Shown here: piece after piece, positions 1 to 39,751 of the stretch
How positions within the stretch are numbered: position 1 is the stretch's first letter
Layout of the letters: each line of letters opens with the position of its first letter
Sequence record: PZ402302.1
Strand: one strand, 5' to 3'
Length of the DNA: 39,751 nucleotides
Source: a phage
Translations under genes and position numbers: made by a program
The notes under the pieces: generated by a model
Database searches by the model: none
What the model was told of the DNA's origin: nothing
Seen by the model: only the letters and a program-made list of their open reading frames with translations

Positions 1-267
1 ATGTCTGATAAAAGTTTAATTCAATTCCTTGAGATGCTGGACACTGAGATGGCTCAACGTATGCTTGCTGACTTGCAGAACGATGAACGCCGTACACCTC
101 AACTGTACAACGCAATCGGGAAACTATTAGAGCGCCACAAGTTCCAAGTCTCCAAGTTACAGCCAGACCGTAACATCCTTGGTGGACTGGCAGATGGACT
201 TCAGGAGTACCAGAACCTAGTAGGTGACGATGGTCTCACTGAAGATGAGAAGTACACGCTGAACTGA
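1..267 (+). CDS. 18: small terminase subunit / DNA maturase A (T7 gp18-like), 88 aa
   Basis: ORF starts at window pos 1 with ATG; protein MSDKSLIQFLEMLDT...LGGLADGLQEY matches recalled T7 gp18 along its length; lies between holin (window end) and spanin genes. Confidence 0.85.
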   Translation: MSDKSLIQFLEMLDTEMAQRMLADLQNDERRTPQLYNAIGKLLERHKFQVSKLQPDRNILGGLADGLQEYQNLVGDDGLTEDEKYTLN

Positions 268-271
268 TGGA

Positions 272-312
272 ATAACTCAAGGCCACTACATCTAGTGGTC
301 TTTATGATATTT
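272..312 (+). promoter_or_regulatory. RNase III-type processing hairpin (R18.5-like)
   Basis: aactcaaggCCACTAcatcTAGTGGtctttatgat: same aactcaagg...ggcctttatgat frame as T7 RNase III sites; inverted repeat seen directly. Confidence 0.55.
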
Positions 313-365
313 CAACACAACTCACGGTGACGCTACGTGAAATCTGAAAATACGGGAGGGTAGTT

Positions 366-809
366 ATGCTCAAGAATTTAAAGAGCTACGTCATAATAGC
401 TGCGTTTGCCTTGGGTATTACCCTTGCGTATAACCACGGATATGACAAAGCTAACACTAAATGGGAACAGGAGGTGCACAATGAGTACGTTAAGAAAGTT
501 AAGGCGACTGCGGATAAACAAGCTGCTATCAACGAAGTATCACGACAATACCAAGAAGACCTTGCGGCGCTGGAGGGCAGCACTGATAGGGTCATTAATG
601 ATTTGCGTAACGATGGTAAGCGGCTGCGCGTCAAGCTGTCAAACACCTCACGAGAACTCCAAGCTAACGGTGGATGCCTCGCTGATGGTCGAGCCGAACT
701 TGACGAAGAGTTTAGTAAGCGTCTTATCGGAGTAACTCAAAGAGGGGATGCGTGGATTAAAGCGCTCCAAAATACAATAACTGAAATGCAATCTAAGAAG
801 GAGAAATAA
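366..809 (+). CDS. 18.5: i-spanin (Rz-like, T7 gp18.5-like), 147 aa
   Basis: N-terminal TM helix (SYVIIAAFALGITLAY) followed by charged coiled-coil; contains embedded o-spanin ORF; RBS gggaggg upstream; position after gene 18. Confidence 0.85.
   Translation: MLKNLKSYVIIAAFALGITLAYNHGYDKANTKWEQEVHNEYVKKVKATADKQAAINEVSRQYQEDLAALEGSTDRVINDLRNDGKRLRVKLSNTSRELQANGGCLADGRAELDEEFSKRLIGVTQRGDAWIKALQNTITEMQSKKEK
481..735 (+). CDS. 18.7: o-spanin lipoprotein (Rz1-like, T7 gp18.7-like), 84 aa, embedded in +1 frame of 18.5
   Basis: ATG at 481 inside 18.5; MSTLRKLRRLR... then lipobox-like VSGC in LIGSLMICVTMVSGCASS; resembles recalled T7 gp18.7; ORF-track 406 start is a non-ATG extension. Confidence 0.75.
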   Translation: MSTLRKLRRLRINKLLSTKYHDNTKKTLRRWRAALIGSLMICVTMVSGCASSCQTPHENSKLTVDASLMVEPNLTKSLVSVLSE

Positions 810-810
810 T

Positions 811-1368
811 ATGTCTACTACAAACTCAAGAACCCGCACACTCTGGACCATCAATGGTCGCTCACCAGATAGCCGTGATGTGTATGATCGCAACAATATT
901 GGTCTTCGTGTTGGGCGTATCGACATCCCAGCTTCGGAGATGGTTAAGGTAGAGGGATACTCTAAGGTTGAATACGTTGTTCAACTTAGTGATGGCACCA
1001 CTGAGCAACATGCTACGTTCGAGACCCTTATGTCCACTTGGGGTGGCTCCGTCGAGTCTAAACCGGGTAGCGGGTTCATGACGGTGTTCCTGAATGAGCA
1101 AAGCACTGCGCGACTCGGTATGGTTCGAATCGACGTATACAAAGAGTGGACTGGTGCTGACCCTGAACCGGAAGGTGGTATGGCTTCCTTAGTTAGTGCA
1201 ACGCTTTCTGCGTCTGATAGTGAATTTGGTACACAGTTCGTGGATAGCGAAGGGAAGAGTGCTTCCGTTATGTTCCAACCTAGTGACATCGACGGGGCCG
1301 TATCTAAGACCGACACTATCAAGGCTCTTGAGAAGCGAATCGCTGCCTTAGAGAAATCTGCCAAGTAA
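811..1368 (+). CDS. hypothetical protein, 185 aa (no counterpart at this position in T7)
   Basis: Clean ORF with AAGGAG RBS 9 nt upstream of ATG; fills the 18.5-19 gap that is about 20 bp in T7; no Cys, S/T/G/E-rich, C-terminal heptad-like IKALEKRIAALEKSAK; function unknown. Confidence 0.75.
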   Translation: MSTTNSRTRTLWTINGRSPDSRDVYDRNNIGLRVGRIDIPASEMVKVEGYSKVEYVVQLSDGTTEQHATFETLMSTWGGSVESKPGSGFMTVFLNEQSTARLGMVRIDVYKEWTGADPEPEGGMASLVSATLSASDSEFGTQFVDSEGKSASVMFQPSDIDGAVSKTDTIKALEKRIAALEKSAK

Positions 1369-1383
1369 CAATAGGAGGCCACA

Positions 1384-3141
1384 ATGTCTACTCAAGCAAA
1401 CAAGAATGCGCTAATCATTGCGCAACTTAAGGGTGACTTCGTGGCCTTCCTGTTCGTCTTATGGAAGGCTCTGAACTTACCTAAACCAACCAAGTGTCAG
1501 ATTGATATGGCACGTACACTCGCTAATGGCGACCACAAGAAGTTTATCCTTCAGGCGTTCCGTGGTATCGGCAAGTCCTTTATCACCTGTGCGTTCGTCG
1601 TGTGGGTCTTATGGCGTGACCCTCAACTTAAGGTGCTCATCGTGTCTGCCTCCAAGGAACGTGCTGATGCTAACTCCATCTTCATCAAGAACATCATCGA
1701 CCTCCTTCCGTTCCTCTCTGAGTTAAAACCTCGACCGGGACAGCGAGACTCTGTGATTAGCTTCGACGTTGGCTTGGCTAAACCAGACCACTCACCCTCT
1801 GTGAAGTCTGTAGGTATCACTGGTCAGTTGACTGGTAGCCGTGCTGACATCATTATCGCAGATGACGTTGAGGTTCCCGGTAATAGCTCTACGAGTTCTG
1901 CCCGTGAGAAGCTCTGGACGTTGGTAACTGAGTTTGCTGCATTGCTTAAGCCACTGCCTACCTCTCGTGTTATCTACCTTGGTACACCTCAAACCGAGAT
2001 GACGCTCTACAAGGAACTTGAGGATAACAAAGGGTACAGCACAGTAATCTGGCCAGCACAGTATCCTCGTAATGATGCTGAGGCTCTCTACTATGGGGAC
2101 CGCTTGGCTCCGATGCTTAAGGCTGAATACGATGAAGGCTATGAGTTACTTCGTGGTCAACCTACTGACCCTGTTCGATTCGATATGGATGACCTCCGTG
2201 AGCGTGAACTCGAATACGGTAAAGCTGGCTACACTCTTCAGTTCATGCTTAACCCGAACCTTAGTGATGCCGAGAAGTACCCGCTACGGCTCCGTGACGC
2301 TATCGTGTGCGCAGTGGACACTGAACGTGCCCCATTGTCCTACCAGTGGTTGCCGAACCGTCAGAACCGCAATGAGGAACTTCCTAACGTGGGTCTGAAG
2401 GGTGACGACATTCACAGCTTCCATGTGTGTTCCTCTAAGACCGCTGAGTACCAGCAAAAGATTCTCGTCATTGACCCCTCTGGTCGTGGTAAGGATGAAA
2501 CAGGTTACGCAGTCCTCTACACCCTGAACGGCTACATCTACTTGATGGAGGTCGGTGGGTTCCGTGGTGGCTACGATGACCCTACCCTAGAGAAGCTCGC
2601 TAAGAAGGCCAAGCAGTGGAAGGTACAGACGGTCGTACACGAGAGTAACTTCGGTGATGGTATGTTCGGTAAGGTATTCTCTCCGGTTCTCCTGAAGCAC
2701 CACAAGTGTGCCTTAGAAGAGATTCGTGCTCGTGGCATGAAGGAGATGCGTATCTGCGATACTATCGAACCGTTGATGGGTGCACACCGCCTTATCATCC
2801 GTGACGAAGTAATCCGTGAGGACTACCAGACCGCTCGTGACCTCGATGGGAAGCATGATGTTCGCTACAGCGCGTTCTATCAGATGACCCGTATGACTCG
2901 TGAGAAGGGCGCTGTGGCACACGATGACCGACTTGATGCTATCGCATTGGGTATTGAGTTCCTTCGTGAAGGGATGCAGGTGGACTCTAAGGTTGGCGAG
3001 GAAGCTATGACCCTTGAGTTCCTTGAACACCACATGGAGAAACCTATCGTCGGTGGTGACATGGCTCGTGAGTTGGTGTCTGGAGGTGTGGACATCTACT
3101 ATGAGGATGACGGTGACGGAGAGTGCTTCATTGAGTGGTAG
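1384..3141 (+). CDS. 19: large terminase subunit / DNA maturase B (T7 gp19-like), 585 aa
   Basis: Length matches T7 gp19 (586 aa); [24 protein letters not shown]... and conserved blocks recalled from T7 gp19; RBS taggagg. Confidence 0.95.
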
Positions 3142-3228
3142 TAAATAAGTATGCGGGAAAGGTGCATAGGTAAGCACTTAGTACCGCTACGTTACCTTTG
3201 AGTAACTTACTGATATACATGAAGAAAT

Positions 3229-3251
3229 TAATACGACTCACTATTGGGAAG
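3229..3251 (+). promoter_or_regulatory. phage RNAP promoter (phiOR-like)
   Basis: taatacgactcactattgggaag; 17/17 T7-like core except T at -1; sits between gene 19 and 19.5 as phiOR does in T7. Confidence 0.85.
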
Positions 3252-3407
3252 GGCACCCTAAGACAACTTAAAGACACTTATAGACTGCATATGCAAAGTG
3301 CATACTTAGTGACTACTCTTAGAGACCCTTACAGTGTGGGATGATAGTAATTGTAATTACATCCCTACTATCAGTGTAACCATCAAGTATAACAAGGAGG
3401 ACGCTCT

Positions 3408-3563
3408 ATGCGCTTACTATCCGTGCTCAAGACACTGGCAACGCATCGAGTGACCTACAAATTTCTCGCTGTACTTGCTGCTTCCATCGGTCTCGCATCT
3501 AGTGTTGAACACATCGGTGAACTGGAGACTCTGCTTTGTTCTCTACTCACTTGTGTTCCTTAG
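3408..3563 (+). CDS. 19.5: gp19.5-like small protein, 51 aa
   Basis: ATG with RBS aaggagg; MRLLSVLKTLATHRVTYKFLAVLAASIGLASS...; last ORF before terminal repeat as in T7; hand-translated, not in ORF track (<60 aa). Confidence 0.6.
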   Translation: MRLLSVLKTLATHRVTYKFLAVLAASIGLASSVEHIGELETLLCSLLTCVP

Positions 3564-3795
3564 ACTGCTCGTTGGCGCTTAACGCGCTCTTAGTGATTAT
3601 GGTCGATATACATCTTCCCTATAATCACTGTAAGAAGTCAACTCTAAGAGGTAGCCTTATGTATTCCTTAACGGTCTACAGGGTCTCTTAGGGTCTCTCA
3701 CGTGGTCTAACCTTATGATAGCCACTCCAAGGATAACCTTATGAGAGACTTGATGTACCCCCTTTAAGAATCCTACAGAAAAATCTGAGTGGGTA

Positions 3796-3975
3796 TCTCA
3801 TAGTTCATACCAAGTGGTTTCCCCCTGTGGGTAACTCTGTGGATAACCTGAGGATAACTCTGTGGATAACTTGTGGATAACTCTAGGTTAGAGGCTGTGT
3901 GGATAACTTTGGGTGAGACTGTTAGTAACTCTGTGGATAACTCTGTGTCTCTGTGTCCCTATCTGTAAGTGACCT
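3796..3975. repeat. putative terminal repeat (single collapsed copy; concatemer junction / physical genome ends)
   Basis: Start tctcatag...ttccccctgtggg and end gtgtctctgtgtccctatctgt...acc resemble recalled first and last bases of the T7 160-bp terminal repeat; flanked by short-repeat arrays; lies between 19.5 and phiOL. Confidence 0.5.
3838..3940. repeat. array of TGTGGATAA repeats (complement of DnaA-box TTATCCACA): 5 perfect copies + 1 one-mismatch copy
   Basis: Perfect copies at 3838, 3861, 3872, 3898, 3932; tgAggataa at 3849; all same orientation, extended consensus ctgtggataact, 11-12 bp spacing for the first four. Confidence 0.8.
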
Positions 3976-4045
3976 TTGAGTTATCACCTTATGTTATCAC
4001 CTTATGACCCTTTAAGTATCACCTTATGGCTGGTTATCCTTATGT
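3976..4045. repeat. short direct-repeat array (tatcaccttatg-type) just inside the left genome end
   Basis: gttatcaccttatg x2, gtatcaccttatg, ggttatccttatg in 70 bp; related ccttatg copies also at 3655-3745 on the other side of the terminal repeat; analogous in position to T7 SRL/SRR repeats. Confidence 0.6.
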
Positions 4046-4119
4046 TAACCTTCAGTCGGTGCCTTCAGTCCATAGACCTATCGTTGCCACTCTTAGACCA
4101 GCCTTAAAGACCATACAGC

Positions 4120-4142
4120 TAATATGACTCACTATTGAGGAA
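4120..4142 (+). promoter_or_regulatory. phage RNAP promoter (phiOL-like, degenerate)
   Basis: taatatgactcactattgagg: core with C-to-T at -12 and non-GGG start; first promoter after the left end, as phiOL in T7. Confidence 0.6.
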
Positions 4143-4225
4143 TAGCTAATACTGGTCATCTTCCTTATATGGATAACTTAAAGACTACCAAAAGAGATAC
4201 TTTGAGAATTCTTTAAGATTGAGTA

Positions 4226-4254
4226 TTGACATTGATAATAGCTTATGAGACTAT
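4226..4254 (+). promoter_or_regulatory. host sigma70 early promoter candidate (A1-like)
   Basis: TTGACA at 4226-4231, 17-bp spacer, -10-like gactat/actata; upstream of gene 0.3. Confidence 0.45.
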
Positions 4255-4360
4255 AGCAACCGTTGAGAGACACAACGCTACCAACCACTAGACAAGACCG
4301 AGAGTTATCTAGTGAGGCTGAAGGGTCTCAAGTAGTCATCAACCAGACACACGAAAGTGG

Positions 4361-4389
4361 TTGACTCAACGAAAGCAATAACGTAGTAT
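4361..4389 (+). promoter_or_regulatory. host sigma70 early promoter candidate (A2-like)
   Basis: TTGACT at 4361-4366, 17-bp spacer, -10 TAGTAT at 4384-4389. Confidence 0.55.
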
Positions 4390-4450
4390 AGCAGTCGTCA
4401 ACAACTGGTCGCCCTCTGAAACAACATGAGGTGTCACGGTGAGAAAGTAG

Positions 4451-4479
4451 TTGACACGGTAACGAAAGCACGATAAGAT
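4451..4479 (+). promoter_or_regulatory. host sigma70 early promoter (A3-like)
   Basis: TTGACA 4451-4456, 17-bp spacer, -10 TAAGAT 4474-4479; downstream gatgtaccac...agtgagtcaccacactgaaaggtgatgcggtctaacgaaacctgacc nearly identical to recalled T7 A3 region. Confidence 0.7.
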
Positions 4480-4600
4480 GTACCACGAAATGACGGAACA
4501 GTGAGTCACCACACTGAAAGGTGATGCGGTCTAACGAAACCTGACCAAAGACGCTCTTTAACAATCTGGATAATAGCTCTTGAGTGTACCGTATAAGCGA

Positions 4601-4645
4601 ATAACTCAAGGTCGCACTGAAAGCGTGGCCTTTATGATATTCACT
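4601..4645 (+). promoter_or_regulatory. RNase III-type processing hairpin (R0.3-like)
   Basis: ataactcaaggtcgcactgaaagcgtggcctttatgatattcac: conserved aactcaagg...ggcctttatgat frame 25 bp upstream of gene 0.3. Confidence 0.7.
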
Positions 4646-4671
4646 TAACGAACTAACATGAGGTAACACCT

Positions 4672-5130
4672 ATGATTTTCACTAAAGAGCCTGCTAATGT
4701 CTTCTATGTACTGGTGTCAGCTTTCCGTTCCAACCTCGACGATGAGGTGAATATGAGTCGTCACCGCCACATGGTAAGCACTTTACGTGCCGCACCGGGT
4801 CTTTATGGCTCCGTTGAGTCAACCGATTTGACCGGGTGCTATCGTGAGGCAATCGCAAGCGCACCGACTGAGGAAAAAACGGTTCGTGTACGCTGCAAGG
4901 ACAAGGCGCAGGCACTCAATGTTGCACGCTTAGCTTGCAATGAGTGGGAGCAAGATTGCGTACTGGTATACAAATCACAGACTCACACGGCTGGTCTGGT
5001 GTACGCTAAAGGAATCGACGGTTACAAGGCTGAACGTCTGCCGGGTAGCTTCCAAGAAGTGCCTAAAGGCGCACCGCTTCAAGGTTGCTTTACGATTGAT
5101 GAGTTCGGTCGCCGCTGGCAAGTACAGTAA
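4672..5130 (+). CDS. 0.3: S-adenosylmethionine hydrolase/lyase (T3 gene 0.3-type SAMase; anti-restriction), 152 aa
   Basis: MIFTKEPANVFYVLVSAFRSNL...CFTIDEFGRRWQVQ matches recalled T3 0.3 SAMase almost residue for residue; first early gene after the sigma70 promoters; not Ocr-like. Confidence 0.9.
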   Translation: MIFTKEPANVFYVLVSAFRSNLDDEVNMSRHRHMVSTLRAAPGLYGSVESTDLTGCYREAIASAPTEEKTVRVRCKDKAQALNVARLACNEWEQDCVLVYKSQTHTAGLVYAKGIDGYKAERLPGSFQEVPKGAPLQGCFTIDEFGRRWQVQ

Positions 5131-5134
5131 GTGT

Positions 5135-5185
5135 TAAACTCAAGGTCGCTCCTAGCGAGTGGCCTTTATGATTATCACTTTAACC
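5135..5185 (+). promoter_or_regulatory. RNase III-type processing hairpin (R0.5-like)
   Basis: aaactcaaggtcgctcctagcgagtggcctttatgattatcactt: essentially identical to recalled T7 R0.5 site. Confidence 0.75.
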
Positions 5186-5202
5186 AATGAAGGAAGCACA
5201 CA

Positions 5203-5487
5203 ATGCGTTTAAGTAAAGATACAGCGGTGGCACTACGCTCAGCAATTGAATCCAAAGCTGCACACAACGTGGGAGGTCTTGCGGATATTGCACGGGCTTA
5301 TGAGGAGAAAGGTCTAACATTCCGTCGATTTATGTGGGACTGTTACCACGCAGTAGGCTTTCAAGAAACGACCAGAATAATCTCTGAGCACAACACGGTT
5401 ACGTTAATCGGTGGACACCTAACAGACGTGACTGATGCACACATCGAAACAATACTCAAGGTTGCGCTTAAAGATTTGCAATACTAG
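5203..5487 (+). CDS. hypothetical early protein, 94 aa
   Basis: ATG with RBS aaggaag; bracketed by RNase III-type hairpins; MRLSKDTAVALRSAIESKAAHNVGG...; no recognisable T7 0.4/0.5 similarity. Confidence 0.65.
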   Translation: MRLSKDTAVALRSAIESKAAHNVGGLADIARAYEEKGLTFRRFMWDCYHAVGFQETTRIISEHNTVTLIGGHLTDVTDAHIETILKVALKDLQY

Positions 5488-5639
5488 TGATAAACTCAAG
5501 GTCGCTCCATGCGAGTGGCCTTTATGATTATCACTTTGAAACAACGCACGGGATTAATATCAAGTGATAAACTCAAGGTCGCTCCATGCGAGTGGCCTTT
5601 ATGATTATCACTTTGAAACAACGCACGGGATTAATATCA
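5486..5639. repeat. perfect 2 x 77-bp tandem duplication, each unit carrying an RNase III-type hairpin
   Basis: 5486-5562 and 5563-5639 are identical; each contains aaactcaaggtcgctccatgcgagtggcctttatgattatcac; starts in the stop codon of the 94-aa ORF and ends at the ATG of the 0.6A-like ORF. Confidence 0.9.
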
Positions 5640-5776
5640 TGCTGAAATCTTATGTTATGCCTATCCATACACGCAACGGGGCAACAGTTTGCACACCTGA
5701 TGGCTTCGCAATGAAACAACGAATCGAACGCCTTAAGCGTGAACTGCGCACAAATCGCAAGATCAACAATATCTAA
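5639..5776 (+). CDS. 0.6A: gp0.6A-like small early protein, 45 aa
   Basis: MLKSYVMPIHTRNGATVCTPDGFAMKQRIERLKRELRTNRKINNI closely matches recalled T7 gp0.6A; ORF-track 5564 start is a GTG extension inside the repeat. Confidence 0.65.
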   Translation: MLKSYVMPIHTRNGATVCTPDGFAMKQRIERLKRELRTNRKINNI

Positions 5777-5889
5777 ATCTAATTACATTTGACACTGGAG
5801 AATGCACAAAGTGAGCGCTAGCGACATTATGGGCGCTCTCTCTCTCTCTCTCCCTCTTAAAGTCAACTAACTAAATAGGACACAATCTA

Positions 5890-6987
5890 ATGAACTACAC
5901 CGACATTCAGGCACGTCTGGCAATCATCAAGTCTCTCCCGATTAGTGAACTGGACAAGCGCCAGCCTCTTCTGGTTGCACTGGCTGCTGACATCGTGAAC
6001 GGTGAGACAAGTGATGGCAACGATACTGATGGCTCAAATGGCTTGGAGTATCAAGACTGGTGGCACACATTGGGTGCACTAATGCGTGATGCAGGTTTCC
6101 GCATGTTAGGTAATGGTCACTTTAGCGCGGCCTACTCGCATGAACTGTTACCGGGTCGAGTCATCAAGGTTGGCTTTAAGAAAGAGGATTCAGGCGCTGC
6201 ATACACCGCATTCTGTAGGATGCACCAAGGTCGAGCGGGTATCCCTAACGTCTATCACGTAGCACGTCATGCAGGTTGCTACACGGTTGTTCTTGACAAG
6301 CTGTTAGCATGTGACCGCGATAATTATGACCATGAGGTATACGCTGACCTAGCACGTTACTTTGTGGAGTCGGATTGCCATGACGCAAGCGACTTTGCAC
6401 CGGGTGACTACGAGTTCATTGAGACCTGCCAGCTTATCCGCAAGTTCTTCAAAGGGATTGCATCGTTTGACATGCACAGCGGGAACATTATGTTCTCTGA
6501 AGATGGCACACCATACATCACTGACCCGGTTAGCTTCTCACATGACCGTGAACGTGAGGACGGCTTCCCTCTGGACCCGGATGCACTGATTGCCGAGGTC
6601 GAGGCAATAGCTAACGAGCGCATCATTGAACGTTGCCGCAACCGCAAGGCCAAGTGTGACCCTAACGGCTCCTTTCAGGTTAACCGCAAGGCCGCAATGA
6701 AACGCCGCAAGCGCAACCGCAAGTTACGTGCTAAACATGCAGCGGAAGGAATGCACCAGTTTGTCAAAGGGCGTCTTGAGCGTAGAGCTATTGACCGCAA
6801 CGAACGCCGTGCTGAGATGTTCATGGGGTCTGCATGGCGCGACTTTTGGTTACGCAACGGTAACGCAACGGTCCGCAAGATTGACCAAGTGAACGGCCTC
6901 AAGTGGCAACTAGGGGACCGCCTAGCAATCCAAGCGGGTCTACCTCTGAACATCGACAAGTTACTTGACGCACAACTGAAAGGCTGA
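5890..6987 (+). CDS. 0.7: serine/threonine protein kinase / host transcription shut-off protein (T7 gp0.7-like), 365 aa
   Basis: Conserved blocks LPICELDKRQ, MLGNGHFSAAYSH, RVIKVGFKKEDSGAAYTAFCRM, IASFDMHSGNIMFS, ITDPVSF shared with recalled T7 gp0.7; immediately upstream of gene 1. Confidence 0.9.
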   Translation: MNYTDIQARLAIIKSLPISELDKRQPLLVALAADIVNGETSDGNDTDGSNGLEYQDWWHTLGALMRDAGFRMLGNGHFSAAYSHELLPGRVIKVGFKKEDSGAAYTAFCRMHQGRAGIPNVYHVARHAGCYTVVLDKLLACDRDNYDHEVYADLARYFVESDCHDASDFAPGDYEFIETCQLIRKFFKGIASFDMHSGNIMFSEDGTPYITDPVSFSHDREREDGFPLDPDALIAEVEAIANERIIERCRNRKAKCDPNGSFQVNRKAAMKRRKRNRKLRAKHAAEGMHQFVKGRLERRAIDRNERRAEMFMGSAWRDFWLRNGNATVRKIDQVNGLKWQLGDRLAIQAGLPLNIDKLLDAQLKG

Positions 6988-6995
6988 TAAGGTGT

Positions 6996-7040
6996 ATCTT
7001 CAAGGTCGGCACTGACTGCTGGCCTTTATAGATAAACTTT
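6996..7040 (+). promoter_or_regulatory. RNase III-type processing hairpin (R1-like)
   Basis: cttcaaggtcggcactgactgctggcctttatagat between 0.7 and gene 1. Confidence 0.6.
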
Positions 7041-7060
7041 CTTAACAACGTGAGGCAACA

Positions 7061-9712
7061 ATGACTAACGTAATCAACGCACCAAAGAACGACTTCTCTG
7101 ACATCGCTAACGCAATCATGCCGTACAACATTCTGGCTGACCATTACGGTGCACAGCTTGCAGCTACGCAGTTACAGCTTGAGCACGAAGCGCACACTGA
7201 GGGTGAGAAGCGTTTTCTTAAGGCAATGGAACGTCAAATCAAAGCGGGTGAGTTCGGTGATAACGCAGTGGCTAAACCGCTCCTGTCATCTCTCGCACCG
7301 AAGTTTATCGAGGCGTGGAACACTTGGTTCACTGAAGTGGAAGCGAAGCGTGGCAAGCGTCCAGTGGCTTACAATCTGGTACAGAAGGTTGCACCTGAAG
7401 CTGCTGCATTCATCACACTGAAGGTCACGCTGGCTTGCTTGACGAAAGAAGAGTTCACCAACCTGCAATCGGTCGCTACTAAGATTGGTCGTAGCATTGA
7501 AGATGAACTGCGTTTTGGTCGCATCCGTGACGAAGAAGCGAAGCACTTTAAGAACCACGTACAGGAGGCACTGAACAAGCGCGTTGGCATCGTCTACAAG
7601 AAAGCATTCATGCAAGCCGTAGAGGGTAAGATGCTTGATGCTGGTCAACTGCAAACCAAGTGGACTACATGGACACCTGAAGAATCAATTCACGTTGGTG
7701 TGCGCATGTTGGAACTGCTCATCGGGTCTACTGGTCTCGTTGAGTTACACCGCCCGTTCGCTGGGAACATCGAGAAGGATGGCGAGTACATCCAGTTAAC
7801 AGAACAATATGTAGACCTGCTGTCTAAACGTGCTGGTGCACTGGCTGCAATCGCTCCGATGTATCAGCCTTGCGTGGTCCCTCCGAAGCCTTGGACTTCT
7901 CCGGTTGGTGGTGGCTATTGGGCGGCTGGTCGCAAGCCTCTCTCTCTGGTTCGTACTGGTAGCAAGAAGGGACTGGAACGTTACAACGATGTGTACATGC
8001 CTGAAGTTTACAAGGCGGTGAACATCGCACAGAATACTCCTTGGAAGATTAACAAGAAGGTTCTGGCAGTGGTCAACGAGATTGTGAACTGGAAGCATTG
8101 CCCGGTTGAAGATGTACCTGCTCTCGAACGTGGTGAACTGCCTGTCAAACCTGAAGACATCGACACGAACGAAGCGGCTCTGAAAGCGTGGAAGAAAGCG
8201 GCCTCCGCAATCTATCGCAAAGAGAAAGCACGAGTTTCTCGCCGCATGAGCATGGAGTTCATGTTAGGTCAGGCCAATAAGTTCGCACAGTTCAAAGCTA
8301 TCTGGTTCCCAATGAACATGGACTGGCGCGGTCGTGTGTATGCTGTGCCGATGTTTAACCCGCAAGGCAACGACATGACCAAAGGCTTGTTGACGCTCGC
8401 TAAAGGTAAACCAATTGGTGTCGATGGGTACTACTGGCTGAAGATTCATGGTGCAAACACTGCTGGCGTGGACAAGGTGGACTTTGCAGAACGCATCAAG
8501 TTCATTGATGACAACCATGAGAACATCATGAGCGTAGCTGCTGACCCGATTGCTAACACTTGGTGGGCCGAGCAAGACTCTCCGTTCTGCTTCCTCGCGT
8601 TCTGCTTCGAGTATGCAGGAGTCCAGCACCACGGAATGAACTACAACTGCTCTCTTCCGCTGGCGTTTGATGGTAGCTGCTCCGGTATTCAGCACTTCTC
8701 CGCAATGCTTCGTGATGAAATTGGCGGTCGCGCTGTTAACTTACTGCCGAGCAAGGAAGTCCAAGACATCTACCGCATCGTAGCGGAACGTGTCAACGAG
8801 ATTCTGAACCAAGATGTTATCAACGGGACCGACAACGAAGTAGAGACCGTGACCAACAAGGACACAGGGGAAATCACTGAGAAGCTCAAGCTGGGCACTA
8901 AAGAACTAGCTGGTCAGTGGCTGGCCTACGGTGTGACCCGCAAGGTCACTAAGCGTTCGGTTATGACGTTGGCTTACGGTTCCAAAGAGTACGGATTCCG
9001 TGACCAAGTTCTTGAGGATACCATTCAGCCAGCTATCGACGATGGCAAGGGCTTGATGTTCACTCAACCGAACCAAGCGGCTGGCTATATGGCTAAACTG
9101 ATTTGGAACGCGGTAACGGTGACAGTGGTCGCAGCGGTTGAAGCAATGAACTGGCTGAAGTCTGCGGCTAAACTTCTAGCTGCTGAAGTCAAGGACAAGA
9201 AGACCAAAGAGGTTCTCCGCAAGCGCTGCGCGGTACATTGGGTTACTCCTGATGGCTTCCCGGTCTGGCAGGAATACAAGAAGCCAGTACAGACCCGCTT
9301 GAACCTGATGTTCTTAGGCCAGATTCGTCTACAGCCTACCGTGAACACCAACAAGGATAGCGGAATTGATGCTCGTAAGCAGGAGTCAGGCATCGCACCT
9401 AACTTTGTCCACTCAATGGATGGAAGCCACCTGCGCATGACTGTGGTCCGCTCCAATGAGGTCTACGGTGTGGAATCGTTCGCACTGATTCACGACTCCT
9501 TTGGTACTATCCCTGCTGATGCTGGCAACCTGTTTAAAGCAGTGCGCGAAACGATGGTCAACACTTACGAAGAGAACGATGTACTAGCAGACTTCTATGA
9601 GCAATTTGCTGACCAGTTACATGAATCGCAGCTTGACAAGATGCCTGAGATGCCAGCTAAAGGTTCTCTGGACCTGCAAGAAATCCTTAAGTCAGACTTT
9701 GCGTTTGCCTAA
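7061..9712 (+). CDS. 1: single-subunit DNA-dependent RNA polymerase (T7 gene 1-like), 883 aa
   Basis: Same length as T7 RNAP; long identical stretches by recall (ACLTKEEF-type palm/fingers blocks, specificity-loop region PTVNTNKDSGIDARKQESGIAPNFVHS, C-terminus SDFAFA). Confidence 0.97.
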   Translation: MTNVINAPKNDFSDIANAIMPYNILADHYGAQLAATQLQLEHEAHTEGEKRFLKAMERQIKAGEFGDNAVAKPLLSSLAPKFIEAWNTWFTEVEAKRGKRPVAYNLVQKVAPEAAAFITLKVTLACLTKEEFTNLQSVATKIGRSIEDELRFGRIRDEEAKHFKNHVQEALNKRVGIVYKKAFMQAVEGKMLDAGQLQTKWTTWTPEESIHVGVRMLELLIGSTGLVELHRPFAGNIEKDGEYIQLTEQYVDLLSKRAGALAAIAPMYQPCVVPPKPWTSPVGGGYWAAGRKPLSLVRTGSKKGLERYNDVYMPEVYKAVNIAQNTPWKINKKVLAVVNEIVNWKHCPVEDVPALERGELPVKPEDIDTNEAALKAWKKAASAIYRKEKARVSRRMSMEFMLGQANKFAQFKAIWFPMNMDWRGRVYAVPMFNPQGNDMTKGLLTLAKGKPIGVDGYYWLKIHGANTAGVDKVDFAERIKFIDDNHENIMSVAADPIANTWWAEQDSPFCFLAFCFEYAGVQHHGMNYNCSLPLAFDGSCSGIQHFSAMLRDEIGGRAVNLLPSKEVQDIYRIVAERVNEILNQDVINGTDNEVETVTNKDTGEITEKLKLGTKELAGQWLAYGVTRKVTKRSVMTLAYGSKEYGFRDQVLEDTIQPAIDDGKGLMFTQPNQAAGYMAKLIWNAVTVTVVAAVEAMNWLKSAAKLLAAEVKDKKTKEVLRKRCAVHWVTPDGFPVWQEYKKPVQTRLNLMFLGQIRLQPTVNTNKDSGIDARKQESGIAPNFVHSMDGSHLRMTVVRSNEVYGVESFALIHDSFGTIPADAGNLFKAVRETMVNTYEENDVLADFYEQFADQLHESQLDKMPEMPAKGSLDLQEILKSDFAFA

Positions 9713-9719
9713 CGGAATC

Positions 9720-9742
9720 TAATACGACTCACTATTGGGAGA
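9720..9742 (+). promoter_or_regulatory. phage RNAP promoter (phi1.1A-like) with gene-10-like leader
   Basis: taatacgactcactattgggagaccc, then leader gggagacccttggggtttccc...tttaactttaagagga resembling the T7 phi10 leader. Confidence 0.9.
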
Positions 9743-9802
9743 CCCTTGGGGTTTCCCTACTTTAAGATAACTTTAAGTTTAACTTTAAGAGGAAACATAA
9801 TC

Positions 9803-10360
9803 ATGTTTACTTTCATCACTTCAGTAGGCGCTCTCGTAGCAACCATTCTTGCAGCAACATACTACAACCGTTCAAAAGTATTTCTCACCAAGCTAATCAA
9901 AGAAGAGAAGAACTCTCACGCACTCAAAGAGAGACTTGAAGATGGGTGGCGAGAGAAGCAGGAACTAGCTGGTCGAATCCGTACTTTAGAGTTCGAACAA
10001 CAATATGACATGTCGAACCAACGAGAACTCATTGAGCGTCTACGCGCTGAGGCAATGGAGTACCGCAAGGAACTTAAAGAGGCAAAGAGTACCATCCGTG
10101 AGTACACATACAGTGACATCACGTCTATCAAGTTTACTGCTCACATCCCAGATGCTGGATGGAAGCGCACTGAGTTCAAGCTAGGCATAGGGTCTTGCGG
10201 CAAAGAGGTTACGTGTTTGCACTGGAAAGAACAGTCGGACAGCTACCTGCTGACGCAGACGTGCACTGATGGTGAGCGCAAAGAGTTCACCTATTATAAG
10301 AAAGACGTAGCGGGTCGCATTGAGATTGCACGTAAGGTTGCAGACAATACGACTCACTAA
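9803..10360 (+). CDS. hypothetical membrane-anchored coiled-coil protein, 185 aa (inserted between phi1.1A and phi1.1B)
   Basis: ATG with RBS aagagga; N-terminal TM helix MFTFITSVGALVATILAATYY, about 80 aa charged heptad-rich segment, C-terminal domain with 3 Cys; own promoter upstream, phi1.1B overlaps its stop. Confidence 0.8.
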   Translation: MFTFITSVGALVATILAATYYNRSKVFLTKLIKEEKNSHALKERLEDGWREKQELAGRIRTLEFEQQYDMSNQRELIERLRAEAMEYRKELKEAKSTIREYTYSDITSIKFTAHIPDAGWKRTEFKLGIGSCGKEVTCLHWKEQSDSYLLTQTCTDGERKEFTYYKKDVAGRIEIARKVADNTTH

Positions 10361-10367
10361 TGGGAAA
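10345..10367 (+). promoter_or_regulatory. phage RNAP promoter (phi1.1B-like)
   Basis: caatacgactcactaatgggaaac. Confidence 0.8.
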
Positions 10368-10375
10368 CACTGAAA

Positions 10376-10420
10376 GTTAAACTCAAGGTCATCTACATGG
10401 TGGCCTTCATGATTAACTGT
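10376..10420 (+). promoter_or_regulatory. RNase III-type processing hairpin (R1.1-like)
   Basis: gttaaactcaaggtcatctacatggtggccttcatgattaac. Confidence 0.7.
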
Positions 10421-10449
10421 CAACGATACTACCAAGAGGAAATAACATT

Positions 10450-10599
10450 ATGCGTACCAACTTTGAACCAACCACTAAGCGCAACAACATCATCAATGAA
10501 CATGGTGCTGAATGGCAGGAACGTAAAGACCGCATGAAGAAACGTCACAAGACACAACGTGGCAACTCTGAGAAACGCAACTGGAAGGAGGCACTCTAA
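10450..10599 (+). CDS. 1.1: gp1.1-like small basic protein, 49 aa
   Basis: MRTNFEPTTKRNNIINEHGAEWQERKDRMKKRHKTQRGNSEKRNWKEAL; basic, resembles recalled T7 gp1.1; stop overlaps gene 1.2 start; hand-translated. Confidence 0.6.
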   Translation: MRTNFEPTTKRNNIINEHGAEWQERKDRMKKRHKTQRGNSEKRNWKEAL

Positions 10600-10871
10600 T
10601 GGGTCGCTTATACAGTGGCAACTTAATAGCATACAAAGACGCTATCGAACGGCTTAAAGAAGATCACGATGCAAATGTGTTCGTTGAGACTTATCGCTAT
10701 GAGGACTTCACACAGCGACGGATGGTCGCCGGAGAGACACTTCGAGTGGTCTTACGGGATGGCTTAATGCTGACCGCTAAGTGTTTCGAACAGGACGATG
10801 AAGACGTTCGTTGCAATGCACAGACTGAATGGCTTCGTAAGGTACACAACGCCCTGAAGCACTGGAAGTAA
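10599..10871 (+). CDS. 1.2: inhibitor of host dGTP triphosphohydrolase (T7 gp1.2-like), 90 aa
   Basis: MGRLYSGNLIAYKDA... and ...HNALKHWK match start and end of recalled T7 gp1.2. Confidence 0.8.
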   Translation: MGRLYSGNLIAYKDAIERLKEDHDANVFVETYRYEDFTQRRMVAGETLRVVLRDGLMLTAKCFEQDDEDVRCNAQTEWLRKVHNALKHWK

Positions 10872-10891
10872 TACGACTCACTATTGCGAGA
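10869..10891 (+). promoter_or_regulatory. phage RNAP promoter (phi1.3-like)
   Basis: taatacgactcactattgcgagagg (start region GCG rather than GGG). Confidence 0.75.
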
Positions 10892-10892
10892 G

Positions 10893-10935
10893 GTAAACTA
10901 AAGGTCATCTACACGGTGGCCTTTGTGATTAACTT
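10893..10935 (+). promoter_or_regulatory. RNase III-type processing hairpin (R1.3-like)
   Basis: taaactaaaggtcatctacacggtggcctttgtgattaac. Confidence 0.65.
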
Positions 10936-10976
10936 TTGCTTAAACATTAACCAATACACACTAAAGGAGTTCCATT

Positions 10977-12008
10977 ATGGAAATCACATTCAAGACTAAC
11001 CCATTCAAAGCAGTATCCTACGTTGAGTCTGCCATTAAGAAAGCACTCGACAAAGCTGGCTACCTGATTGCTGACACTAAGCATGATGGTGTACGTGGTA
11101 ACATCGTGGTTGACAATACGGCTGACTGCCTGTGGCTGTCCCGTGTCTCCAAGACCATCCCCGCGCTTGAGCACCTTAATGGGTTCGACCAACGCTGGGC
11201 TAATGTTCTCAAAGATGACCGCTGGATTTTCCCTGATGGCTTCATGCTGGATGGTGAACTGATGGTCAAAGGCGTAGACTTCAACACAGGGTCTGGCCTA
11301 CTGCGTACCAAGTGGCTCAAGAAGACAAACTGTGGATTTGATATTGGTGGAGTAGAGCCTCTCAAGGGGAGTAAAGTAGACTTCTGCTTAGACCCTAAGA
11401 AACTTAAGGTTGTCCTGTATGCCGCTATGCCGTATCACGATATGGTAGAAGGCAAAGAGTATGGCGTTATGTCCCTCCTGATGCAAGAGCATGTGCGTTC
11501 CCTCATTCCGGTTCTTAGTGAACACTTCCCGGAAATCACTTGGGAACTCTCTGAGGCCAAAGAAGTCTACGACATGGTAGAACTTCAGGAACTCTACGAG
11601 AAAGCCCGTGCCGATGGTCATGAAGGTCTGGTCGTCAAAGACCCGCTTGAAGTCTACAAGCGTGGCAAGAAGTCTGGCTGGTGGAAGATGAAGCCTGAGA
11701 ATGAAGCTGATGGTATTATCGTTGGCCTCAATTGGGGTACTCCGGGTCTGGCTAATGAAGGTAAAGTTATTGGCTTCGAGGTTCTCTTGGAGTCCGGTCG
11801 TGTAGTCTCTGCCAACAACATTAGCCAAGCGTTGATGGATGAGTTCACTGCTGCCGTCAAACATGCTGAGTCTGTGGGTATGGGTATGCCGTACACTGGC
11901 TTCGCCTGTCAGGTTGCCTACATGGAGGAAACTCCAGACGGTTCTCTGCGTCACCCATCGTTCGTTATGTTCCGTGGAACTGAGGATAACCCAAAGGAGA
12001 AAATGTAA
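10977..12008 (+). CDS. 1.3: ATP-dependent DNA ligase (T7 gp1.3-like), 343 aa
   Basis: Adenylation motif KHDGVRG; blocks TNPFKAVSYVESAIKKALD, WLSRVSKTIPALEHLNGFD, EGLVVKDP, SLRHPSFVMFRGTEDNP match recalled T7 ligase. Confidence 0.95.
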   Translation: MEITFKTNPFKAVSYVESAIKKALDKAGYLIADTKHDGVRGNIVVDNTADCLWLSRVSKTIPALEHLNGFDQRWANVLKDDRWIFPDGFMLDGELMVKGVDFNTGSGLLRTKWLKKTNCGFDIGGVEPLKGSKVDFCLDPKKLKVVLYAAMPYHDMVEGKEYGVMSLLMQEHVRSLIPVLSEHFPEITWELSEAKEVYDMVELQELYEKARADGHEGLVVKDPLEVYKRGKKSGWWKMKPENEADGIIVGLNWGTPGLANEGKVIGFEVLLESGRVVSANNISQALMDEFTAAVKHAESVGMGMPYTGFACQVAYMEETPDGSLRHPSFVMFRGTEDNPKEKM

Positions 12009-12190
12009 TGCTTATCTTTGACGAGAACGGTTGGAGAGTGTATCAACACCCACACCTGATGATATTCCACATATCAAAGTGGATGGAAGGAGATGACCGG
12101 AGAAGCTACGGGAGAACTTGGGACTACTTTACTGTCCATGAGTGCCATAGTATTAAGGAAGTCAAAGAGTACCTACGAAACAATATGTAA
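12008..12190 (+). CDS. hypothetical small protein, 60 aa (gene 1.4 position)
   Basis: ATG overlaps ligase stop (taATG); ends just before terminator TE; no recognised similarity. Confidence 0.5.
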   Translation: MLIFDENGWRVYQHPHLMIFHISKWMEGDDRRSYGRTWDYFTVHECHSIKEVKEYLRNNM

Positions 12191-12198
12191 AGACAAAT

Positions 12199-12231
12199 GG
12201 TCAGTCCTTAACGGGCTGGCCTTTTTGTGTT
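12199..12231 (+). terminator. intrinsic terminator for host RNAP (TE-like)
   Basis: ggtcagtcc-ttaac-gggctggcc stem (9 bp, two G-U pairs) followed by tttttgtgtttc; after the ligase region as T7 TE. Confidence 0.7.
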
Positions 12232-12232
12232 T

Positions 12233-12255
12233 CTATACGACTCACTATGGAGGAA
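12233..12255 (+). promoter_or_regulatory. phage RNAP promoter (phi1.5-like, variant)
   Basis: ctatacgactcactatggaggaac: core ACGACTCACTAT present, one base shorter before the start region. Confidence 0.6.
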
Positions 12256-12262
12256 CTACCTC

Positions 12263-12343
12263 ATGCTATTTCTAATTGCTGCTGCTATCTTTGCCACGTT
12301 TGCCTTCGTTATCATTGACGACAACTGCTGGCCGGATTGCTAA
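12263..12343 (+). CDS. tiny hydrophobic peptide, 26 aa (gene 1.5 position)
   Basis: MLFLIAAAIFATFAFVIIDDNCWPDC; preceded by ggagga; sits exactly between two phage promoters; hand-translated. Confidence 0.4.
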   Translation: MLFLIAAAIFATFAFVIIDDNCWPDC

Positions 12344-12363
12344 TACGACTCACCTATGGAGGA
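12341..12363 (+). promoter_or_regulatory. phage RNAP promoter (phi1.6-like, variant)
   Basis: taatacgactcacctatggaggac: -17 to -5 perfect, -4 to -1 CTAT. Confidence 0.6.
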
Positions 12364-12370
12364 CACAACT

Positions 12371-12634
12371 ATGTTAAGACTTCACTTCAACAAATCTAAT
12401 GGCATCTTCTCTGCGCGTGGCGCTGACCGCTCTACGGTTCTGGCCTCTGAGAAACACGCAGTCATCCCTAAAGTGCTTGGCTCGACCATTGAGTTATCAC
12501 CTCGTGTTCACGCTGTAATCACCACTGGCTTATATAAAGAAGCGACCACTGGCTCCCGGCCTTTCATTCCGGTTCTCGTCACCCGTTTTCCTAAAGTCCG
12601 TCTGGTAATTGCGCGTATCAAGGAGGTGTTCTAA
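12371..12634 (+). CDS. hypothetical protein, 87 aa (gene 1.6 position)
   Basis: ATG with ggagga RBS formed by the promoter start region; MLRLHFNKSNGIFSARGADRSTV... Confidence 0.6.
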   Translation: MLRLHFNKSNGIFSARGADRSTVLASEKHAVIPKVLGSTIELSPRVHAVITTGLYKEATTGSRPFIPVLVTRFPKVRLVIARIKEVF

Positions 12635-12945
12635 TGGTCTGCATGGCATGTTTAGAGAATGATGACCGCTACCCTCACACCTGTGAACCTGTAGCTAAAC
12701 CACAAGATATAGAGGGTGTTCGCAAGCCGAGCCACTATATGTTGTTTGATGACATTGAGGCTATCGAGGTGATTGCCCGTTCGATGACCCGTGAACAGTT
12801 CAAAGGGTACTGCTTAGGGAATATCCTTAAGTACCGCCTCCGTGCTGGTAAGAAATCCGAACTGGCATTCTTAGAGAAGGACATGGCGAAAGCTGGGTTC
12901 TACGGTGAACTGTACGAGAAACATAAAGGTAAATGCCATGCTTAA
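12634..12945 (+). CDS. 1.7: gp1.7-like protein (short form of the T7 nucleoside monophosphate kinase family), 103 aa
   Basis: CMACLENDDRYPHTC and C-terminal KPSHYMLFDDIEAIEVIARSMT.EQFKGYC.GNILKYRLRAGKKSEL match recalled T7 gp1.7 termini; middle of the 196-aa T7 protein absent. Confidence 0.6.
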   Translation: MVCMACLENDDRYPHTCEPVAKPQDIEGVRKPSHYMLFDDIEAIEVIARSMTREQFKGYCLGNILKYRLRAGKKSELAFLEKDMAKAGFYGELYEKHKGKCHA

Positions 12946-13036
12946 ACCTAGCGAATGGTGTGAGCGTATGTTTGAAAAGACAGGTAACACCGACTACCTT
13001 GAATTATATAATCACTGGAAGGAGAGAGGACAATGA
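12938..13036 (+). CDS. gp1.8-like small protein, 32 aa
   Basis: [32 protein letters not shown]; overlaps 1.7 stop and gene 2 start; hand-translated. Confidence 0.45.
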
Positions 13037-13224
13037 GCACTCTGAATAAAGGGTCACTGGTAAACGGTGACAAGAAGTTCTTCGCTACGGTAGAAGGCCA
13101 AGGCCAATCGTTCGAAGTACCTGTGTTCGCTACGTCTCTTGAAGAGGCCAATGAGTTAGCTGAGTGGCAATACGTCCCTGCTGGCTTCGCTGTAACACGC
13201 ATCCGTCCAGACCGTAAGGTTTAA
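13033..13224 (+). CDS. 2: inhibitor of host RNA polymerase (T7 Gp2-like), 63 aa
   Basis: ...[34 protein letters not shown] matches recalled T7 Gp2. Confidence 0.9.
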
Positions 13225-13244
13225 TAGGACTCACTAATGGGAGA
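13222..13244 (+). promoter_or_regulatory. phage RNAP promoter (phi2.5-like)
   Basis: ttaataggactcactaatgggagacac (-12/-11 GG instead of CG). Confidence 0.65.
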
Positions 13245-13294
13245 CACTAACGTTTCCCCACTTTAACTTTCAGAAACTTTAAAGGAGAATCATT

Positions 13295-13996
13295 ATGGCA
13301 TTCGCAAAACGTAAAGTATTCACTTCCGCTCGTGGTGTTGCTGAACCTTACTGCTATCTGGCAAAGCCGGACTTCGGTAGTGGTGACTTCAAGAACGAAC
13401 GTGGTGTCTATAAAGTATCGCTGACTGTACCCAACGACGACCCTCGCTGTCAGAAGATGATTGACGAGATTGTCGAAGCCCATGAGACGGACTACGCTGC
13501 TCGACTCGAAGAGTACGAAGCGAACCCGCCGAAAGTTGTCAAGGGTAAGAAACCGCTGAAGCCATATGTTGGCGACATGCCTTTCATGGATAACGAAGAC
13601 GGAACCACTACGTTCAACTTCAAGTGCTACGGCTCGTTCACTGACAAGAAGACTGGTGAGAACAAACCAATCGACTTGGCTATTGTGGACTCCAAAGGTA
13701 AGCGCATCCGTGGTGAGCGTCCAGCTATCTCTGGTGGCTCTGAACTGAAGATTAAATACACTCTGTTCCCTTACGGTTGGTCTGCTGTGGCAGGTGCTTC
13801 CGTTAAGCTGCAACTGGATTCCGTAATGCTGATTAAGCTGGTCGAGTTCGGTGGTGGTGATGACGATTGGGGTGATGAAATCGAAGAAGACGGCTACGAA
13901 GCTGATGAAGCACAGACCCGTCAACGTCCTCAAAACGACTCTGGCTGGAATGAAGAACCAGAAGAGGACGATGAAGACGAGGATGGTGATTTTTAA
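13295..13996 (+). CDS. 2.5: single-stranded DNA-binding protein (T7 gp2.5-like), 233 aa
   Basis: MAFAKRKVFTSARGVAEPYCYLAKPD... and acidic C-terminal tail ending DEDEDGDF as in T7 gp2.5. Confidence 0.95.
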   Translation: MAFAKRKVFTSARGVAEPYCYLAKPDFGSGDFKNERGVYKVSLTVPNDDPRCQKMIDEIVEAHETDYAARLEEYEANPPKVVKGKKPLKPYVGDMPFMDNEDGTTTFNFKCYGSFTDKKTGENKPIDLAIVDSKGKRIRGERPAISGGSELKIKYTLFPYGWSAVAGASVKLQLDSVMLIKLVEFGGGDDDWGDEIEEDGYEADEAQTRQRPQNDSGWNEEPEEDDEDEDGDF

Positions 13997-14442
13997 TGGC
14001 TAAGGGTTATGCAGGTCGAGGCACTCGTGTGGGTGCCTTTCGCTCTGGCTTGGAGGACAAGGTAAGCAAACAGCTTGAGTCAAAGAACATTAAGTTCGAC
14101 TACGAGCGTTGGCGTGTACCGTATGTTGTTCCTGCAAGCAACCATACCTATTGCCCGGACTTCCTGTTACCTAATGGCATCTTTGTGGAAACAAAGGGTC
14201 TGTGGGATAGCGACGACCGCAAGAAACACTTACTGATTCGCGAACAGTATCCTGAACTTGATGTGCGCATCGTGTTCTCTTCAAGCCGCTCCAAGCTGTA
14301 CAAAGGGTCTCCGACCAGTTACGGTGAGTGGTGCGAGAAGCATGGCATTCTGTTTGCTGATAAATTAATTCCAGTTGATTGGCTGAAAGAGCCTTCTAAG
14401 GATGTTCCATTCGATAAATTTAAAGAGGTGAAGAAGAAATGA
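13996..14442 (+). CDS. 3: endonuclease I, Holliday-junction resolvase (T7 gp3-like), 148 aa
   Basis: VGAFRSGLEDKVSKQLESK, PASNHTY.PDFLLPNGIFVETKGLW.SDDRKKHLLIREQ match recalled T7 endonuclease I. Confidence 0.95.
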   Translation: MAKGYAGRGTRVGAFRSGLEDKVSKQLESKNIKFDYERWRVPYVVPASNHTYCPDFLLPNGIFVETKGLWDSDDRKKHLLIREQYPELDVRIVFSSSRSKLYKGSPTSYGEWCEKHGILFADKLIPVDWLKEPSKDVPFDKFKEVKKK

Positions 14443-14894
14443 GTAAGGTACAATTCAAACAACGCGCTGTGACAGAAGCAATCTTTGTCCACTGTAGCGC
14501 AACCAAGGCGTCCATGAATGTTGGACTGCGTGAAATCCGTCAGTGGCATAAAGAACAGGGCTGGCTTGATGTAGGCTACCACTTCATTATTCGCCGTGAT
14601 GGTACAATCGAAGAAGGCCGTCCGGTCGGAGTCGTTGGGTCTCACGTTAAGGACTGGAACAGTAAGTCTGTCGGTGTGTGCCTCGTTGGTGGTATCGACG
14701 ATAAGGGCAGACACGAAGCTAACTTTACGCCAGCACAGATGCACTCTCTTAAAGAGAAACTAGCAGACCTGCTGGACATGTATCCAGATGCTGAAGTGAA
14801 AGCTCACCATGACGTTGCGCCTAAAGCGTGTCCGTCTTTCAACTTGAGTCGCTGGCTTAAGACTGGCGAATTAGTAACTAGTGATTGGGGTTAA
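14439..14894 (+). CDS. 3.5: lysozyme / N-acetylmuramoyl-L-alanine amidase, RNAP inhibitor (T7 gp3.5-like), 151 aa
   Basis: VQFKQR...AIFVHCSATK...REIRQWHKEQGWLDVGYHFII.RDG...GVCLVGGIDDKG...ANFTPAQM...AHH.VAPKACPSF matches recalled T7 lysozyme. Confidence 0.95.
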   Translation: MSKVQFKQRAVTEAIFVHCSATKASMNVGLREIRQWHKEQGWLDVGYHFIIRRDGTIEEGRPVGVVGSHVKDWNSKSVGVCLVGGIDDKGRHEANFTPAQMHSLKEKLADLLDMYPDAEVKAHHDVAPKACPSFNLSRWLKTGELVTSDWG

Positions 14895-14898
14895 TACT

Positions 14899-14991
14899 AT
14901 GATGATTATTCACGAGATGGGCCTGTATGATTTGATTTATCGCCTCGCATTCATGCTGGCAATGGTCTACATTCTGACCCGCAAGGATTAA
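14899..14991 (+). CDS. tiny hydrophobic ORF, 30 aa
   Basis: MMIIHEMGLYDLIYRLAFMLAMVYILTRKD; hand-translated; weak evidence. Confidence 0.3.
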   Translation: MMIIHEMGLYDLIYRLAFMLAMVYILTRKD

Positions 14992-15011
14992 TAGAACTCA
15001 CTATGGGAGGA
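14989..15011 (+). promoter_or_regulatory. phage RNAP promoter (phi3.8-like, variant)
   Basis: taatagaactcactatgggagg. Confidence 0.55.
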
Positions 15012-15061
15012 CCGAAAGGTTTCTCCCTTTGTTCGCTAAAATTGTATAAGGAGTAATCACT

Positions 15062-17011
<1,950 letters not shown>

Positions 17012-17013
<2 letters not shown>

Positions 17014-17034
17014 ATACGACTCACTAATGGGACA
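17012..17034 (+). promoter_or_regulatory. phage RNAP promoter (phi4.3-like)
   Basis: aaatacgactcactaatgggacagac. Confidence 0.8.
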
Positions 17035-17077
17035 GACACTCTGTTCCCACTTATCAATCCACTTAAGGAGAATCACA

Positions 17078-17290
17078 ATGTTTAAATTCATCAACACTCT
17101 TGGTAAGCTGGTAGTTAAAATGTACTTCCGTGAAGCTAAACGTATGAACGACAAGGCACGTAAGGACGCTGAACAGGCGCAACGGTTGGCTAAACAGGCG
17201 CGTCTACTGTCTGAAGATGCAAGTGCTGGCGTTACGTCTGCTGCTAAGATTGCAGCGAAAGCAACCGACCTAAACAAGTTCTTCCTGTAA
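17078..17290 (+). CDS. 4.3: gp4.3-like protein, 70 aa
   Basis: MFKFINTLGKLVVKMYFREAKRMNDKARKDAEQ...; RBS aaggag; resembles recalled T7 gp4.3. Confidence 0.7.
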   Translation: MFKFINTLGKLVVKMYFREAKRMNDKARKDAEQAQRLAKQARLLSEDASAGVTSAAKIAAKATDLNKFFL

Positions 17291-17469
17291 TGGTTACGAT
17301 AACCCTTGTGCTCACTCTGATAACTGTGAGCGGACAAACAATAAGTCAAGTCCCTATCACTGCACCAAAGGCTGAGGCATACGAGATATGTGAACAGCAA
17401 GGGCGCTCGTGGTCTAAGGACTTGATGAAGAACGGCAGGGTTTTCACTGCCAACTACAACTGTATCTAA
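17290..17469 (+). CDS. small protein with signal-peptide-like N-terminus, 59 aa
   Basis: MVTITLVLTLITVSGQ then polar region with 2 Cys; ATG overlaps 4.3 stop (taATG); hand-translated. Confidence 0.45.
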   Translation: MVTITLVLTLITVSGQTISQVPITAPKAEAYEICEQQGRSWSKDLMKNGRVFTANYNCI

Positions 17470-17483
17470 TAGGAGTACACAAC

Positions 17484-17786
17484 ATGGCTATTAAATTCCC
17501 CGGTAACACTATCCCTCTGTCCGACACCATCGACCAGTATGCTCGTCGGGTGCACATCAACGTCCGTAATGGCAAGGTCACTTTGGTCTACCGCTGGAAG
17601 GACCATAAGTCCACCAAGGCGCACACACAGCGTGTGACTCTGGATGACACACAGGCAGGTCGTCTGCTGGCTTCCGTTGCTGTAGCCGCTACTGTGGCTG
17701 TAGGTGAAGACAATGTGCGTCAGGTTCTGCTGGGTAAGACCGTGGAGTCTGAGGGCAACATGCTTGCTGACAAGTGTGAAGAGTAA
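17484..17786 (+). CDS. hypothetical protein, 100 aa (gene 4.5 region)
   Basis: RBS taggag; clean ORF; no recognised similarity. Confidence 0.65.
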   Translation: MAIKFPGNTIPLSDTIDQYARRVHINVRNGKVTLVYRWKDHKSTKAHTQRVTLDDTQAGRLLASVAVAATVAVGEDNVRQVLLGKTVESEGNMLADKCEE

Positions 17787-17788
17787 GA

Positions 17789-17830
17789 GTTAAACTAAAG
17801 GTCATCTCCGGGTGGCCTTCGTGATTAACT
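17789..17830 (+). promoter_or_regulatory. RNase III-type processing hairpin
   Basis: gttaaactaaaggtcatctccgggtggccttcgtgattaac. Confidence 0.65.
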
Positions 17831-17842
17831 TTTGTATGAAAT

Positions 17843-17865
17843 CTATTCAACTCACTAATGGGAGA
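17843..17865 (+). promoter_or_regulatory. divergent phage-promoter-like element (phi4.7 position)
   Basis: ctattcaactcactaatgggagaac: conserved -9 to +6, mismatches at -17, -16, -13, -11. Confidence 0.45.
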
Positions 17866-17873
17866 ACAACACT

Positions 17874-18275
17874 ATGCGTAATCGTAATGTAATCGAAGCT
17901 GAAATCTCTAAGCTGCAAGCTGAACTGGCTGATGTCAAAGAGTATGAATGTGCTCGTGACTCGGCGGTACACATCCTGAAGAACTTAGGGTGGACTCGTG
18001 TTCGCGGTAAGTGGGTGCAACCAGTGAATCGTCCTGACCTGAAGGTATTCGATAAGGACACCATGACCCACATTAAGGCTGGTGACTTCTGCACATCAAC
18101 TGAGACATCCTCTCTATGGTTCGTGCGCACTGTCGCTGGCAACATCTGCTGGTGCTCACGAGTGTCCCGCATTGCTCCTAACGGAACCTTAGTGACCAGC
18201 AACAACGTTGGAATCAAAGCTGAGAACCTGAAGGTAATCAACGTGAAAGACTATATGGGATACACCCATCGTTAA
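17874..18275 (+). CDS. gp4.7-like hypothetical protein, 133 aa
   Basis: MRNRNVIEAEISKLQAELADVKEY...SAVHILKNLGWT...VFDKDTMTHIKAGD resembles recalled T7 gp4.7; immediately upstream of gene 5. Confidence 0.6.
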   Translation: MRNRNVIEAEISKLQAELADVKEYECARDSAVHILKNLGWTRVRGKWVQPVNRPDLKVFDKDTMTHIKAGDFCTSTETSSLWFVRTVAGNICWCSRVSRIAPNGTLVTSNNVGIKAENLKVINVKDYMGYTHR

Positions 18276-18294
18276 ACTTTAAGGAGTAAACACA

Positions 18295-20409
18295 ATGTTA
18301 CTATCCGACATCGAAACAAACGGGTTGCTGCACAACGTTAGTCAATTTCACTGTGCGGTGACTTACGACTACACAACTGACCAGTACATCCGTTACCGAC
18401 CTGATGACTTTGGGGCGTACATTGATGCACTCGAAGCCGAGGTTGCTCGTGGTGGTCTCATTGTGTTCCACAACGGTCACAAGTATGACGTTCCTGTTAT
18501 CGAGAAGCTGGCGAAGCTGATTCTGAATCGTGACGTTAAGTTCCCGAAAGAGAACGTCTTGGACACCTTAGTGATGTCCCGACTGATTTACTCTAACATC
18601 AAAGACACTGATGCTGGTCTGCTGCGTTCTGGCAAGCTGCCGGGTAAACGCTTTGGCTCTCACGCTCTTGAGGCGTGGGGCTACCGCTTAGGCGAAATGA
18701 AGGGTGAGTACAAGGACGACTTTAAGAAGTCACTGGAAGAGTCTGGTGATGAATACGAAGACGGGATGGAGTGGCTGTTCTTCAACGAAGACATGATGGA
18801 ATATAACGTTCAAGACGTTGTAGTCACCAAGGCACTCTTTGAGAAACTGTGTAGCAACACTTTCTATTTCCCGAACGAGACACCCGCTGGAAGCACAGAA
18901 GCAGAACGTTTCTGGAACGGTAGCCTTGAGGCTGTCAAGCTGGAACATGATGCTGCATGGTTGTTAGCTAAGATGGAGCGTAACGGTTTTCCTATTGACA
19001 TTAAGTCTCTTGAGAACCTGTACGCAGAACTCGCTGGTAGACGTGGTGAGCTACTCGTAGAGTTAACCAATACGTTTGGCTCATGGTACTCCGCTAAGGG
19101 CGGTACTGAAGCATTCAGGCATCCTCGTACCGGAAAGCCGCTCACCAAGTATCCTCGTGTGAAGTACCCGAAACAGGGTGGTATATTTAAGAAGCCTAAG
19201 AACAAGAAGCAACGTGAAGGCTTAGAGCCATGTGAGTTGGATACCCGCGATTACGTTGAGGGTGCTCCGTATACTCCGGTTGAGCACGTTGTGTTTAACC
19301 CTTCGAGCCGAGACCACATCACTCGTGTTCTCACCAAGGCTGGTTGGGTTCCCGTTGAGTTCACCCCAAGTGGTGCACCAAAGGTAGACGATGAGGTCTT
19401 AGAGCACGTTAAGGTAGACGACCCTGATGCACAGCGTTGCATTGAGTTGATTAAAGAATACCTTATGATTCAGAAACGTATCGGTCAGGTTGCTGAGGGT
19501 GATAACGGCTGGCTCCGAATGATTGGAGAAGATGGTCGTATTCACGGAAGCGTTAACCCTAACGGTGCGGTAACTGGACGTGCAACCCATAGTTTCCCTA
19601 ACGTGGCACAGGTGCCTTCTATCCGTGCTGCTTATGGCGAACCTTGCCGTGCTGCTTTCGGTGCCGAGCACAACATGAAAGACGGTAAGCCAGACCCTTG
19701 GATTCAAGTTGGTGTGGATGCGTCCGGCCTTGAGCTACGTTGCTTGGGCCACTTCATGTATCGTTATGATGAGGGTGAGTACGTTGAGACTATCCTCACT
19801 GGTGACATCCATACGAAGAACCAATTGGCTGCGGGCCTACCAACTCGTGACAACGCTAAGACATTTATCTATGGGTTCCTCTATGGTGCTGGCGCTGCGA
19901 AGATAGGACAGATTGTTGGTGGTACTGCCGAAGACGGTAAGCGACTCATAAAGAACTTCCTTGAGCAAACCCCTGCTATCGCTGCATTACGTGAAGCAAT
20001 CACAGGGACACTCGTCAAGGACTCTAAGTGGGTTGGTGGTGAACAGAAAGTAACTTGGAAGCGCCGTTGGGTTCGAGGCTTGGATGGTCGTAAAGTACAC
20101 GTCCGTAGTCCTCACGCTGCGTTGAACACCTTGTTGCAATCTGCTGGTGCTCTGATTTGTAAACTGTGGATTGTAGAGACTGAGCGTCTGTTACTGGAAG
20201 CTGGCCTGAAGCATGGCTGGGATGGCGACTTTGCGTATATGGCTTGGGTACACGATGAGATTCAGGTAGCTGCACGTACTCAAGAGATTGCCGATAAGAT
20301 TGTAGAGTTGGCACAGCAAGCAATGCGTAATGTGGGAGACCACTTTAACTTTAGATGTCAGTTAGATACCGAAGGTAAGACTGGCGCAAACTGGAAAGAT
20401 TGTCACTAA
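18295..20409 (+). CDS. 5: DNA polymerase, family A with 3-prime-5-prime exonuclease (T7 gp5-like), 704 aa
   Basis: Same length as T7 DNAP; blocks DIETNGLL (exo), LIVFHNGHKYDVPV, GKRFGSHALEAWGYRLGEMKGEYKDDFK, RDNAKTFIYGFLYGAG, YMAWVHDEIQV match by recall. Confidence 0.97.
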   Translation: MLLSDIETNGLLHNVSQFHCAVTYDYTTDQYIRYRPDDFGAYIDALEAEVARGGLIVFHNGHKYDVPVIEKLAKLILNRDVKFPKENVLDTLVMSRLIYSNIKDTDAGLLRSGKLPGKRFGSHALEAWGYRLGEMKGEYKDDFKKSLEESGDEYEDGMEWLFFNEDMMEYNVQDVVVTKALFEKLCSNTFYFPNETPAGSTEAERFWNGSLEAVKLEHDAAWLLAKMERNGFPIDIKSLENLYAELAGRRGELLVELTNTFGSWYSAKGGTEAFRHPRTGKPLTKYPRVKYPKQGGIFKKPKNKKQREGLEPCELDTRDYVEGAPYTPVEHVVFNPSSRDHITRVLTKAGWVPVEFTPSGAPKVDDEVLEHVKVDDPDAQRCIELIKEYLMIQKRIGQVAEGDNGWLRMIGEDGRIHGSVNPNGAVTGRATHSFPNVAQVPSIRAAYGEPCRAAFGAEHNMKDGKPDPWIQVGVDASGLELRCLGHFMYRYDEGEYVETILTGDIHTKNQLAAGLPTRDNAKTFIYGFLYGAGAAKIGQIVGGTAEDGKRLIKNFLEQTPAIAALREAITGTLVKDSKWVGGEQKVTWKRRWVRGLDGRKVHVRSPHAALNTLLQSAGALICKLWIVETERLLLEAGLKHGWDGDFAYMAWVHDEIQVAARTQEIADKIVELAQQAMRNVGDHFNFRCQLDTEGKTGANWKDCH

Positions 20410-20424
20410 TAGGAGACACATATC

Positions 20425-20727
20425 ATGGCTATTACTAAACGTTTTAAAGTATCATTCGAAGTCACCGCTGTAATTGATAGCGAGTCTGAGAACAACCTGA
20501 ATGATTTACTCGTAGACATCGCTAAGAAAGCTGCCACTGGTGAGGAACTTAACCCGTTTAAACGTGAGTTGCTAGTTCAAGGTCTAACCTATGGACCAGA
20601 AGGTGCTGCCGCATTCTGTATCAAGCAGGGTCTTCGCAATTTTATTCGTGAGGGCCACGGCGAACTGAGTTCAACCGAGCGAAAGCTCATGCGATTCTCT
20701 CCAGCTACTATTCGTGAGGTGAAGTAA
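20425..20727 (+). CDS. 5.5: gp5.5-like protein (H-NS-binding family), 100 aa
   Basis: MAITKRFKVSFEVTA... and C-terminal SPATIREV match recalled T7 gp5.5. Confidence 0.75.
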   Translation: MAITKRFKVSFEVTAVIDSESENNLNDLLVDIAKKAATGEELNPFKRELLVQGLTYGPEGAAAFCIKQGLRNFIREGHGELSSTERKLMRFSPATIREVK

Positions 20728-20936
20728 TGGGTGATTATCTACGTGTACTGGCGGCTATCAAAAGCTGCCCCAAGACCTTTCAGTCGAACTATGTGCGCAA
20801 CAATGCGTCACTGGTGGCTGAGGCTGCGAGTCGTGGTCATATCTCTTGCCTATCAGTCGATGGGCGTAATGCTGGCGCTTGGGAAGTAACAGGCGCTGGT
20901 GTCCGATTCCTGAAGAAGATGGGAGGTTGCGTATGA
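20727..20936 (+). CDS. 5.7: gp5.7-like protein, 69 aa
   Basis: AIKSCPKTFQSNYVRNNASLVAEAASRGHISCL...RFLKKMGGCV nearly identical to recalled T7 gp5.7. Confidence 0.85.
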   Translation: MGDYLRVLAAIKSCPKTFQSNYVRNNASLVAEAASRGHISCLSVDGRNAGAWEVTGAGVRFLKKMGGCV

Positions 20937-21847
20937 GCGCAATTACACTGAAGGAGTTCTACGAGTTACGCCAAGGGAAATCCGATAAGGGTGTTCTCGT
21001 AATGGATGGTGACTGGCTGGTATTCCAAGCGATGGCAGCAAGCGAAGTCGAGACCGATTGGGGTGACGATGTGTGGACCTTAGAGTGTGACCACGGGAAA
21101 GCGTGGAACATTCTGGTTGACTCTATCAAGTCCTATGCGAGTCGTAAGAAGGCTTGGCGTGATGCACCTATCGTACTGGCCTTCACGGACGCTGTGAACT
21201 GGCGTAAGGAACTAGTGGACCCAACCTATAAGGAGAACCGTAAGGCATCCCGTAAGCCTGTAGGATACCGTGCGTTCGTCGAGCGTGTTCAAGCATGTGA
21301 GGACTGGATGTCTATCCTTGAAGACCGACTTGAGGGTGATGACGTAATGGGAATCATTGGGTCTGGTGCTAAACATTTTGGTTTCAAGAAGGCTGTACTG
21401 GTCTCCTGTGATAAGGACTTTAAGACCATCCCTGATTGTGACTTCTTGTGGTGCACGACTGGTAACATCTTGACTCAAGACCAGACTACTGCTGACTACT
21501 GGCACATCTATCAGACCATTAAAGGTGACTTGACGGATGGTTATGGTGGCATTCCGGGCTGGGGCGAGACTACCGCTGAGTGGCTGGAGAACCCGTATGC
21601 CTTTGAACAGGTTGAGAAAACTTTCAAGTCTGGTGCCCGTAAGGGACAGACAGTTCTCGAATGGAAAAAGGTTGACATGGGTGAGCGAACCCTATGGGAA
21701 GCCATTGTGACACTTGGTGCAAAAGCTGGGATGACCGAAGAGGAAATCATTAAGCAAGGCCAGATGGCTCGTATACTTCGATTCGAAGAGTACAACTTTA
21801 TCGACAAGGAGATTTACCTATGGTCGCCGGAACAGTTGCGTTCGTAA
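20933..21847 (+). CDS. 6: 5-prime-3-prime exonuclease (T7 gp6-like), 304 aa
   Basis: KGVLVMDGDWLVFQAM, PIVLAFTD.VNWRKELVDP.YK.NRK, DKDFKTIPDCDFLWCTTGNILTQ, KQGQMARILRFEEYNFIDKEIYLW match recalled T7 gp6; ATG 20933 overlaps 5.7 stop. Confidence 0.95.
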   Translation: MSAITLKEFYELRQGKSDKGVLVMDGDWLVFQAMAASEVETDWGDDVWTLECDHGKAWNILVDSIKSYASRKKAWRDAPIVLAFTDAVNWRKELVDPTYKENRKASRKPVGYRAFVERVQACEDWMSILEDRLEGDDVMGIIGSGAKHFGFKKAVLVSCDKDFKTIPDCDFLWCTTGNILTQDQTTADYWHIYQTIKGDLTDGYGGIPGWGETTAEWLENPYAFEQVEKTFKSGARKGQTVLEWKKVDMGERTLWEAIVTLGAKAGMTEEEIIKQGQMARILRFEEYNFIDKEIYLWSPEQLRS

Positions 21848-21906
21848 TGTTCGCAATCGTAGCCTTCGCTATGGTGTGGGCTGCATTTATAGCTAAGAGT
21901 GTGTAA
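21847..21906 (+). CDS. tiny hydrophobic ORF, 19 aa (gene 6.3 position)
   Basis: MFAIVAFAMVWAAFIAKSV; ATG overlaps gene 6 stop; hand-translated; weak. Confidence 0.3.
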   Translation: MFAIVAFAMVWAAFIAKSV

Positions 21907-21934
21907 CTCTAGGCATTCTTCTTGACAGTGAAAT

Positions 21935-21957
21935 CAATACGACTCACTATTGAGAGG
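21935..21957 (+). promoter_or_regulatory. phage RNAP promoter (phi6.5-like)
   Basis: caatacgactcactattgagagg. Confidence 0.8.
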
Positions 21958-22008
21958 GGTGCCTATATGATACCTACTTTAAGTTTAACTTTAAGGAGAA
22001 CATTAATT

Positions 22009-22254
22009 ATGTTAACCCCTATCAAGAAGTATATGGAGAACCCACAAGATATTCCTAACGTTCCTCGTGCAACTATGGAGTACCTACAGGTTCAATACAA
22101 TGCTGGATATGCTATTCAGTCAGGACTAATCAACCGATTGAAACAGGCTGGATGGTCTGAAAGCTACATCGCTGGGTTCCTCGCGGGTCTCAACTATGCG
22201 TCTCAAACTCTGGACGACATGGAGGCAATCCGTAGGGAACAGGCTGAGTCGTAA
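22009..22254 (+). CDS. 6.5: gp6.5-like protein, 81 aa
   Basis: RBS taaggag; MLTPIKKYMENPQD...; position after phi6.5. Confidence 0.65.
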   Translation: MLTPIKKYMENPQDIPNVPRATMEYLQVQYNAGYAIQSGLINRLKQAGWSESYIAGFLAGLNYASQTLDDMEAIRREQAES

Positions 22255-22263
22255 GGAGGTCTT

Positions 22264-22539
22264 ATGTGCTTTTCGCCAAAGATTAAGACACCTAAAGTAA
22301 AGACTGAATCCATCCGAGCTATCGACCCTGCGCCACTGACGGAAGAACCGAAAGGTATTCTCTTTGGTGGCGAAGAGGACAATGATAGCGGAACCTCTTC
22401 TGAGGTGCCAACGGGTGGCAAGAAGTCCCTGAAGGTGAAACTGGATGACTCCGTTGAGAAGTCCAAGAAGGCAGACTCCGATGCTGCCAAGAAGAAGTCT
22501 AAATCTGGTATCCGTACCAGTATCTTTAAGAAGAAATAA
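22264..22539 (+). CDS. 6.7: gp6.7-like virion protein, 91 aa
   Basis: MCFSPKIKTPK... and basic C-terminus match recalled T7 gp6.7. Confidence 0.8.
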   Translation: MCFSPKIKTPKVKTESIRAIDPAPLTEEPKGILFGGEEDNDSGTSSEVPTGGKKSLKVKLDDSVEKSKKADSDAAKKKSKSGIRTSIFKKK

Positions 22540-22553
22540 ATAGGAGGTCTATC

Positions 22554-22922
22554 ATGGGTTGGGGTAAAAAGATTCGCAAATCAGTTAAGAAGGCTGTCAA
22601 GAAAGTAACCAAACCTATCGAGAAGGTAGTCAAGGAAACTGGTAAGGCAGTTGAGAAGGTCGGTAAGGAAGCTGGTAAGGTCGTTGGCGGCGTTGCTGGT
22701 GCACTTGCTGGTGGGGGTAAGCCTGATGTACAGGTGGTTGAACAAGCTGCTCCTGTAGCTGCTCCGGCCCCGGCTGCTGCACAGATTATTGAGCCACCGA
22801 GTAAAGACGATGTGGATACCGATGATGATGCACAGACCGAATCTGGCAAGAAGAAAGCCCGTGCTGGCGGTAAGAAATCTCTGAGTGTCGCTCGCAGTTC
22901 TGGCGGTGGTCTGAATATCTAA
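22554..22922 (+). CDS. 7.3: gp7.3-like tail/host-range protein, 122 aa
   Basis: Lys-rich N-terminus and C-terminus TESGKKKARAGGKKSLSVARSSGGGLNI match recalled T7 gp7.3. Confidence 0.85.
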   Translation: MGWGKKIRKSVKKAVKKVTKPIEKVVKETGKAVEKVGKEAGKVVGGVAGALAGGGKPDVQVVEQAAPVAAPAPAAAQIIEPPSKDDVDTDDDAQTESGKKKARAGGKKSLSVARSSGGGLNI

Positions 22923-22935
22923 TTAAGGAGGCACT

Positions 22936-24543
22936 ATGGCAAGCTCACAGAAACGTGAAGGCTTCGCGGAGAATGGTGCCAAGGCGGTGTATGACGCATT
23001 GAAGAACGACCGGAACTCCTATGAGACCCGTGCGGAAAACTGTGCGAAGTACACCATCCCTTCGTTGTTCCCTAAAGACTCCGACAACGCCTCTACTGAC
23101 TACACCACTCCGTGGCAAGCAGTTGGCGCTCGTGGCTTGAACAACTTGGCCTCTAAGCTCATGCTCGCTCTGTTCCCTATGCAGACGTGGATGAAGCTGA
23201 CCATCTCTGAGTTCGAAGCGAAACAATTGGTTGCACAGCCAGCCGAACTAGCGAAGGTCGAAGAAGGTCTCTCAATGGTCGAGCGAATCTTGATGAACTA
23301 CATCGAGTCCAACTCGTACCGTGTGACACTCTTTGAGACCCTCAAGCAGTTGGTCGTTGCAGGTAACGCTCTGCTCTACATTCCTGAACCTGAAGGTGCT
23401 TACAATCCGATGAAGCTATACCGACTGTCTTCTTATGTTGTCCAACGAGACGCATTCGGCACGGTGCTACAGATTGTAACCTTAGATAAGACTGCCTATG
23501 CAGCACTTCCAGAAGACGTTCGAAACTCTATGGACTCCGGTCAGGAACATAAAGGCGACGAAATGATTGATGTGTACACTCACATTTATCTTGACGAAGA
23601 ATCTGGTGAGTACCTCAAGTACGAAGAGATTGATGGTGTTGAAGTCGATGGTACAGATGCTTCTTATCCGGTGGACGCTTGTCCTTATATCCCGGTTCGC
23701 ATGGTACGCATTGATGGAGAATCATATGGTCGTTCTTACTGTGAGGAATACTTAGGTGACTTACGGTCCCTTGAGAACCTCCAAGAAGCTATCGTTAAGA
23801 TGTCAATGATTAGTGCTAAAGTTATTGGCTTGGTTAACCCGGCTGGTATCACACAGGTTCGTCGTTTGACCAAAGCACAGACTGGTGACTTCGTGTCTGG
23901 TCGTCCAGAAGACATCTCGTTCCTTCAGCTTGAAAAGGCAGCAGACTTCTCTGTAGCGAAAGCTGTGAGTGAACAGATTGAGGGCCGACTATCCTATGCC
24001 TTTATGTTGAACTCCGCTGTGCAACGCACTGGTGAGCGTGTGACTGCCGAAGAGATTCGATATGTTGCATCTGAACTCGAAGATACCCTTGGTGGTGTCT
24101 ATTCGATTCTCTCACAGGAACTTCAGTTGCCAATGGTTCGTGTCCTGCTGAAGCAACTTCAAGCGACCAATCAGATTCCTGAGCTACCGAAAGAGGCCGT
24201 TGAGCCTACTATCAGTACCGGGATGGAAGCATTGGGTCGTGGTCAAGACCTCGATAAGCTGGAGCGTTGTATTGCTGCTTGGTCTGCTCTTGCTCCTATG
24301 CAGAATGACCCGGACATCAACATTGCGACCATTAAGTTGCGCATTGCGAACGCTATCGGCATCGACACTTCTGGTATCCTCAAGACACCTGAAGAGAAAC
24401 AACAGGAGATGGCTGAGGCTGCTCAAGGAACTGCACTGGAGAACGCTGCTGCATCTGCTGGTGCTGGTGCTGGTGCACTTGCTACTGCAAGCCCTGAGAA
24501 CATGCAAGCGGCTGCTGAACAGGCTGGAATGGTTCCAAATTAA
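22936..24543 (+). CDS. 8: portal (head-tail connector) protein (T7 gp8-like), 535 aa
   Basis: YTIPSLFPKDSDNASTDYTTPWQAVGARGLNNLASKLMLALFPMQTWM identical by recall to T7 gp8 N-terminal block; same length. Confidence 0.97.
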   Translation: MASSQKREGFAENGAKAVYDALKNDRNSYETRAENCAKYTIPSLFPKDSDNASTDYTTPWQAVGARGLNNLASKLMLALFPMQTWMKLTISEFEAKQLVAQPAELAKVEEGLSMVERILMNYIESNSYRVTLFETLKQLVVAGNALLYIPEPEGAYNPMKLYRLSSYVVQRDAFGTVLQIVTLDKTAYAALPEDVRNSMDSGQEHKGDEMIDVYTHIYLDEESGEYLKYEEIDGVEVDGTDASYPVDACPYIPVRMVRIDGESYGRSYCEEYLGDLRSLENLQEAIVKMSMISAKVIGLVNPAGITQVRRLTKAQTGDFVSGRPEDISFLQLEKAADFSVAKAVSEQIEGRLSYAFMLNSAVQRTGERVTAEEIRYVASELEDTLGGVYSILSQELQLPMVRVLLKQLQATNQIPELPKEAVEPTISTGMEALGRGQDLDKLERCIAAWSALAPMQNDPDINIATIKLRIANAIGIDTSGILKTPEEKQQEMAEAAQGTALENAAASAGAGAGALATASPENMQAAAEQAGMVPN

Positions 24544-24563
24544 TACGACTCACTAATGGGAGA
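24541..24563 (+). promoter_or_regulatory. phage RNAP promoter (phi9-like)
   Basis: taatacgactcactaatgggagagac. Confidence 0.9.
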
Positions 24564-24619
24564 GACAATACGTCCTCCCTTTGAGTTCAACTTTATGAAA
24601 TCTAAAGGAGATAACAATT

Positions 24620-25531
24620 ATGGCTGGTGAATCTAACGCTGACGTATACGCATCTTTTGGTGTGAACTCTGCGGTTGTCGGTGGGTCTACTCCTACTGAC
24701 CACGAACAGGCTATGCTTGAACTCGACGTTGCTGCCCGTGATGGTGATGACGCAATTGAGTTAGTAAGTAACGATGACCCGTATGGTAATCCAGACCCGT
24801 TCGGTGAAGAAGACGAAGACCGCACTGAGATTCGTATCTCCACTGATGGTGAACCTGAAGTAACCGAAGAAGGTGAAATCGACTATGAAGGAACCGAAGA
24901 TGAAGGCTCCGAAGAGTTTGAACCAGTTGGTGACGTTCCAGATGAACTGAACGAAGCCTCAAGTCAACTCGAAGAGCACGAAGCCGGTTTCGAAGAGATG
25001 GTCAATCAGGCTGCTGAACGTGGTCTGTCTGAAGAAACCATCGTGCGTATCCAACAGGAATACGGAGAGGACGGTCTGTCTGAAGAGTCTTACGAAGAGT
25101 TAGCCAAAGCTGGTTACTCCAAGTCGTTTGTTGACTCCTACATCCGTGGTCAGGAAGCACTGGTAGAACAGTATGTTCAGTCCGTTATGGAGTACGCTGG
25201 CGGTGAAGCACAGTTCCAAGCAATCTACAATCACCTCGAAGTGTCCAACCCGGATGCTGCCGAGTCTCTGATTAGTGCCTTGGAGAATCGTGACCTCGCA
25301 ACAGTTAAGGCTATCGTTAATCTCGCTGGTGCAAGCCGTGCGAAGACTTTCGGTAAACCTGCTGCCCGTAGCATTTCTAAACGTGCCGTACCTGCTGCAC
25401 CTGTACGAGCCAAACAGTCTGGATTTGAGTCGCAGGCTGAGATGATTGCTGCAATGTCCGACCCTCGCTACCGTTCGGACTCTAAGTTCCGTGCTGAAGT
25501 TGAGCGTAAGATGATGTACAGTAACTTCTAA
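24620..25531 (+). CDS. 9: capsid scaffolding protein (T7 gp9-like), 303 aa
   Basis: Highly acidic (D/E-rich) 303-aa protein between portal and major capsid genes; RBS taaaggag. Confidence 0.9.
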   Translation: MAGESNADVYASFGVNSAVVGGSTPTDHEQAMLELDVAARDGDDAIELVSNDDPYGNPDPFGEEDEDRTEIRISTDGEPEVTEEGEIDYEGTEDEGSEEFEPVGDVPDELNEASSQLEEHEAGFEEMVNQAAERGLSEETIVRIQQEYGEDGLSEESYEELAKAGYSKSFVDSYIRGQEALVEQYVQSVMEYAGGEAQFQAIYNHLEVSNPDAAESLISALENRDLATVKAIVNLAGASRAKTFGKPAARSISKRAVPAAPVRAKQSGFESQAEMIAAMSDPRYRSDSKFRAEVERKMMYSNF

Positions 25532-25534
25532 AAT

Positions 25535-25557
25535 TAATACGACTCACTATTGGGAGA
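25535..25557 (+). promoter_or_regulatory. phage RNAP promoter (phi10-like, class III)
   Basis: ttaatacgactcactattgggagagag: full consensus. Confidence 0.9.
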
Positions 25558-25726
25558 GAGATGGAATCCCACGATTGGAGGTCACACAGACCATTAAGTT
25601 GCTGTGACATCTGGCTTCCGGGCTTGTCGTGGGAATGCTCCCTTTGAGTGATACACAATGAGAACCAACTCGTTTCAAGTAGTACCTCACACATTTAAAC
25701 TTTAAATTAACAGAAGGAGATTCAAC

Positions 25727-26770
25727 ATGGCTAAGATGAATGGTGGTCAGCAAATTGGTAAAGACCAAGGTAAAGGTATGTCTGCTGGTGATAAACTGGC
25801 TCTGTTCCTGAAAGTGTTCGGTGGTGAAGTTCTGACCGCGTTTACTCGTACCTCTGTTACCATGAACAAACACCTCGTACGTTCCATTCAGTCCGGTAAG
25901 TCCGCGCAGTTCCCTGTGCTGGGTCGTACCAAAGCTGCTTACCTGCAACCGGGTGAGAACCTCGATGACAAACGTAAAGACATGAAGCACACTGAGCGTA
26001 CCATTAACATTGATGGTCTGCTGACTGCTGACGTTCTGATTTACGACATCGAAGACGCAATGAACCACTATGACGTGCGCTCCGAGTATACCGCACAGTT
26101 GGGTGAATCTCTTGCGATGGCTGCTGATGGCGCGGTTCTGGCTGAAATGGCTAAACTGTGTAACCTGCCGTCTGCGTCTGATGAGAACATCGCTGGTCTC
26201 GGTAAGGCTCATGTACTGGAAGTTGGCAAGCAGTCTGAGCTTCGTGGAGACCAAGTTAAGCTGGGTCAGGCTATTATCGCACAGTTAACTCTGGCTCGTG
26301 CCAAGCTGACTGGCAACTATGTTCCGTCTGCTGACCGTGTGTTCTACACCACTCCAGACAACTACTCTGCTATTCTGGCTGCTCTGATGCCTAACGCTGC
26401 AAACTATCAGGCTCTGATTGACCCGTCTACTGGCTCTATCCGCAACGTTATGGGCTTCGAAGTTATTGAGGTTCCGCACCTGACTGCTGGTGGTGCTGGC
26501 GAAGACCGTCCAGAAGAAGGTGTAAATCCGACTGGTCAGAAACATGCGTTCCCTGAGACTTCCTCTGGTGACACCCGTGTTGCTCTGGACAACGTTGTCG
26601 GTCTGTTCAATCACCGCTCTGCCGTTGGTACTGTTAAGCTGAAAGATATGGCACTGGAACGTGCTCGTCGAGCTAACTTCCAAGCAGACCAGATTATCGC
26701 TAAGTACGCTATGGGTCACGGTGGTCTGCGCCCTGAAGCATGTGGTGCGCTGGTTTTCAACAAGGCTTAA
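25727..26770 (+). CDS. 10A: major capsid protein 10A (T7 gp10A-like), 347 aa
   Basis: GDKLALFLKVFGGEVLTAF, SGKSAQFPVLGRT.AAYL.PGENLDDKRKD.KHTE, LLTADVLIYDIEDAMNHYDVRSEYT.QLGESLAMAADGAVLAE, RANFQADQIIAKYAMGHGGLRPEA match recalled T7 capsid; RBS aaggag. Confidence 0.97.
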   Translation: MAKMNGGQQIGKDQGKGMSAGDKLALFLKVFGGEVLTAFTRTSVTMNKHLVRSIQSGKSAQFPVLGRTKAAYLQPGENLDDKRKDMKHTERTINIDGLLTADVLIYDIEDAMNHYDVRSEYTAQLGESLAMAADGAVLAEMAKLCNLPSASDENIAGLGKAHVLEVGKQSELRGDQVKLGQAIIAQLTLARAKLTGNYVPSADRVFYTTPDNYSAILAALMPNAANYQALIDPSTGSIRNVMGFEVIEVPHLTAGGAGEDRPEEGVNPTGQKHAFPETSSGDTRVALDNVVGLFNHRSAVGTVKLKDMALERARRANFQADQIIAKYAMGHGGLRPEACGALVFNKA

Positions 26771-26904
26771 CTTCTCGCAAACTCGTAGGGGACACTGAGT
26801 CCCTTACTGAAGTTGAGCAAGAGCTAACGCCACAACAGAAAGCTGCCCGTACCCGTGCGGCAAACAAGGCTCGAAAGGAAGCTGAGTTAGCTGCTACTGA
26901 ATGA
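25727..26904 (+). CDS. 10B: minor capsid protein 10B by programmed -1 ribosomal frameshift (shift at GGTTTTC 26752-26758)
   Basis: Heptamer G GUU UUC lies 10 nt before the 10A stop; -1 frame stays open 49 codons (QQGLTSRKLVGDTESLTEVEQELTPQQKAARTRAANKARKEAELAATE) to TGA 26902-26904; same arrangement as T7 10A/10B. Confidence 0.65.
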
Positions 26905-26916
26905 TAACTATATGAA

Positions 26917-26955
26917 ACCCCTTGGGTGCCTTCGCGGGTGCTTGAGGGGTTTTTT
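26917..26955 (+). terminator. late terminator for phage RNAP (Tphi-like)
   Basis: aaccccttgggtgcc-ttcgc-gggtgcttgaggggttttttcg: G/C-rich stem with G-U pairs plus U-run, closely resembles recalled T7 Tphi; immediately after gene 10. Confidence 0.85.
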
Positions 26956-26978
26956 CGCTACAACAGGAGGATACCAAC

Positions 26979-27569
26979 ATGCGTTCCTATGAAACTACCC
27001 TAGAGACTGGCGAAGAGTTGGCTGCGGTCAATGACATCTTGGCCTCTATCGGTGAACCGCCTGTGTCCACTTTGGAAGGTGATGCTAACGCCGATGTCGC
27101 TAACGCACGTCGAGTTCTCAATAAGATTAACCGTCAGATTCAGTCGAAGGGCTGGACGTTCAACATTGAGGAAGGCCAACAGTTGCTGCCTGATGTGTTC
27201 AACGGATTGATTCCATATATGTCTGACTACCTGTCCGTACTGTCTGAAGGAGGCGCGACCGCTTACGTTAATCGTGGTGGTTACGTCTATGACCGGACTA
27301 CAGGAACCGATGTGTTCCAGAACCCCATCACTGTGACCATCATTAAACTGAGAGAGTTCTACGAGATGCCTGAATGCTTCCGCTTCTGGATTGTCACTAA
27401 AGCTGCCCGTCAGTTTAACAACAGGTTCTTCGGTGCACCTGAGATTGACGCTGTGTTGGCTGAAGAAGAACAAGAAGCGAAGATGCAGTGTCATGAGTAC
27501 GAACTGGACTTCGGTAACTTCAACATGCTTGATGGTGATGCCTTCACTGGTGGTCTACTATCTCGTTAA
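26979..27569 (+). CDS. 11: tail tubular protein A / gatekeeper (T7 gp11-like), 196 aa
   Basis: MRSY...[73 protein letters not shown] match recalled T7 gp11. Confidence 0.97.
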
Positions 27570-27588
27570 TAACTTAAGGAGGTCTCTA

Positions 27589-29967
27589 ATGGCTCTTATT
27601 TCACAATCCGTCAAGAACCTGAAGGGCGGTATCAGTCAACAGCCGAACATCTTAAGGTTCCCCGAACAGGGTTCCGAACAGATTAACGGTTGGTCTTCGG
27701 AGACCGAGGGCTTACAGAAGCGTCCACCTTTTGTCTTCACTAAGACCATTGGAGACCAGAATGCCCTTGGTGCCAAGCCTCTCGTTCACCTCATCAACCG
27801 TGATAGTGTCGAACAGTATTACGTTGTGTTCACCGGACAGGGAGTCCGAGTGTTTGACTTGAATGGCAAAGAGTACGCTGTGAAAGGTGACTTGTCGTAT
27901 GTCAAAGTGGGAAACCCTCGTGATGACTTGAGGATGGTCACGGTAGCTGACTATACGTTTATCGTAAACCGTAACATGGTTGTCCGTGCTGATACGGCCC
28001 CGCTATATACACTCAAGGAGAATGGCGACTGTCTGATTAACGTTCGCGGTGGTCAGTATGGTCGAACCTTAGCATTCACCATTAATGGCGTAAGGATTGC
28101 ATATGAGATTGCCCGTGGTGATAAACCTGAGCACGTAAACGAAACTGACGCACAGTGGCTAGTTAAGAAACTTGCTGGACTAGCTCGTGCACATGGTTCC
28201 TTTAAGGACTGGAAGTTCAACGAAGGGCCGGGGTTCATCCATGTGATTGCTCCGGGTAACAGCCAGATTAACTCACTGTCCACTGAAGATGGTTACGCCA
28301 ACCAGTTGATGAACGCAGTAATGCACACTAGCCAGTCATTCAGTAAGTTGCCTCTTGAGGCTCCTAATGGATACACGGTGAAGATTGTTGGGGACACCTC
28401 TAAGACTTCTGATATGTTCTACGTTCAATATGACAACGTGAAGAAGGTGTGGAAAGAGGTTGCTGGATGGGGAGTTGAGAAGGGTCTCAATGGAGGCACT
28501 ATGCCACACGCATTGGTTCGCCAGTCTGATGGTTCCTTCCAGATGCAGGTGCTACCGTGGGCGCAACGAACTTGTGGTGACATGGATACTAACCCGACTC
28601 CATCCATCGTTGACCAGAAGATTAACGATGTGTTCTTCTTCCGTAACCGCTTAGGGTTCCTAGCTGGTGAGAACATTGTGATGTCTCGTACCTCCAAGTA
28701 TTTCTCACTGTTCCCTGCGTCAGTGGCTAACCTGTCAGATGATGACCCGATTGATGTGGCTGTATCTCACAACCGTATCTCAATCCTGAAGTATGCCGTA
28801 CCGTTCTCCGAAGAGTTGCTGCTATGGTCTGACCAAGCACAGTTCGTCCTGTCTGCTTCTGGTATCCTCTCACCGAAGTCTGTAGAGTTGAACCTCACGA
28901 CTGAGTTCGATGTGTCCGACCGTGCGCGCCCTTATGGTGTTGGTCGTGGTGTGTACTTTGCGTCACCCCGTGCTTCCTATACGTCACTCAACCGATACTA
29001 TGCAGTACAGGACGTTAGCTCCGTTAAGTCCGCTGAAGATATGAGTGCTCACGTTCCAAGTTACATCCCCAATGGTGTGTTCTCTATCCGTGGCTCCGGT
29101 ACTGAGAACTTCATCTCCGTGCTATCTGCCAACGCTCCTAGTAAAATCTTCCTCTACAAGTTCCTCTACTTGAACGAAGAGATTGCTCAACAGTCGTGGT
29201 CACATTGGGAACTTGGAAGTAACGTAACGGTTCTGGCTTGTGACTCTATTGGTTCCACCATGTACCTTGTGTTGCGCAACCAGTCCCACACTTGGATGTG
29301 CCGTGCTCACTTTACTAAGAACAGCATCGACTTCCCTGATGAGCCTTATCGTCTGTACATTGACAACAAGGTCAAGCATGTGATTCCTAAAGGTGCGTAC
29401 AACGATGACACCTACACGACCACTATCAAGCCTGTGGACATCTACGGTATGAAGTATTGGACTGGTAGGTTCTACATTGTGTCCTCTGATGGTCTGGTCT
29501 CGTGGTTCGACCCTCCGCGTGGTGGTTGGCCTAATGGCGTTCCTGTGCTGTCAATGAGTGGGAACCGAGAAGGCGAGACTATCTATATCGGAATGGCAAT
29601 CAACTTCCGCTATGTGTTCTCTAAGTTCCTCATCAAGAAGACCGCCGACGATGGCTCTACGGCTACCGAGGATATTGGTCGCTTGCAGCTTCGCCGTGCA
29701 TGGGTTAACTATGAGGATTCTGGTGCATTCGTTGTGGAAGTTGAGAACACGTCACGTCTGTTCAGCTACGATATGGCAGGTGCCCGTTTGGGTTCCAATG
29801 CTCTACGTGCTGGTGGACTTAACGTTGGCACAGGCCAGTTCCGCTTCCCGGTCGTTGGTAACGCACAGTTGAATGAAGTCCGTATTATCTCTGACCACAC
29901 CACGCCACTGAACGTTATTGGCTGTGGATGGGAGGGTAACTACCTTCGTCGTTCTTCTGGTATCTAA
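27589..29967 (+). CDS. 12: tail tubular protein B / nozzle (T7 gp12-like), 792 aa
   Basis: MALISQS.KNLKGGISQQP.IL, DVAVS.NRI.ILKYAVPFSEELL.WSD.AQFVL, IGRLQLRRAWVNYE, GCGWEGNYLRRSSGI match recalled T7 gp12; RBS taaggagg; ORF-track upstream extension rejected. Confidence 0.97.
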   Translation: MALISQSVKNLKGGISQQPNILRFPEQGSEQINGWSSETEGLQKRPPFVFTKTIGDQNALGAKPLVHLINRDSVEQYYVVFTGQGVRVFDLNGKEYAVKGDLSYVKVGNPRDDLRMVTVADYTFIVNRNMVVRADTAPLYTLKENGDCLINVRGGQYGRTLAFTINGVRIAYEIARGDKPEHVNETDAQWLVKKLAGLARAHGSFKDWKFNEGPGFIHVIAPGNSQINSLSTEDGYANQLMNAVMHTSQSFSKLPLEAPNGYTVKIVGDTSKTSDMFYVQYDNVKKVWKEVAGWGVEKGLNGGTMPHALVRQSDGSFQMQVLPWAQRTCGDMDTNPTPSIVDQKINDVFFFRNRLGFLAGENIVMSRTSKYFSLFPASVANLSDDDPIDVAVSHNRISILKYAVPFSEELLLWSDQAQFVLSASGILSPKSVELNLTTEFDVSDRARPYGVGRGVYFASPRASYTSLNRYYAVQDVSSVKSAEDMSAHVPSYIPNGVFSIRGSGTENFISVLSANAPSKIFLYKFLYLNEEIAQQSWSHWELGSNVTVLACDSIGSTMYLVLRNQSHTWMCRAHFTKNSIDFPDEPYRLYIDNKVKHVIPKGAYNDDTYTTTIKPVDIYGMKYWTGRFYIVSSDGLVSWFDPPRGGWPNGVPVLSMSGNREGETIYIGMAINFRYVFSKFLIKKTADDGSTATEDIGRLQLRRAWVNYEDSGAFVVEVENTSRLFSYDMAGARLGSNALRAGGLNVGTGQFRFPVVGNAQLNEVRIISDHTTPLNVIGCGWEGNYLRRSSGI

Positions 29968-29998
29968 AAATTAGAAACACCCCGACTCAATAAGTGAA

Positions 29999-30021
29999 CA
30001 ATACGACTCACTATTGGGAAG
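29999..30021 (+). promoter_or_regulatory. phage RNAP promoter (phi13-like)
   Basis: caatacgactcactattgggaagg. Confidence 0.85.
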
Positions 30022-30050
30022 GGGGGTTTATACTTAAAGGGAGAAACTCT

Positions 30051-30464
30051 ATGTTAATAATCAGACCTACCAAAGAATCAGACTTCGATAGATTCACTCC
30101 GTCACCTGAAGACATCGCTGAGGCACATGCCTACGGTATTGAACCAGCATTTCCACCAGCCAATGAGTGCGTAACTATGTCACTTCATGGTATGCCAGTG
30201 GCTATCGGTGGCAACTGTGGGGACCAAGTGTGGTTCGTAACGTCCGCTCGTGTGTGGAAACTAAGTATGAAGACCCGAAGAGAGTTCCGAAAGCTCATTC
30301 TGGAATATCGTGATACCATGCTCAAACAGTATCCGATTATCTGGAACTACGTTTGGGTCGGCAACAAGTCCCACATTAGGTTCTTGAAGTCTATCGGTGC
30401 GGTGTTCCATAATGAGTTTACTGGTGACAGTAATCAATTCCAACTATTCACAATAGGAGGTTAA
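30051..30464 (+). CDS. 13: internal virion protein A (T7 gp13-like), 137 aa
   Basis: PVAIGGNCGDQVWFVTS, YP..WNYVWVGNKSHIRFLK.IGAVFH.EFT...QFQLFTI match recalled T7 gp13. Confidence 0.9.
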   Translation: MLIIRPTKESDFDRFTPSPEDIAEAHAYGIEPAFPPANECVTMSLHGMPVAIGGNCGDQVWFVTSARVWKLSMKTRREFRKLILEYRDTMLKQYPIIWNYVWVGNKSHIRFLKSIGAVFHNEFTGDSNQFQLFTIGG

Positions 30465-30466
30465 CT

Positions 30467-31072
30467 ATGTGCTGGATGGCTGCAATCCCTATCGCTATGC
30501 AAGGCGCTTCCATGATTATGGGAGGTATGCAGGGTGAACAGGCAAAGGCCGCACAGATTGACCAAGGTCGTCGCCAAAGTTGGCAGATGGTAAAGGAGAT
30601 GAATTATAACGATGCTAATCTCAAGTTAGAATCGCGTGACCTCATTGACTCCACTGTACAGGAGATGACCCAAGCGAATATGAACCGTGTGAGAAACATG
30701 GGGACTATCCGAGCGGCAATCGGTGAAGGGATGCTTGAAGGTAACTCTATGGACCGCGTACAGCGCGTGACCGAGGGTGACTTCCTTCGAGAGTCTCAAG
30801 GTCTCACTGAGAACTACCAACGTGACTACAGTGTCATCTTAGGGAAGCGTTTAGCTAACCACGAGAACACAGTAAGTCAGATTAAAGAAATCAACAACTC
30901 TGAGCCACGGCTTAAAGGCAAGCTGGAACAAATTATCGACCCATTAGGCTTAGGCTTAACGAAGCTGGTTGATGTTGCAACCGCTGGTAGTCCTCTAACC
31001 AATAAGTTAGGTAAGAAGGCTGCTGCTAAGGTCAAGGCTTCAGATGCCAAGTCAACAGGCCAAGGTAAATAA
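30467..31072 (+). CDS. 14: internal virion protein B (T7 gp14-like), 201 aa
   Basis: Size and position as T7 gp14; N-terminal hydrophobic MCWMAAIPIAMQGASMIMGG; RBS taggagg. Confidence 0.85.
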   Translation: MCWMAAIPIAMQGASMIMGGMQGEQAKAAQIDQGRRQSWQMVKEMNYNDANLKLESRDLIDSTVQEMTQANMNRVRNMGTIRAAIGEGMLEGNSMDRVQRVTEGDFLRESQGLTENYQRDYSVILGKRLANHENTVSQIKEINNSEPRLKGKLEQIIDPLGLGLTKLVDVATAGSPLTNKLGKKAAAKVKASDAKSTGQGK

Positions 31073-31086
31073 AGGAGGTACAGTTT

Positions 31087-33366
31087 ATGAGTAAGTTAGC
31101 TCAAGCATTGGGTAACATGAACGCTCCGGCTACCAGTCGTCTGCGTGGCACTGGTCGTATGGAAGTTAAGGCCGCAACAGTATACGAAGACCCTAAGTAT
31201 TCCAAGAAGTCCGCTCTGATTGGTACTGTAGGTAAACTTGCTGAGATGGGTGCGGATGCTTATATGAAGTATGACCAGCACCAGAAGGACAAGGCAGACG
31301 AACGCTCTAACGAGATTATTCGTAAGCTGACTCCTGAGCAACGTCGAGAGGCCATTAAGAATGGGACACTGTTATATCAGGATGACCCATATGCGATGGA
31401 AGCTCTTAAGATTAAGACTGGTCGTAACGCTGCGTATCTCGTAGATGACGAAGTGGCACAGAAGGTGAAGAACGGTGAGTTCCGTACTCGTCAAGAGTTG
31501 GAAGAGTTCCGTCACAGCCGACTGCAAGAAGCCGCTAAGAACTATGCGGAACAGTTCGGTATCGACGAGACTGATGAGCACTATCAGAAAGGTTTCAACT
31601 CCGACATCACTGAACGTAACATCGCCCTCTATGGTGCTCATGATAACTTCCTGAGTGACCAAGCTAAGAAGGGCGCTGTCATCAACAGCCGAGTAGAGTT
31701 GAACTCTGTGTTGAACGACCCGGACACTCTGCGTTCTCCCTATGCTGGAGAGTTCTTTGAGAACTACTTCAGTGCCGGATTGACTACAGGAAGTATCCCT
31801 AGTGATGACCAAGCGTTCACCATGATTAGCCAAGGTCTGTCTGACGTGGTTAACCGTGAAGGTGGTGGTCAGTTCCTGAAACAGATTGAGAACCGTAAGG
31901 TGAAACTCCACGGAAAAGAGACTACCTTCAAGGAACTGATGGGTTCCGAACAGTGGAACAATCTGATGGTTAAGGCTCAACATAATGAGTTCCAGTTGAA
32001 TGCTAAGAAGACCGAGGCGTTCCAACTTAATGTGAACTCTGCGTTGAACCAAGAGAACGTGAACACTGGCTGGGAACAGTTGCAGTCCATCAAGGCTGAA
32101 CTGGACACACTGCAACCGGGCGAAGAGATGACACCTGAACGTCAGGCGTTAATCAATGCACAGACGCAGATGCAGGACAGGATGAAGCGGGAGACCGCTG
32201 AGTTAGCCAAGCAGATGGACAAGCAACAGAAGTCGATGAACAAGATGAACGTCATTGACGCACAGTTCCAGAAGCGGCTCAATGGTCAGTATGTGTCTAC
32301 TGCGTATGGCGATATGCCTACCAACGAGAACACTGGTGAGTTCACCCATAGTGACATGGTTAACTATGCGAACAAGAAGCTGGCTGACATTGACGCTATG
32401 GACATCCCTGATGCACAGAAGGACCGCATGAAGTTGGACTACCTCAAAGCTGACTCCGAGAAGGGTGCTTTCCGTACTGCGGTTGGTGAACTGATTGGTG
32501 ACGCTGAGAAGGAATGGACGTCTGCTGTGATTAACGGGAAGATGCCCGAAGATGGTGGAGTGGCACTTAATGCTCTTCGTCGTGTTCGTAATGCTGACCC
32601 TGAGTTATTCGCTGCACTCTATCCTGATAAAGCCGAGATGTTCCTCACGATGGACATGATGGACAACCAAGGGATTGACCCGCAAATCCTGCTGGATGCA
32701 GATAAGGCTCGACAGTCTCTTACCAAAGAGATGCAGTACGAGGATGACAAGGCTTGGGCTTCGCTGAAGAACAACTCCGAGTCTCCCGAACTGTCCCGTA
32801 TGCCAGCCACCTTGGACGCTGGTGCTCGTAAGATTTATGACTCTGTGAAGTACCGTACTGGCAATGCTGATATGGCGATGCAACAGGTCGATAAGTATCT
32901 CAAAGAGAACACAACGACTCTCACTGGTGATGGTGTTGATGGTGATACCATTGGTGTCTTAACGAGAAACTCCCTGCGTGTGACCGATGACCCGGACTCT
33001 TGGAAACAAGGTAAGGACATTATCGACACAGCCGCTAAGAAACTCGCTGAGACGAACAAGTGGATTACCAACAAGCAACTTACTGTGTTTGAGCGCGGTG
33101 GCTCTATCTACCTGATGGACACGACCGGACAGGTAAACATTCGGTATGACAAGCAGTTGCTCTCTAAGATGTATCAAGAGAACCAAGCGAAGCTGGATGA
33201 GGAAGCCCGTAATAAGGCACTCAAAGATGCCAACAAGCGAACCCTACATACACGAGCTATGAACCGCAAGCGTGAACGTGAAGCTAAGAAGCCTAAACGC
33301 TCTGGCAGCATGTACGATAGCGTAAGTGGCAAAGGTATTCTGGATACGCTGACTGGTAAAGACTAA
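31087..33366 (+). CDS. 15: internal virion protein C (T7 gp15-like), 759 aa
   Basis: Size and position as T7 gp15 (747 aa), between gp14 and gp16; alpha-helical, charged. Confidence 0.85.
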   Translation: MSKLAQALGNMNAPATSRLRGTGRMEVKAATVYEDPKYSKKSALIGTVGKLAEMGADAYMKYDQHQKDKADERSNEIIRKLTPEQRREAIKNGTLLYQDDPYAMEALKIKTGRNAAYLVDDEVAQKVKNGEFRTRQELEEFRHSRLQEAAKNYAEQFGIDETDEHYQKGFNSDITERNIALYGAHDNFLSDQAKKGAVINSRVELNSVLNDPDTLRSPYAGEFFENYFSAGLTTGSIPSDDQAFTMISQGLSDVVNREGGGQFLKQIENRKVKLHGKETTFKELMGSEQWNNLMVKAQHNEFQLNAKKTEAFQLNVNSALNQENVNTGWEQLQSIKAELDTLQPGEEMTPERQALINAQTQMQDRMKRETAELAKQMDKQQKSMNKMNVIDAQFQKRLNGQYVSTAYGDMPTNENTGEFTHSDMVNYANKKLADIDAMDIPDAQKDRMKLDYLKADSEKGAFRTAVGELIGDAEKEWTSAVINGKMPEDGGVALNALRRVRNADPELFAALYPDKAEMFLTMDMMDNQGIDPQILLDADKARQSLTKEMQYEDDKAWASLKNNSESPELSRMPATLDAGARKIYDSVKYRTGNADMAMQQVDKYLKENTTTLTGDGVDGDTIGVLTRNSLRVTDDPDSWKQGKDIIDTAAKKLAETNKWITNKQLTVFERGGSIYLMDTTGQVNIRYDKQLLSKMYQENQAKLDEEARNKALKDANKRTLHTRAMNRKREREAKKPKRSGSMYDSVSGKGILDTLTGKD

Positions 33367-33389
33367 CAGACCACGATAGGAGGTTCCAA

Positions 33390-36300
33390 GTGGATAAGTA
33401 TAACCCGAACGAACCGCATGAATATGATGCGTTATTTCAACAAGCTGCTGACACACATGGAGTCTCCTATGGCCTTCTTCGGAAGGTCGGTTGGGTAGAG
33501 TCCCGCTTTAAACCTACGGCTCAATCACCAACAGGGCCGAGAGGTGTCATGCAGTTCACTAAGGCAACTGGTCAGGCTTATGGTCTCCAGAACGATGAGG
33601 ACTTCACTGACCCGGCTAAGTCCATTGATGCAGGTGCTCGTTACCTTGCAGACCTCGTTAAGAAGTACGATGGCGATGAACTTAAAGCTGCCCTAGCGTA
33701 CAACCAAGGTGAAGGGCGTAATGGTAAGCCACAACTGGAAGCCTACGATTCTGGTAACTTTGCTGGCATCGGTGATGAGGGGCGTAACTATCTGCGTTCA
33801 CTTCTGGATGTCGCTAAGTCACCTAAGAGTGGTGACATTGAGTCATTCGGAGGTATCACCCCAAAGGCTAAAGGGATTCCGTTTGATGCTGCGATGAGTG
33901 GTATCGGGAAGAAAGGAAAGGTAACAACTGAACTCCCTGAGTCTCACGAAATGTCCTTTCAAGGTAAAGAACAGGCCGCTCCCAATCAGCCGTTCGGAAA
34001 AGATTATTGGGAAGCCAAAGGTACAACTCTTGACGAAGCAAACGAGCGTTCAACCTTCTTCGGATTTGGTAATGCTGCCGAAGCAGAACTCTCTAACTCA
34101 ACCTTGGGTGTTGCCTTCCGTGCTGGTAAGCGTGACAATGGTTTCGATGTTCTTACTGACGTACTTCAGCCGACACGGTTTAATAGCCACATTTGGTCGC
34201 CTGAAGAACTCGAAAAGATTCGCAACGAAGTGAAGAACCCTGCGTACATGAACGTTGTACTTGGTGGTTCCGCTGAGAACCTTGACGAGCTAATCAAGTT
34301 AGCCAATGAGAACTTCGAGTTGGACTCTAAGGCCGCTGATGCTGGCCTTGCTGCCAAACTGTCTGCTGGCCTGATTGGTGCTGGTGTGGACCCGTTGACC
34401 TACGTCCCAATCGCAGGGAGTACAGCCAAGGGGTTCAAACTGGTGAACAAGGCGTTGATGGTGGGTGCTCAAGCTGGTGCACTTAACGTTGCCTCCGAGG
34501 GTCTGCGTACATCCGTTGCTGGTGGTGATGCTCACTATGCGGAAGCTGCTCTTGCTGGTATGCTGCTTGCTGGGGGACTCACTGCGGTTGCTGATGGTGT
34601 TGCTGCTGGTCTCCGTAAGTCTGGTGCTGAACAGATTGAGAACCCGTTTGCTGCTGCGCAGATGCGTTTTGAGGCTCGTGAGACTGCCCGTAACACTGAT
34701 GGATATGATGCAAGTCGTATGCCTCCGAGTGAAGACCGAGTGTTCTCACAGCACAACGGCGTTGAGTATGCACCTCTCGAAACTGAACCGGGTGCGGTAG
34801 TTCTGAAGGACGGCTCAATCATTAGTGATACCAACTTGGCTAACCCAATGACTGCCAAAGAGTTTGCCGAGGTAGACCCTGAACGTGCTGCTTGGGGATT
34901 GCCTATGCGTGGCCTGAGTGAAATCGGTTTGAGAACTCTACGTTCTGAACATGCAGAAATCCGTGGACTAGCTAAGGACTTAGTGCGCTCACCTACAGGT
35001 ATGGAGTCTGGCTCACATGGTAAGTTTGGGGCTACCGCCTCAGACATCAAAGAGCGCCTACACAGTAACAACCAGCGAACCTACAATGACCTCTATGGTG
35101 CAATGAAGGAAGCTATGGCTGACCCTGAGTGGTCTGTGGGTATGTTCAAGCAGGGTGCCCAAGGTGCTCGTCAGGAAATCTATCGTCGTGTTGCAATCGC
35201 TATTGAGCGTCCAGAACTTCAGGCCAACTTAACGAAGGCTGAACGTAAGGTAATGGACATCATGAAGGAACATTTCGACCTCAAGCGTGAGATGATGGAG
35301 AACCCGTCGATGTTCGGCAACAAGGCAACTTCCATCTTCCCTAACAGTCGTCACAAAGGGACTTACGTTCCTCATGTGTACTCACGGGAAGCCAAGCAGC
35401 TGTACTCACAGGCTCTCGGTGGCTCTGATGGTTTACAGGAAGCAATCGCTGCAAGCTGGATGACCTCTTACCGTTCACGTCCAGAAGTTAAGACTCGTGT
35501 GGATGAGCATTTAGCGGAGACATTGGGTATCGACCCTAAAGCTGTTACCGAAGAGATGGTGATGAAACATGCCAGCGACAAGGCTTATGGTATTGCGAAG
35601 ACAGATGAGTTCAACTCTTCAAGTGTCATCGACGATAACATTGAGGGTCTGGTAGGGATTGAGAATAACTCGTTCCTTGAAGCCCGTAACCTGTTCGATT
35701 CTGACATGCCAGTCACGCTCCCGAATGGACAACAGTTCTCTGTGAATGACCTCCGAGACTTCGATATGAAGCATGTGATGCCAGCATATGACCGCCGTGT
35801 TGATGGTGATATTGCTATCATGGGTGGTACAGGAAAGACGACTGCTGAACTCAAGGATTCCATCATGGCTCTCGATAAGAAGTCAGAAGGGAAAGGCACG
35901 ATGAAAGGTGAAGTAGAGGCACTTAAGGATACCGTTAAGATTCTCACCGGTCGTGCCCGACGCAATCATGATACTGTAGGGGACACTATGGTCCGTGCTC
36001 TGTCCGATATGTCCTTCTTTACGAAGAACGCATACATGGGCTTGCAGAACCTAACCGAAATCTCCGGTATGTTACAGAAGGGTAATATTCGTGCGATGCT
36101 TCATGGCATTCCGGTACTGCGTGACTTAGCATTCCGCAACAAGCCAGTCTCCGGTAGTGAACTCAAAGAACTCCACTCTATGGTGTTCGGTAAAGAGTTC
36201 GACCAGTTAATCCGACCGTCCCGTCAGGACATCATTCAGCGACTCCGCGAATCCACTGATACACCAGATGTAGCCGCTAAGGTTGTTGGGACCATTAAGC

Positions 36301-37337
36301 ACACAACTCAAGAACTGGCGGCTCGCTCACCTCTGACCAAGTTCCTCAACGGTACATCAAACTACCTTCTGGACATGGCCCGTCAAGGTGTCATGGGGGA
36401 TGTGGTAACTCACGCCATTACTGGTAAGGGTGCCAACAAGTGGATTAAAGGAGACATGCTGAAATCTGCGAGTATCTCTAAGGAACAGTGGGAAGGCATT
36501 CAGAACCTCATCCGCGAGAACGTCACTCAAGGCGCTGACGGCAAGTACACCTTCAAGGACAAGCGCAAGCTGGCTAATGACCCTCGTGCTATGGACTTGT
36601 GGCGCTTAGCTGATAAGGTTGCCGATGAGACAATGCTGAGACCTCACAAGGTTTCACTTCAGGATTCCCATGCGTTTGGTGCTGCCGCTAAGTTGGTCCT
36701 TCAGTTTAAGTCGTTTGTCATCAAGTCGATGAACTCTAAGTTTATCCGCTCTGGTCACGAGGCTATGAAGAATCACCGAGCTATGGACATGGCGCTGACC
36801 TACGCAATCTCTGGAGGTATCGCTGGTTCCTACTACGTGGCACAGGCCCACTTGAAGGCTGCTGGTCTACCTAAAGAGCAACAGAAGGACTACTTGAAGA
36901 AAGCTCTTGACCCTAAGATGATTGCCTATGCTGCTGCGTCCCGAAGTTCACACCTTGGGTCGCCTCTGAGTATCGCAAACTTCGCTATGGGTGCTGCTGG
37001 TTATGACCAAGGTCTCATGGTCCGCTCTACTATTCTCCCGAAAGGTGAGGACAAGCGGGAACGGAATAAGGCGGTAACTTCCCGTGACATGAGTGAATCC
37101 ATTATGGGTGCTATTGGTGAACAGGTTCCTGCTCTTGGCTTCGCGGGTGCTGCTCTAGCTACTGGTCGAAATGCTTATGGTGTCCTTACGGCTCCAAACA
37201 AAGTGACCGAGCGTGAGATGATGACTGGCTTAATGAACGCCCACCGAGAGATGATTCCTAACGACCCAATCTCTCAACAGATGCTTATTAAGTTCTATGA
37301 GGCCAACGGTGTTCACATTAAGGCTGACAAGAAGTAA
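33390..37337 (+). CDS. 16: internal virion protein D with N-terminal lytic transglycosylase domain (T7 gp16-like), 1315 aa; GTG start
   Basis: N-terminus VDKYNP...GVSYGLLRKVGWVESRF.P.A.S.TGP.GVMQFTKATGQAYGL (SLT motif) and many downstream blocks match recalled T7 gp16; GTG at 33390 with RBS taggagg 6 nt upstream. Confidence 0.95.
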   Translation: MDKYNPNEPHEYDALFQQAADTHGVSYGLLRKVGWVESRFKPTAQSPTGPRGVMQFTKATGQAYGLQNDEDFTDPAKSIDAGARYLADLVKKYDGDELKAALAYNQGEGRNGKPQLEAYDSGNFAGIGDEGRNYLRSLLDVAKSPKSGDIESFGGITPKAKGIPFDAAMSGIGKKGKVTTELPESHEMSFQGKEQAAPNQPFGKDYWEAKGTTLDEANERSTFFGFGNAAEAELSNSTLGVAFRAGKRDNGFDVLTDVLQPTRFNSHIWSPEELEKIRNEVKNPAYMNVVLGGSAENLDELIKLANENFELDSKAADAGLAAKLSAGLIGAGVDPLTYVPIAGSTAKGFKLVNKALMVGAQAGALNVASEGLRTSVAGGDAHYAEAALAGMLLAGGLTAVADGVAAGLRKSGAEQIENPFAAAQMRFEARETARNTDGYDASRMPPSEDRVFSQHNGVEYAPLETEPGAVVLKDGSIISDTNLANPMTAKEFAEVDPERAAWGLPMRGLSEIGLRTLRSEHAEIRGLAKDLVRSPTGMESGSHGKFGATASDIKERLHSNNQRTYNDLYGAMKEAMADPEWSVGMFKQGAQGARQEIYRRVAIAIERPELQANLTKAERKVMDIMKEHFDLKREMMENPSMFGNKATSIFPNSRHKGTYVPHVYSREAKQLYSQALGGSDGLQEAIAASWMTSYRSRPEVKTRVDEHLAETLGIDPKAVTEEMVMKHASDKAYGIAKTDEFNSSSVIDDNIEGLVGIENNSFLEARNLFDSDMPVTLPNGQQFSVNDLRDFDMKHVMPAYDRRVDGDIAIMGGTGKTTAELKDSIMALDKKSEGKGTMKGEVEALKDTVKILTGRARRNHDTVGDTMVRALSDMSFFTKNAYMGLQNLTEISGMLQKGNIRAMLHGIPVLRDLAFRNKPVSGSELKELHSMVFGKEFDQLIRPSRQDIIQRLRESTDTPDVAAKVVGTIKHTTQELAARSPLTKFLNGTSNYLLDMARQGVMGDVVTHAITGKGANKWIKGDMLKSASISKEQWEGIQNLIRENVTQGADGKYTFKDKRKLANDPRAMDLWRLADKVADETMLRPHKVSLQDSHAFGAAAKLVLQFKSFVIKSMNSKFIRSGHEAMKNHRAMDMALTYAISGGIAGSYYVAQAHLKAAGLPKEQQKDYLKKALDPKMIAYAAASRSSHLGSPLSIANFAMGAAGYDQGLMVRSTILPKGEDKRERNKAVTSRDMSESIMGAIGEQVPALGFAGAALATGRNAYGVLTAPNKVTEREMMTGLMNAHREMIPNDPISQQMLIKFYEANGVHIKADKK

Positions 37338-37338
37338 A

Positions 37339-37361
37339 CAATACGACTCACTATTGGGAAG
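37339..37361 (+). promoter_or_regulatory. phage RNAP promoter (phi17-like)
   Basis: caatacgactcactattgggaaggc. Confidence 0.85.
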
Positions 37362-37407
37362 GCTCACATAGCTTCCCTCTATTTACCTAACCGAAAGGAG
37401 GCTACAG

Positions 37408-39432
37408 ATGGCTAACAAAATTTCCACTGTGCGTACTTACCCACTTAATGGTGCCGTGAACTTCACAATCACCTTTGAGTATCTGGCCCGTAAGTTCGTG
37501 CAAGTAACCCTAATTGGTAAAGACCGTAAGGAACTGGTTCTCAATCAGGACTACCGCTTTACCTCTAAGACGCAAATCACAACCTCTCGTACTTGGACTG
37601 CCGCAGATGGCTACCAGATGATTGAGATTCGTCGATTCACTTCAGCTACTGACCGTCTGGTTGACTTTGCTGATGGCTCTATTCTTCGTGCGTATGACCT
37701 GAACATCTCACAGATTCAGACGCTGCACGTTGCTGAGGAAGCACGAGACCTCACTGCTGATACTATTGGTGTCAACAACGATGGTCACTTAGATGCCCGT
37801 GGTCGTAAGATTGTGAACCTTGCGTTCGCTACCAATGACTATGATGCTGTCCCTCTGAAGCAGATTAAAGAGCGTGAGTCCTCTGCGTGGAATGCTGTCA
37901 CTAAGGCAAACGAACATGCTGACCGTTCTAATCGAGAGGCTAACCGTTCTCGTGATGAGGCTAACCGTGCTCAACGTGAAGCTGACCGTTCAACTCAACA
38001 GGCGGGTATCTCTACGGCACAGGCGGTTGAGTCTAAGAAGCAAGCTGACCGTTCTAACTCTGAGGCCAACCGTGCTAAAGGTTATGCTGATAGTATGACA
38101 GCCAGTGTCGCTGAGGCCAAGAAGCAAGCTGACCGTTCCAACTCTGAGGCCAATCGTGCCCGTGATGAGGCCAATCGTGCTGCCGGAGAAGTGACTAAAG
38201 CTGCTGCGGAGGTTGCCAAGGCTGCTGCACATGTTGAGACCGCTAAAGGTCATGCAGACCGCGCGAACACTGAGGCTAATCGCTCCAAAGGTGAGGCTGA
38301 CCGTGCTAAGACTGAGGCCGACAAGTTAGGCAGCATGAATGCACTTGCAGGGGCTATTGAAAGTGTATCAGGCAATGATGTACGCTTTAAGGGTAAAGTA
38401 AGTGGGCACAGTCTGACTCTACATAATGATGCTAAAGGCGCTGGGACTCAACCAGTAGACCAAGTGTGGAACCAGTGGCGTGGTCAGGACTCTAAGGAGA
38501 CCGTATGGGAACAGTGGATTCAAGCTGGGACAAAACGAATGGACTACTATGTGTTCACTAACACCGACCCGGCAACGTGGCCTGAAGGTCGTTCCAATGG
38601 TCATGGTCGTCATGACTTCTATGGTGGATTCCACTCTCATCATGACTCTCGATTCTACCAGAACGTCTCTATGGATGGGTATCTTCGAGTATCTAAGTAT
38701 ATTAGGGCTGACGAGAGATTCTACACTGAGTCAACTTTTGGGTCAGGAGCGTTCGCAAACCAGTTGAACAACAATGCCCCTTACTCTCAAAGCCTCCCCG
38801 GAAATCAGGATGGTAAGGTATACTACCCTATGATTAAACAATATGGTAGACGCTCAAATGGTTATCCGGCGGCATTCTCCATCGGTATGGTATCCAAGGG
38901 TAGCAACAACTTCCACGATGGTATCATCCAACTCAAGGGGGATGGCGGTAATGAACATGCCCTTACAATGACTATTCAAGGCGCATTGGCAAGTAGTAAG
39001 GGGTGGCAGATTGCGGCAGATGGTAACTTATACATCAAGAAGTATGATTCTTACATCGACGGTTGGGTAAACAAACGCCTTGGTGAACATGCTTACAATA
39101 AAAGCGAAGTAAACAACCTAGTCAATGGACGGTTAACTCAAGCGCAAGCTGATGGTCGCTACATTCGCAAGAACGCTGGGTGGTCAGAAGTATGGCATGG
39201 TTCCGCTGGTGGTGGGGTATCCGTAGGTCTCTCTCAAGATGTCCGCTGGAGAACCATCTGGATTCAAACTCAAGGCAAATGGAACCCGGTTGAGATTGGG
39301 GACAATGGGGCTTACTACATTTCATCGATGGGCGGGTGGTTGACCTTTACAATCTCCAACAACGGGCGTACATTCCGTAACGATGGTGATAGGTCTTCTG
39401 TTCCTACACGCATCCTTGTGCGTAACAACTAA
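37408..39432 (+). CDS. 17: tail fiber protein (gp17-like), 674 aa: conserved N-terminal tail-attachment domain, repeat-rich shaft, divergent C-terminal receptor-binding region
   Basis: First ~150 aa (MANKISTVRTYPLNGAVNFTITFEYLARKFVQVTLIGKDRKELVLNQDYRF...) match recalled T7/T3 gp17; ADRSNSEANRA-type repeats residues ~170-300; C-terminal ~370 aa not recognisably T7-like. Confidence 0.92.
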   Translation: MANKISTVRTYPLNGAVNFTITFEYLARKFVQVTLIGKDRKELVLNQDYRFTSKTQITTSRTWTAADGYQMIEIRRFTSATDRLVDFADGSILRAYDLNISQIQTLHVAEEARDLTADTIGVNNDGHLDARGRKIVNLAFATNDYDAVPLKQIKERESSAWNAVTKANEHADRSNREANRSRDEANRAQREADRSTQQAGISTAQAVESKKQADRSNSEANRAKGYADSMTASVAEAKKQADRSNSEANRARDEANRAAGEVTKAAAEVAKAAAHVETAKGHADRANTEANRSKGEADRAKTEADKLGSMNALAGAIESVSGNDVRFKGKVSGHSLTLHNDAKGAGTQPVDQVWNQWRGQDSKETVWEQWIQAGTKRMDYYVFTNTDPATWPEGRSNGHGRHDFYGGFHSHHDSRFYQNVSMDGYLRVSKYIRADERFYTESTFGSGAFANQLNNNAPYSQSLPGNQDGKVYYPMIKQYGRRSNGYPAAFSIGMVSKGSNNFHDGIIQLKGDGGNEHALTMTIQGALASSKGWQIAADGNLYIKKYDSYIDGWVNKRLGEHAYNKSEVNNLVNGRLTQAQADGRYIRKNAGWSEVWHGSAGGGVSVGLSQDVRWRTIWIQTQGKWNPVEIGDNGAYYISSMGGWLTFTISNNGRTFRNDGDRSSVPTRILVRNN

Positions 39433-39476
39433 TGGAATACAACGAGGCCAAGGATGGCTGACACTAGGAGGACATA

Positions 39477-39683
39477 ATGTTGTCATTGGATTTTAATAAC
39501 GAGGTAGTGAAGGCTGCTCCGATTGTAGGGACAGGTGTAGCCGATGGTGCTGCCCGTCTGTTCTTCGGACTGTCCCTTAACGAGTGGTTCTATGTAGCTG
39601 CAATTGCTTACACGGTGGCTCAAATTGGTGCCAAGGTAGTCGATGTGATTATCAAATGGAAGAAGGAGGGTAAAGATGTATAA
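39477..39683 (+). CDS. 17.5: holin / lysis protein (T7 gp17.5-like), 68 aa
   Basis: MLSLDFNNEVVKAAPIVGTGVADGAARLFFGLSLNEWFYVAAIAYTVAQIGAKVVD nearly identical to recalled T7 gp17.5. Confidence 0.9.
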   Translation: MLSLDFNNEVVKAAPIVGTGVADGAARLFFGLSLNEWFYVAAIAYTVAQIGAKVVDVIIKWKKEGKDV

Positions 39684-39751
39684 GATCGGTTATGGGGAAG
39701 GTATCCAAATGGACGAACACCCGGATTTCATTAACGGAGAGGAGAATTGGG
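39676..39751 (+). CDS. short ORF running off the window end (MYKIGYGEGIQMDEHPDFINGEENW...); would end 8 nt into the window start if the sequence is circularly permuted
   Basis: ATG at 39676 overlaps the holin 3-prime end; open to the last base; joined to position 1 it reads ...W-D-V-stop overlapping the gene 18 ATG. Confidence 0.25.
   Translation, partial: MYKIGYGEGIQMDEHPDFINGEENW

Follow-up and report, generated by a model that had tools for sequence, protein, structure and literature searches.

Gene 18.9, a dispensable gene between the spanin and terminase genes of T7-like phages, may encode an accessory fiber or decoration

Introduction

Few viruses are understood as well as the T7-like phages, which serve widely in engineering, display, and therapy. 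The list of their virion parts is generally regarded as complete, and host range is mainly ascribed to the tail fiber protein gp17. Small, non-essential decorations or head fibers are known from phi29 (gp8.5), phage L (Dec), T5 (pb10), and T4 (Hoc); these proteins combine an anchor domain with a projecting oligomeric or Ig-like part, and related phages may differ in them or lack them. KP32-type Klebsiella phages (Przondovirus) possess second receptor-binding proteins, large depolymerases that attach to the first receptor-binding protein through a short peptide at their N-terminus.

Here, we analyze gene 18.9, which lies between the Rz-type spanin gene and the gene for the large terminase (TerL) in a Berlinvirus genome. 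The architecture and dispensability of this gene match those of phi29 gp8.5, Dec, pb10, and Hoc, and no sequence or fold similarity to these four proteins was detected. As in KP32-type phages, the gene would supply an extra, exchangeable fiber-type protein apart from the gene 17 product; in the KP32-type genome that we examined, however, the extra fiber-type gene directly follows gene 17, and the Rz-TerL interval holds no annotated gene. Gene 18.9 itself is already in the databases; what we add is a delimited family, a description of its modular build, and a hypothesis open to test.

Results

Gene 18.9 is a protein-coding gene of the late phi17 transcript

The DNA analyzed here (record PZ402302.1; the whole stretch of 39,751 nucleotides is the window in what follows) is a complete, circularly permuted T7-like genome of the genus Berlinvirus. 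It starts at gene 18 and runs through right-end genes 18 to 19.5 into the early region, which begins with a SAM hydrolase gene at about position 4672. The record nearest to its first 12 kb is Escherichia phage nasanit (PV245933; 96.5% identity), while other Berlinviruses, including CarlSpitteler, Carena, P483, S523, 285P, and BA14, are 81–96% identical over 54–90% of the query.

A preliminary description of the window had drawn attention to a 558-bp open reading frame preceded by an AAGGAG ribosome-binding site and encoding a 185-residue protein without cysteine and with a heptad-like end, and our reading of the sequence agrees on every one of these points. The open reading frame occupies positions 811–1368 of the plus strand and begins with ATG. 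Its product (20.1 kDa, pI 4.9) is richest in S, T, G, V, and E, starts with the hydrophilic segment MSTTNSRTRTLWTINGRSPDSRD, and ends in the heptad-like segment TIKALEKRIAALEKSAK. The Shine-Dalgarno sequence (797–802, plus strand) lies inside the final codons of gene 18.5, 8 nt upstream of the ATG; the stop codon of 18.5 (807–809) is 1 nt away from that ATG, and 15 nt separate the 18.9 stop from the start of gene 19 at 1384, which has its own AGGAGG. GC content and codon use are those of the remaining genome. Together with the ORF list, a match to the protein family phrog_20446, intact orthologs, and low dN/dS values described below, these features identify gene 18.9 as a real protein-coding gene.

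On the 5' side, gene 18.5 (366–809, plus strand) encodes the Rz i-spanin (phrog_1327, Rz-like spanin, E 3.7e-61) and contains, in another frame of the same strand, gene 18.7 for the Rz1 o-spanin (481–735), which we located by translation and by the position annotated for 18.7 in BA14. We read the motif ...MVSGC in the 18.7 product as a putative lipobox. The 3' neighbor, gene 19 (1384–3141, plus strand), encodes the large terminase according to the ORF list and the BA14 comparison. The product of gene 18.9 itself matched no lysis PHROG in a PHROG search, and its translation shows neither a signal peptide nor a transmembrane segment nor a lipobox, the last of which follows from its lack of cysteine; periplasmic roles in lysis are therefore unlikely.

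A scan for phage RNA polymerase promoters gave 12 matches in the window, where none is expected by chance, all on the plus strand (at 3229, 4120, 9720, 10345, 10869, 13222, 17012, 21935, 24541, 25535, 29999, and 37339) and with the core TAATACGACTCACTATTGGGA or near variants of it. This core differs by one base, adjoining the start site, from the T7 promoter consensus, TAATACGACTCACTATAGGGA. The last promoter upstream of genes 17, 17.5, 18, 18.5/18.7, 18.9, and 19 is phi17 (37339–37359, plus strand), and the next is phiOR (3229–3249), beyond gene 19. Because no promoter intervenes, gene 18.9 is co-transcribed with the tail fiber, holin, terminase, and spanin genes, and it belongs to the late phi17 transcript. 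Between genes 18 and 18.5, at 279–302, the scan also flagged as terminator-like a stem-loop of 10 bp (AAGGCCACTACATCTAGTGGTCTT) with a T-rich run behind it; in T7 this position is occupied by the RNase III site R18.5.

The 18.9 family is small and occupies one slot across T7-like genera

Gene 18.9 was detected by tblastn in 58 phage records. Full-length orthologs at 92–97% identity are present in 17 of these (among them BA14, 285P, FE44, P483, BSP161, S523, PhiV-1, nasanit, PZJ0206, ETEP21B, and CarlSpitteler), with the reading frame intact in all 17. The protein had been thought unassignable to any family, an assessment that does not hold given these 17 annotated records and a full-length match to phrog_20446 (E 1.7e-126); residues 4–124 additionally match phrog_27102 (E 2.1e-47). 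The annotations of the orthologs are uniformly 'hypothetical' or 'unknown product' (the latter in BA14), and phrog_20446 is labeled 'unknown function'. Searches of Pfam, NCBIfam, and PDB sequences with the 18.9 protein returned nothing significant, and in the literature we found no statement on the function or proteomics of the gene.

A Foldseek search against viral models matched a 205-residue protein of Klebsiella phage Sibilus (genus Ningirsuvirus; E 9e-5), whose gene falls precisely in the Rz-TerL interval and is separated from TerL by 15 nt. Profile alignment of the Sibilus protein with the window's family (hhalign) gave an E-value of 0.0058 over 101 colinear columns. The structural search proposed earlier thus yielded a distant homolog, but no known decoration or anchor fold. 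Relatives of the Sibilus protein are found in Dickeya phage JA10, in several Erwinia and Pantoea phages, and in Erwinia phage L1 (vB_EamP-L1, Elunavirus), where the gene in the Rz-TerL slot is annotated 'gp18.9'. A metagenomic homolog, P0026, joins the two branches, since its N-terminal domain is of the Berlinvirus type, with matches to phrog_20446 and phrog_27102, and its C-terminus is of the Sibilus type, with a match to phrog_5004. L1 gp18.9 and members of PHROGs 20446, 27102, and 5004 share with the window protein the slot, a similar size, and a homologous N-terminal domain, although in the L1/Sibilus branch this domain is only ~21% identical to the window's and the C-terminal module differs. 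Since members of the three PHROGs have no assigned function, membership gives gene 18.9 a name and explains nothing about it.

Searches of larger databases delimit the family. We recovered 18 clusters from 5.8 billion proteins, ~16 genuine clusters alongside a few repeat-protein matches in an exhaustive search of 1.84 billion representatives with the N-terminal domain profile, and 14 clusters without any domain fusion in a wider profile search. Matches to the family were standalone proteins throughout three large-database searches and one exhaustive profile search; full-length members measure 181–300 residues, and the shorter matches are a 75-residue deletion form and a 40-residue fragment. 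The 18.9 family is therefore small.

The synteny comparison that the preliminary description had suggested gave a uniform answer: every member with a readable neighborhood has an Rz-type gene before it and the large terminase gene after it, including members only about 30–40% identical and those of unclassified metagenomic T7-like phages. We confirmed the slot in BA14, Altay-2017, YpP_T3, PYPS50, Sibilus, L1, pEp_SNUABM_11, and metagenomic contigs. At most loci examined, the start of 18.9 overlaps the Rz stop or lies no more than 1–2 nt from it (14 nt in locus L024), and the spacer to TerL is 11–18 nt, most commonly 15 nt. Taken together, these profile matches and gene orders point to a single family that holds the same slot in at least three genera of Studiervirinae (Berlinvirus, Ningirsuvirus, and Elunavirus). 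Gene 18.9 is thus a stable resident of its slot and not a one-off insertion.

The comparison with T7 made in the preliminary description is correct: T7 has no gene in the slot, with 18.5 ending at 37348, gene 19 starting at 37370, and a 21-nt spacer between them. Among the phages that we examined, phiYeO3-12 and a KP32-type Przondovirus also have no gene there. The implied novelty of the locus therefore stands relative to T7 but not as regards the sequence, which is annotated in many T7-like phages of at least three genera. The view of gene 18.9 as a gene awaiting a role is likewise upheld, because no assigned function was found in the phages that carry it.

Gene 18.9 is dispensable and under purifying selection

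In seven BA14-type orthologs, dN/dS was 0.18 for the whole gene, 0.11 for the N-terminal 120 codons, and 0.32 for the remaining, C-terminal part; the same calculation gave 0.105 for gene 19 (seven BA14-type sequences) and 0.22 for gene 18.5 (six). Gene 18.9 is thus under purifying selection, like its neighbors. Among BA14-type phages, dS is ~0.10 in 18.5 and 18.9 versus ~0.30 in gene 19, an approximately threefold difference; recombination may recently have carried the 18.5–18.9 block from some of these genomes to others.

The Rz-TerL junction is matched by ~78 records at ≥90% nucleotide identity, only 58 of which contain 18.9. The gene is cleanly absent from about 20 Berlinvirus records, for example those of Kvp1, pO103, and PP74. 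In Kvp1, ...GAAATGCAA runs directly into CAATAGGAGGCCACAATG, the ribosome-binding site and start of the terminase gene, so that the natural junction falls between GAAATGCAA and CAATAGGAGG. Escherichia phage Carena (OR769031, 1013–1240) carries a 75-residue in-frame remnant in which residues 1–42 are joined to residues ~147–185. Together, the natural absences and the in-frame deletion show that gene 18.9 is dispensable in nature, including for plaque formation of isolated Berlinviruses. The earlier account of a late-operon accessory gene that T7 lacks is therefore borne out, both by its place in the phi17 transcript and by its variable presence. In the Carena remnant, which retains the N-terminal 42 residues and the C-terminal helices, the breakpoints as judged by eye share a GCTTC microhomology corresponding to window positions ~932–936 and 1262–1266.

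Where the gene is present, it exists as discrete alleles. Compared to the window protein, the BA14-type allele is 94–97% identical and the Altay-type allele 53% identical; the 'knob' allele of PYPS50 and Yep phages is 62–67% identical in the N-terminal domain, with an unrelated middle. Across these alleles, genes 18, 18.5, and 19 stay 88–99% identical, and gene 19 alone is 93–99% identical across Berlinviruses irrespective of the 18.9 allele. We considered whether alleles track the host genus, as PYPS50 suggested, but records of phages with Y. pestis as host carry at least three (knob, Yepe2/Berlin, and Altay types), which weakens this idea. Accessory genes seem to collect preferentially at the right end of Berlinvirus-type genomes. 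Kvp1, which lacks 18.9, has a gene 18.2 between 18 and 18.5 and a P2-type tail fiber assembly gene, 17.2 (1576–1911 and 488–1012).

A conserved N-terminal domain precedes an exchangeable part

Alignment of the family shows a conserved N-terminal domain ending in the motif ADPEPE, a variable middle, and a helical C-terminus. In the window protein, the N-terminal domain comprises residues 1–121 (811–1173, plus strand), and AlphaFold 2 (AF2) predicts six beta-strands and one helix for it with high confidence (pLDDT ~90). This orphan domain defines the family, and its charged residues R17, D20, R22, D26, R36, D38, K52, E54, E82, K111, and E112 are invariant. The ADPEPE hinge (residues 116–121; 1156–1173, plus strand), in which D117, P118, E119, and P120 are invariant or almost so, marks the boundary with the exchangeable part in the alignment.

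Beyond the hinge, AF2 confidence is lower. The BA14-type variable module (residues 122–157; 1174–1281, plus strand) contains three predicted strands (127–134, 139–145, and 150–155) at low to moderate confidence (pLDDT 59–76), and the C-terminal part (residues 158–185, including TIKALEKRIAALEKSAK; 1282–1365, plus strand), delimited by AF2 and alignment, contains predicted helices at 158–164 and 167–184. The family's C-terminus reads ...LEKRIxALE.PA, which otherwise different alleles have in common, or ...IK.ALGI.... The heptads of the window allele (Ile at position a, Leu at position d) extend over only about two repeats, too short a stretch to establish a trimer. In homolog P0004, the heptad unit is duplicated in tandem; tandem duplication is common in fiber shafts.

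Neither part of the window protein resembles a protein of known role. The N-terminal domain matched none of the known capsid-decoration or fiber-anchor folds, and hhalign with its profile detected no paralog among the window's plus-strand ORFs of at least 60 residues. The few repeat-protein matches are to HYR and HYR_4C profiles; these scores are probably inflated by repetition, and they give a weak hint that the domain may be an Ig-like sandwich. The C-terminal module (residues 122–185 in the window; 66–69 residues) has no match outside BA14-type phages. We tested the module as a decayed knob, and the resemblance was not significant, since 64 of 500 shuffles reached the score obtained with PYPS50 and 22 of 500 that obtained with homolog P0007; in the model of a knob-type homolog, the knob region itself has pLDDT below 50. 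Residues 133–184 gave a match to phrog_1857, 'head-tail connector' (E 0.009), which we regard as noise; this PHROG did not appear among the matches of seven small proteins of the window genome that we scanned as a follow-up.

Homologs carry tail fiber-type modules in the exchangeable part

In three types of homolog, the exchangeable part matches tail fiber proteins. Residues 114–219 of metagenomic homolog P0011 match positions 140–245 of the T7-type tail fiber family PHROG 4242 (E 5.5e-9), and the protein aligns with gp17 of its own genome from an ADP..DAV motif onward (ADPEADPDAV, versus ADPVEDGDAV at gp17 residues 139–148). The gp17-like shaft is grafted exactly where the Berlinvirus N-terminal domain ends, at the hinge, and the tail-attachment domain of T7 gp17 ends at about the equivalent of gp17 residues 139–148. 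In the PYPS50/Yep type, the module matches phrog_6578, 'tail fiber' (E 1e-4 to 1e-6), and the knob matches proteins annotated as tail fibers in Salmonella phage SP01 and Xanthomonas phage RTH11 (31–37% identity, E ~1e-5). Residues 129–198 of L1 gp18.9 match phrog_23820, also 'tail fiber' (E 6.6e-5). The E-values are modest throughout, and parts of the matches fall in coiled-coil or compositionally biased sequence. On the strength of these three independent homolog types, the exchangeable part appears to be built from tail fiber material. As the window's own module matches only BA14-type phages, the fiber evidence for the window protein is borrowed from its homologs.

The metagenomic contig that carries P0011 (L019) encodes an unusually short gp17 (7640–8947; 435 residues, compared to 674 in the window), and its gp17 and 18.9 genes may have exchanged material.

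The layout that we propose for 18.9 proteins, in which a globular domain at the N-terminus leads through an ADP.. hinge to a shaft and then a helical or knob part, would be common to T7-type gp17. Both genes belong to the same late transcript, and in P0011 a gp17-like shaft stands at the equivalent hinge. The differences are equally clear. T7-type gp17 has the N-terminal domain PF03906 (Phage_T7_tail), unlike the 18.9 product with its lack of Pfam matches, and the 18.9 N-terminal domain shows no similarity to the window's gp17 by either profile alignment (hhalign probability 0.4%) or BLASTP (E >1). The window's 18.9 protein is 185 residues long compared to 674 for gp17, and it has about two heptads and no recognizable receptor-binding tip, whereas homologs carry shaft-like or knob-like modules; finally, gene 18.9 is dispensable, unlike gene 17.

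Discussion

We propose, tentatively, that the product of gene 18.9 is a non-essential, virion-attached accessory fiber or decoration. It is also possible, and we advance this with more reserve, that it represents an unrecognized part of the T7-like virion, namely an exchangeable auxiliary fiber or a second protein of host contact, found in at least three genera of Studiervirinae, whose anchor domain would be of a new kind and which would influence adsorption or host range independently of gp17. In the proposed arrangement, the N-terminal beta-sandwich (residues 1–121) would anchor the protein to a conserved surface of the virion, on either the capsid or the tail, the ADPEPE hinge would begin a short projecting part, and the C-terminal heptad segment would oligomerize it. 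In sister alleles, the projecting part would be replaced by fiber-shaft or fiber-knob modules. Because fiber modules are swapped there, the projecting part would contact the cell surface or the environment, modulating adsorption in a non-essential way. We infer presence in the virion, anchoring by the N-terminal domain, oligomerization, and the effect on adsorption from the sequence and its comparisons.

Several observations favor an accessory fiber or decoration. The gene has a strong ribosome-binding site in a late operon of structural genes, and its product pairs a conserved N-terminal domain with an exchangeable remainder that takes fiber-type modules in three homolog types. Discrete alleles within flanks of 91–99% identity are a form of mosaicism typical of host-contact proteins, and the phi29 head fiber is dispensable, as 18.9 is. 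One observation speaks against an anchor: the N-terminal domain is 53–67% identical between alleles, versus >90% for the flanking genes 18, 18.5, and 19, and it may thus be rather divergent for an anchor, provided that virion proteins show the same conservation as those genes. vB_ShiP-A7, a phage with virion mass spectrometry (PMC8427288), gave no tblastn match to 18.9. Of three roles offered in the preliminary description, virion decoration gains indirect support from the fiber modules of homologs, while we found no positive evidence for a modulator of lysis or packaging or for an anti-defense function.

An intracellular late accessory protein, acting in host interaction, anti-defense, or exclusion, is unlikely but accounts for part of the data. 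Its N-terminal domain would bind a host or phage factor through the surface suggested by the many invariant charged residues, its C-terminal helices would oligomerize, and allele diversity would reflect an arms race. A small, acidic, soluble product with no structural match tying it to the virion would suit such a role, as would a gene that is present or absent among near-identical genomes and occurs in several discrete alleles, at least three of them in phages of the same host, Y. pestis. Late transcription from phi17, however, comes at a poor time for opposing restriction or abortive systems that act early, it is hard to see what use the cell interior would offer for shaft and knob modules of the tail fiber kind, and the Pfam, NCBIfam, and PDB sequence searches linked the protein to no characterized family, anti-defense proteins included. 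We consider it improbable that 18.9 modulates lysis or DNA packaging in coupling with Rz/Rz1 and the large terminase. The strict conservation of the Rz-TerL position across genera, even at 20–35% identity, fits this idea, as does the tight coupling of the gene to both neighbors, with its start at or near the Rz stop and 11–18 nt to TerL. But gene order is conserved genome-wide in T7-like phages, so position alone carries little information; lysis and packaging proceed in its absence in T7, T3-type phages, Kvp1, and about 20 other Berlinviruses; and a protein lacking a transmembrane segment, signal peptide, and lipobox would not reach the periplasm, where spanins act. TerL and Rz moreover remain 88–99% identical across unrelated 18.9 alleles, and hence do not co-vary with 18.9.

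Two further explanations fare worse. A chaperone for assembly of the tail fiber gp17 would suitably be made late, from the transcript that carries gene 17; 18.9 homologs hold fiber-like segments, and some T7-like phages do have fiber assembly genes, such as 17.2 of Kvp1. Yet 18.9 does not adjoin gene 17, has no Pfam match to tail fiber assembly families, and assorts independently of gp17: phages with 94–97% identical 18.9 proteins have gp17 only 68–92% identical to the window's, and PYPS50 and BSP161 share gp17 (91%; PMC8762354) but differ in their 18.9 allele. We find this role very improbable. That 18.9 is a decaying or selfish remnant without present function is equally hard to credit; frequent loss and the truncation in Carena would agree with it, but dN/dS is as low as in neighboring essential genes (0.18 overall, 0.11 in the N-terminal domain), the frame is intact in 17 of 17 full-length ortholog records, and the slot is kept across three genera.

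If gene 18.9 encodes a swappable accessory fiber or decoration, the T7-like virion parts list would gain one more component and its engineers a naturally dispensable site for modification or display. Such a protein might also explain host-range differences between near-identical Berlinviruses that are independent of gp17. If the product is intracellular, 18.9 would be one further small accessory gene.

Elsewhere in the window, at 20425–20933, two small genes adjoin each other and encode proteins of 100 and 69 residues. The first matches the Gp5.5-like H-NS inhibitor PHROG, and the two jointly match a single family of 170 positions, phrog_17900. T7 makes a 5.5–5.7 fusion, and the arrangement in the window is consistent with a fused product here as well.

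Follow-up and report, generated by a model that had tools for sequence, protein, structure and literature searches.

T7-like phages are textbook examples of host-independent DNA replication and packaging, and the replication and growth of T7 are regarded as independent of DnaA, the initiator protein of the host. We know of no settled function for the short repeats found inside T7-like terminal repeats (TRs). In phage lambda, cosB comprises a site (I1) for the host factor IHF, which aids terminase at the start of packaging and is helpful but dispensable. The closest precedent for the locus described here comes from T5-like phages, in which about eight DnaA boxes (often paired 3 bp apart) are situated in the non-coding left TR, and for which Davison proposed that membrane-bound DnaA arrests genome entry at these injection-stop boxes (bioRxiv 10.1101/866236). 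The in vivo binding of E. coli DnaA, as followed by ChIP-seq, is almost restricted to paired boxes with 2 or 3 bp between them: a 4-bp gap abolishes it, and 13 of the 32 genomic copies of TTATCCACA are occupied (PMC11317965). At oriC, the consensus of the high-affinity sites is TTA/TTNCACA, and gaps of 2 bp separate the low-affinity sites of the arrays (PMC6070618).

Clusters of DnaA boxes in general, and those in the TR of T5 in particular, are thus already known; what is new in the present case is their setting in a T7-like TR. Our search of the literature on DnaA in T7-like, Autographiviridae or Studiervirinae phages and in phage TRs (most subscription journals being outside its scope) retrieved no description of DnaA boxes in a T7-like TR, the T5 preprint being the only related account that it brought up. 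Here we analyse such an array in a stretch of phage DNA of 39,751 bp (sequence record PZ402302.1; hereafter, the window), and argue that it may well act as a docking module for DnaA.

Genomic context of the terminal repeat

The window is a circularly permuted genome of a Berlinvirus (Studiervirinae) in which the TR is present in one copy, and over the array region it shares 98.7% identity with Escherichia phage nasanit (Berlinvirus). The permutation follows from the location of the gp19 gene, which forms the right-hand end of the gene map and yet is found at 1384..3141 (Table 1). The predicted bounds of the TR are placed by homology to BA14 and A7: it begins with TCTCATAGTTCATAC and finishes with CTCTGTGTCCCT, as the annotated TR of BA14 does (NC_011040 39623-39816), and the homologous segment stands at both record ends in Shigella phage A7, phiEap-1, Kp7 and ZK1. 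The end sequences of T7-group TRs (TCTCATAG... to ...CTGTGTCCCT) are present, and lie between gene 19.5 and the phiOL/early promoters. Directly to the right of the TR, TATCTGT is found in each lineage examined; in all Berlinvirus TRs (box-positive and box-negative types alike) the TR is followed by ATCTGTA, which takes the place of a T7 pause signal of a class (II) reported to be intolerant of base changes for T7 RNA polymerase. The window's own phage promoter consensus has 6 sites in the window and 0 in shuffled sequence, and in a concatemer, transcription from the phiOR position would proceed rightwards across the TR. In this region, A+T content peaks to the right of the phiOL-type promoter (4160-4260, GC 0.25-0.30). 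As a strand, the TR folds worse than its shuffles (z = +1.39, i.e. no unusual secondary structure) and Rfam gave no match across 3150-4700, and on these results we rejected a structured nucleic acid or RNA at the TR. In the record closest to the window, eight spurious small genes are annotated over the non-coding repeat region.

Table 1. Features of the window around the terminal repeat
Feature	Position	Strand	Basis or remark
Gene 18	1-267		
Terminase large subunit gp19	1384..3141	+	585-aa ORF; 94.7% identity to the annotated terminase large subunit of nasanit
Phage-RNA-polymerase promoter, phiOR position	3230..3250	+	fits the window's own phage promoter consensus
Gene 19.5-like ORF	3408-3563		
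CCTTATG-type units left of the TR	about 3652-3747		repeat-family analysis
Terminal repeat (TR), 165 bp	3796..3960	+	homology to annotated relatives
Conserved TR left-end segment	3796..3825	+	common to DnaA-type and BA14-type TRs (alignment)
Core run of five same-orientation DnaA-type sites	3826..3880	+	starts (match) 3826 (8/9), 3838 (9/9), 3849 (8/9), 3861 (9/9), 3872 (9/9)
Distal part of the array	3881..3940	+	perfect boxes at 3898 and 3932 among degenerate units CTCTAGGTTAGAGG, CTTTGGGTGAGAC, TGTTAGTAA
Conserved TR right-end segment CTCTGTGTCTCTGTGTCCCT	3941..3960	+	common to BA14-type TRs and T7
ATCTGTA	3961..3967	+	position of the T7 concatemer-junction class II pause signal ATCTGTT; one mismatch
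Flanking short-repeat array, CACCTTATG type	3970..4052	+	equivalent of T7 SRL; repeat families and Tandem Repeats Finder
Phage-RNA-polymerase promoter, phiOL position	4121..4141	+	window promoter consensus
Sigma-70-type early promoters	about 4360-4480		
Gene 0.3-type SAM hydrolase	4672-5130		
Kinase, then RNA polymerase	right of the SAM hydrolase gene		

A tandem array of DnaA boxes

The array occupies the interior of the TR (3826-3940). Five exact copies of the 9-mer TGTGGATAA (the reverse complement of TTATCCACA, the DnaA box of highest affinity) are found there, each on the + strand (3838-3846, 3861-3869, 3872-3880, 3898-3906 and 3932-3940), with no sixth exact copy anywhere in the 39,751-bp window; dinucleotide-preserving shuffles contain 0.31 copies on average and never more than 2. 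Two more copies deviate by a single mismatch (8/9), namely TGTGGGTAA at 3826 and TGAGGATAA at 3849, so that the array reads ccc TGTGGGTAA ctc TGTGGATAA cc TGAGGATAA ctc TGTGGATAA ct TGTGGATAA ctctaggttagaggctg TGTGGATAA ctttgggtgagactgttagtaactc TGTGGATAA ctctgtgtctctgtgtccct, with start-to-start distances (seven sites, from 3826 onwards) of 12, 11, 12, 11, 26 and 34 bp. The relaxed consensus TTWTNCACA retrieves only the five exact boxes in the window and no further match, and Tandem Repeats Finder reports a 12-bp unit (CTGTGGATAACT) repeated 10.4 times over 3825-3947. Since the box copies are tandem repeats, they do not represent five independent events; the relevant chance is that of a 12-bp unit which happens to include the 9-mer (about 24 registers in 262,144, i.e. 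about 1e-4). The degenerate units of the distal part (CTCTAGGTTAGAGG, CTTTGGGTGAGAC and TGTTAGTAA) resemble short repeats in other T7-group TRs.

The original prediction had described five exact copies and one with a single mismatch, in one orientation over 103 bp (3838-3940) of a putative TR, the first four of them 11-12 bp apart. Its counts, orientation, phasing and placement inside the TR are all reproduced here (the mismatched copy being the one at 3849), as is the enrichment over shuffled sequence that it led us to expect; of its range, the part that stands is the position of the five boxes, while the array itself extends one unit further to the left, to the 8/9 site at 3826.

As the gaps between the sites at 3826, 3838, 3849, 3861 and 3872 amount to 3, 2, 3 and 2 bp, the core run forms four overlapping double DnaA boxes; phages P483 and A7 have runs of six sites at double-box spacing. 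The flanks are likewise of the oriC kind. At oriC, R1 has the sequence CCTGTGGATAAC, and R4 reads CTGTGGATAACTCTGTC as its reverse complement; the phage 11-mer CTGTGGATAAC is identical to R1, and the phage 16-mer CTGTGGATAACTCTGT (3931-3946) is identical to R4 together with its flank (the oriC reference sequence matches 5,425 of 5,426 E. coli genomes, between mnmG and mioC). In the variants TGTGGGTAA, TGAGGATAA and TATGGATAA, the changes miss the positions at which DnaA is tolerant (N5, W3). No A+T-rich unwinding element was found within 150 bp of the array (GC of at least 0.325 in all 40-bp windows), and the IHF consensus WATCAANNNNTTR matches the window at 22128 and 27200 only, neither of them near the TR. 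Judged by its sequence, flanks, orientation and spacing, the array fits what cooperative binding of DnaA is known to require, and we are highly confident that DnaA would bind this DNA tightly in vitro.

Distribution among T7-like phages

In an unbiased sample of IMG/VR, made up of the 80 closest gp19-encoding loci, 67 distinct Studiervirinae TRs were recognisable. Sites matching at least 7 of the 9 positions are missing from 55 of these TRs, 10 TRs have a single 7/9 site, and two (P483 and A7) have nine; the exact box is absent from 65 of the 67, and present four or five times in the other two. As there are no TRs intermediate between those with 0-1 and those with nine sites, we consider the array to be a discrete cassette rather than a product of drift in T7-type units, and on this bimodality we reject a gradual origin from such units. 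Within Berlinvirus, TRs with the array (TGTGGATAAC) are those of the window, nasanit, P483, A7 and vB_SEqdws-315, whereas those of BA14, Berlin, ErnstBeyeler, CarlSpitteler and DS_BP2 are box-negative and contain unrelated units phased at ~11 bp (e.g. CTTATGGTAAC in BA14 and CTTTAGGTGTAC in Berlin). Both types share ~30 bp at the left end of the TR and ~20 bp at its right end. The TR of T7 has only short repeats of its own (CCTTGGGTT) and no DnaA box, as the original prediction held, and its view that a phased cluster of consensus boxes would be unexpected at this place agrees with the 65 related TRs that have none.

Outside Berlinvirus, a C-TGTGGATAA-C unit in the same orientation recurs in the TRs of Enterobacter phage NJ2, of phiEap-1 (an Eapunavirus, in which five perfect boxes alternate with T7-type units), of a minority of Klebsiella Przondovirus, and of about 20 Klebsiella/Proteus Molineuxvirinae, the TRs of which (TCTCGGCCTCGGCC...) are otherwise unalignable with those of Studiervirinae. 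Scans of viral contigs for tandem boxes and for TCTCGGCCTCGGCC were unspecific and still yielded additional Molineuxvirinae TRs, as well as one SP6-like contig with the Molineuxvirinae TR frame and no box. Whatever the lineage, 15-20 bp separate the last box from the right TR boundary/TATCTGT, while the distance between the left TR end and the array varies from 30 bp (as in the window) to about 118 bp. Blastn of the cassette gave no match in 5,426 E. coli genomes, and that of the TR against plasmids matched only small endosymbiont plasmids; with E. coli devoid of matches and the plasmid matches limited to endosymbiont DnaA-box arrays, we reject a bacterial origin of the cassette.

That the array recurs in several lineages need not point to independent selection, as recombination may have carried a single cassette between them. 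Close relatives with ~95% identical terminases grow without any box, so that the module is dispensable, and its place can be taken by other repeats. With respect to the conservation of the 9-mer in related TRs (which the original prediction had put forward as informative), it is kept in some lineages, and sister Berlinviruses have unrelated, non-DnaA repeats at the same position, which implies that DnaA binding is not essential for TR function in the genus and is, in one sense, an outcome that the original prediction had named as refuting it. In other respects the DnaA reading of the original prediction has gained strength, through the 2-3 bp gaps, the R1- and R4-identical flanks and the recurrence in distant phages.

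Linkage to phage proteins and conservation of the boxes

We compared the terminases of four box-positive and three box-negative Berlinviruses. Neither gp18 (93-97% identity) nor gp19 (93-99%) groups by TR type across these phages, and the gp18 of A7 (box-positive) is 96.6% identical to that of box-negative ErnstBeyeler versus 93.2% to that of the window. Repeats recognised by terminase (of the pac or cosB type), which the original prediction had entertained as an alternative, are disfavoured by this lack of co-variation of gp18 and gp19 with the TR type. A presence/absence comparison of all ORFs (window, A7 and P483 versus ErnstBeyeler and CarlSpitteler) disclosed no box-specific gene, apart from a pseudo-ORF that spans the array and from alternative frames inside conserved genes; a phage DNA-binding protein or iteron initiator linked to the cassette was rejected, as this comparison of five genomes brought none to light. 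Furthermore, a homologue of the RecBCD inhibitor gp5.9 is absent from the window, A7 and P483 and also from box-negative CarlSpitteler, and Chi is enriched in all five genomes, whatever the TR type; a link to RecBCD evasion was rejected, since neither Chi enrichment nor the absence of gp5.9 follows the boxes.

In an alignment of seven Molineuxvirinae TRs (from which the fetch anchor used for some of the sequences was left out), none of the 45 columns within boxes is variable, as compared to 46 of the 176 elsewhere (Fisher test, 8e-6), a contrast to be read with the caveat that repeat alignment favours box columns; counted by cells, the same TRs differ at 0 of 303 box positions and at 75 of 1,189 others. 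In four Berlinvirus TRs the proportions of variable columns (5/54 in boxes, 16/127 in spacers) do not differ significantly, and among five related TRs of this group no change is seen in the boxes at 3872, 3898 and 3932, whereas the proximal sites vary. These alignments indicate constraint on the boxes in one lineage at least. Tandem copies can also stay alike through slippage and gene conversion, with no selection involved; on the whole, we consider it slightly more probable than not that selection for DnaA binding maintains the array.

A candidate docking module for DnaA

Taken together, these observations suggest that the TR interior (3826-3940) serves the host initiator DnaA as a docking module, a reading to which we would assign a probability of about 0.55. 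Cooperative assembly of DnaA would start from the five adjacent same-orientation sites with their 2-3 bp gaps, along with the two additional perfect boxes, and would give an oligomer on the double-stranded TR both at the genome ends and at all junctions of a concatemer; sister phages fill the same TR frame with unrelated phased repeats. Occupancy by DnaA in infected cells and a benefit to the phage are what we infer from the sequence. Against the reading stand the DnaA-independent growth of T7, the supply of the protein (~1-2 thousand molecules of DnaA per cell, which late in infection would be roughly stoichiometric at best with the phage sites), the box-less close relatives, the lack of an unwinding element or IHF site beside the array, and variants that fall outside the tolerant positions.

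The candidate roles named in the original prediction (titration, end protection, tethering) would look alike at the level of sequence. As for the use to which docked DnaA might be put, it could be an architectural host cofactor near the right TR boundary and the pause/cut site, where junction processing and packaging begin, in a role comparable to that of IHF at lambda cosB, with the interleaved T7-type units as sites for phage proteins. Our preference for this role, which we put forward tentatively and rate as less likely than not, comes from the unchanging spacing to the right TR boundary and from the T7-type units interspersed among the boxes. It is possible, if on balance doubtful, that the interiors of T7-supergroup TRs are, more generally, exchangeable cassettes for host factors, of which the DnaA type would recruit DnaA as a cofactor of packaging, junction processing or entry holding.

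Alternatively, the array may act on the leading end, with membrane-associated DnaA holding or shielding the entering left TR until transcription draws in the rest of the genome. Such a role would have a parallel in the left-TR boxes of T5-like phages and in Davison's entry-arrest model (bioRxiv 10.1101/866236), a model that is itself only a proposal. It would suit the position of the array, 30 bp from the inferred left end and hence in the first DNA to enter the cell, the start of infection as the only time at which DnaA would exceed its sites, and the lack of a gp5.9 homologue in the window, A7 and P483; CarlSpitteler, however, lacks both gp5.9 and the boxes, so that the two do not correlate. 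Moreover, it is the distance to the left end that varies (30 to about 118 bp) and that to the right boundary that is constant, the initial ~850-bp entry of T7 is attributed to ejected core proteins and not to a DNA signal, and RecBCD readily displaces bound proteins. On this evidence we regard leading-end capture as unlikely.

The array could also be no more than this lineage's version of the T7-type phased repeats (read loosely in packaging by gp18/gp19, or needed only as phased or bent DNA), homogenised by concerted evolution and matching the DnaA box by coincidence. Short repeats phased at roughly 11 bp occupy the same frame in every T7-group TR examined, the units of BA14, Berlin and T7 have a GG..TA(A)C skeleton in common with CTGTGGATAAC, copy numbers shift by whole units, and the Berlinvirus boxes are no better conserved than their spacers. 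Part of the pattern could stem from concerted evolution and from one cassette passed on through recombination. A coincidence is nonetheless difficult to reconcile with the gulf between TRs with 0-1 weak sites and those with nine, with an exact 9-mer and oriC-type flanks kept in TR backgrounds that are otherwise unalignable, with box columns that are invariant in Molineuxvirinae while the rest drifts, with terminase subunits that do not co-vary with the unit type, and with a prior of about 1e-4 for the 9-mer in a 12-bp unit; we rate it as less likely still than leading-end capture.

A DnaA-dependent auxiliary origin or primosome-loading site at the genome ends, at which DnaA would open the DNA for helicase loading, is very improbable. 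In its favour, tandem arrays of 11-12 bp period are the sole origin-like element on Rep-less Buchnera and Baumannia plasmids, the T7-like primase-helicase and polymerase genes of distant uncultivated phages have arrays of DnaA boxes within a few kb, and a phiOL-type promoter with an A+T-rich stretch is found 180-320 bp to the right; against it, no unwinding element lies within 150 bp on either side (minimum GC 0.325), there is no IHF site, the strand is unstructured (z = +1.39), sister phages do without boxes, and replication of the T7 type starts at phage-RNA-polymerase promoters and uses the phage gp4 helicase.

Returning to the docking module, an array inside a repeat predicted to cap both ends of the genome, with kin in distant relatives, suggests that T7-like phages may employ a host protein at their ends in a way not described before: an oriC-grade, swappable module points to a concrete host-phage interaction there, and is located in the first-entering DNA and beside the concatemer cut site. 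If the reading is correct, DnaA would join the host factors of T7-like phages, and a mechanistic tie to the unexplained boxes in the T5 TR would be established. The sister phages (~95% identical terminases, non-DnaA interior) are natural matched controls, by which a clean swap becomes feasible; TGTCCATAA is an example of a mutated form of the box TGTGGATAA. TR modules matter, furthermore, to phage engineering, to the design of packaging signals and to annotation.

Comparison with known systems

The phage array resembles oriC in the consensus 9-mer and its immediate flanks (GTTATCCACAG), in having one orientation per array, in its 2-3 bp gaps and in the placement of strong sites beside weaker ones. 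It differs by having five exact boxes in 103 bp (as compared to two in the 277-bp oriC segment), by its single orientation (oriC consists of two opposed arrays), and by lying in a TR without an adjoining A+T-rich unwinding element or IHF site.

The endosymbiont plasmids are close in sequence. Buchnera pTrp (2.8 kb; trpE, trpG and no rep gene) has 8 copies of CTGTGCATAACT, which differs from the phage unit CTGTGGATAACT only at the free N of the DnaA consensus, and a Baumannia plasmid has 6 copies of TGTGGATAACA, so that in both the 6-8 copies stand head to tail at an 11-12 bp period. As tandem arrays are the only plausible origin of these Rep-less plasmids, they presumably function as origins. 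The plasmid arrays are, however, perfect and embedded in very A+T-rich DNA, whereas that of the phage is imperfect and not beside A+T-rich DNA, and they belong to replicons without a Rep gene, whereas the phage genome has a replisome of its own. Unrelated viral contigs, too, often have DnaA boxes in tandem, and three of these contigs encode T7-like primase-helicase homologues (two of them together with a T7-like DNA polymerase homologue).

With the short repeats of the T7 group (T7 TR interior, SRL and SRR), the array shares the location between the TR ends, the ~11-12 bp phasing, the neighbouring ATCTGT pause-type signal and some interleaved units of the T7 type; what sets it apart is a unit that is a DnaA consensus, of which 65 of the 67 related TRs have no site. 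The likeness to lambda cosB would be functional only (a site for a host protein among short repeats beside the terminase cut, on the side packaged first), as the host protein is a different one and there is no sequence relationship.

The T5 TR likewise has consensus or near-consensus boxes, often 3 bp apart and conserved across relatives, in a non-coding TR of a virulent coliphage with stepwise genome entry, and in both cases the function is putative. In T5, the box pairs lie inside large inverted repeats, several kb from the end and within a roughly 10-kb TR, whereas in the phage described here only direct tandem units (and no inverted-repeat pair around the boxes, as in the IRC/IRD arrangement of T5) were found, in a run that fills a 165-bp TR and starts 30 bp from its end. 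Moreover, the two phages belong to unrelated families with different packaging and entry machineries, and the module analysed here is present in a minority of relatives.

Coding content and ancestry of the genome end

The large terminase subunit of the window was found to share 93-95% identity, about evenly, with all six compared Berlinviruses, which show 96-99.5% mutual identity for this protein. Given that the gene is divergent and yet the non-coding region adjoining it is 98.7% identical to that of Escherichia phage nasanit, the sequence comparison suggests a mosaic ancestry around the window's genome end. In nasanit (PV245933; the closest public record), eight small CDS labelled 'hypothetical protein' (locus L001, 3035-4240, corresponding to about 3330-4540 in the window) stretch across the non-coding region of the terminal repeat (TR), short repeats and promoter; they are almost certainly annotation artefacts. 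The 185-aa ORF neighbouring the terminase gene had no match in Pfam, and its patchy occurrence across four relatives (found in P483 and CarlSpitteler, missing from A7 and ErnstBeyeler) makes it look like an optional insert. For the 94-aa ORF, neither a Pfam match nor a tblastn homologue in A7, P483, ErnstBeyeler or CarlSpitteler was recovered.

Locations of the features discussed, in the window and on two endosymbiont plasmids
Feature	Replicon	Position	Strand	Description
ORF, 185 aa	Window	811..1368		Between spanin and terminase genes
Terminase large subunit	Window	1384..3141		
Post-TR signal	Window	3961-3967		ATCTGTA
Short-repeat array	Window	3970-4052		Immediately right of TR
ORF, 94 aa	Window	5203..5487		Early region
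ORF, 185 aa	Window	9803..10360		Pfam Phage_T3_1_05 (T3 gene 1.05) match
Chi	Window	11677, 22707, 26486, 29809, 34518, 39205	+	GCTGGTGG
Chi	Window	30153	-	GCTGGTGG
DnaA-box array	Buchnera aphidicola pTrp NZ_LT635895 (L395)	1400-1500		8 x CTGTGCATAACT
DnaA-box array	Baumannia plasmid NZ_CP011788 (L396)	67-130		6 x TGTGGATAACA

Chi sites and RecBCD

Chi was observed to be both enriched and strand-biased in the window, the gene-sense strand carrying 6 copies and the opposite one 1 (shuffled sequences, both strands pooled: mean 1.42, maximum 4), in the orientation read by a RecBCD enzyme coming in at the right end of the genome. Since the same skew recurs in relatives with DnaA boxes in the TR (A7 5/2, P483 4/2) and in those devoid of them (ErnstBeyeler 9/2, CarlSpitteler 8/1), the bias is a general Berlinvirus trait, independent of TR type. 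Among these five genomes, a homologue of the RecBCD inhibitor gp5.9 was present in ErnstBeyeler only.

Repeats and putative pause signal beside the TR

The short-repeat array, equivalent to the T7 SRL, is highly variable in copy number: just about two 13-bp copies are found in the window, and some relatives (vB_SEqdws-315, L128 120-240; CarlSpitteler, L183 4230-4330) have an expanded array of at least four tandem copies, each perfect and 26-27 bp long. The post-TR signal ATCTGTA occupies the same place in all Berlinvirus TRs (loci L002-L005 and L182-L184); the class II consensus of T7 is ATCTGTT, in which T7 RNA polymerase reportedly tolerates no base change. Either the Berlinvirus polymerase uses another pause signal, or it pauses more weakly at ATCTGTA.

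DnaA-box arrays on viral contigs and endosymbiont plasmids

Dense arrays of 5-8 DnaA boxes, in which TGTGGATAA is intermixed with TTATGCACA-type variants, were also observed on uncultivated viral contigs (IMG/VR: L105, L106, L121, L030, L041 and L119). A few kb away from the array, three of these (L105, L106 and L121) encode proteins homologous to the T7 primase-helicase, with 32-34% identity, and two of the three (L105 and L106) additionally encode a homologue of a T7-like DNA polymerase, with 25-33% identity. Perfect tandem arrays are furthermore found on small plasmids of endosymbionts (Buchnera and Baumannia) that lack a rep gene; the repeat unit of these arrays is almost identical to that of the phage array in the window.

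Follow-up and report, generated by a model that had tools for sequence, protein, structure and literature searches.

A hairpin-bounded accessory gene in the early region of a T7-like phage, and a neighbouring 77-bp tandem repeat that is probably an assembly artefact

The stretch of DNA analysed here (the window, all 39,751 nucleotides of record PZ402302.1) is a T7-like phage genome of the Berlinvirus type. Considered as a whole, its early region is best explained by three elements, a combination that we regard as probable: a cassette bounded by RNase III hairpins, a small helical early protein encoded within it, and a second copy of a 77-bp unit that is an artefact. The 94-aa gene at the centre of this arrangement would be an accessory cassette, occupying a variable slot between gene 0.3, which encodes an S-adenosylmethionine (SAM) lyase, and a 0.6A-like gene. 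Taken by itself, the 77-bp duplication is quite probably a product of assembly, if the variant in which two contigs were joined by hand is counted in. The overall early architecture is ordinary for the T7 group, and the results leave the current understanding of T7-group biology unchanged.

Over 25 kb, the core of the window is 98.7% identical to Escherichia phage nasanit, a Berlinvirus. The early region would be transcribed by the host RNA polymerase, and its layout suggests a series of repeating units, each consisting of an RNase III hairpin, a ribosome-binding site and a small gene (Table 1). A preliminary description of this DNA had named a T3-type gene 0.3 upstream of the 94-aa reading frame and a 0.6A-like gene downstream of it, and both assignments hold. 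The SAM lyase belongs to the expected family, and the exact protein of the window is widespread among genomes; the 0.6A-like protein is identical to a protein of phage Carena that carries PF26851 (Phage_T7_0_6), and the 0.6B frameshift extension known from the T7 and phiYeO3-12 annotations was not evident at 5639-5776. Further downstream, the exact 0.7 kinase of the window found no match in the collection searched and the RNA polymerase protein (7061-9712) is identical to that of Salmonella phage vB_STy-RN5i1, a combination that fits a mosaic genome. Upstream of gene 0.7, a (CT)n tract at 5836-5857 differs in length between near-identical phages, the alignment giving the window four bases more than Carena and eight more than nasanit; it has the look of a microsatellite, within the 0.7 leader, that is prone to slippage.

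Table 1. Early-region features of the window, in order of position
Feature	Position	Strand	Basis
R0.3-type RNase III hairpin, upstream of gene 0.3	4596..4647	+	repeat family D1, diverged copy (61% identity)
Gene 0.3, T3-type S-adenosylmethionine lyase, 152 aa	4672..5130	+	PF23780 (E 2.5e-42), phrog_2226
Left R0.5-type RNase III hairpin, loop CTAGC; left cassette boundary	5130..5181	+	T7 R0.5 match
Shine-Dalgarno-like GAAGGAAG, 6 nt upstream of the ORF ATG	5189..5196	+	read from sequence
94-aa accessory early gene, phrog_9817 family	5203..5487	+	full-length profile match, E 4.9e-40
Copy 1 of the 77-bp unit: hairpin plus 27-nt leader of the 0.6A-like gene	5486..5562	+	TRF, repeat search
R0.5/R0.45-type hairpin of copy 1, loop CATGC; right cassette boundary	about 5486..5537	+	phiYeO3-12 R0.45 match
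Copy 2 of the 77-bp unit	5563..5639	+	100% identical to copy 1
Hairpin of copy 2, same sequence as in copy 1	5563..5614	+	repeat identity
0.6A-like early gene, 45 aa	5639..5776	+	phrog_8393, E 2.1e-27, profile positions 1-45 of 111
Gene 0.7, serine/threonine kinase	5890..6987	+	phrog_2828, E 2e-179

The 94-aa frame had been described as bracketed by three hairpins of the R0.5 type. The bracketing stands, and to it we add a fourth, R0.3-type hairpin further upstream, which folds at -14.4 kcal/mol and aligns with the phiYeO3-12 element annotated as 'putative RNase III site R0.3'. All four are intergenic, between early genes of the + strand and downstream of the A-promoter region. The type assignment is well founded: T7 R0.5, reportedly first mapped by Dunn and Studier in 1983, is identical to window positions 5130-5182 at 51 of 53 positions (730-782 of the reference locus L005), whilst 5486-5536 is identical at 50 of 51 positions to an element of phiYeO3-12 annotated as 'putative RNase III site R0.45'. 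The upstream hairpin (folded as 5130-5190) reaches -17.3 kcal/mol with a z-score of -3.3, and each downstream copy -21.6 kcal/mol with a z-score of -5.1; the minimum-free-energy fold common to all copies consists of two stems and an asymmetric internal loop. Between the upstream and downstream hairpins we count three differences in 52 positions rather than the single mismatch first reported, namely T/A in the lower stem (5134 versus 5490) and a swap of TA for AT in the loop (CTAGC versus CATGC). This fold is also borne out across relatives. Standard pairs fill 98.1% of cells in 27 distinct hairpin copies (drawn from 43 related loci), falling to 27-58% in a control in which the pairing partners were slid; three pairs have changed on both sides, and the variable part of the hairpin is its 5-nt apical loop.

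Because the window sites are near-identical to the mapped T7 R0.5, we predict that they are cleaved by host RNase III. In T7, R0.5 is an efficient and well-used RNase III site (PMC3643576). The likeness of the window hairpins to T7 R0.5 and phiYeO3-12 R0.45 extends from near-identical sequence to the same two-stem fold and to an intergenic position within an early polycistronic transcript. The differences are ones of context: the T7 site lies between genes 0.4 and 0.5, whereas the gene between the window copies is absent from T7, and one of the window hairpins is present twice in tandem. At the RNA level, cutting of the hairpins by host RNase III would release every gene as a monocistronic message of its own, ending in a stabilising 3' hairpin. 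A scan of 3000-8000 against Rfam (E <= 1) returned no family; T7 RNase III sites are evidently absent from its models. There is also a likeness, 73% over 26 nt (family D2), between the hairpin's 5' arm and the 3'-most codons of the 94-aa ORF (ACTCAAGGTTGCGCTTAAAGATTTGC, 5454-5479); these codons could represent the remnant of an older hairpin, or the resemblance could be due to chance.

At the DNA level, these near-identical repeats of about 50 bp offer homology for recombination between co-infecting phages, and the comparison with relatives shows that whole cassettes can be inserted, swapped or lost in this way. Loci with an identical 94-aa protein mostly have another backbone, in which the gene stands between ocr-gp0.4 and gp0.5-gp0.6. 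In 11 loci with other backbones (of the ocr-gp0.4 type or from Teetrevirus), the only homology to the window lies at about 5130-5537, starting with the first base of the left hairpin and stopping with the final base of the right hairpin. What follows gene 0.3 also varies amongst backbones that are 97-99% identical to the window: Carena has nothing in the slot, nasanit has a 66-aa gene there, and backbone homology with both phages stops at 5181-5184 to restart at the right hairpin. Depending on the contig, the same SAM lyase protein is followed by a 66-, 82- or 94-aa gene. Hairpin-to-hairpin spacing around the 94-aa gene is 356 nt in every locus for which both flanks are available; by comparison, the 66-aa 0.45-like gene has its hairpins 317-319 nt apart, and gene 0.3 has them 531-537 nt apart.

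Since homology ends at the hairpins, and since the content of the slot differs between near-identical backbones, R0.5-type hairpins act as cassette boundaries and recombination joints. This is what the preliminary description had proposed, and the comparison of the 0.3-0.7 interval across T7-like phages that it recommended places the gene between hairpins at that constant distance each time. R0.5-type hairpins clearly delimit early cassettes of fixed length (356, ~318 and ~535 nt) that are exchanged between T7-like genera. The loop variants act as markers of ancestry: the left hairpin carries the CTAGC loop of Carena and T7, and the right one carries the CATGC loop of phiYeO3-12 together with a leader of the Carena type.

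Such an arrangement is reminiscent of the promoter-early stem-loop (PeSL) elements, which T4-type phages carry as mobile regulatory cassettes (Arbiol et al. 2010, PMC2839356; Comeau et al. 2014, PMC4122927). In PeSL cassettes, as here, repeated regulatory stem-loops flank small, non-essential early genes and provide homology for shuffling between close relatives; in the window elements, too, the breakpoints of homology between relatives coincide with the repeats. However, PeSLs are promoter-plus-terminator units found in myoviruses, whereas the window elements are RNase III hairpins in podoviruses, and inspection of the conserved hairpin unit of the window revealed neither sigma-70 promoter hexamers nor a T-run. 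The mini-circles that are a feature of PeSLs are likewise without a demonstrated counterpart in T7-like hairpin cassettes. Being RNase III sites and not promoter-terminator units, the window hairpins would function like PeSLs without being members of that group.

What, then, does the cassette carry? The gene had been called unknown, which is accurate in so far as its family is uncharacterised, but it is not new. The match to phrog_9817 covers ORF residues 1-94 and profile positions 1-93 of 94, and Escherichia phage EG1 has the protein at 100% identity, deposited as the hypothetical protein HOS48_gp03 (YP_009795799.1). In EG1 and other Teseptimavirus-type genomes the phrog_9817 cassette follows ocr-gp0.4, whereas in the window it follows the SAM lyase on a Berlinvirus backbone. 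The gene is present in 62 of 50,697 phage records, all of them Studiervirinae-type podoviruses; it lies near the left end in those records that were deposited from the left end, and nearly all copies are annotated as hypothetical. Homologues, of 87-105 aa, were found only in phages. The family is small: clustering at 90% identity leaves 51 clusters in a set of 5.8 billion sequences, an exhaustive profile search recovered 13 representatives, and the members are 76-105 aa in length and lie on phage-sized contigs, with the exception of three long proteins that have short local matches.

The preliminary description had also noted that the ORF bears no similarity to gp0.4 or gp0.5, and we concur: it has no Pfam hit at E <= 1, the families of those two proteins (PF26807 and PF26813) included, and gp0.4 and gp0.5 are separate neighbouring genes in relatives that carry the 94-aa gene. 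The absence of similarity extends to gp0.45 of phiYeO3-12, against which BLASTP returned no alignment. Searches of Pfam (E <= 1), PADLOC and PDB sequences gave no match for the ORF or for its 37-member alignment, and known defence and anti-defence families gave no match to the protein in sequence or in fold. A literature search by the family and accession identifiers found no paper.

Most substitutions are synonymous or affect the third base of a codon: 21 of 33 differences from ESh9 fall at third codon positions, as do 16 of 22 from WX1, and coding sequences of identical 94-aa proteins are 5-8 synonymous changes apart, a set which, having been picked by protein identity, indicates conservation and does not give an unbiased ratio. 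The gene is real and conserved, and evolves under purifying selection. AlphaFold2 models the protein as five helices with a short β-hairpin (pLDDT 93.7, pTM 0.82). The depth of the alignment matters here: with close homologues only, pLDDT was 54.5, and it rose to 93.7 when distant relatives from the exhaustive profile search were added. A structural comparison had been suggested as a check on this protein, and it pairs the confident model with no structural relative amongst solved structures.

From the early position of the gene, its small size and its patchy distribution, we infer that the protein most likely acts as a stoichiometric inhibitor, binding a host factor or a defence protein and thereby neutralising it. 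As a small, conserved and confidently modelled family, it could reasonably be included in a screen for anti-defence or host-takeover functions. Could all of these observations be joined in a single, more ambitious reading? The 94-aa protein would then count as a new effector of host takeover or anti-defence whose fold is absent from solved structures, its gene would travel in a hairpin-bounded mobile cassette, and the 77-bp copy would be the genuine footprint of a rearrangement. We judge this conjunction to be distinctly unlikely; were it true, the spread of the gene among T7-like genera would represent the podovirus counterpart of PeSL shuffling in T4.

The last element of that reading, the tandem repeat, calls for separate treatment. 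Both the 94-aa ORF (5203-5487) and the exact, two-copy 77-bp repeat (5486-5639) are present where they had first been placed, and TRF reports the latter as 77 bp x 2.0 copies with a score of 308. The letters at the junction of the two copies are ...GGGATTAATATCA followed by AGTGATAAACTC... (in a second rendering, ...CACGGGATTAATATCA followed by AGTGATAAACTCAAGG...). The bases flanking the repeat differ (T at 5485 versus A at 5562, and T at 5640 versus A at 5563), so the repeat is exactly 77 bp, without microhomology at its edges. As no other exact repeat anywhere in the window exceeds the 27 nt of the second longest, chance offers no explanation. The unit had been said to run from the stop codon of the ORF to the ATG of the next gene, which is right in outline; its exact limits are the second base of the TAG stop and the A of the ATG. 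Its left end is also the first paired base of the hairpin, both flanking ORFs are intact, and in copy 1 the leader is followed by AAG instead of ATG. The two tandem units together can adopt an alternative, extended fold at -58.3 kcal/mol. Two further reading frames were considered here and rejected, namely a 31-aa ORF (5509-5604) created by the duplication and a GTG-initiated 70-aa extension (5564-5776): both start within the hairpin stem/loop and lack a ribosome-binding site.

An exact duplication had been taken to mean a recent evolutionary event, and this interpretation is not supported: the length of the unit, the rotated state of the genome and the absence of the duplication from the relatives examined are better explained by an assembly artefact. 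As to length, SPAdes, given reads of about 150 nt, goes up to k = 77 by default (final k values of 55, 77, 99 and 127 were considered), and SPAdes assemblies of circularly permuted phage genomes have been found with identical 77-bp sequences at both contig ends (PMC9409062). As to the state of the genome, the window begins exactly at the ATG of the gene for the terminase small subunit gp18 (1-267), and at about 2956-4486 the sequence passes without a break from the right genome end through one terminal repeat to the left genome end, the terminal-repeat region (about 3796-3950) being internal and present once. The window is a circularised and rotated assembly in which the direct terminal repeat has collapsed and the physical ends are internal. 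The terminal repeat of BA14 served as the comparison by which the genome ends were located, and the window sequence at 3796-3960 has diverged from it; the terminal repeat of phiYeO3-12 gave no match to the window. Inside the collapsed terminal-repeat region (3796-3960) there is an array, at 3824-3947, of some ten CTGTGGATAAC-like repeats of 11-12 nt.

Because the window was circularised and re-oriented, the original join between contig ends must be somewhere inside it, and such a join, if left untrimmed, would look like exactly such a 77-bp repeat. Copy 2 (5563-5639) would be the 77-base k-mer overlap left by SPAdes at the ends of a circular contig, and the overlap would have become internal once the contig was rotated, untrimmed, to the ATG of the terminase small subunit. 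The repeat shares with the known end overlaps its exactness, its length of 77 bp, its two copies and its occurrence in a circularly permuted phage assembly. It differs in location: these overlaps normally lie at contig ends, and the internal position in the window requires that rotation took place without trimming.

As to relatives, the junction between the copies gave no hit in phage records, in IMG/VR, in JGI metagenomes, in GTDB genomes or in the 43 loci fetched, although these negative searches are of limited power, with 14 IMG/VR contigs carrying the exact hairpin and an independent assembly of the same phage absent from the collections searched (as judged by its 0.7 kinase). The closest pair of hairpins in relatives is 293 nt apart (86 hairpins in 43 loci), and in WX1 and WX2, whose gene order is the same, the unit occurs once. 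Insertion of the cassette through the hairpins was considered as a source of the duplication and rejected, since recombination in hairpins predicts a single hairpin-plus-leader unit.

Two considerations nonetheless weigh against an assembly artefact: the boundaries of the unit are tidy and the ORFs intact, where a random contig join would rarely be so placed; and, as hairpins favour replication slippage, a real endpoint could fall at the base of the stem. It is therefore worth asking whether the duplication could be real, very recent and selectively neutral, a doubling of the intergenic module by slippage or illegitimate recombination at the hairpin base. The intact flanking ORFs speak for this, as does a left endpoint at the first paired base; De Bruijn assemblers, which need junction k-mers for internal tandem copies, would assemble a genuine duplication likewise, and the early region is non-essential and recombinationally active. 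However, the length coincides with the SPAdes default k of 77 (PMC9409062), the junction is without microhomology, the genome has demonstrably been cut and rotated, and no relative or metagenomic contig has the duplication, hairpins elsewhere being at least 293 nt apart. Overall we hold a neutral duplication to be unlikely, without dismissing it. If it were real, two predicted RNase III cuts would release a non-coding fragment of ~77 nt without altering where the upstream mRNA ends (3') or where the downstream one begins (5'), such that any effect would be small.

A duplication that is not only real but functional is very improbable indeed. It might improve processing, insulate translation of the 0.6A-like gene from the message upstream of it, or supply a 77-nt small regulatory or decoy RNA; what can be cited for it is the perfect identity of the copies, their intergenic placement and the extended alternative structure of the double unit, at -58.3 kcal/mol. 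Yet perfect identity is a sign of recency or of artefact and not of selection, nothing similar was found in the 43 related loci or in any collection, Rfam gave no match, and the leader of copy 1, which precedes AAG, adds no coding capacity.

We return to assembly as the preferred source of the second copy, and to its other variant: perhaps two contigs that shared a 77-mer vertex of the assembly graph were joined by hand, the graph having branched at the cassette boundary in a lysate of phages with mixed slot contents. Adjacent SPAdes contigs do overlap by k, slot variants do occur among near-identical phages, and a repeat that starts exactly where cassette-specific sequence ends would have its tidy boundary explained. 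On the other hand, a manual join is pure inference, and deletion variants arising through the identical 17-nt and 27-nt hairpin stretches would put the branch at 5491 or 5511; a deletion subpopulation was consequently rejected as the cause of a branch at 5486. We regard a join of this kind as quite improbable. The practical implications of an untrimmed overlap are nevertheless worth stating: 77 bp would be added to the length of the genome record, and a spurious 'recent duplication' would be created that could mislead comparative work.

Two observations on the 94-aa family concern other sequences. The first 66 residues of P0036, a 104-aa protein from the exhaustive search, match the family, and its C-terminus resembles that of the SAM lyase (PF23780, E 8.5e-4), the member having been assigned by reading its sequence; either a misassembly or a natural fusion of the two adjacent genes accounts for it. 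Finally, MT350293.1, deposited as 'Enterococcus phage EFA-2' (39,964 bp, host Enterococcus faecalis), carries the 94-aa gene at 94.7% identity; the gene is of the enterobacterial T7-like early type, and it looks as though either the host label is doubtful or the lysate was contaminated.

What the first reader, a model, noticed from the sequence alone, without database searches (positions are those of the whole stretch)
5777..5889. Non-coding spacer before kinase gene 0.7 with a TTGACA box, a hairpin and a (CT)n tract
The interval where T7 carries 0.6B is non-coding here. It contains TTGACA (about 5792-5797), an inverted repeat gagcgc-N14-gcgctc (about 5811-5838) and a (CT)7-8 microsatellite (5836-5852). 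Simple dinucleotide repeats are rare in small lytic phage genomes and may be a slippage-prone site or a deletion scar.
Basis: seen in the sequence. Interest (0 to 1): 0.22.

Follow-up and report, generated by a model that had tools for sequence, protein, structure and literature searches.

The report
Recombination scar with variable CT repeat
The 113-base gap before the phage's kinase gene is a leftover joint from a past gene swap: it holds the dead start of a T7-type kinase gene fused to the leader of the present kinase gene, with a slippery CT repeat at the seam, so it is an ordinary evolutionary scar and not a control element.

Summary
They are TTGACA at 5789-5794, GAGCGC/GCGCTC at 5813-5818/5833-5838, and (CT)8 at 5836-5851. 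Only the CT tract exceeds chance.

The window is a Berlinvirus-like phage of the T7 family. Its spacer is a mosaic joint.
- Left part (5777-5840): homologous to the 0.6A trailer, ribosome-binding site and first 10 codons (GTG start) of the gene 0.7 allele of Teseptimavirus phages such as EG1, IME390 and WW2.
- Right part (from about 5841): the leader of the Berlinvirus-type gene 0.7.
- BLAST hits split into two sets that meet at 5836-5842, the first bases of the CT tract.

The CT run is a short CT-rich motif in relatives. Only three genomes share this scar, and it has 8, 6 and 4 units in the window, Carena and nasanit. The differences are pure repeat-unit indels, which is the signature of slippage. 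PZJ0206 and RN5i1 lack exactly 88 nt (relic plus CT tract) between CTAA repeats, so the segment is dispensable.

TTGACA has no -10 partner and is not conserved. The hairpin arises inside the relic. No 0.6B remnant is present.

One side observation: dinucleotide repeats ((CT)n or (AC)n) are about 10 times denser in gene 0.7 leaders than in other non-coding DNA of these phages.

The finding is ordinary and of low interest.

The parts
5639..5776 (+). Gene 0.6A homologue (45 aa). It forms the left flank of the spacer and belongs to the same imported T7-type segment.
   Evidence: ORF. 40/45 identical to T7 gp0.6A. The 3' end is 74/77 identical to the EG1-type sequence.
5771..5782 (+). Tandem ATCTAA ATCTAA. 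The first copy holds the 0.6A stop codon TAA at 5774-5776. The duplication is shared with PZJ0206, RN5i1 and Yersinia phage WW2, but not with EG1.
   Evidence: Sequence; alignment.
5777..5810 (+). Leader of a displaced T7-type gene 0.7. It contains the incidental TTGACA (5789-5794) and the Shine-Dalgarno GGAG (5797-5800), which lies 10 nt before the GTG.
   Evidence: Identical to the EG1 leader, TAATTACATTTGACACTGGAGAATGCACAAA followed by GTG, over 5780-5810, apart from the 6-nt ATCTAA duplication just upstream. No promoter was called. TTGACA is at chance frequency.
5811..5840 (+). Relic of codons 1-10 of a T7-type gene 0.7. The window reads GTGAGCGCTAGCGACATTATGGGCGCTCTC; EG1 reads GTGAACGCTATCGACATCATGAACGCTATC.
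   Evidence: 24/30 identical to EG1 and 25/30 to IME390, with no homology after 5840. In BLAST, Teseptimavirus records match 5700-5840 and the match runs into their annotated kinase CDS.
5811..5870 (+). Residual 19-codon open frame from the relic GTG (VSASDIMGALSLSLPLKVN*). It is not conserved as a protein.
   Evidence: Carena gives VSAGDIMGALSLSLLKSTN* and nasanit gives VSASDIMGALSPS*. The frame after the CT tract differs because the copy-number differences are 4 nt.
5810..5841 (+). Hairpin: a 7-pair stem (5813-5819 with 5832-5838), a 12-nt loop, and two outer pairs (5810-5811 with 5840-5841). It buries the relic GTG.
   Evidence: -12.1 kcal/mol, z = -2.0. The stem is intact in Carena and nasanit, but with no compensatory changes. 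In EG1-type sequence only 4 of the 7 stem pairs would form (derived).
5836..5851 (+). (CT)8 microsatellite, part of the 23-nt polypyrimidine run at 5836-5858. It starts exactly at the recombination breakpoint.
   Evidence: The tract has 6 units in Carena and 4 in nasanit, with identical flanks. BLAST breakpoints fall at query positions 137-143, i.e. window 5836-5842.
5852..5889 (+). Berlinvirus-type leader of gene 0.7. It has stop codons in all three frames (TAA 5858, TAA 5868, TAA 5872, TAG 5876) and the Shine-Dalgarno AGGA (5877-5880), 9 nt before the ATG.
   Evidence: It aligns with the leaders of L021, L013, L018, L010 and A7, which have different genes upstream.
5783..5870 (.). The 88-nt segment that is absent from PZJ0206 and RN5i1. 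The register is ambiguous over the 4-nt CTAA, from 5779-5866 to 5783-5870. It covers the relic leader, the relic, the hairpin and the CT tract.
   Evidence: Removing it reproduces their spacer ATCTAAATCTAACTAAATAGGACACAATCTA.
5890..6987 (+). Gene 0.7 (protein kinase), Berlinvirus-type allele. It forms the right flank.
   Evidence: ORF. Annotated as serine-threonine kinase in Carena, nasanit and PZJ0206. 52% identical to T7 gp0.7 (L074).

Best explanation
The spacer is a scar left by exchange of early-region modules between two lineages of T7-family phages.

Shown by the data:
- Bases 5777-5840 are the trailer of gene 0.6A, plus the ribosome-binding site, GTG start and first 10 codons of the gene 0.7 allele found in Teseptimavirus phages (EG1, IME390, WW2).
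- From about 5841 the sequence is the leader of the Berlinvirus-type gene 0.7 that the phage now uses.
- The seam lies at GCGCT|CTC, where the CT tract begins.

Inferred:
- The joint was made by unequal crossing-over at a short shared sequence. T7 carries TGAACGCTATC both 39 nt before the 0.7 start and at codons 7-10 of 0.7. A7-type Berlinviruses carry TTGAACGCTCTTTCTTAA just before their 0.7 leader.
- The short CT-rich motif of the Berlin-type leader (CTTCTCTCTTAAAG) then grew by replication slippage to 4, 6 and 8 CT units in nasanit, Carena and this phage.
- In PZJ0206 and RN5i1 the whole relic was later removed by an 88-nt deletion between CTAA repeats.

Consequences:
- TTGACA and the hairpin are incidental features of the relic.
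- Neither the relic nor the long CT tract is needed for gene 0.7 expression.
- At most, the G-poor CU run adds unstructured RNA upstream of the Shine-Dalgarno site.
For: 1. Two-way partition of BLAST hits. Teseptimavirus-type records (EG1, IME390, PHB20, HZ2R8, CICC 80001, WW2 and others) match window 5700-5840 only, and the match runs into their annotated kinase CDS. Berlinvirus and Yersinia phage records match only from 5836-5842 to 5960.
2. Alignment A1 with segment identities. Against the EG1 type, the 0.6A 3' end is 74/77 identical, the leader 25/28 and the relic 24/30. There is no homology after 5840.
3. The relic translates as VSASDIMGA, against VNAIDIMNAI in EG1 and MNITDIMNAI in T7.
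4. The right side aligns with Berlin-type leaders that follow at least five different upstream genes.
5. CT copy number is 8, 6 and 4, with identical flanks. An independent (TC)7-8 versus (CT)3 pair occurs upstream of 0.7 in Yersinia pestis phages (L003 versus L020).
6. PZJ0206 and RN5i1 equal the window minus 88 nt between CTAA repeats, and they share the ATCTAAATCTAA duplication.
7. The microhomology TGAACGCTATC sits at T7 positions 1982 and 2040, and TTGAACGCT lies at the end of A7-type 0.6B.
8. Signs of decay. The relic is more diverged than the adjacent 0.6A (6/30 versus 3/77 substitutions, Fisher p = 0.014). The Shine-Dalgarno GGAG is GGAT in Carena and nasanit. The relic ORF ends in a different frame in each genome.
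9. No known element was detected: no sigma-70 promoter or terminator, no phage promoter, no Rfam family and no 0.6B homology.
Against: - Only three genomes carry the scar. None was found in IMG/VR or in metagenomes. Polymorphism and decay therefore rest on very few comparisons.
- The right-hand parent cannot be identified. The A7 type offers the microhomology, but the L021 type matches the leader better.
- Three of the six substitutions relative to EG1 (5815, 5833, 5838) each create a stem pair of the hairpin, which buries the relic GTG. The two sites that vary among the three genomes lie in the loop.
- A CT-rich motif is conserved in Berlin-type leaders. Dinucleotide repeats are about 10 times denser in 0.7 leaders than in other non-coding DNA of the same loci. 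This leaves room for a role in translation.
- The direction of the events (scar first, 88-nt deletion later) is inferred by parsimony.
Confidence: 0.8

Rival explanations
1. The CU tract is a functional translation element for gene 0.7. It would be an unstructured, G-poor ribosome standby or S1-binding site. Its length is then changed by slippage and tunes kinase output, working as an evolvable tuning knob. The scar origin can still be true; this rival concerns present function.
For: - A CT-rich motif sits directly upstream of the Shine-Dalgarno site in most Berlin-type leaders, whatever the upstream gene.
- 15 of 87 loci have a dinucleotide repeat of at least 4 units within 70 nt upstream of 0.7. 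These are (CT)n in the Berlin clade and (AC)n with 4-8 units in Klebsiella Przondovirus. The density is 2.46 per kb, against 0.25 per kb in other non-coding DNA and 0.03 per kb in coding DNA of the same loci.
- The G fraction at -55 to -11 is 0.13, against 0.26 overall.
- Published work: CA- and AU-repeat tails upstream of a ribosome-binding site raise translation in a length-dependent way, with a maximum at 16-18 nt (PMC5934652). AC repeats co-occur with strong Shine-Dalgarno sites (PMC3310771).
Against: - PZJ0206 and RN5i1 have no CT or AC run at all before the same Shine-Dalgarno site and the same gene. T7 has none either.
- CU repeats were not among the sequences tested in PMC5934652.
- The loci are phylogenetically related, so the counts are not independent.
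- Microsatellites may simply be tolerated in one of the few non-coding gaps.
- Here the tract is 25 nt from the Shine-Dalgarno site and lies inside a residual ORF.
Confidence: 0.15
2. The hairpin, helped by pairing of the CU tract (UCUCC) with the relic Shine-Dalgarno sequence (GGAGA), was selected to silence the leftover start site, so that ribosomes do not load on a useless upstream ORF just before gene 0.7.
For: - In the predicted folds, the relic GTG (5811 and 5813) is paired in the hairpin, and GGAGA at 5797-5801 pairs with UCUCC at 5849-5853.
- Three of the six substitutions relative to EG1 create stem pairs.
- The stem is unchanged in Carena and nasanit, while the loop varies.
Against: - The whole-spacer fold is not better than shuffled sequence (z = -0.75).
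- There are no compensatory changes.
- In Carena and nasanit the Shine-Dalgarno site has decayed instead (GGAT), which would make structural silencing unnecessary.
- AAC/AGC variation at these codons exists in intact alleles such as IME390, so the donor may already have carried the pairing bases.
- The argument is post hoc.
Confidence: 0.08
3. The spacer holds a minor host-polymerase promoter (TTGACA as the -35 element), with the hairpin as a regulatory or terminator structure. This is the functional reading implied by the first reader.
For: A perfect -35 hexamer at 5789-5794. T7 and T3 do have minor E. coli promoters (B, C) in the early region (annotations).
Against: - At 16-18 nt downstream the hexamers are GTGAGC, TGAGCG and GAGCGC, with at most 1 of 6 matches to TATAAT. 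The scan calls nothing here.
- TTGACA is at chance frequency. It is TTAACA or missing in homologous leaders and is deleted in PZJ0206 and RN5i1.
- The hairpin is followed by CU repeats, not a U run, and no terminator was called.
Confidence: 0.03
4. The spacer or the CT tract length is an assembly or sequencing artefact.
For: Dinucleotide repeats can be miscounted by some sequencing platforms. The neighbouring perfect 77-bp tandem duplication (5486-5639) could raise doubts about the local assembly.
Against: Two independent genomes from Cote d'Ivoire and Thailand have the same architecture base for base, apart from the unit number. All flanks are collinear.
Confidence: 0.03

Closest known systems
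Mosaic joints or module boundaries in phage genomes, including T7-group recombinants (for example, T3 has been described as a likely recombinant). From general knowledge.
   Same: An abrupt switch of nearest relatives at a point just upstream of a gene's translation-initiation region. A truncated fragment of the displaced allele is left at the joint.
   Different: Here the joint can be placed within about 5 nt. It retains a complete ribosome-binding site plus 10 codons of the displaced gene 0.7, and it coincides with a microsatellite.
Deletions and rearrangements between short direct repeats in the T7 early region. This is classical T7 genetics, recalled from general knowledge; the paper search did not retrieve a source.
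   Same: The 88-nt difference from PZJ0206 and RN5i1 is bounded by a 4-nt CTAA repeat. The proposed crossover uses the 8-11-nt repeat TGAACGCT(ATC).
   Different: The events are inferred from natural isolates and were not observed in the laboratory. One of them is an exchange between different phages rather than an intragenomic deletion.
Simple-sequence-repeat (contingency-type) loci that change length by polymerase slippage.
   Same: A perfect dinucleotide array whose copy number differs by whole units among close relatives while the flanks stay identical.
   Different: No on/off switching of a reading frame or promoter spacing is involved. The tract lies in a dispensable relic, and no within-population variation has been shown.
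Unstructured dinucleotide-repeat ribosome standby sites or translational enhancers ((CA)n and (AU)n tails; PMC5934652).
   Same: A G-poor, structure-free repeat of 16 nt upstream of a Shine-Dalgarno site. This is the length range that was optimal in that study.
   Different: The repeat is CU, which was not tested there. It is natural rather than engineered, it lies 25 nt from the Shine-Dalgarno site, and relatives lack it. No expression data exist.

Membership tests
Sigma-70 promoter | -35 hexamer close to TTGACA | tested here: met
   TTGACA at 5789-5794, but at chance frequency (24 observed, 30 expected).
Sigma-70 promoter | -10 hexamer close to TATAAT, 16-18 nt downstream | tested here: not met
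   The hexamers are GTGAGC, TGAGCG and GAGCGC. The scan finds no promoter in 5777-5889.
Sigma-70 promoter | Conservation of the hexamers in homologous leaders | tested here: not met
   TTAACA in L062 and L075, absent in L051 and L080, and deleted in PZJ0206 and RN5i1.
Intrinsic terminator | G+C-rich stem-loop followed by a U run | tested here: not met
   The stem is followed by (CU)8. None was called.
T7-group phage RNA polymerase promoter | Match to this genome's own 21-nt consensus ATACGACTCACTATTGGGAGA | tested here: not met
   12 matches in the window, none between 3251 and 9722.
T7-type RNase III processing site | Long interrupted hairpin with the conserved AACTCAAGGTC motif | tested here: not met
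   The motif occurs at 4603, 5137, 5493, 5570 and 10380, not in the spacer. The spacer hairpin is a simple stem of 7 plus 2 pairs.
Known RNA families (Rfam 15) | Covariance-model match | tested here: not met
   No match at E <= 1 in 5300-6100.
Gene 0.6B (T7 or A7 type) | Sequence homology to the 0.6B-specific region between 0.6A and 0.7 | tested here: not met
   Only the last 18 nt (Shine-Dalgarno region) and 7-8-nt chance words match.
Gene fragment / recombination scar | Homology to the 5' end of an intact gene in relatives, truncated at a defined point | tested here: met
   5777-5840 matches the leader plus codons 1-10 of EG1/IME390/WW2 gene 0.7. Homology stops at 5840.
Gene fragment / recombination scar | A different set of nearest relatives on each side of the breakpoint | tested here: met
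   Teseptimavirus-type records on the left, Berlinvirus and Yersinia phage records on the right. Breakpoints fall at 5836-5842.
Gene fragment / recombination scar | Relaxed constraint or dispensability | tested here: met
   Absent from PZJ0206 and RN5i1. The frame is not conserved. The Shine-Dalgarno site is mutated in Carena and nasanit. Divergence is 6/30 against 3/77, p = 0.014; this is based on small numbers.
Slippage-prone microsatellite | Perfect tandem array well above chance length | tested here: met
   (CT)8. Zero expected in shuffles.
Slippage-prone microsatellite | Whole-unit length differences between close relatives with identical flanks | tested here: met
   8, 6 and 4 units in the window, Carena and nasanit. 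(TC)7-8 versus (CT)3 in L003 and L020.
Slippage-prone microsatellite | Length heterogeneity within one phage population | not testable with these tools
   No reads are available.
Ribosome standby site / translational enhancer | Unstructured single-stranded tract upstream of the Shine-Dalgarno site | tested here: inconclusive
   The G-poor CU run is mostly unpaired in the centroid fold, but part of it pairs with GGAGA.
Ribosome standby site / translational enhancer | Length-dependent effect on translation | not testable with these tools
   Needs reporter or toeprint assays.

The most novel reading that the evidence does not exclude
Dinucleotide microsatellites in the leader of gene 0.7, (CT)n in Berlinvirus and (AC)n in Klebsiella Przondovirus, are not neutral. 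They would act as length-variable standby or S1-binding tracts that let these phages quickly retune how much host-shutoff kinase (and, through coupling on the same transcript, perhaps RNA polymerase) is made in a new host. The (CT)8 here would be one setting of that dial.
Probability: 0.1. Interest if true: 0.45.

Novelty: new member of a known kind. Interest (0 to 1): 0.18.

Why it matters
The main value is for annotation and for reconstructing history.
- The gap before gene 0.7 should not be annotated as a promoter, a regulatory hairpin or a small gene.
- It dates and places an exchange between Teseptimavirus-type and Berlinvirus-type early regions to within a few bases.
- It shows three successive small-scale processes at one site in natural isolates: microhomology crossover, repeat slippage and short-repeat deletion.

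The only wider point is the side observation that gene 0.7 leaders across Studiervirinae are unusually rich in variable dinucleotide repeats. This could be tested cheaply as a natural translation-tuning device.

Tried and rejected
- Sigma-70 promoter and terminator scan of 5300-6300: nothing in the spacer.
- Phage-promoter consensus. A T3-like guess gave no match at all. The genome's own consensus, derived from k-mers, has 12 copies, none in the spacer.
- Rfam at E <= 1: nothing.
- Pfam on gp0.7, gp0.6A and the 94-aa ORF: no families. Identities were taken from relatives' annotations and from alignment to T7 instead.
- Search for more carriers of the scar. Exact-pattern scans of IMG/VR and metagenomes found none. 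The genome scan returned 11 hits in unrelated bacteria, which are chance 20-mers and were discarded.
- Yersinia phage WX2 has a CDS annotated 'protein kinase' just upstream of 0.7, and I suspected a larger kinase relic. It is an HNH/endonuclease VII-like gene, not a kinase fragment.
- A 0.6B remnant in the spacer: rejected.
- A small conserved protein from the 19-22-codon ORF: rejected, because the reading frame after the CT tract differs in all three genomes.
- Literature searches for a prior description of this joint or of T7-group microsatellites found nothing specific.

Full report
**What is there**

The window is a circularly permuted genome of a T7-family phage. Its nearest database relatives over this region are the Berlinviruses Escherichia phage Carena (95.6% identity) and nasanit (annotations). 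The finding sits between two genes:
- a 45-codon ORF at 5639-5776, which is 40/45 identical to T7 gp0.6A;
- the 365-codon gene 0.7 kinase at 5890-6987.

TTGACA is at 5789-5794. GAGCGC at 5813-5818 and GCGCTC at 5833-5838 are separated by 14 nt. (CT)8 is at 5836-5851, inside a 23-nt pyrimidine run.

Only the CT tract is beyond chance:
- A 16-nt CT run is expected 0.00 times in shuffles. It is the only dinucleotide array of more than 5 units in the genome.
- TTGACA occurs 24 times against 30 expected.
- The hairpin is modest: -12.1 kcal/mol with z = -2.0 on its own, and z = -0.75 for the whole spacer.

**What the left half is**

I listed the 120 nt upstream of gene 0.7 in 80 related loci. One group of phages has TAATTACATTTGACACTGGAGAATGCACAAA followed directly by GTGAACGCTATCGACATCATGAACGCTATC, the start of their own gene 0.7 (VNAIDIMNAI..., against MNITDIMNAI... 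in T7). This group includes L082 (EG1), L062 (CICC 80001) and L075 (IME390).

The window reads TAATTACATTTGACACTGGAGAATGCACAAA followed by GTGAGCGCTAGCGACATTATGGGCGCTCTC. The annotated kinase CDS of EG1 and IME390 begins at this ATG or GTG.

In alignment A1, scored, the window compares with the EG1 type as follows:

| Segment | Identity to EG1 type |
|---|---|
| End of 0.6A | 74/77 |
| Leader | 25/28, plus a 6-nt ATCTAA duplication |
| First 30 nt of the kinase gene | 24/30 |
| After 5840 | none |

Yersinia phage WW2 has the same T7-type arrangement and also the ATCTAAATCTAA duplication.

So 5777-5840 is the trailer of 0.6A plus the ribosome-binding site (GGAG at 5797-5800), the GTG start (5811) and 10 codons of a displaced T7-type gene 0.7. 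The TTGACA is simply part of that leader. It is TTAACA in the IME390 and CICC 80001 types and missing in the L051 and L080 types. It has no -10 partner.

**What the right half is**

From the CT tract onward the sequence matches the leader of the Berlinvirus-type gene 0.7, CTTCTCTCTTAAAG(TCAACTAA)ATAGGACACAATCTAATG. In relatives this leader follows at least five different upstream genes.

A blastn search of 5700-5960 splits the database cleanly. Teseptimavirus-type records match query positions 1-141 (window 5700-5840). Berlinvirus and Yersinia phage records match from query positions 137-143 (window 5836-5842) to the end. The breakpoint is therefore at GCGCT|CTC, the first bases of the CT tract.

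**How the joint probably formed (inference)**

T7 carries the 11-nt repeat TGAACGCTATC twice: at 1982, which is 39 nt before the 0.7 start, and at 2040, which is codons 7-10 of 0.7. A7-type Berlinviruses, which still have 0.6B, end that region with TTGAACGCTCTTTCTTAA just before the 0.7 Shine-Dalgarno site.

An unequal crossover between the copy inside a T7-type 0.7 and the upstream copy of a Berlin-type genome would give the observed order: relic start, then GCGCT, then the CT-rich leader, then the new gene 0.7.

The right-hand leader resembles the L021 type more than the A7 type. The exact parent is therefore not identified.

**The CT tract**

The three genomes that share the scar have 8 units (window), 6 (Carena) and 4 (nasanit). 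The flanks are identical and the gaps are pure repeat units. Relatives without the scar have only (CT)2-4 at the homologous place.

A second, independent case lies upstream of gene 0.7 in Yersinia pestis phages: (TC)7-8 in vB_YpP_T3 against (CT)3 in L020.

This is the pattern expected from replication slippage. Heterogeneity within a single population could not be tested.

**Dispensability and decay**

- Enterobacter phage PZJ0206 and Salmonella phage RN5i1 have the same 0.6A, the same ATCTAAATCTAA and the same Shine-Dalgarno site and gene 0.7, but only a 25-nt spacer. It equals the window minus 88 nt (5783-5870, with the register ambiguous over CTAA). The relic leader, relic, hairpin and CT tract are therefore not required.
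- The relic is more diverged than the neighbouring 0.6A (6/30 against 3/77, p = 0.014).
- Its Shine-Dalgarno site is GGAT in Carena and nasanit.
- The residual ORF from the GTG ends differently in each genome, because the CT differences are 4 nt. The products are VSASDIMGALSLSLPLKVN*, VSAGDIMGALSLSLLKSTN* and VSASDIMGALSPS*.
- Stop codons in all three frames (5858, 5868, 5872, 5876) close every frame before the Shine-Dalgarno site of gene 0.7.

**The hairpin**

The stem (5813-5819 with 5832-5838, plus 5810-5811 with 5840-5841) lies wholly inside the relic and buries its GTG. With the EG1-type bases, only 4 of the 7 stem pairs would form. Three of the six substitutions (5815, 5833, 5838) create pairs.

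This might reflect selection to silence the dead start site. However, the argument is post hoc, there is no covariation, AAC/AGC variants occur in intact alleles, and the overall fold is not better than shuffled sequence. I treat it as a low-probability rival.

**Other readings excluded**

- No sigma-70 promoter or intrinsic terminator.
- No phage promoter. The 12 copies of ATACGACTCACTATTGGGAGA all lie elsewhere.
- No RNase III-type motif in the spacer.
- No Rfam family.
- No homology to 0.6B beyond the Shine-Dalgarno region.
- An assembly artefact is unlikely, because two independent genomes share the structure.

**A wider pattern, noted but not resolved**

Across 87 loci, 15 have a dinucleotide repeat of at least 4 units within 70 nt upstream of gene 0.7. 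These are (CT)n in the Berlin clade and (AC)4-8 in Klebsiella Przondovirus such as KP32.

| Region | Repeats per kb |
|---|---|
| 70 nt upstream of gene 0.7 | 2.46 |
| Other non-coding DNA of the same loci | 0.25 |
| Coding DNA of the same loci | 0.03 |

The leader is also G-poor, with a G fraction of 0.13 against 0.26 overall.

Published work shows that CA and AU repeat tails upstream of a ribosome-binding site enhance translation in a length-dependent way (PMC5934652), and that AC repeats accompany strong Shine-Dalgarno sites (PMC3310771). CU repeats were not tested there. The loci are related to one another, and several phages lack any such repeat. A tuning function therefore remains a minority reading.

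**Verdict**

The feature is a new example of a well-known kind, a mosaic recombination joint with a gene-fragment relic and a microsatellite, and is of low general interest.

Noticed in passing
window 5486-5639: A perfect 77-bp tandem duplication (2.0 copies, 100% identical). Each copy holds an RNase III-type interrupted hairpin (R0.5-like; -21.8 kcal/mol, z = -2.9) plus the leader of gene 0.6A. Carena, nasanit and PZJ0206 have a single copy. It is either a very recent duplication or an assembly issue.
   Followed up: partly
L024, L029, L030, L031, L041, L045, L048, L056, L077 (KP32 isolate 196), L089; 23-37 nt upstream of gene 0.7: (AC)4-8 microsatellites of variable length between the upstream stop codon and the Shine-Dalgarno site of gene 0.7 in Klebsiella Przondovirus phages. 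This parallels the (CT)n of the Berlinvirus clade. Dinucleotide repeats are about 10 times denser in 0.7 leaders than in other non-coding DNA of the same loci.
   Followed up: partly
L108 932-1387 (Yersinia phage vB_YenP_WX2, OP219460): The CDS annotated 'protein kinase' between 0.6A and gene 0.7 is an HNH/endonuclease VII-like protein (motif [24 protein letters not shown]), so it is probably a misannotated homing endonuclease. The same C-terminal coding sequence precedes gene 0.7 in L026 and L067. A homing endonuclease at this junction could help explain why it is a recombination hot spot.
   Followed up: partly
L004 1583 and 1641 (T7 record positions 1982 and 2040): T7 itself has an 11-nt direct repeat, TGAACGCTATC, bracketing the gene 0.7 start. 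One copy is 39 nt upstream and the other is at codons 7-10. EG1-type genes repeat AACGCTATC twice within their first 10 codons.
   Followed up: partly
window 3231-3251 and 3824-3947: The window is a circular permutation of the genome. The first of 12 phage-polymerase promoters (consensus ATACGACTCACTATTGGGAGA) is at 3231. An array of 11-12-bp repeats (CTGTGGATAAC) typical of the T7-group left end follows at 3824-3947.
   Followed up: no
window 5203-5487: A 94-codon ORF lies between the SAM hydrolase gene (4672-5130) and the duplicated RNase III site. It is absent from Carena, whose homology starts at window 5486. An ORF of the same size is annotated in Yersinia phages WW2 and WX2. It has no Pfam match.
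   Followed up: no
L001 about 329-346 (Carena, 1496 nt upstream of 0.7); L015; L082: (GA)7-9 microsatellites occur in the non-coding left-end region of several relatives (Carena, L015, EG1). There is no counterpart in the window.
   Followed up: no

Follow-up and report, generated by a model that had tools for sequence, protein, structure and literature searches.

The phages of the T7 group are the best mapped, yet one of their genes, gene 1.05, has no assigned function, though it is strongly conserved and probably highly expressed. Hundreds of phages of Klebsiella, Salmonella, Yersinia, and E. coli have the gene, and some of them were isolated as candidates for therapy or biocontrol. It is annotated in T3, BA14, Kvp1, 285P, K11, and phiSG-JL2, and the matching Pfam family, PF25755 (Phage_T3_1_05), is named for the "Enterobacteria phage T3 gene 1.05 protein". 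The products differ in architecture. In K11 and phiSG-JL2, as in the copy described here, the protein has a transmembrane (TM) segment, a coiled coil, and a C-terminal domain, whereas T3 and AP5 gp1.05 consist of a 90-aa domain alone, with no anchor or stalk. A literature search found no functional study of gene 1.05 or PF25755, and the annotation tables of the genome papers give "hypothetical".

Proteins outside the family offer comparisons of layout. The p16.7 protein of Bacillus phage phi29 is a small, early, membrane-anchored organiser of phage DNA replication that forms an oligomer at the membrane; it contains an N-terminal TM segment, a coiled coil, and a cytoplasmic, helical C-domain that binds DNA and the terminal protein. 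The layout predicted for the gene 1.05 product (TM segment, coiled coil, and cytoplasmic C-terminal domain) matches that of p16.7, but this is an analogy of layout only; the two have no sequence or fold relation, and the gene 1.05 head is all-beta. The i-spanins, such as lambda Rz and T7 gp18.5, are likewise small phage proteins with an N-terminal TM segment and a long coiled coil. However, the orientation that the positive-inside rule predicts for the gene 1.05 product is the opposite one, and gene 1.05 lies outside the lysis cassette, with no accompanying o-spanin ORF. Finally, E. coli ZipA is a bitopic protein whose N-terminus is out and C-terminus in (N-out/C-in), with a very short periplasmic N-terminus, one TM segment, and a cytoplasmic, partner-binding C-terminal domain. 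Its rare topology is the one predicted for the gene 1.05 product, with no homology between the two, and the flexible, P/Q-rich linker of ZipA is replaced by a coiled coil. For the head by itself, small beta-barrels such as those of Sm/Hfq, WYL, and SspB are a possible structural comparison.

The stretch of DNA analysed here (the window; 39,751 nucleotides, PZ402302.1) contains the whole genome of a T7-group phage in circularly permuted form. The first promoter belonging to the left end of the genome is at 3229. The following genes serve as landmarks:

1384-3141: terminase large subunit
7061-9712: gene 1, RNA polymerase
10977-12008: DNA ligase

Between gene 1 and gene 1.1 lies an ORF of 185 aa bracketed by two phage RNA polymerase (RNAP) promoters, as had been described in a preliminary description of this locus. 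The elements of the region are:

9720-9742, + strand: phage RNAP promoter phi1.05, TAATACGACTCACTATTGGGAGA, which departs from the T7 consensus at one position; the G at 9737 is +1
9737-9757, + strand: stem-loop at the 5' end of the transcript, GGGAGACCCTTGGGGTTTCCC, resembling that of phi10 leaders; the MFE and centroid folds agree on a stem of 9 bp
9758-9802, + strand: leader, 78% A+T, with ACTTTAAG present three times (9759, 9770, 9782) and the SD sequence AAGAGGA at 9787-9793
9803-10360, + strand: gene 1.05 CDS, 185 aa plus stop, 94.6% identical to BA14 gp1.05 and under purifying selection
10345-10367, + strand: phage RNAP promoter phi1.1, CAATACGACTCACTAATGGGAAA, the homologue of T7 phi1.1A, annotated as phi1.1 in BA14 and Kvp1
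10376-10417, + strand: stem-loop homologous, by fold and alignment, to the RNase III site R1.1 of T7/T3

The program-made list of ORFs begins this ORF at a TTG (9746-10360). The start of every homologue, however, aligns with the ATG at 9803, which gives the 185-aa product and is preceded by the AAGAGGA at 9787-9793. Over the 751 bases surrounding the ORF, DNA identity is 99% with Escherichia phage nasanit and 92-97% with ErnstBeyeler, PhiV-1, P483, 285P, BA14, and Kvp1, all of which are Berlinvirus. In the annotations of BA14 and Kvp1 this very ORF is gene 1.05 and the flanking promoters are phi1.05 and phi1.1; BA14 gp1.05, at the equivalent locus between gene 1 and gene 1.1, has 95% protein identity to the product described here. 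Residues 106-176 match PF25755 (profile positions 2-72 of 73) at 101.8 bits, with a cut-off of 27 and an E value of 2e-29, and the locus has the order expected of the family, that is, gene 1 RNA polymerase, phi1.05, gene 1.05, phi1.1, and gene 1.1. T3, K11, and phiSG-JL2 share this arrangement. By its sequence, then, the gene is not new but the previously annotated gene 1.05, in a T7-group Berlinvirus of the BA14/Kvp1 type; the insertion proposed in the preliminary description has in fact long been annotated in T3, BA14, Kvp1, 285P, K11, and phiSG-JL2. The comparison of the gene 1 to gene 1.1 interval that had been suggested finds gene 1.05 in T3, BA14, Kvp1, K11, and phiSG-JL2 and finds it absent from T7. 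Although the family is known, no functionally characterised member was found. Whole-protein matches to PHROG 8103 (E 9e-61) and PHROG 6440 both lead to groups with no assigned function, PADLOC and NCBIfam give no matches, and a search of PDB sequences with the single sequence and with a profile returns nothing below E 0.4. What is added here is a corrected promoter homology, a three-grade architecture for the family, a likely inside-facing topology, module exchange at a domain junction, and the deletion in phage P151.

The promoters upstream and downstream of gene 1.05 belong to a set that is readily recognized in the window. A scan with the T7 promoter consensus, allowing up to 3 mismatches, finds 6 sites in the window and 0 in 100 shuffles, and a looser scan finds about 15 promoters. 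The upstream promoter corresponds to the phi1.05 annotated at the equivalent place in BA14, Kvp1, and K11. Its 23-mer, TAATACGACTCACTATTGGGAGA, recurs exactly at 25535-25557, downstream of a gene whose product starts MAGESNADV. We take this gene to be gene 9, and for that reason the second copy is presumably phi10, the promoter of the capsid gene. The leader that follows phi1.05 also resembles that of phi10: it aligns with the T7 phi10 leader over the stem-loop (GGGAGACC...GGTTTCCC), then GTTTAACTTTAAGA, and then the SD, in agreement with the phi10-like leader and ribosome binding site that had been reported. Judged from the consensus promoter and the phi10-type leader, gene 1.05 is most likely a strongly expressed class II gene, which is also what had been proposed. 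In T3 and phiSG-JL2 a replication origin (rep_origin) is annotated at and just downstream of phi1.05 and into the start of gene 1.05, and that of phiSG-JL2 spans the phi1.05 promoter itself. Because these origins are annotated at the equivalent place, the A+T-rich leader at 9758-9802 probably belongs to the primary replication origin as well. A search of Rfam over 9500-11000 yields no RNA family.

The two +1 sites are 625 bp apart, as compared to 75 bp for T7 phi1.1A and phi1.1B. This difference in spacing, noted in the preliminary description, is real, but the two pairs of promoters are not equivalent. The downstream promoter (10345-10367) and the stem-loop at 10376-10417 align base-for-base with phi1.1A and R1.1 of T7 and with phi1.1 and R1.1 of T3, and a promoter scan between R1.1 and gene 1.1 of the window finds none, so there is no equivalent of phi1.1B. 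Thus, the gene 1.05 cassette sits between gene 1 and the equivalent of phi1.1A and not, as had been thought, between phi1.1A and phi1.1B. In T7 (5831-5923) the order is phi1.1A, R1.1, phi1.1B, and an A+T-rich leader, with no gene 1.05; in the window (10345-10450 compared) it is phi1.05, the A+T-rich leader, gene 1.05, phi1.1, and R1.1. Since GTTTAACTTTAAGA consequently lies on opposite sides of R1.1 in T7 and in the window, a rearrangement is needed to relate the two, rather than a simple insertion or deletion. The gene and its downstream promoter also overlap: at 10343-10367 the last codons of gene 1.05, D-N-T-T-H-stop, form the upstream part of phi1.1 (-17 to -2). The N-T-T-H-stop ending is conserved among phages with T7-type promoters, and in AlphaFold these residues are disordered, with pLDDT below 50. 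Given the overlap, the conserved "NTTH" C-terminus reflects promoter sequence and not protein function.

The product of gene 1.05 can be divided into three parts:

9803-9868, + strand: N-terminal TM anchor, codons 1-22, predicted N-out/C-in from hydropathy and flanking charges
9875-10108, + strand: coiled-coil stalk, codons 25-102
10118-10333, + strand: six-strand small beta domain of PF25755 (the head), codons 106-177, with a FKLGxGxCG loop and a GRIE motif

Residues 1-19 have a Kyte-Doolittle mean of 1.88. An AlphaFold model built from an alignment of 24 sequences (mean pLDDT 88) predicts a continuous helix over residues 2-102, with pLDDT 85-95 over most of its length, followed by six strands over residues 106-177; when modelled alone, the beta domain has a pLDDT of 89 and a pTM of 0.74. 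Residues 25-103 have a hydrophobic periodicity of 3.5 residues (p = 0.009), and the same periodicity is found in 51 of 81 long relatives. In the segment from 74 to 101 all of the a/d positions (8/8) are hydrophobic, a result equalled in 3 of 2000 shuffles. The model and the heptad periodicity are thus in line with the N-terminal membrane helix and coiled coil that the preliminary description had predicted.

The head contains the most conserved residues. G-x-G-x-C-G, a Q, and F-x-Y are invariant in the family, a G-R is nearly so, and the window protein has the whole series, FKLGxGxCG ... Q ... F-x-Y ... GRIE. The C-terminal domain had been described as having three Cys, and three are indeed present (132, 138, and 154), but they are not a trait of the family: in its alignments C132 alone is invariant, while C138 and C154 vary. 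This rules out a conserved Cys cluster of the kind that would form a disulfide or a zinc site. A P-loop in GIGSCGK is also ruled out, since the Lys is not conserved (K11 has GPCGLH). Across the family, the PF25755 domains have a median net charge of 0 to +1 and a median pI of 7.1-7.7; with a domain that is about neutral, nucleic-acid binding finds no support from charge. Similarity of the head to bacterial Ig-like repeats is weak. The Pfam Big_13 (PF19077) HMM matches neither the protein nor 38 relatives, and the weak matches to huge PKD/Big_13 repeat proteins arise from summed repeats of a beta-hairpin motif, F.YY..D.AGN.E, with at most 16 bits per domain. An hhalign comparison does give a suggestive probability of 77% and E 2e-5 over 78 columns, although the Big_13 repeats used were picked from the query's own weak matches and the comparison is biased accordingly.

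A survey of the family by word-indexed, profile, and exhaustive representative searches collected 186 proteins with G-x-G-x-C-G. These fall into three classes:

74 of 186: N-terminal TM segment, linker, and domain
24 of 186: linker (mostly heptad-rich) and domain, with no TM segment
88 of 186: domain only, 75-100 aa

The 112 relatives that have neither an anchor nor a signal sequence include T3 gp1.05 (90 aa). Among the anchored relatives the TM segment starts at residues 1-7 in all but two. No K or R precedes it in 72 of these 74 proteins, nor in the window protein, and 3-4 K/R come after it; among the anchored relatives the 15 residues that follow average 3.1 K/R. For such a distribution the positive-inside rule predicts an outside N-terminus, with stalk and head cytoplasmic, and the many relatives that lack an anchor or signal sequence likewise argue that the head works in the cytoplasm. 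Taking the rule and the family architecture together, the gene 1.05 product is probably N-out, with stalk and head in the cytoplasm, the opposite of a spanin. The window does encode separate, real spanins, as had been stated:

366-809: i-spanin, with K3 and K6 before its TM segment and an embedded lipobox ORF at 406-735

In the alternative frames of gene 1.05 there is no lipobox ORF and hence no embedded or adjacent o-spanin, and no spanin family occurs among the Pfam, PHROG, and NCBIfam matches of the protein. The spanin-like type II topology of the preliminary description is therefore not retained, given the charges around the TM segment in the anchored relatives and the 112 relatives that have no anchor.

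Homologues were detected by tblastn in 575 phage records, mostly Klebsiella phages of the K11/KP32 type, and in 97 of these at least 80% of the protein is covered. The family is also found at other genome positions in other Autographiviridae; outside the Studiervirinae it is the domain-only form that is present, among early or DNA-metabolism genes. A search of 185,579 species genomes finds the PF25755 domain at just 2 loci, one on a 549-bp contig and the other in a cluster of phage-type DNA-replication genes, and plasmids and complete E. coli genomes yield none. The domain is essentially confined to T7-like phages.

The head and the N-terminal part of the protein differ in their histories. In a codon comparison with six related phages, the head has a dN/dS of about 0.04-0.1 at a dS of 0.13-1.2. 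The N-terminal part has a dN/dS of about 0.09-0.13 within one allele type, whereas against Carena, JSS1, and BP12A it is saturated (dS about 2, dN 0.8-0.9). The comparison with Carena is the clearest: the head has a dS of 0.13, and the N-terminal part has a dS of about 2.1 and a dN of 0.87. A saturated N-terminal part joined to a head that has diverged little indicates that the anchor and stalk have been swapped by recombination at the domain junction. The N-module allele of the window copy is present in 24 Berlinvirus records, always in gene 1.05, and was not found fused to other heads. The gene is dispensable, since T7 lacks it altogether and Escherichia phage P151 (PP083182, 1501-1840) lacks the beta domain, which has been deleted between two AGRI-encoding stretches, with the rest frameshifted. 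An in-frame version of this type of deletion also occurs in metagenomes (protein P0032). The absence of the gene from T7 and the loss of the head in P151 bear out the suggestion that this is a dispensable accessory region.

A mechanism that would fit these features, and that we favour tentatively with slightly less than even confidence, is that the protein presents a cytoplasmic binding head that is oligomerised and pinned to the inner membrane, where it sequesters or relocalises a partner, and that it does so as the product of a non-essential class II gene. The phage RNAP would transcribe gene 1.05 from its consensus promoter, and the protein would be abundant from early-middle infection. The product would be a single-pass inner-membrane protein whose extreme N-terminus is periplasmic and whose remainder is cytoplasmic. 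Following an anchor of ~22 residues, a coiled-coil stalk of ~80 residues would oligomerise and would carry the 72-residue PF25755 head. Because the head is nearly invariant, is under purifying selection, and stands alone in about half of the family, it would be the working part, with the stalk and anchor as exchangeable additions that increase its avidity and hold it against the cytoplasmic side of the membrane. During host takeover, the head may bind and sequester or relocalise a conserved cytoplasmic partner, and candidates for this partner include a host factor or a component of phage replication or transcription. Since the domain is almost neutral in charge, a protein is a more likely partner than nucleic acid. 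A role in host takeover also fits the neighbourhood, which holds small inhibitors of host factors such as gp1.2, an inhibitor of dGTPase. Two features count against this mechanism: the weak Big_13 similarity, if real, would be a better fit to an extracytoplasmic domain, as these bacterial Ig-like domains are extracellular, and the invariant Cys, placed in a loop rich in Gly, might point to a catalytic or metal-binding function and not to binding alone.

In an extension of this mechanism, which is possible but rather doubtful, the PF25755 head would be a hitherto unrecognised binding module, peculiar to T7-like phages, that serves host takeover or anti-defence and is deployed in three grades: free, as a coiled-coil oligomer, and as a membrane-tethered oligomer. 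The tethered form of Berlinvirus would then pull a conserved cytoplasmic factor, of host or phage origin, onto the inner membrane, and exchange of the anchor plus stalk would adjust the site and the strength of trapping. A conserved cytoplasmic head with an optional anchor and stalk would make the 72-residue domain the part to purify, and its partner would be sought in the cytoplasm or at the inner face of the membrane, not in the periplasm. If the partner proves to be a defence or replication factor, gene 1.05 would define a new family of small inhibitors or organisers; otherwise, it would be one more catalogued accessory gene.

Several other explanations must be weighed against a membrane-pinned binding head. 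The protein could be an organiser of replication or transcription similar to phi29 p16.7, in which the head binds phage DNA, RNA, or a replisome component and tethers genomes to the membrane. The predicted layout and early expression would agree with such a role, as would the position of the gene start, which in T3 and phiSG-JL2 lies within or beside the annotated primary origin, and the constant presence of the gene in DNA-metabolism modules. We nevertheless regard it as unlikely: the charge of the domain is close to neutral and not basic in any consistent way, its fold is beta and that of the p16.7 C-domain helical, an anchor is missing from half of the family, and T7 replicates well without the gene. 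Another idea is an envelope protein of type II topology (N-in/C-out) whose coiled coil and Cys domain are periplasmic and which might be spanin-like or act in superinfection exclusion or envelope remodelling. An N-terminal TM segment followed by a coiled coil is superficially like an i-spanin, the window copy does have three Cys, and the head may be weakly related to extracellular bacterial Ig-like repeats. Yet the charge distribution is opposite to that of the window's real i-spanin, both anchor and signal are missing in 112 of 186 relatives, and the single invariant Cys means that there is no conserved disulfide pair. In addition, no lipoprotein ORF is embedded or adjacent, there is no Pfam spanin match, and the gene is in the class II region, outside the lysis cassette. 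This makes an envelope role quite unlikely.

That one invariant Cys, which is part of an equally invariant loop rich in Gly and has conserved Q, K, F/Y, and GRIE in its vicinity, speaks for the proposal that the head is an enzyme or a binder of a small molecule or metal, with the GxGxCG Cys as the active or ligand site; such a head might, for example, act as a sponge that takes up a host immune signal, or have a thiol-dependent activity. For a domain of this small size, conservation is very strong. However, searches revealed no similarity to a known enzyme or sponge family, a barrel of 72 residues is small for catalysis, and a membrane tether would be unusual for a sponge, so that we consider this proposal very unlikely. 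There is, lastly, the explanation that the ORF is incidental and that the region matters only for its promoters and replication origin. The region does contain two promoters, an origin-like A+T-rich leader, and an RNase III-type stem-loop, but a dN/dS far below 1 at substantial synonymous divergence effectively refutes an incidental ORF. The homologues in 575 phage records, including the 97 with coverage of at least 80%, the confident predicted fold, and the occurrence of the family at other genome positions in other Autographiviridae also stand against it, leaving a negligible chance that the gene 1.05 product is not a selected protein at all.

In the interval 12231-12343 of the window, a further small ORF, of 38 aa, begins within about 10 bases after a promoter-like site, TATACGACTCACTATGGAGG. 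The product has a strongly hydrophobic core, MFLYDSLWRNYLMLFLIAAAIFATFAFVIIDDNCWPDC, and is possibly another small class II membrane protein.

Follow-up and report, generated by a model that had tools for sequence, protein, structure and literature searches.

Gene 1.7 of the phage genome PZ402302.1 is probably an intact, expressed orthologue of T7 gene 1.7 in the short architecture of Berlinvirus-type T7-like phages, with a functional core that acts like T7 gp1.7. Comparisons with related genomes indicate that this short gene is the usual, intact form in Berlinvirus, already deposited and annotated and neither damaged nor unusual. The genus-normal protein consists of a 15-residue CCHC cassette, an 8-residue linker and a helical DUF3310 core of about 78 residues. 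As a routinely annotated orthologue that was already known, the feature is itself of little consequence. It bears, however, on the "nucleotide kinase" label, which is being extended from T7 gp1.7, of 196 aa, to proteins that have nothing but the DUF3310 core in common with it.

Gene 1.7 in its locus and its T7 counterpart

The window, by which we mean the whole 39,751-nt stretch of DNA that was analysed, is a complete T7-like phage genome in a circular permutation of the conventional T7 map: the large terminase gene lies near its left end (1384-3141) and the RNA polymerase gene at 7061-9712. Because of this permutation, gene 1.7 lies at about 12.6 kb rather than at about 8.2 kb, its position on the T7 map. 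The 1.3-kb locus that we compared (12000-13300) shows 99.9% DNA identity to Escherichia phage nasanit, of the genus Berlinvirus, and by sequence the window phage is itself a Berlinvirus. A phi1.6-like phage-RNA-polymerase promoter, taatacgactcacctatggagga (12341-12363, plus strand), matches as an identical 23-mer the promoter annotated as phi1.6 in phage BA14, and genes 1.6, 1.7, 1.8 and 2 are its expected targets. Gene 1.6, which encodes an 87-aa protein of the BC10 family (12371-12634, plus strand; Pfam BC10, E 4.7e-19) and has the coordinates of the nasanit CDS, ends in a TAA that overlaps the ATG of gene 1.7 (TAATG), and a Shine-Dalgarno sequence, AAGGAGGT (12620-12627, plus strand), can be read 6 nt 5' of that ATG. 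Gene 1.7 has a strong ribosome-binding site and is translationally coupled to gene 1.6. Its open reading frame (12634-12945, plus strand), annotated as "nucleotide kinase" in nasanit, starts at the first ATG downstream of an in-frame stop and predicts a product of 11.9 kDa. In the initial annotation the product had been described as a possible natural short isoform, a term that, in its translational sense, does not suit a frame starting at the first ATG with a ribosome-binding site of its own. Gene 1.8 (32 aa; 12938-13036, plus strand), placed from the coordinates of the nasanit CDS, shares its first 8 nt with the end of gene 1.7. Positional orthology to T7 gp1.7 is evident from the slot between gene 1.6 (BC10) and genes 1.8 and 2 and from the stop/start overlaps, T7 genes 1.6, 1.7 and 1.8 having the same locus, order and overlaps as in the window.

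Alignment by BLASTP and MAFFT with the T7 reference (gp1.7, NP_041967, 196 aa; NC_001604, 8166-8756) reveals two blocks shared by the 103-aa window protein and T7 gp1.7. Residues 3-17 of the window protein, CMACLENDDRYPHTC, correspond to T7 residues 21-35, CIACLEKDDRYPHTC, with 13 of the 15 positions identical (E 3e-08), and residues 26-103 are near-identical to T7 residues 119-196, the C-terminal block giving an E value of 4e-51 overall. T7 residues ~36-118 (about 83 aa), which in T7 hold a CxxxCxxxxCxxC cluster and Met42, have no counterpart in the window protein; the 8-residue linker EPVAKPQD (12685-12708, plus strand) is found instead, at what protein and DNA alignments identify as the junction carrying central cassettes in other phages. 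The first 19 residues of T7 gp1.7, the leader MGLLDGEAWEKENPPVQAT, are also missing, and the window protein begins MVC, straight at the CxxC motif. The initial annotation had called the gene shortened (103 aa against 196 aa in T7), with the N-terminal CxxC motif and the C-terminal block retained and the central part lost. The reading frame and the T7 alignment confirm each of these statements; alignment to T7 gp1.7 had been named beforehand as a possible refutation, and the T7 protein does hold both flanking blocks. The absence of T7 residues 1-19 had gone unmentioned.

In the window protein, Pfam DUF3310 (PF11753) matches residues 29-90 (12718-12903) with 79.5 bits (gathering cut-off 24), inside the core at residues 26-103 (12709-12942, plus strand), and the best PHROG is 2585, "nucleotide kinase" (E 3.7e-58). 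As scored, these DUF3310, PHROG and T7 matches are far beyond chance. The T7 and window proteins are therefore alike in gene position, in overlapping start and stop codons, in the CxxC-x8-HxC motif and in the DUF3310 core.

Cassette architectures in the gp1.7 family

Four modules in front of the core were defined by alignment: A, the leader MGLLDGEAWEKENPPVQAT; B, the CCHC motif; C1, the T7 central block with CxxxCxxxxCxxC; and C2, KTKHTSECTIWNGAGVCSCTK. The core starts at (K/Q)PQDIEGV. In these terms T7 gp1.7 (196 aa) is A+B+C1+core, and the window protein, like that of Berlin, is B+core, without leader A and without central C1. There are several other arrangements: A+B+core in Kvp1 (121 aa), B+C2+core in BA14 (123 aa), A+B+C2+core in FE44 (140 aa) and C1+core in K1F and pO103 (155 aa in the latter), while PC127 has a 96-aa protein, A'+core. 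Core-only proteins of 82-84 aa, A+core proteins and B+C1+core proteins are further combinations in the family. The products are 103 aa long in 285P, SPLA4 and ETEP21B and 104 aa in Berlin, Yep-phi and PZJ0206. Those of Berlin, Yep-phi, 285P and nasanit (103-104 aa) share the architecture and the B-to-core junction of the window protein with point differences only; the nasanit protein is identical to it, and NCBI has the exact 103-aa protein, within a 22-member cluster. Codon 102 (12937-12939) encodes His in the window, in nasanit and in the identical NCBI proteins, whereas the remaining 12 aligned phages have Tyr, giving KCYA or KCYD instead of KCHA. This change is probably neutral, the position varying among R, K and Y in the wider family.

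Two individual phages merit separate comment. The T3-type gp1.7 of phiYeO3-12 (156 aa; locus L010, 515-985) contains neither the CxxC motif nor the T7 central block; instead, about 85 unrelated residues (…KGLTGTVQGYSHTGRVKVRFG…) stand N-terminal to the same core and represent another cassette type. In ETEP21B (locus L012, 657-968) the deposited gene 1.7 starts at an internal ATG (762-968, 68 aa), while the full 103-aa frame is present with its CCHC motif intact, and the deposited start site is likely to be mis-annotated.

The short form is widely distributed. When the first 127 nt of gene 1.7, from the start through the B-to-core junction, served as a blastn query, 96 phage records matched, and in 70 of the 96 at least 80% of the query was covered, mostly in one piece; more than 30 Yersinia pestis phages are among these. 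The short-form junction is conserved in about 70 genomes, across phages of Yersinia, Escherichia, Salmonella, Enterobacter and Erwinia. The best 120 clusters at 90% identity, drawn from 5.8 billion proteins, form a continuous series of lengths between 84 and 181 aa, and more than 25 of these clusters have the B+core form; core-only proteins are also present, together with other Cys/His-rich cassettes (HYCxxC...CxC, HKDHC...CDC and CDSTTYCEAC). Clustering at 50% identity gave 2312 family clusters at E <= 1e-3, and gp1.7 lengths family-wide are 82-341 aa. In the best 150 of these 2312 clusters, 1-266 aa precede the core (median 78.5), which is C-terminal or nearly so in most (median 2 residues after it, maximum 102). 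Because lengths are continuous in close relatives and span 82-341 aa across the family, T7 is not the reference state for gp1.7 length, and "shortened" is an artefact of using T7 as the yardstick. By alignment, gp1.7 is a modular protein in which a near-invariant C-terminal DUF3310 core is preceded by anything from 0 to about 260 aa of interchangeable N-terminal cassettes, many being rich in Cys and His.

Nucleotide identities along gene 1.7 are discordant. T7 and Kvp1 are 92.6% identical in the 5' cassettes and 77.6% in the core, whereas Kvp1 and the window are 79.6% identical in the 5' cassettes and 94.9% in the core; the corresponding values for BA14 and FE44 are 80.7% and 99.2%. For T7 against either Kvp1 or FE44, the leader and CCHC cassette give about 92% and the DUF3310 core about 77%. 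The 5'-end regions concerned are 12634-12708 in the window, 1767-2120 in locus L002, 655-765 in L005 and 656-830 in L007. Disagreement of this kind indicates that 5' cassettes have recently been exchanged between the Teseptimavirus and Berlinvirus lineages. The Berlinvirus variants all converge again at one point, where ...AAACCAC is followed by AAGATATAGAGGGTGT (equivalently, ...AAACCAC followed by AAGATATAGAGG), and N-terminal cassettes could be replaced by recombination at two conserved sites, the end of gene 1.6 and the start of the core. Cassette exchange is the simplest account of these observations, and a single deletion from a T7-like ancestor fits them less well. A deletion through short direct repeats in T7 (DDRYPHTC... 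and DPRKPHLNK...) was considered and rejected, given that synonymous sites between the window gene and T7 are saturated (dS >2) and that cassette exchange fits better.

Function of the DUF3310 core and rival readings

Family-wide conservation is confined to the core. Among 150 representatives at 50% identity, all columns that are at least 90% conserved fall within window residues 29-101, and the part that T7 gp1.7 has in excess of the window protein contains no such column. The window protein has the conserved C-terminal helical core of the Pfam DUF3310 family and retains all of the family-invariant residues (P32, H34, Y35, E42, G58, C60, G62, N63, K66, Y67, R68, R70, G72, K74, K86, Y90 and C101). 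Within the same 150 representatives H34, C60 and C101 (12733-12735, 12811-12813 and 12934-12936) are at least 91% conserved and H97 (12922-12924) is 57% conserved; within the domain these four residues may make up a metal or redox site, the protein being reported as Mg2+-independent. The AF2 model of the window protein (mean pLDDT 74.6) has core helices at residues 43-50, 53-73 and 77-100 (pLDDT 79-93) and an N-terminal 40 residues of low confidence (pLDDT 45-67). In the model of a 179-aa B+C1+core homologue (P0035; pTM 0.36), the C1 cassette (residues ~25-80) is compact (pLDDT 82-88) and the core (residues 116-175) has pLDDT 80-88. Because these two units are predicted to be separate and are joined by a linker of about 33 residues with pLDDT of only 36-38, the central cassette looks like a tethered accessory domain outside the core fold.

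According to the literature, T7 gp1.7 is a kinase for dTMP and dGMP that needs no divalent cation; it is non-essential under laboratory conditions and gives rise to dideoxythymidine sensitivity, and it is the only protein for which the kinase activity is described as demonstrated. The family-wide conservation pattern and the predicted independence of the domains lead us to place the chemistry in the core, and the 103-aa protein is expected to be active for that reason. If the core is indeed the functional unit, the window protein would be a metal-independent dTMP/dGMP kinase like T7 gp1.7, feeding phage DNA synthesis, and the N-terminal cassettes would be exchangeable accessory modules. From these sequence data and models we lean modestly towards the 103-aa protein being active as a kinase. 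The core-only, B+core and C1+core forms constitute a natural deletion series for core sufficiency.

That the gene might be a decaying, internally deleted remnant of a T7-length gene, with an inactive product, is suggested by a length 93 aa below that of T7 gp1.7, by the absence of a block that T7 has, and by the dispensability of gene 1.7 for T7 in the laboratory. Nevertheless, dN/dS values calculated by the Nei-Gojobori method against short-form relatives lie between 0.04 and 0.19 over the gene as a whole and between 0.04 and 0.12 in the core, at substantial synonymous divergence (dS 0.13-0.35); the N-terminal 25 codons, which offer few sites, give 0-0.4. Moreover, the junction is conserved in phages of five host genera, the frame is intact, translation signals and coupling are in place, and every family-invariant residue is kept. 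We are therefore highly confident that gp1.7 of the window is a selected, functional protein and regard decay, which the selection and distribution data effectively refute, as extremely improbable. Of the two possibilities in the initial annotation, a natural short form survives, as the usual Berlinvirus form in about 70 genomes, under purifying selection and with its invariant residues; an "internally deleted, possibly inactive" version, if understood as decay, does not.

A functional protein need not be a nucleotide kinase, however, and a second reading, which we consider rather unlikely, is that the T7 activity needs the central Cys-rich cassette and that the DUF3310 core has been selected for another role. 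Oligomerisation is one candidate for this role; others are host-directed, toxic or takeover activities such as those of SaV and the mycobacteriophage DUF3310 proteins. T7 gp1.7 is reportedly purified as two co-purifying, equally active forms, the smaller of which comes from an internal start, and is said to be a large homo-oligomer of about 12 subunits. We take the short isoform to begin at Met42 and hence to comprise the central cassette and the core, which would make it the opposite choice of modules to the B+core of the window protein. An AAGGAG ribosome-binding site 8 nt upstream of Met42 in T7 fits the reported internal start, and the calculated masses of full-length T7 gp1.7 (22.18 kDa) and of residues 42-196 (17.7 kDa) fit the two reported forms. 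If the forms are as reported, cassettes A and B would be dispensable for catalysis in T7, given that the smaller active form starts internally; both active forms would keep C1, which is missing from the window protein and to that extent counts against the kinase reading. In addition, searches of the PDB identified no recognisable nucleotide-binding fold for the core: a sequence search with T7 gp1.7 gave nothing at E <= 1 and Foldseek with the long-form model returned only matches at E of 5 or more, among them a MazG match (probability 0.10) that we discount. NCBIfam and PADLOC searches produced no matches. The window protein has neither a Walker A motif nor the alpha/beta NMP-kinase fold, and no kinase match came from Pfam or NCBIfam and none from the PDB by sequence or structure. 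With the P-loop (d)NMP kinases, such as thymidylate kinase and T4 gp1, only the presumed reaction (dNMP to dNDP) is shared. Published work on DUF3310 proteins also allows the core a role other than, or beyond, that of a kinase. T7 gp1.7 was recently reported as an activator of the Avs5 defence protein EfAvs5; SaV, an early DUF3310 protein of a lactococcal phage, is toxic and triggers AbiV; and mycobacteriophage DUF3310 proteins are highly cytotoxic when overexpressed. SaV and the mycobacteriophage proteins, whose relation to the window protein is taken from the literature, are known for toxicity (and, for SaV, AbiV triggering) rather than for kinase activity. Against a catalytic requirement for the central cassette, most family members lack it and have unrelated cassettes or nothing in its place, so that it is unlikely to be the seat of a conserved chemistry; in the AF2 model the cassette does not pack against the core; and the invariant basic and aromatic residues of the core (K66, R68, R70, K74, K86, H34, Y35, Y67 and Y90) would fit a nucleotide or phosphate site. 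The defence reports also underlie a further proposal, that host defence has selected the short form as an adaptation, with cassettes being shuffled or lost in response to Avs5- or AbiV-type abortive-infection sensors that recognise the gp1.7 family. Two unrelated abortive-infection systems have been reported to respond to DUF3310 proteins, and a sensed module could explain the diversity of cassettes; the extreme cassette repertoire beside an invariant core, and the recombination hot spot with discordant identities at the 5' end of the gene, are consistent with this. An invariant core would be the more obvious target for recognition, however, and T7-like phages are commonly mosaic at gene boundaries without an immune cause. 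We think this adaptation improbable as an explanation of the short form, and it is compatible with, and not exclusive of, a short orthologue whose core acts like T7 gp1.7. A combined version is similarly improbable in our estimation: here the core of about 78 residues would be self-sufficient, possibly the smallest known nucleotide kinase, with cassettes swapped under pressure from Avs5 or AbiV and the Berlinvirus form evading defence rather than being neutral.

Cassette B and other features of the locus

Cassette B of the window protein (residues 3-17; 12640-12684, plus strand) has the form C-x2-C-x8-H-x-C, with four Cys/His residues at fixed spacing as in a putative zinc knuckle. The pattern C..C-x6-10-H.C recurs in most cassette-B homologues among the 120 clusters, with variable residues between the ligands. 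One ligand is lost in a few long forms, and a 114-aa variant from which the last Cys is gone has an extra Cys upstream, leaving four candidate ligands. We infer that cassette B is a small metal-binding knuckle, putatively for zinc; residues 1-20 of the window protein are modelled by AF2 with pLDDT values of only 63-67. Phage ETEP21B carries a Y13C substitution within the CCHC motif (DDRCPHTC).

Upstream of gene 1.6 and its promoter, the window contains a 60-aa open reading frame (12008-12190, plus strand) whose ATG overlaps the stop codon of the ligase gene. A Pfam search with its product gave no match. The frame is annotated as "hypothetical protein" in nasanit, SPLA4 and pO103 and is apparently missing in 285P, BA14, Kvp1 and most other Berlinviruses, for which matches begin only at query nt ~182-199. 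The frame may be a small accessory gene that was inserted after the ligase gene, ahead of the TE terminator.

Follow-up and report, generated by a model that had tools for sequence, protein, structure and literature searches.

The window analyzed here, the whole 39,751-nt stretch of phage DNA in sequence record PZ402302.1, is very probably a complete, circularly permuted Berlinvirus genome in which four slots for accessory genes are empty and in which genes 5.9 and 7 are genuinely lacking, as opposed to having diverged or relocated. Judged by similarity, the phage appears to be essentially a strain of nasanit, an Escherichia phage, with phages 285P and BA14 close to it. The absence of 5.9 and 7 is an ordinary, previously annotated gene-content variant within Berlinvirus, and there is no new biology here, as the layout already appears in the GenBank annotation of BA14 (EU734171) and 285P (GQ468526). 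The practical value is modest and consists of a clean inventory of the optional early and middle genes absent from the phage. The annotation frame is also corrected, Berlinvirus rather than T7 or T3 being the right comparison for this genome.

Genome identity and gene order from gene 5 to gene 8

Berlinvirus records dominated the matches in a similarity search of the region. Across positions 19500–24500, the window was 99.8% identical in DNA sequence to nasanit, 96.8% to 285P and 93.6% to BA14, and identities to 285P, BSP161 and BA14, all three classified as Berlinvirus, ranged from 93 to 97%. The genus Berlinvirus (Studiervirinae) is recognized by genome-wide similarity to and colinearity with Berlin, BA14 and 285P, and whole-window megablast comparisons displayed both features. 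BA14 matched at 91–97% identity over most of the genome, with a few short segments at 83–86%, and was colinear with the window once the permutation was allowed for. Nasanit was likewise colinear with permutation, mostly at 94.6–98.8% identity and with a single short segment at 80%. In the gene 5–8 region, the window differs from nasanit (PV245933), 285P and BA14 by point differences only, whereas elsewhere it departs from nasanit at the C-terminus of the tail fibre, in one early-region ORF and by a 77-bp duplication. This duplication is a perfect tandem one, located in another part of the window, and the record is a permuted assembly.

The segment follows a conserved Berlinvirus backbone composed of genes 5, 5.5, 5.7, 6, 6.3, 6.5, 6.7, 7.3 and 8, and all features described below lie on the + strand. 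Gene 5.5 (20425–20727), a member of the H-NS-binding protein family, was present in the ORF list and matched Pfam PF11247 (E 3e-15) and, by tBLASTn, T3 gp5.5 (E 3e-32). Gene 5.7 (20727–20936, 69 aa) is 83% identical to T7 gp5.7 (E 5e-38) and is named 5.7 in 285P and BA14. Gene 6 (20933–21847) encodes a 5'-3' exonuclease of 304 aa that shares 64–66% identity over 300 aa with the gp6 of T7 and T3 (E 1e-134 to 1e-138), the tBLASTn alignment beginning with residue 1 at 20933. Overlapping the 3' end of gene 6, an ORF at the 6.3 position (21820–21906) encodes a 28-aa hydrophobic peptide that is 96% identical to Bas67 bas67_0035 and is named 6.3 in BA14; no similarity to T7 or T3 gp6.3 was found by tBLASTn. 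The phage RNA polymerase promoter phi6.5, TCAATACGACTCACTATTGAGAG (21933–21956), was recognized from its sequence and matches the position of the phi6.5 annotated in BA14.

Gene 6.5 (22009–22254, 81 aa) matched Pfam PF10911 over residues 1–78 (E 3e-42), and its start was taken as in 285P and BA14, with an AAGGAGA 7 nt upstream of the ATG at 22009; the start in the nasanit record lies 42 nt earlier. Gene 6.7 (22264–22539, 91 aa) was assigned from Pfam PF17570 (E 2e-26) and tBLASTn (E 4e-24 to 4e-26), and gene 7.3 (22554–22922), encoding a virion/tail assembly protein of 122 aa, from Pfam PF11653 (E 7e-25) and tBLASTn (E 1e-31 to 1e-35). The ORF of gene 8 (22936–24543), encoding the portal or head-tail connector protein of 535 aa, is 100% identical to nasanit CDS0047, annotated as 'head-tail adaptor'. 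Nasanit, 285P and BA14 have the same gene order as the window, 5, 5.5, 5.7, 6, (6.3), 6.5, 6.7, 7.3, 8, and like the window are without 5.3, 5.9, 7 and 7.7 and show an identical ATGA junction between 5.7 and 6. T7 (Teseptimavirus) carries homologous 5.5, 5.7, 6, 6.5, 6.7 and 7.3 with 37–83% amino-acid identity to the window; however, it fills all four slots left empty in the window, with 5.3, 5.9, 7 and 7.7.

Four empty accessory slots

Four tight inter-gene junctions of Berlinvirus appear to serve as slots that small accessory genes may or may not occupy. The slot between 5 and 5.5, the 5.3 position, would take an ORF of 75 aa, by annotation a putative homing endonuclease, that between 5.7 and 6 a gp5.9-family gene (Pfam PF25708), and that between 6.7 and 7.3 gene 7. 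For the slot between 7.3 and 8, the filled example is the HNH gene 7.7 of T7, which is not a Berlinvirus. In the window, the 5.3, 5.9, 7 and 7.7 slots are all empty (4/4).

Gene 5.5 starts 15 nt past the gene 5 stop at 20409, a gap that leaves the 5.3 slot empty. The first-pass annotation had described gene 5.7 as overlapping gene 6 directly and gene 6.7 as running directly into 7.3 with no gene 7 between them, and the junctions bear out both descriptions. At the empty 5.9 slot (20921–20936, read directly from the sequence), the GGGAGG Shine-Dalgarno at 20921–20926 is followed by a 6-nt spacer and by ATGA, the 4-nt stop/start overlap shared by 5.7 and 6, which puts the gene 6 ATG at 20933. At the empty gene 7 slot, the TAA stop of 6.7 at 22537–22539 and the ATG of 7.3 at 22554 are separated by a 14-nt spacer, ATAGGAGGTCTATC (22540–22553, also read directly), with an AGGAGG inside it. 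The empty 7.7 slot is a 13-nt spacer ahead of gene 8 (22923–22935). In DNA alignments with relatives, the junctions where 5.9 and 7 would sit are clean indels with no remnants seen, and positions 20700–23000 contained no remnant repeats or pseudogene traces; the only repeats there were short ones within 6.7 and 7.3, attributable to chance or low complexity.

The whole window was then searched by tBLASTn with word size 2, masking off and E up to 100. No match was obtained with T7 and T3 gp5.9 (best E 0.46) or with T7 gp7 (best E 0.48), in agreement with the first-pass view that counterparts of 5.9 and 7 are not present, and T7 gp5.3 (best E 0.22) and T7 gp7.7 (best E 0.19) were both absent as well. 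Positive controls in the same run placed 5.5, 5.7, 6, 6.5, 6.7 and 7.3 at their expected sites with E values of 1e-17 to 1e-138.

The gene content had also been likened to that of T3-group phages, a comparison that holds for gene 7 and fails for 5.9. Like the window, T3 (NC_003298) and phiYeO3-12 (NC_001271), both Teetrevirus, have 6.7 directly followed by 7.3, and 7.3 by 8, with no 7 or 7.7. However, the 5.9 that the window lacks is annotated in both, in T3 as a protein 98% identical to T7 5.9 and in phiYeO3-12 as one of 60 aa, and both carry a 5.3 HNH gene, which is also absent from the window. A T3-group reduced accessory complement requires both 5.9 and 7 to be absent and was rejected as a description of this genome.

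Slot occupancy among Berlinviruses and the 5.9 cassette

With a 414-bp junction query, the 5.7–6 junction was uninterrupted in 12 and carried an insert in 36 of 48 distinct phages, a count drawn from the best 60 database rows rather than a curated dereplicated phylogeny and in which Yersinia pestis phages are over-represented. Inserts in this set measured 174–470 bp and usually contained a PF25708 gp5.9-family gene. The junction is uninterrupted in nasanit, S523, BSP161, D226, vB_SEqdws-315, Carena, 285P, A7, CarlSpitteler, P483, BA14 and pO103, and the slot is filled in ErnstBeyeler/Bas67, PZJ0206, PhiV-1, Yepe2, Berlin and Kvp1. Few Berlinviruses carry gene 7 (A7, P694 and PC192), which is also present in the Apdecimavirus AP10; in A7, a 387-nt gene 7 (~390 bp including spacers) is located exactly at the 6.7–7.3 junction.

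In the Berlinviruses that carry 5.9, the flanking genes 5.7 and 6 are 90–98% identical to the window in DNA sequence, but unlike the window these phages hold between them a cassette of 179–185 bp encoding a 59–61-aa PF25708 protein. Cassettes of 5.9-carrying phages are 56–69% identical, compared with 94–100% for their flanks, which fits a mobile module. An imperfect direct repeat comprising the ribosome-binding site and start, GGGAGG(T/A)TG(C/A)(G/C)(T)TATGAG, brackets the cassette in these relatives, whereas the alignment shows a single hybrid copy in the window. Recombination between the repeats would lead to precise loss of the cassette or, in reverse, to its precise gain, and one hybrid copy is the product expected of such an event in either direction.

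RecBCD inhibition and gp5.9-triggered defences

The absence of 5.9 had been taken in the first-pass annotation to matter for predicting sensitivity to RecBCD. This argument is weak, as gp5.9 is noted as 'not essential' in the T7 RefSeq record and 5.9 L23P escape mutants plate. T7 escape mutants with 5.9 L23P and a gene 1.7 change form plaques on Escherichia coli MG1655 carrying retron Ec48, which is no longer triggered by the L23P protein, and expression of gp5.9 is lethal to Ec48-positive cells. The protein also activates type III Sir2-HerA and inhibits MukBEF, and published work on gp5.9 points more to these activities and to the triggering of retron Ec48. RecBCD inhibition by 5.9 of the Berlin and phiYeO3-12 type, which carries GVDNWDGY in its C-terminal module, is a putative function annotated by homology; the literature searched yielded no experimental test of it and, for Berlinvirus and RecBCD, nothing specific to a missing 5.9.

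The phage has no recognizable DNA-mimic inhibitor of RecBCD (or MukBEF). Failure on recBCD+ hosts is likely not the consequence, because gp5.9 is dispensable in T7. From the literature, it is more likely that the phage does not activate gp5.9-triggered defences.

Loss of 5.9 could also be adaptive in itself, by removing a trigger of abortive-infection systems that guard RecBCD or sense gp5.9, such as retron Ec48 and type III Sir2-HerA. The escape of T7 from Ec48 through L23P, the toxicity of gp5.9 in Ec48-positive cells and its activation of Sir2-HerA are all consistent with this account, as are the polymorphism of the slot among very close relatives and the flanking repeats, which permit precise excision. 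We nevertheless consider it unlikely, since the support in Berlinviruses is by analogy, the direction of change may be gain, the Berlin-type 5.9 differs in its C-terminal half and may not share the targets of T7 gp5.9, and neutral module flux accounts for the same pattern of presence and absence. A still less probable version combines a repeat-bracketed on/off slot at the 5.7–6 junction with shedding of 5.9 under selection by alarm systems (retron Ec48, type III Sir2-HerA) and with tolerance of RecBCD by other means.

That a non-homologous analogue of gp5.9 elsewhere in the genome lets the phage still block RecBCD seems doubtful. About 20 small ORFs of the window have no known function and could include such an analogue, and the known RecBCD inhibitors Gam, Abc2 and gp5.9 are mutually unrelated in sequence. 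However, when 20 unassigned or hypothetical plus-strand ORFs were compared with PHROGs, 18 matched only families of unknown function and two matched none; no annotated RecBCD-inhibitor family was hit, and no inhibitor resembling lambda Gam or P22 Abc2 was found among these 20 ORFs. By gene name or position, most of them correspond to annotated genes of PZJ0206 and Bas67, which carry 5.9, and none is an obvious replacement.

Compensation by Chi sites was considered and rejected. The window contains seven copies of the octamer GCTGGTGG, where dinucleotide shuffles predict 1.4, but phages with 5.9 are similar (T7, 7; PZJ0206, 7; Bas67, 11), and the counts for nasanit and BA14 are 7 and 8. Higher-order Markov models raise the expectation to 2.8–4.2, and 582 other octamers equal or exceed this frequency in the window. 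The Chi-site count is an effect of coding-strand composition, unrelated to 5.9.

For phage therapy and defence work, whether a genome carries a gp5.9-family gene gives an indication of how likely the phage is to set off gp5.9-activated defences, and it also bears on the ability to block RecBCD-dependent defence synergy. Natural Berlinviruses with and without 5.9, whose flanking genes are 93–98% identical, would offer convenient near-isogenic pairs for defence tests.

Divergence, relocation and assembly

A PF25708 gene normally lies between genes 5.7 and 6. The family (Phage_T7_Gp5_9) is characterized by an ORF of ~50–76 aa in which an N-terminal strand bears the motif V-T-x-x-R-(D/E)-x-W-N-(D/E) and precedes a coiled coil, gp5.9 being a parallel coiled-coil dimer (PDB 8B1R), and its profile is matched by both T7-type (27.8 bits) and Berlin-type (72.3 bits) 5.9 proteins; the window has no such ORF. 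The T7 gene 7 family, annotated as a 'host range' protein, has no Pfam model, and neither T7 nor A7 gp7 hit any Pfam family. Its members are ORFs of ~128–136 aa between 6.7 and 7.3 with the block VAY..C(V/I)S.DIHHKGDI.D(V/I)T, and none was found in the window.

Homologues of 5.9 or 7 that are present but too diverged, relocated or placed in another frame would be easiest to overlook for gp5.9, which is only 52–60 aa long and fast-evolving; short proteins are easily missed, and the match between Bas67 and T7 5.9 is limited to 27 N-terminal residues. Variants from closer relatives gave no match either, whole-window tBLASTn reaching best E values of 1.2 for Bas67 5.9, 1.6 for AP10 5.8, 0.10 for A7 gp7 and 0.34 for AP10 gp7. 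Local HMMs built from seven diverse gp5.9 and four gp7 sequences were run with --max over the 1434 stop-to-stop segments of 15 aa or longer from all six frames, again with no match (best E 0.53 for gp5.9 and 0.77 for gp7), and the Ebrios forms, included among the queries for both tBLASTn and profile searches of the whole window, revealed nothing. Whether the seven 5.9 and the four gp7 sequences were queried one at a time by tBLASTn or combined into unfiltered HMMs, E values in six frames were no better than 0.1–0.8, and the canonical slots are no more than a 4-nt overlap or 13–15-nt spacers. Hidden homologues are essentially refuted by these results; the empty slots together with the negative searches argue that 5.9 and 7 are truly missing, not diverged or moved.

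An assembly artefact or laboratory deletion particular to PZ402302.1 has even less to commend it: a permuted assembly with a perfect 77-bp tandem duplication makes assembly quirks conceivable, but the uninterrupted 5.7–6 junction recurs in 12 or more phages that were sequenced independently, and the window-type 6.7–7.3 spacer is also found in PZJ0206, 285P and Bas67.

A separate observation concerns genes 11 and 12, one of which was suspected to be disrupted because the nasanit record has odd CDS calls there. In the window, gene 11 is intact (26979–27569, 196 aa) and gene 12 is normal, and the odd calls are an annotation artefact of the nasanit record.

Gene layout and relatives of the 5.9 and 7 region

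A megablast search with positions 19500-24500, which matched 680 phage records, placed the Escherichia phage nasanit first (99.8% over 100% of the query), followed by Enterobacter phage PZJ0206 (97.5%), 285P (96.8%) and then BSP161 and BA14. All five are filed under the genus Berlinvirus, subfamily Studiervirinae. The entire window (1-39751) is colinear with nasanit and BA14, yet circularly permuted, and represents a whole phage genome that starts inside gene 18 and ends inside gene 17.5. Mapped onto the window, the terminal repeat of BA14 and its physical ends fall at approximately 3830-3950.

The gene order was mapped from the ORF list and by direct sequence reading. Downstream of the 3' end of gene 5 (20409) lie gene 5.5 (20425-20727), gene 5.7 (20727-20936) and gene 6 (20933-21847), whose ATG shares an ATGA with the TGA of 5.7 and is preceded by GGGAGG 6 nt upstream. 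These are followed by a 28-aa ORF at the 6.3 position (21820-21906), a T7-type phi6.5 promoter (~21933-21956, TCAATACGACTCACTATTGAGAG), gene 6.5 (22009-22254), gene 6.7 (22264-22539), a 14-nt spacer, gene 7.3 (22554-22922), a 13-nt spacer and gene 8 (22936-24543). The identities of 5.5, 6.5, 6.7 and 7.3 were supported by Pfam (E = 3e-15 to 3e-42). The coordinates in the first-pass annotation, the overlap of 5.7 with 6 and the direct succession of 6.7 by 7.3 are thus exact. In the nasanit record, gene 6.5 begins at an ATG equivalent to window position 21967 (ORF to 22254). That ATG lacks a good Shine-Dalgarno sequence and sits just ~10 nt past the phi6.5 promoter. The ATG at 22009 is the better start, as it is preceded by TTTAAGGAGA and matches the N-terminus of T7 and T3 gp6.5.

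Searches for counterparts of 5.9 and 7

T7 and T3 proteins taken from RefSeq records were used as tBLASTn queries against the window (word size 2, unmasked, E up to 100). Positive controls 5.5, 5.7, 6, 6.5, 6.7 and 7.3 matched at the expected coordinates with E values of 8e-17 to 4e-138. The claimed lack of 5.9 and 7 counterparts held up in these searches, with no match in the window for gp5.9 of T7 and T3 (best E 0.46) or T7 gp7 (best E 0.48); the best values for T7 gp5.3 and gp7.7 over the whole window were 0.22 and 0.19. Because the 5.9 and 7 genes evolve fast, the search was repeated with versions from nearer relatives, again giving only insignificant values in the window for the 59-aa 5.9 of the Berlinvirus Bas67/ErnstBeyeler (best E 1.2), gp7 of Berlinvirus A7 (0.10) and Apdecimavirus AP10 (0.34), and the AP10 "5.8" (1.6). 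Finally, HMMs built from seven diverse 5.9 proteins (T7, T3, Bas67, PZJ0206, PhiV-1, phiYeO3-12 and Ebrios) and from four gp7 proteins were run with HMMER filters off against all 1434 six-frame stop-to-stop segments, with best E values of 0.53 and 0.77, respectively. The tBLASTn and HMM results together show that the absence of both genes is real.

This absence is a known Berlinvirus gene-content variant already annotated in public records, with 285P, BA14 and nasanit showing the same layout with neither 5.9 nor 7. The likeness to T3-group phages proposed in the first-pass annotation stands only for the second gene: 7 and 7.7 are likewise missing from T3 and phiYeO3-12, but each of these phages has a 5.9, that of T3 being 98% identical to the T7 protein. 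Overall, the observation was confirmed and its interpretation partly supported.

The 5.7|6 junction as a variable site

In ErnstBeyeler, PZJ0206 and PhiV-1, genes 5.7 and 6 are separated by a gene of 180-186 nt that is annotated as RecBCD inhibitor or gp5.9. The encoded Berlinvirus protein scores 72 bits against Pfam PF25708 (Phage_T7_Gp5_9), compared to 27.8 bits for T7 gp5.9. By tBLASTn, this form also occurs in Yepe2, Berlin-like Yersinia pestis phages, Kvp1, phiYeO3-12 and many Klebsiella phages. Among the 60 best rows obtained with a 414-bp junction-spanning query, representing 48 distinct phages, the junction was uninterrupted in 12 (nasanit, S523, BSP161, D226, vB_SEqdws-315, Carena, 285P, A7, CarlSpitteler, P483, BA14 and pO103) and held an insert of 174-470 bp in the other 36. 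Berlinvirus is polymorphic for the content of this slot.

In alignments, the 5.9 cassette is flanked on both sides by an imperfect direct repeat consisting of the ribosome-binding site and start codon (upstream copy GGGAGGTTGCGTATGAG; downstream copy GGGAGGATGAC(T/C)TATGAG), and the window has one repeat copy with the gene 6 codons directly after it. A single copy is the product that would be expected from precise recombination between the repeats, through either loss or gain. Among 5.9-carrying phages the cassettes are just 56-69% identical, whereas the flanks are 94-100% identical; the slot is thus a site of module exchange and not one of simple vertical descent. Gene 7 is rarer than 5.9 in Berlinvirus, the A7, P694 and PC192 forms being 44-46% identical to T7 gp7. 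The 6.7|7.3 junction of A7 holds a clean ~390-bp insert, gene 7 itself being 387 nt, and the 14-nt spacer at this junction is common to the window, PZJ0206, 285P and Bas67. No decayed-gene remnants or repeats were detectable at the window junctions.

RecBCD and gp5.9-triggered defenses

T7 gene 5.9 belongs to class II, and by the time it enters and is expressed, the leading genome end has been inside the cell for minutes; that end must therefore survive RecBCD without gp5.9. The T7 record annotates gp5.9 as not essential. T7 5.9 L23P mutants (plus a gene 1.7 change) evade retron Ec48, which gp5.9 triggers, and still plaque; L23P gp5.9 no longer triggers Ec48-dependent cell death. Additionally, gp5.9 triggers type III Sir2-HerA, inhibits MukBEF and, in trans, blocks the RecBCD-dependent synergy of Druantia III and Zorya II. 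Considering this dispensability, late expression and these other roles, the suggested value of the missing gene for predicting RecBCD sensitivity is weak. A more defensible prediction is that a phage without 5.9 would not set off gp5.9-triggered defenses.

A PHROGs scan of 20 hypothetical ORFs in the window, run to look for a substitute, found no RecBCD-inhibitor family, with 18 matching only unknown-function families and two having no match. The Chi octamer GCTGGTGG occurs seven times in the window, six on the coding strand, with 1.4 expected from dinucleotide shuffles. Chi enrichment as compensation was rejected, as T7 and 5.9-carrying relatives show the same or higher counts and higher-order Markov models expect 2.8-4.2 (4.2 at order 5); the excess is probably an effect of codon or oligomer composition.

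The gp5.9 family itself has at least three architectures (loci L004, L007, L009, L010, L011 and L012 of related phages) with only the N-terminal strand and coiled-coil start in common: a 52-aa short form in T7 and T3, a 59-61-aa form with a C-terminal GVDNWDGY module in Berlin and phiYeO3-12, and a 76-aa long form in Ebrios combining an extended coiled coil with this module. On its own, the C-terminal module matches Enterococcus and Bacillus phages. The T7 form has been investigated for inhibition of RecBCD, and no experimental test of the other forms came up in the literature searched.

Other differences from nasanit

The 3' part of gene 17 (38360-39420), encoding the C-terminal part of the tail fiber, is sharply diverged from nasanit, with no megablast match there for 38360-39017. 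The whole tail-fiber protein is 70% identical to that of nasanit and the remaining genome 94-100%, which suggests a swapped receptor-binding module. In the early region, the window encodes a 94-aa ORF (5203-5487; phrog_9817, unknown function) at the place of a different 66-aa ORF in the nasanit record, and most of it (5185-5482) lacks a megablast match in nasanit. Upstream of gene 0.7, a 77-bp unit including a hairpin-like AAGGTCGCTCCATGCGAGTGGCCTT segment forms a perfect tandem duplication (5486-5639; 2.0 copies, 100% match), whereas nasanit has a single copy; the duplication could be a real recent event or an assembly artefact. The nasanit record (L013) misannotates gene 11/12 at 27322-30258 as a 59-aa "hypothetical" ORF and an 868-aa "tail protein"; in the corresponding window region (26979-29967), gene 11 is intact (196 aa) and gene 12 is normal.

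Follow-up and report, generated by a model that had tools for sequence, protein, structure and literature searches.

A Probable T7-Type −1 Ribosomal Frameshift at the End of Capsid Gene 10 in a Phage of the Genus Berlinvirus

Organization of the Gene 10 Region

The analyzed stretch of DNA (PZ402302.1, 39,751 nt; hereafter, the window) contains gene 10A of the major capsid protein (25727–26770, plus strand; taken from the list of open reading frames), which encodes 347 amino acids in the zero frame and ends with the stop codon TAA at 26768–26770. Its product matched the Pfam family PF21703 (Gp10A-like, E-value 6e-107). T7-like capsid chains in the PDB matched residues 1–345 of 10A, with the T7 10A chain 2xvr at an E-value of 3e-166, and the capsid identity between the window and T7 was 77% (tblastn). 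The gene 10 transcript is driven by the phage RNA polymerase promoter phi10 (25535–25557, plus strand), a perfect match to TAATACGACTCACTATTGGGAGA located at the position of the annotated promoter phi10A of phage Kvp1.

Near the end of gene 10A lies the slippery heptamer G_GUU_UUC (26752–26758, plus strand; Val343–Phe344), assigned as the −1 shift site from its sequence and phase. The −1 frame is open from position 26737, and its part used as the tail of 10B (26758–26904, plus strand; from the open reading frame list and translation) comprises 48 codons (QQGLTSRKLVGDTESLTEVEQELTPQQKAARTRAANKARKEAELAATE) and the stop codon TGA. The post-slip start is CAA at 26758–26760, the last sense codon is GAA at 26899–26901, and TGA at 26902–26904 is directly followed by TAA. 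The +1 frame is closed after nine codons. The predicted full-length 10B has 392 amino acids and a mass of 42.05 kDa; the sequence of its tail is QQGLTSRKLVGDTESLTEVEQE-LTPQQKAARTRAANKARKEAELAATE.

A Tphi-type intrinsic terminator acting on the phage RNA polymerase (26914–26955, plus strand) with an 18-bp hairpin, a UUCG loop, and a U6 run was recognized by folding and by alignment to T7 Tphi. The hairpin (26914–26953) with its U-run (26950–26955) had a folding energy of −25.5 kcal/mol and a z-score of −3.9; it aligned with the annotated Tphi of T7 and with the terminators labeled ‘phiTE’ in BA14 and Yepe2. The motif CCCC at 26918–26921 belongs to the conserved 5′ arm of this type of hairpin.

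An earlier note on this DNA had placed GGTTTTC at 26752, near the 10A stop, which was borne out by the position and register of the heptamer. Its distance of 10 nt to the stop holds only if counted from end to start, there being nine intervening nucleotides. The open −1 frame and its TGA were also as described, while the 49 further codons given in the note include the stop, the number of sense codons being 48. The statement that this frame ends immediately before Tphi agrees with a terminator hairpin beginning 9 nt after TGA.

The genome is of the T7-like type and belongs to the genus Berlinvirus (Autographiviridae, Studiervirinae). Escherichia phage 285P had 99.5% DNA identity to the window over the gene 10 region, and Escherichia phage nasanit 97.6% across the first 25 kb of the window, the terminase large subunit being among the genes matched by this part. 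Compared with the canonical T7 map, the window is a circular permutation, with gene 10 at 25.7 kb instead of about 21.5 kb. The sequence TAATACGACTCACTATTGGGAGA is almost the T7 promoter consensus, and 11 sites matching or close to it were found in the window (3229, 9720, 10345, 10869, 13222, 17012, 21935, 24541, 25535, 29999, and 37339) vs. 0 expected. No tRNA genes were found in the window, and the Rfam scan of the whole window at gathering thresholds gave no family matches.

Slip Site and Its Occurrence in Relatives

The heptamer GGTTTTC is phased CTG GTT TTC, its first base being codon position 3, which corresponds to the register X_XXY_YYZ; three codons, AAC AAG GCT (9 nt), separate it from TAA. 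By itself, GGTTTTC was not enriched in the window (3 copies vs. 4.8 expected), and the two remaining copies are out of register with their open reading frames.

Relatives were sampled from IMG/VR (80 sequences with capsid identities of 56–100%, 78 of them with a complete 3′ end). The site GTT_TTC was scored when in register inside the last 12 codons, and an extension was considered long when it had at least 39 codons. An in-register GTT_TTC near the stop was present in 38 of the 78 relatives. Conservation of the −1 frame, to which the earlier note had tied its reading, was evident: 37 of these 38 relatives retained −1 extensions of 39 codons or more, and a +1 extension of this length occurred in none of the 38. 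Since 37 of 38 relatives combine both, the association of an in-register site with a long −1 frame is strongly non-random. Some relatives (L032, L106, and L058) carry A or C as the first base of the heptamer.

Among relatives with neither GTT_TTC nor C_CCA_AAG, the long −1 frame (at least 39 codons) was found in 12 of 30. Those with the long −1 frame include L047, L053, L063, L065, L066, and L078; several of these −1 extensions end with ...ACA AAG GCx TGA, and these endings suggest another slip site of the lysine type (A_AAG). In L044 and L054, +1 extensions of 223–225 codons were present instead, which may be simply the overlapping downstream gene.

In phage BA14 (L003), positions 1623–1644, equivalent to 26750–26770 of the window, read CTG GTT TTA AAA AAG TCT TAA. 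Here, an in-register U_UUA_AAA overlapping with a dnaX-type A_AAA_AAG replaces G_GUU_UUC, and the slip site of BA14 may be more efficient or shifted. According to the GenBank record of BA14, the product ‘may be translated via slippery sequence’. In Yersinia phages PYPS50, PYps50T, and PYps49T, the gene 10 match is in two pieces, separated by an annotated ‘hypothetical protein’, and covers about 174 bp beyond the query length; the split match points to an insertion within or beside gene 10.

The −1 Frame Tail

The tail peptide is identical among Kvp1, 285P, BSP161, and S523. Its conserved core LTPQQKAARTRAANK (26824–26868, plus strand) is homologous to the tail of T7 10B and forms the start of the predicted C-terminal helix. 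In tblastn searches with the tail, only residues 1–27 were aligned, the K/R/A-rich core being masked as low complexity; owing to this masking, the core was traced among relatives by a degenerate DNA pattern. The Pfam search with the window tail gave no matches.

The 15 codons of the core occur in 19 distinct DNA versions encoding only four peptides. Variable columns by codon positions 1, 2, and 3 numbered 4, 1, and 15, respectively, so that all 15 third positions vary, and both alternative frames of the core hold stops in nearly all DNA versions. Pairwise dN/dS values of the whole tail were 0.16–0.51, with 0.32 between the window and T7. The codon periodicity of the core, the dN/dS values, and the stops in the other frames together exclude a purely RNA- or DNA-level explanation of the conservation; this comparison of sequences shows the tail to be under protein-level selection.

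None of the solved T7-like capsid structures in the PDB reaches past residue ~345. An AF2 model of the last 77 residues, run in single-sequence mode and of low overall confidence (mean pLDDT of 58), consisted of a disordered linker followed by a C-terminal helix covering PQQKAARTRAANKARKEAELAAT, the only moderately supported part, where block-mean pLDDT values were 75–82. The tail is built of a linker, probably flexible and with little conservation between families, and a conserved, Lys/Arg/Ala-rich predicted helix (KAARTRAANKARKEAEL) shared with T7 10B.

In some Yersinia phages the tail is shortened. In Yep-phi (L011), the change of GAG to TAG cuts it after 19 residues and breaks one pair of the outer stem of the hairpin described below. 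In Yepe2 (L004), a 1-nt insertion shortens the tail to 39 amino acids; in the same phage, the 10A stop TAA is changed to CAA, making 10A six codons longer and one hairpin pair stronger. From these sequences, the 10B tail seems to be decaying in phages of Y. pestis. The shortened tails of Yep-phi and Yepe2 indicate that the tail is dispensable in some lineages at least.

Virion Peptides of Kvp1

Positions 26700–26955 of the window, covering the end of 10A, the heptamer, the tail, and the terminator with its U-run, are base-for-base identical to those of Kluyvera phage Kvp1. In Kvp1 virions, a band of 43.6 kDa yielded three unique peptides with m/z values of 2244.123, 2372.219, and 2692.310, which belong to residues 327–372 (PMC2579914), and the authors took TTTTCA to be the site of a −1 frameshift (Lingohr et al. 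2008, Virol J 5:122; PMC2579914). Virion mass spectrometry across the junction, the check suggested in the earlier note, had already been carried out in Kvp1.

We computed the tryptic masses of 10B from the window: 2244.124 for residues 353–372, 2372.219 for residues 352–372, and 2692.308 for the junction peptide 327–351, YAMGHGGLRPEACGALVF|QQGLTSR (...ALVF|QQGLTSR), with carbamidomethylated Cys and oxidized Met. The published masses of Kvp1 and those of the peptides predicted from the window agree within 0.002 Da. The expected junction would be ...FNQG... if the slip took place one codon later and ...ALGF... if it took place one codon earlier; thus, the junction peptide puts the shift at GUU/UUC. 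It reads the same for one and for two slipping tRNAs, because TTT and TTC both encode Phe. Predicted 10B peptides of this phage include LVGDTESLTEVEQELTPQQK and YAMGHGGLRPEACGALVFQQGLTSR.

Kvp1 belongs to the same genus, Berlinvirus, and its record (GenBank FJ194439) annotates a joined 10B of 42,069 Da. It differs from the phage under study in host and isolate, and also in the promoter phi11 between Tphi and gene 11, which is present in Kvp1 and absent from the window. In addition, the Kvp1 study found ‘no typical slippage site’, and the only structure it put forward was a putative pseudoknot at the terminator rather than the proximal hairpin (PMC2579914).

RNA Structures Downstream of the Slip Site

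Folding revealed a two-tier RNA hairpin (26765–26818, plus strand) that begins 6 nt downstream of the heptamer and is a candidate for a proximal stimulator of frameshifting. Its outer stem (26765–26774/26809–26818) contains the UAA of 10A, and the inner stem (26785–26793/26799–26807) carries the loop ACUGA. The 72 nt following the heptamer folded with −25.3 kcal/mol and a z-score of −3.4, which was reached by 0 of 200 shuffles. The 54-nt hairpin core was within the most stable 0.09% of all 54-nt segments of the genome and exceeded anything inside 10A.

In 12 Berlinvirus-type sequences, the pairing was kept in 98.7% of cells, and four pairs were changed on both sides (matched by 0 of 500 shuffles), with almost all of the covariation coming from one lineage, L018, in which 9 bp and the 5-nt loop are kept and the inner-stem sequence is different. 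All other families with T7-type tails (T7, L038, L024, and L106) had a significant hairpin 5–8 nt after the heptamer with z-scores from −2.3 to −3.8, always spanning the 10A stop. In the T7 family, the pairing was maintained at 91.7% vs. 24–56% in slid controls; covariation in this family did not exceed that of shuffles and is compatible with the structure without proving it. Phages with Ig-like tails and the same heptamer, as well as T3, had no comparable structure (z-scores of −1.1, +0.5, and −0.75, the last one for T3).

Judging from folding and conservation, the hairpin is a plausible rather than proven proximal stimulator, which may act by pausing the ribosome. That a two-tier hairpin sequestering the 10A stop is an undescribed proximal stimulator common to all phages with T7-type (non-Ig) tails is a tentative and rather doubtful proposal. 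If the hairpin does stimulate the slip, it would account for a linker variable in peptide sequence over strongly folded RNA, and it could complement or reinterpret the unexplained effect of the distal terminator in T7. This would be a small addition to the old question of what stimulates frameshifting in T7 gene 10; the hairpin of conserved architecture is the sole mildly new element of our analysis.

Published work on T7 emphasizes a distal element instead: CCCC of T7 Tphi was reported to affect gene 10 frameshifting, the long-range effect being unexplained (PMC5009743); our statements on the stimulators of T7 rest on this review (Atkins 2016). Long-range pairing of the 5′ arm of Tphi with the 80 nt after the heptamer was considered and dropped, as the best duplexes (from −13 to −18 kcal/mol) were shuffle-like. 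Complementarity between the Tphi arm and the slip region in four families was not significant (z-scores of −1.7, −0.8, −0.35, and +0.24).

Frameshifting and Alternative Explanations

All sequence-testable defining features of the T7-type frameshift family were present in the window. With high confidence, we interpret the feature as a programmed −1 ribosomal frameshift of the T7 gene 10 type (10A/10B). The assignment of the 10A/10B frameshift to the window is correct, and the phenomenon is expected and already known; at the level of sequence, our data confirm that this Berlinvirus has the T7-type 10A/10B arrangement in unchanged form.

Most ribosomes on the phi10 transcript would read CUG GUU UUC AAC AAG GCU UAA and release 10A of 347 amino acids. 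A minority would slip one base back at G_GUU_UUC, with tRNA-Phe re-pairing from UUC to UUU and tRNA-Val re-pairing poorly from GUU to GGU. Having slipped, these ribosomes would resume at CAA, extend the chain by 48 residues in the −1 frame, and terminate at UGA-UAA, which lies 9 nt upstream of Tphi. The hairpin at 26765–26818, 6 nt downstream of the heptamer, may pause the ribosome and stimulate the slip. The resulting minor capsid protein 10B of 392 amino acids and 42 kDa would co-assemble into the head. Tandem re-pairing is expected to be weak, as the heptamer is non-canonical, GGU not being XXX, and its first base varies to A or C among relatives. From this and from the weak re-pairing of Val, we infer that the slip of Phe is the essential one. 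A frameshift efficiency of about 10% is quoted for T7, and by analogy the efficiency here would also be about 10%.

It is very improbable that the −1 reading frame is an independent small gene ‘gp10b’ of 54 amino acids, translated from ATG at 26740 with no frameshift. This ATG does exist in the −1 frame, and the GenBank records of 285P, Yepe2, and several more phages annotate a separate coding sequence there; however, it is a by-product of the Cys339 codon of 10A (GCA TGT), and at this place most relatives carry Ala/Val codons without a start. Of 23 distinct relatives sharing this tail, 20 lack any ATG, GTG, or TTG in the stretch from the upstream −1 stop to the TTT codon, which implies that the tail can be entered only from the 10A frame. 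No convincing Shine–Dalgarno sequence was seen by eye in the region preceding ATG 26740 (GCCCTGAAGC). Moreover, the 43.6 kDa band of Kvp1 holds peptides of both 10A and the tail (PMC2579914), and the mass of the junction peptide fits a fusion. The same masses would be produced by transcriptional slippage, in which the phage RNA polymerase adds one U in the T4 run, as the predicted ...VFQQ... protein is identical; in this respect, the Kvp1 data do not separate the two mechanisms. Productive slippage of RNA polymerase needs runs of roughly 7–9 or more, but the homopolymer at the slip site has only four T. The structured RNA at a spacing of 6 nt suits a ribosomal mechanism, and the T7 case is classed in the literature as ribosomal frameshifting (PMC5009743), so we give transcriptional slippage very little credence.

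It could also be supposed that no functional 10B is made and that the −1 frame stays open and conserved as a non-coding by-product, for instance of constraint on an RNA or DNA element located between gene 10 and Tphi. In favor of this are the strong RNA structure in the proximal part of the tail region, the weak conservation of the linker peptide across families, and the shortened tails of some lineages. This explanation is hardly credible in view of the third-position periodicity in the core (15 of 15 vs. 4 and 1), the stops in both other frames, the dN/dS of 0.16–0.51 for the tail, and the detection of 10B protein in Kvp1 (PMC2579914).

Under programmed −1 ribosomal frameshifting, the correct feature is join(25727..26758,26758..26904), encoding a minor capsid protein of 392 amino acids, not a separate ‘gp10b’ of 54 amino acids. 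In 285P, nasanit, Yepe2, and others, the tail is given as a separate small open reading frame or omitted; the separate ‘gp10b’ is a recurring annotation artefact of the genus. The demand of the earlier note for a frameshift join is fair: it is used in the records of Kvp1 and T7 and not in those of 285P, nasanit, and Yepe2.

Comparison with Known Frameshifting Systems

The −1 frameshift of T7 gene 10 was reportedly described by Dunn and Studier in 1983 and by Condron, Atkins, and Gesteland in 1991. In T7, 10A has 345 and 10B 398 amino acids, and the record annotates a join. The arrangement at the locus mirrors that of T7, as the earlier note had proposed: the heptamer G_GUU_UUC, its register, and the 9 nt to the 10A stop are identical, the tail core ...LTPxQ(K/E)AARTRAANKARKEAELAA is homologous, and the tail stops just before Tphi with its conserved AACCCCUUGGG arm. 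The alignment with T7 10B suggested there as a check revealed the core LTPxQKAARTRAANK common to both tails (T7: ...TLTPAQEAARTRAANKARKEAELAAATAEQ). In T7, a hairpin is also predicted 5 nt after the heptamer, but its sequence differs from that in the window. Other differences are the T7 tail of 56 amino acids with an unrelated linker (GVMLGVASTVAASPEEASVTSTEET) and the distance from the slip site to the terminator, 177 nt in T7 vs. 156 nt in the window. T7 phage display makes use of the C-terminus of 10B, which is exposed on the surface, and this position is therefore a possible engineering site in this phage.

The E. coli dnaX gene (gamma/tau) also undergoes a −1 shift on bacterial ribosomes and, like the window, combines a slippery heptamer with a 3′ stem-loop at ~6 nt. 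In dnaX, A_AAA_AAG acts together with a Shine–Dalgarno-like stimulator located ~10 nt upstream, the efficiency is ~50%, and the product of frameshifting is shorter. A dnaX-type cassette was rejected for the window, which reads TTC AAC AAG at this place. An upstream Shine–Dalgarno-like stimulator was also rejected by eye: the only candidate, GGUG (GGTG in the DNA), has its 3′ end 4 nt upstream of the heptamer, a spacing unsuited to −1 stimulation.

T7 gene 10 has been listed as a bacterial example of X_XX = G_GU (Atkins 2016 review, PMC5009743). The same unusual pattern occurs in the site G_GUU_UUU of Cardiovirus 2B* (PMC5009743); that system is eukaryotic and is stimulated by the viral protein 2A on a 3′ stem-loop, its sequence and biology being unrelated to those of the window.

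In phages T3 and phiYeO3-12, a −1 frameshift near the end of the homologous capsid gene also yields a minor capsid protein, and the distance of 9 nt from the end of the slip site to the stop matches that in the window. The slip site is, however, C_CCA_AAG, with the slip on tRNA-Lys, and the tail is a Big_2 Ig-like domain of 89 amino acids (Pfam E-value 4e-10); T3 also lacks a significant predicted proximal hairpin, as given above. Assignment of the window to the T3 type was rejected, since there is no CCCAAAG near the stop and the tail has no Big_2 match in Pfam.

Different tails were found behind the same site G_GUU_UUC/U in L059, L060, L062, L064, and L069; L015 and L082; and L051 and L068. 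One type is a Big_2 Ig-like domain of 89–90 amino acids (E-value 5.6e-19), and another has 91–96 amino acids and no Pfam match. The third type, of 475 amino acids, combines the Big_2 domain with 388 amino acids containing the motif ‘FEGDSLT’, reminiscent of GDSL/SGNH hydrolases; Pfam gave no matches for this 388-aa C-terminal part of the L051 tail. Across these sequences, the slip site and the tail module appear to assort independently.
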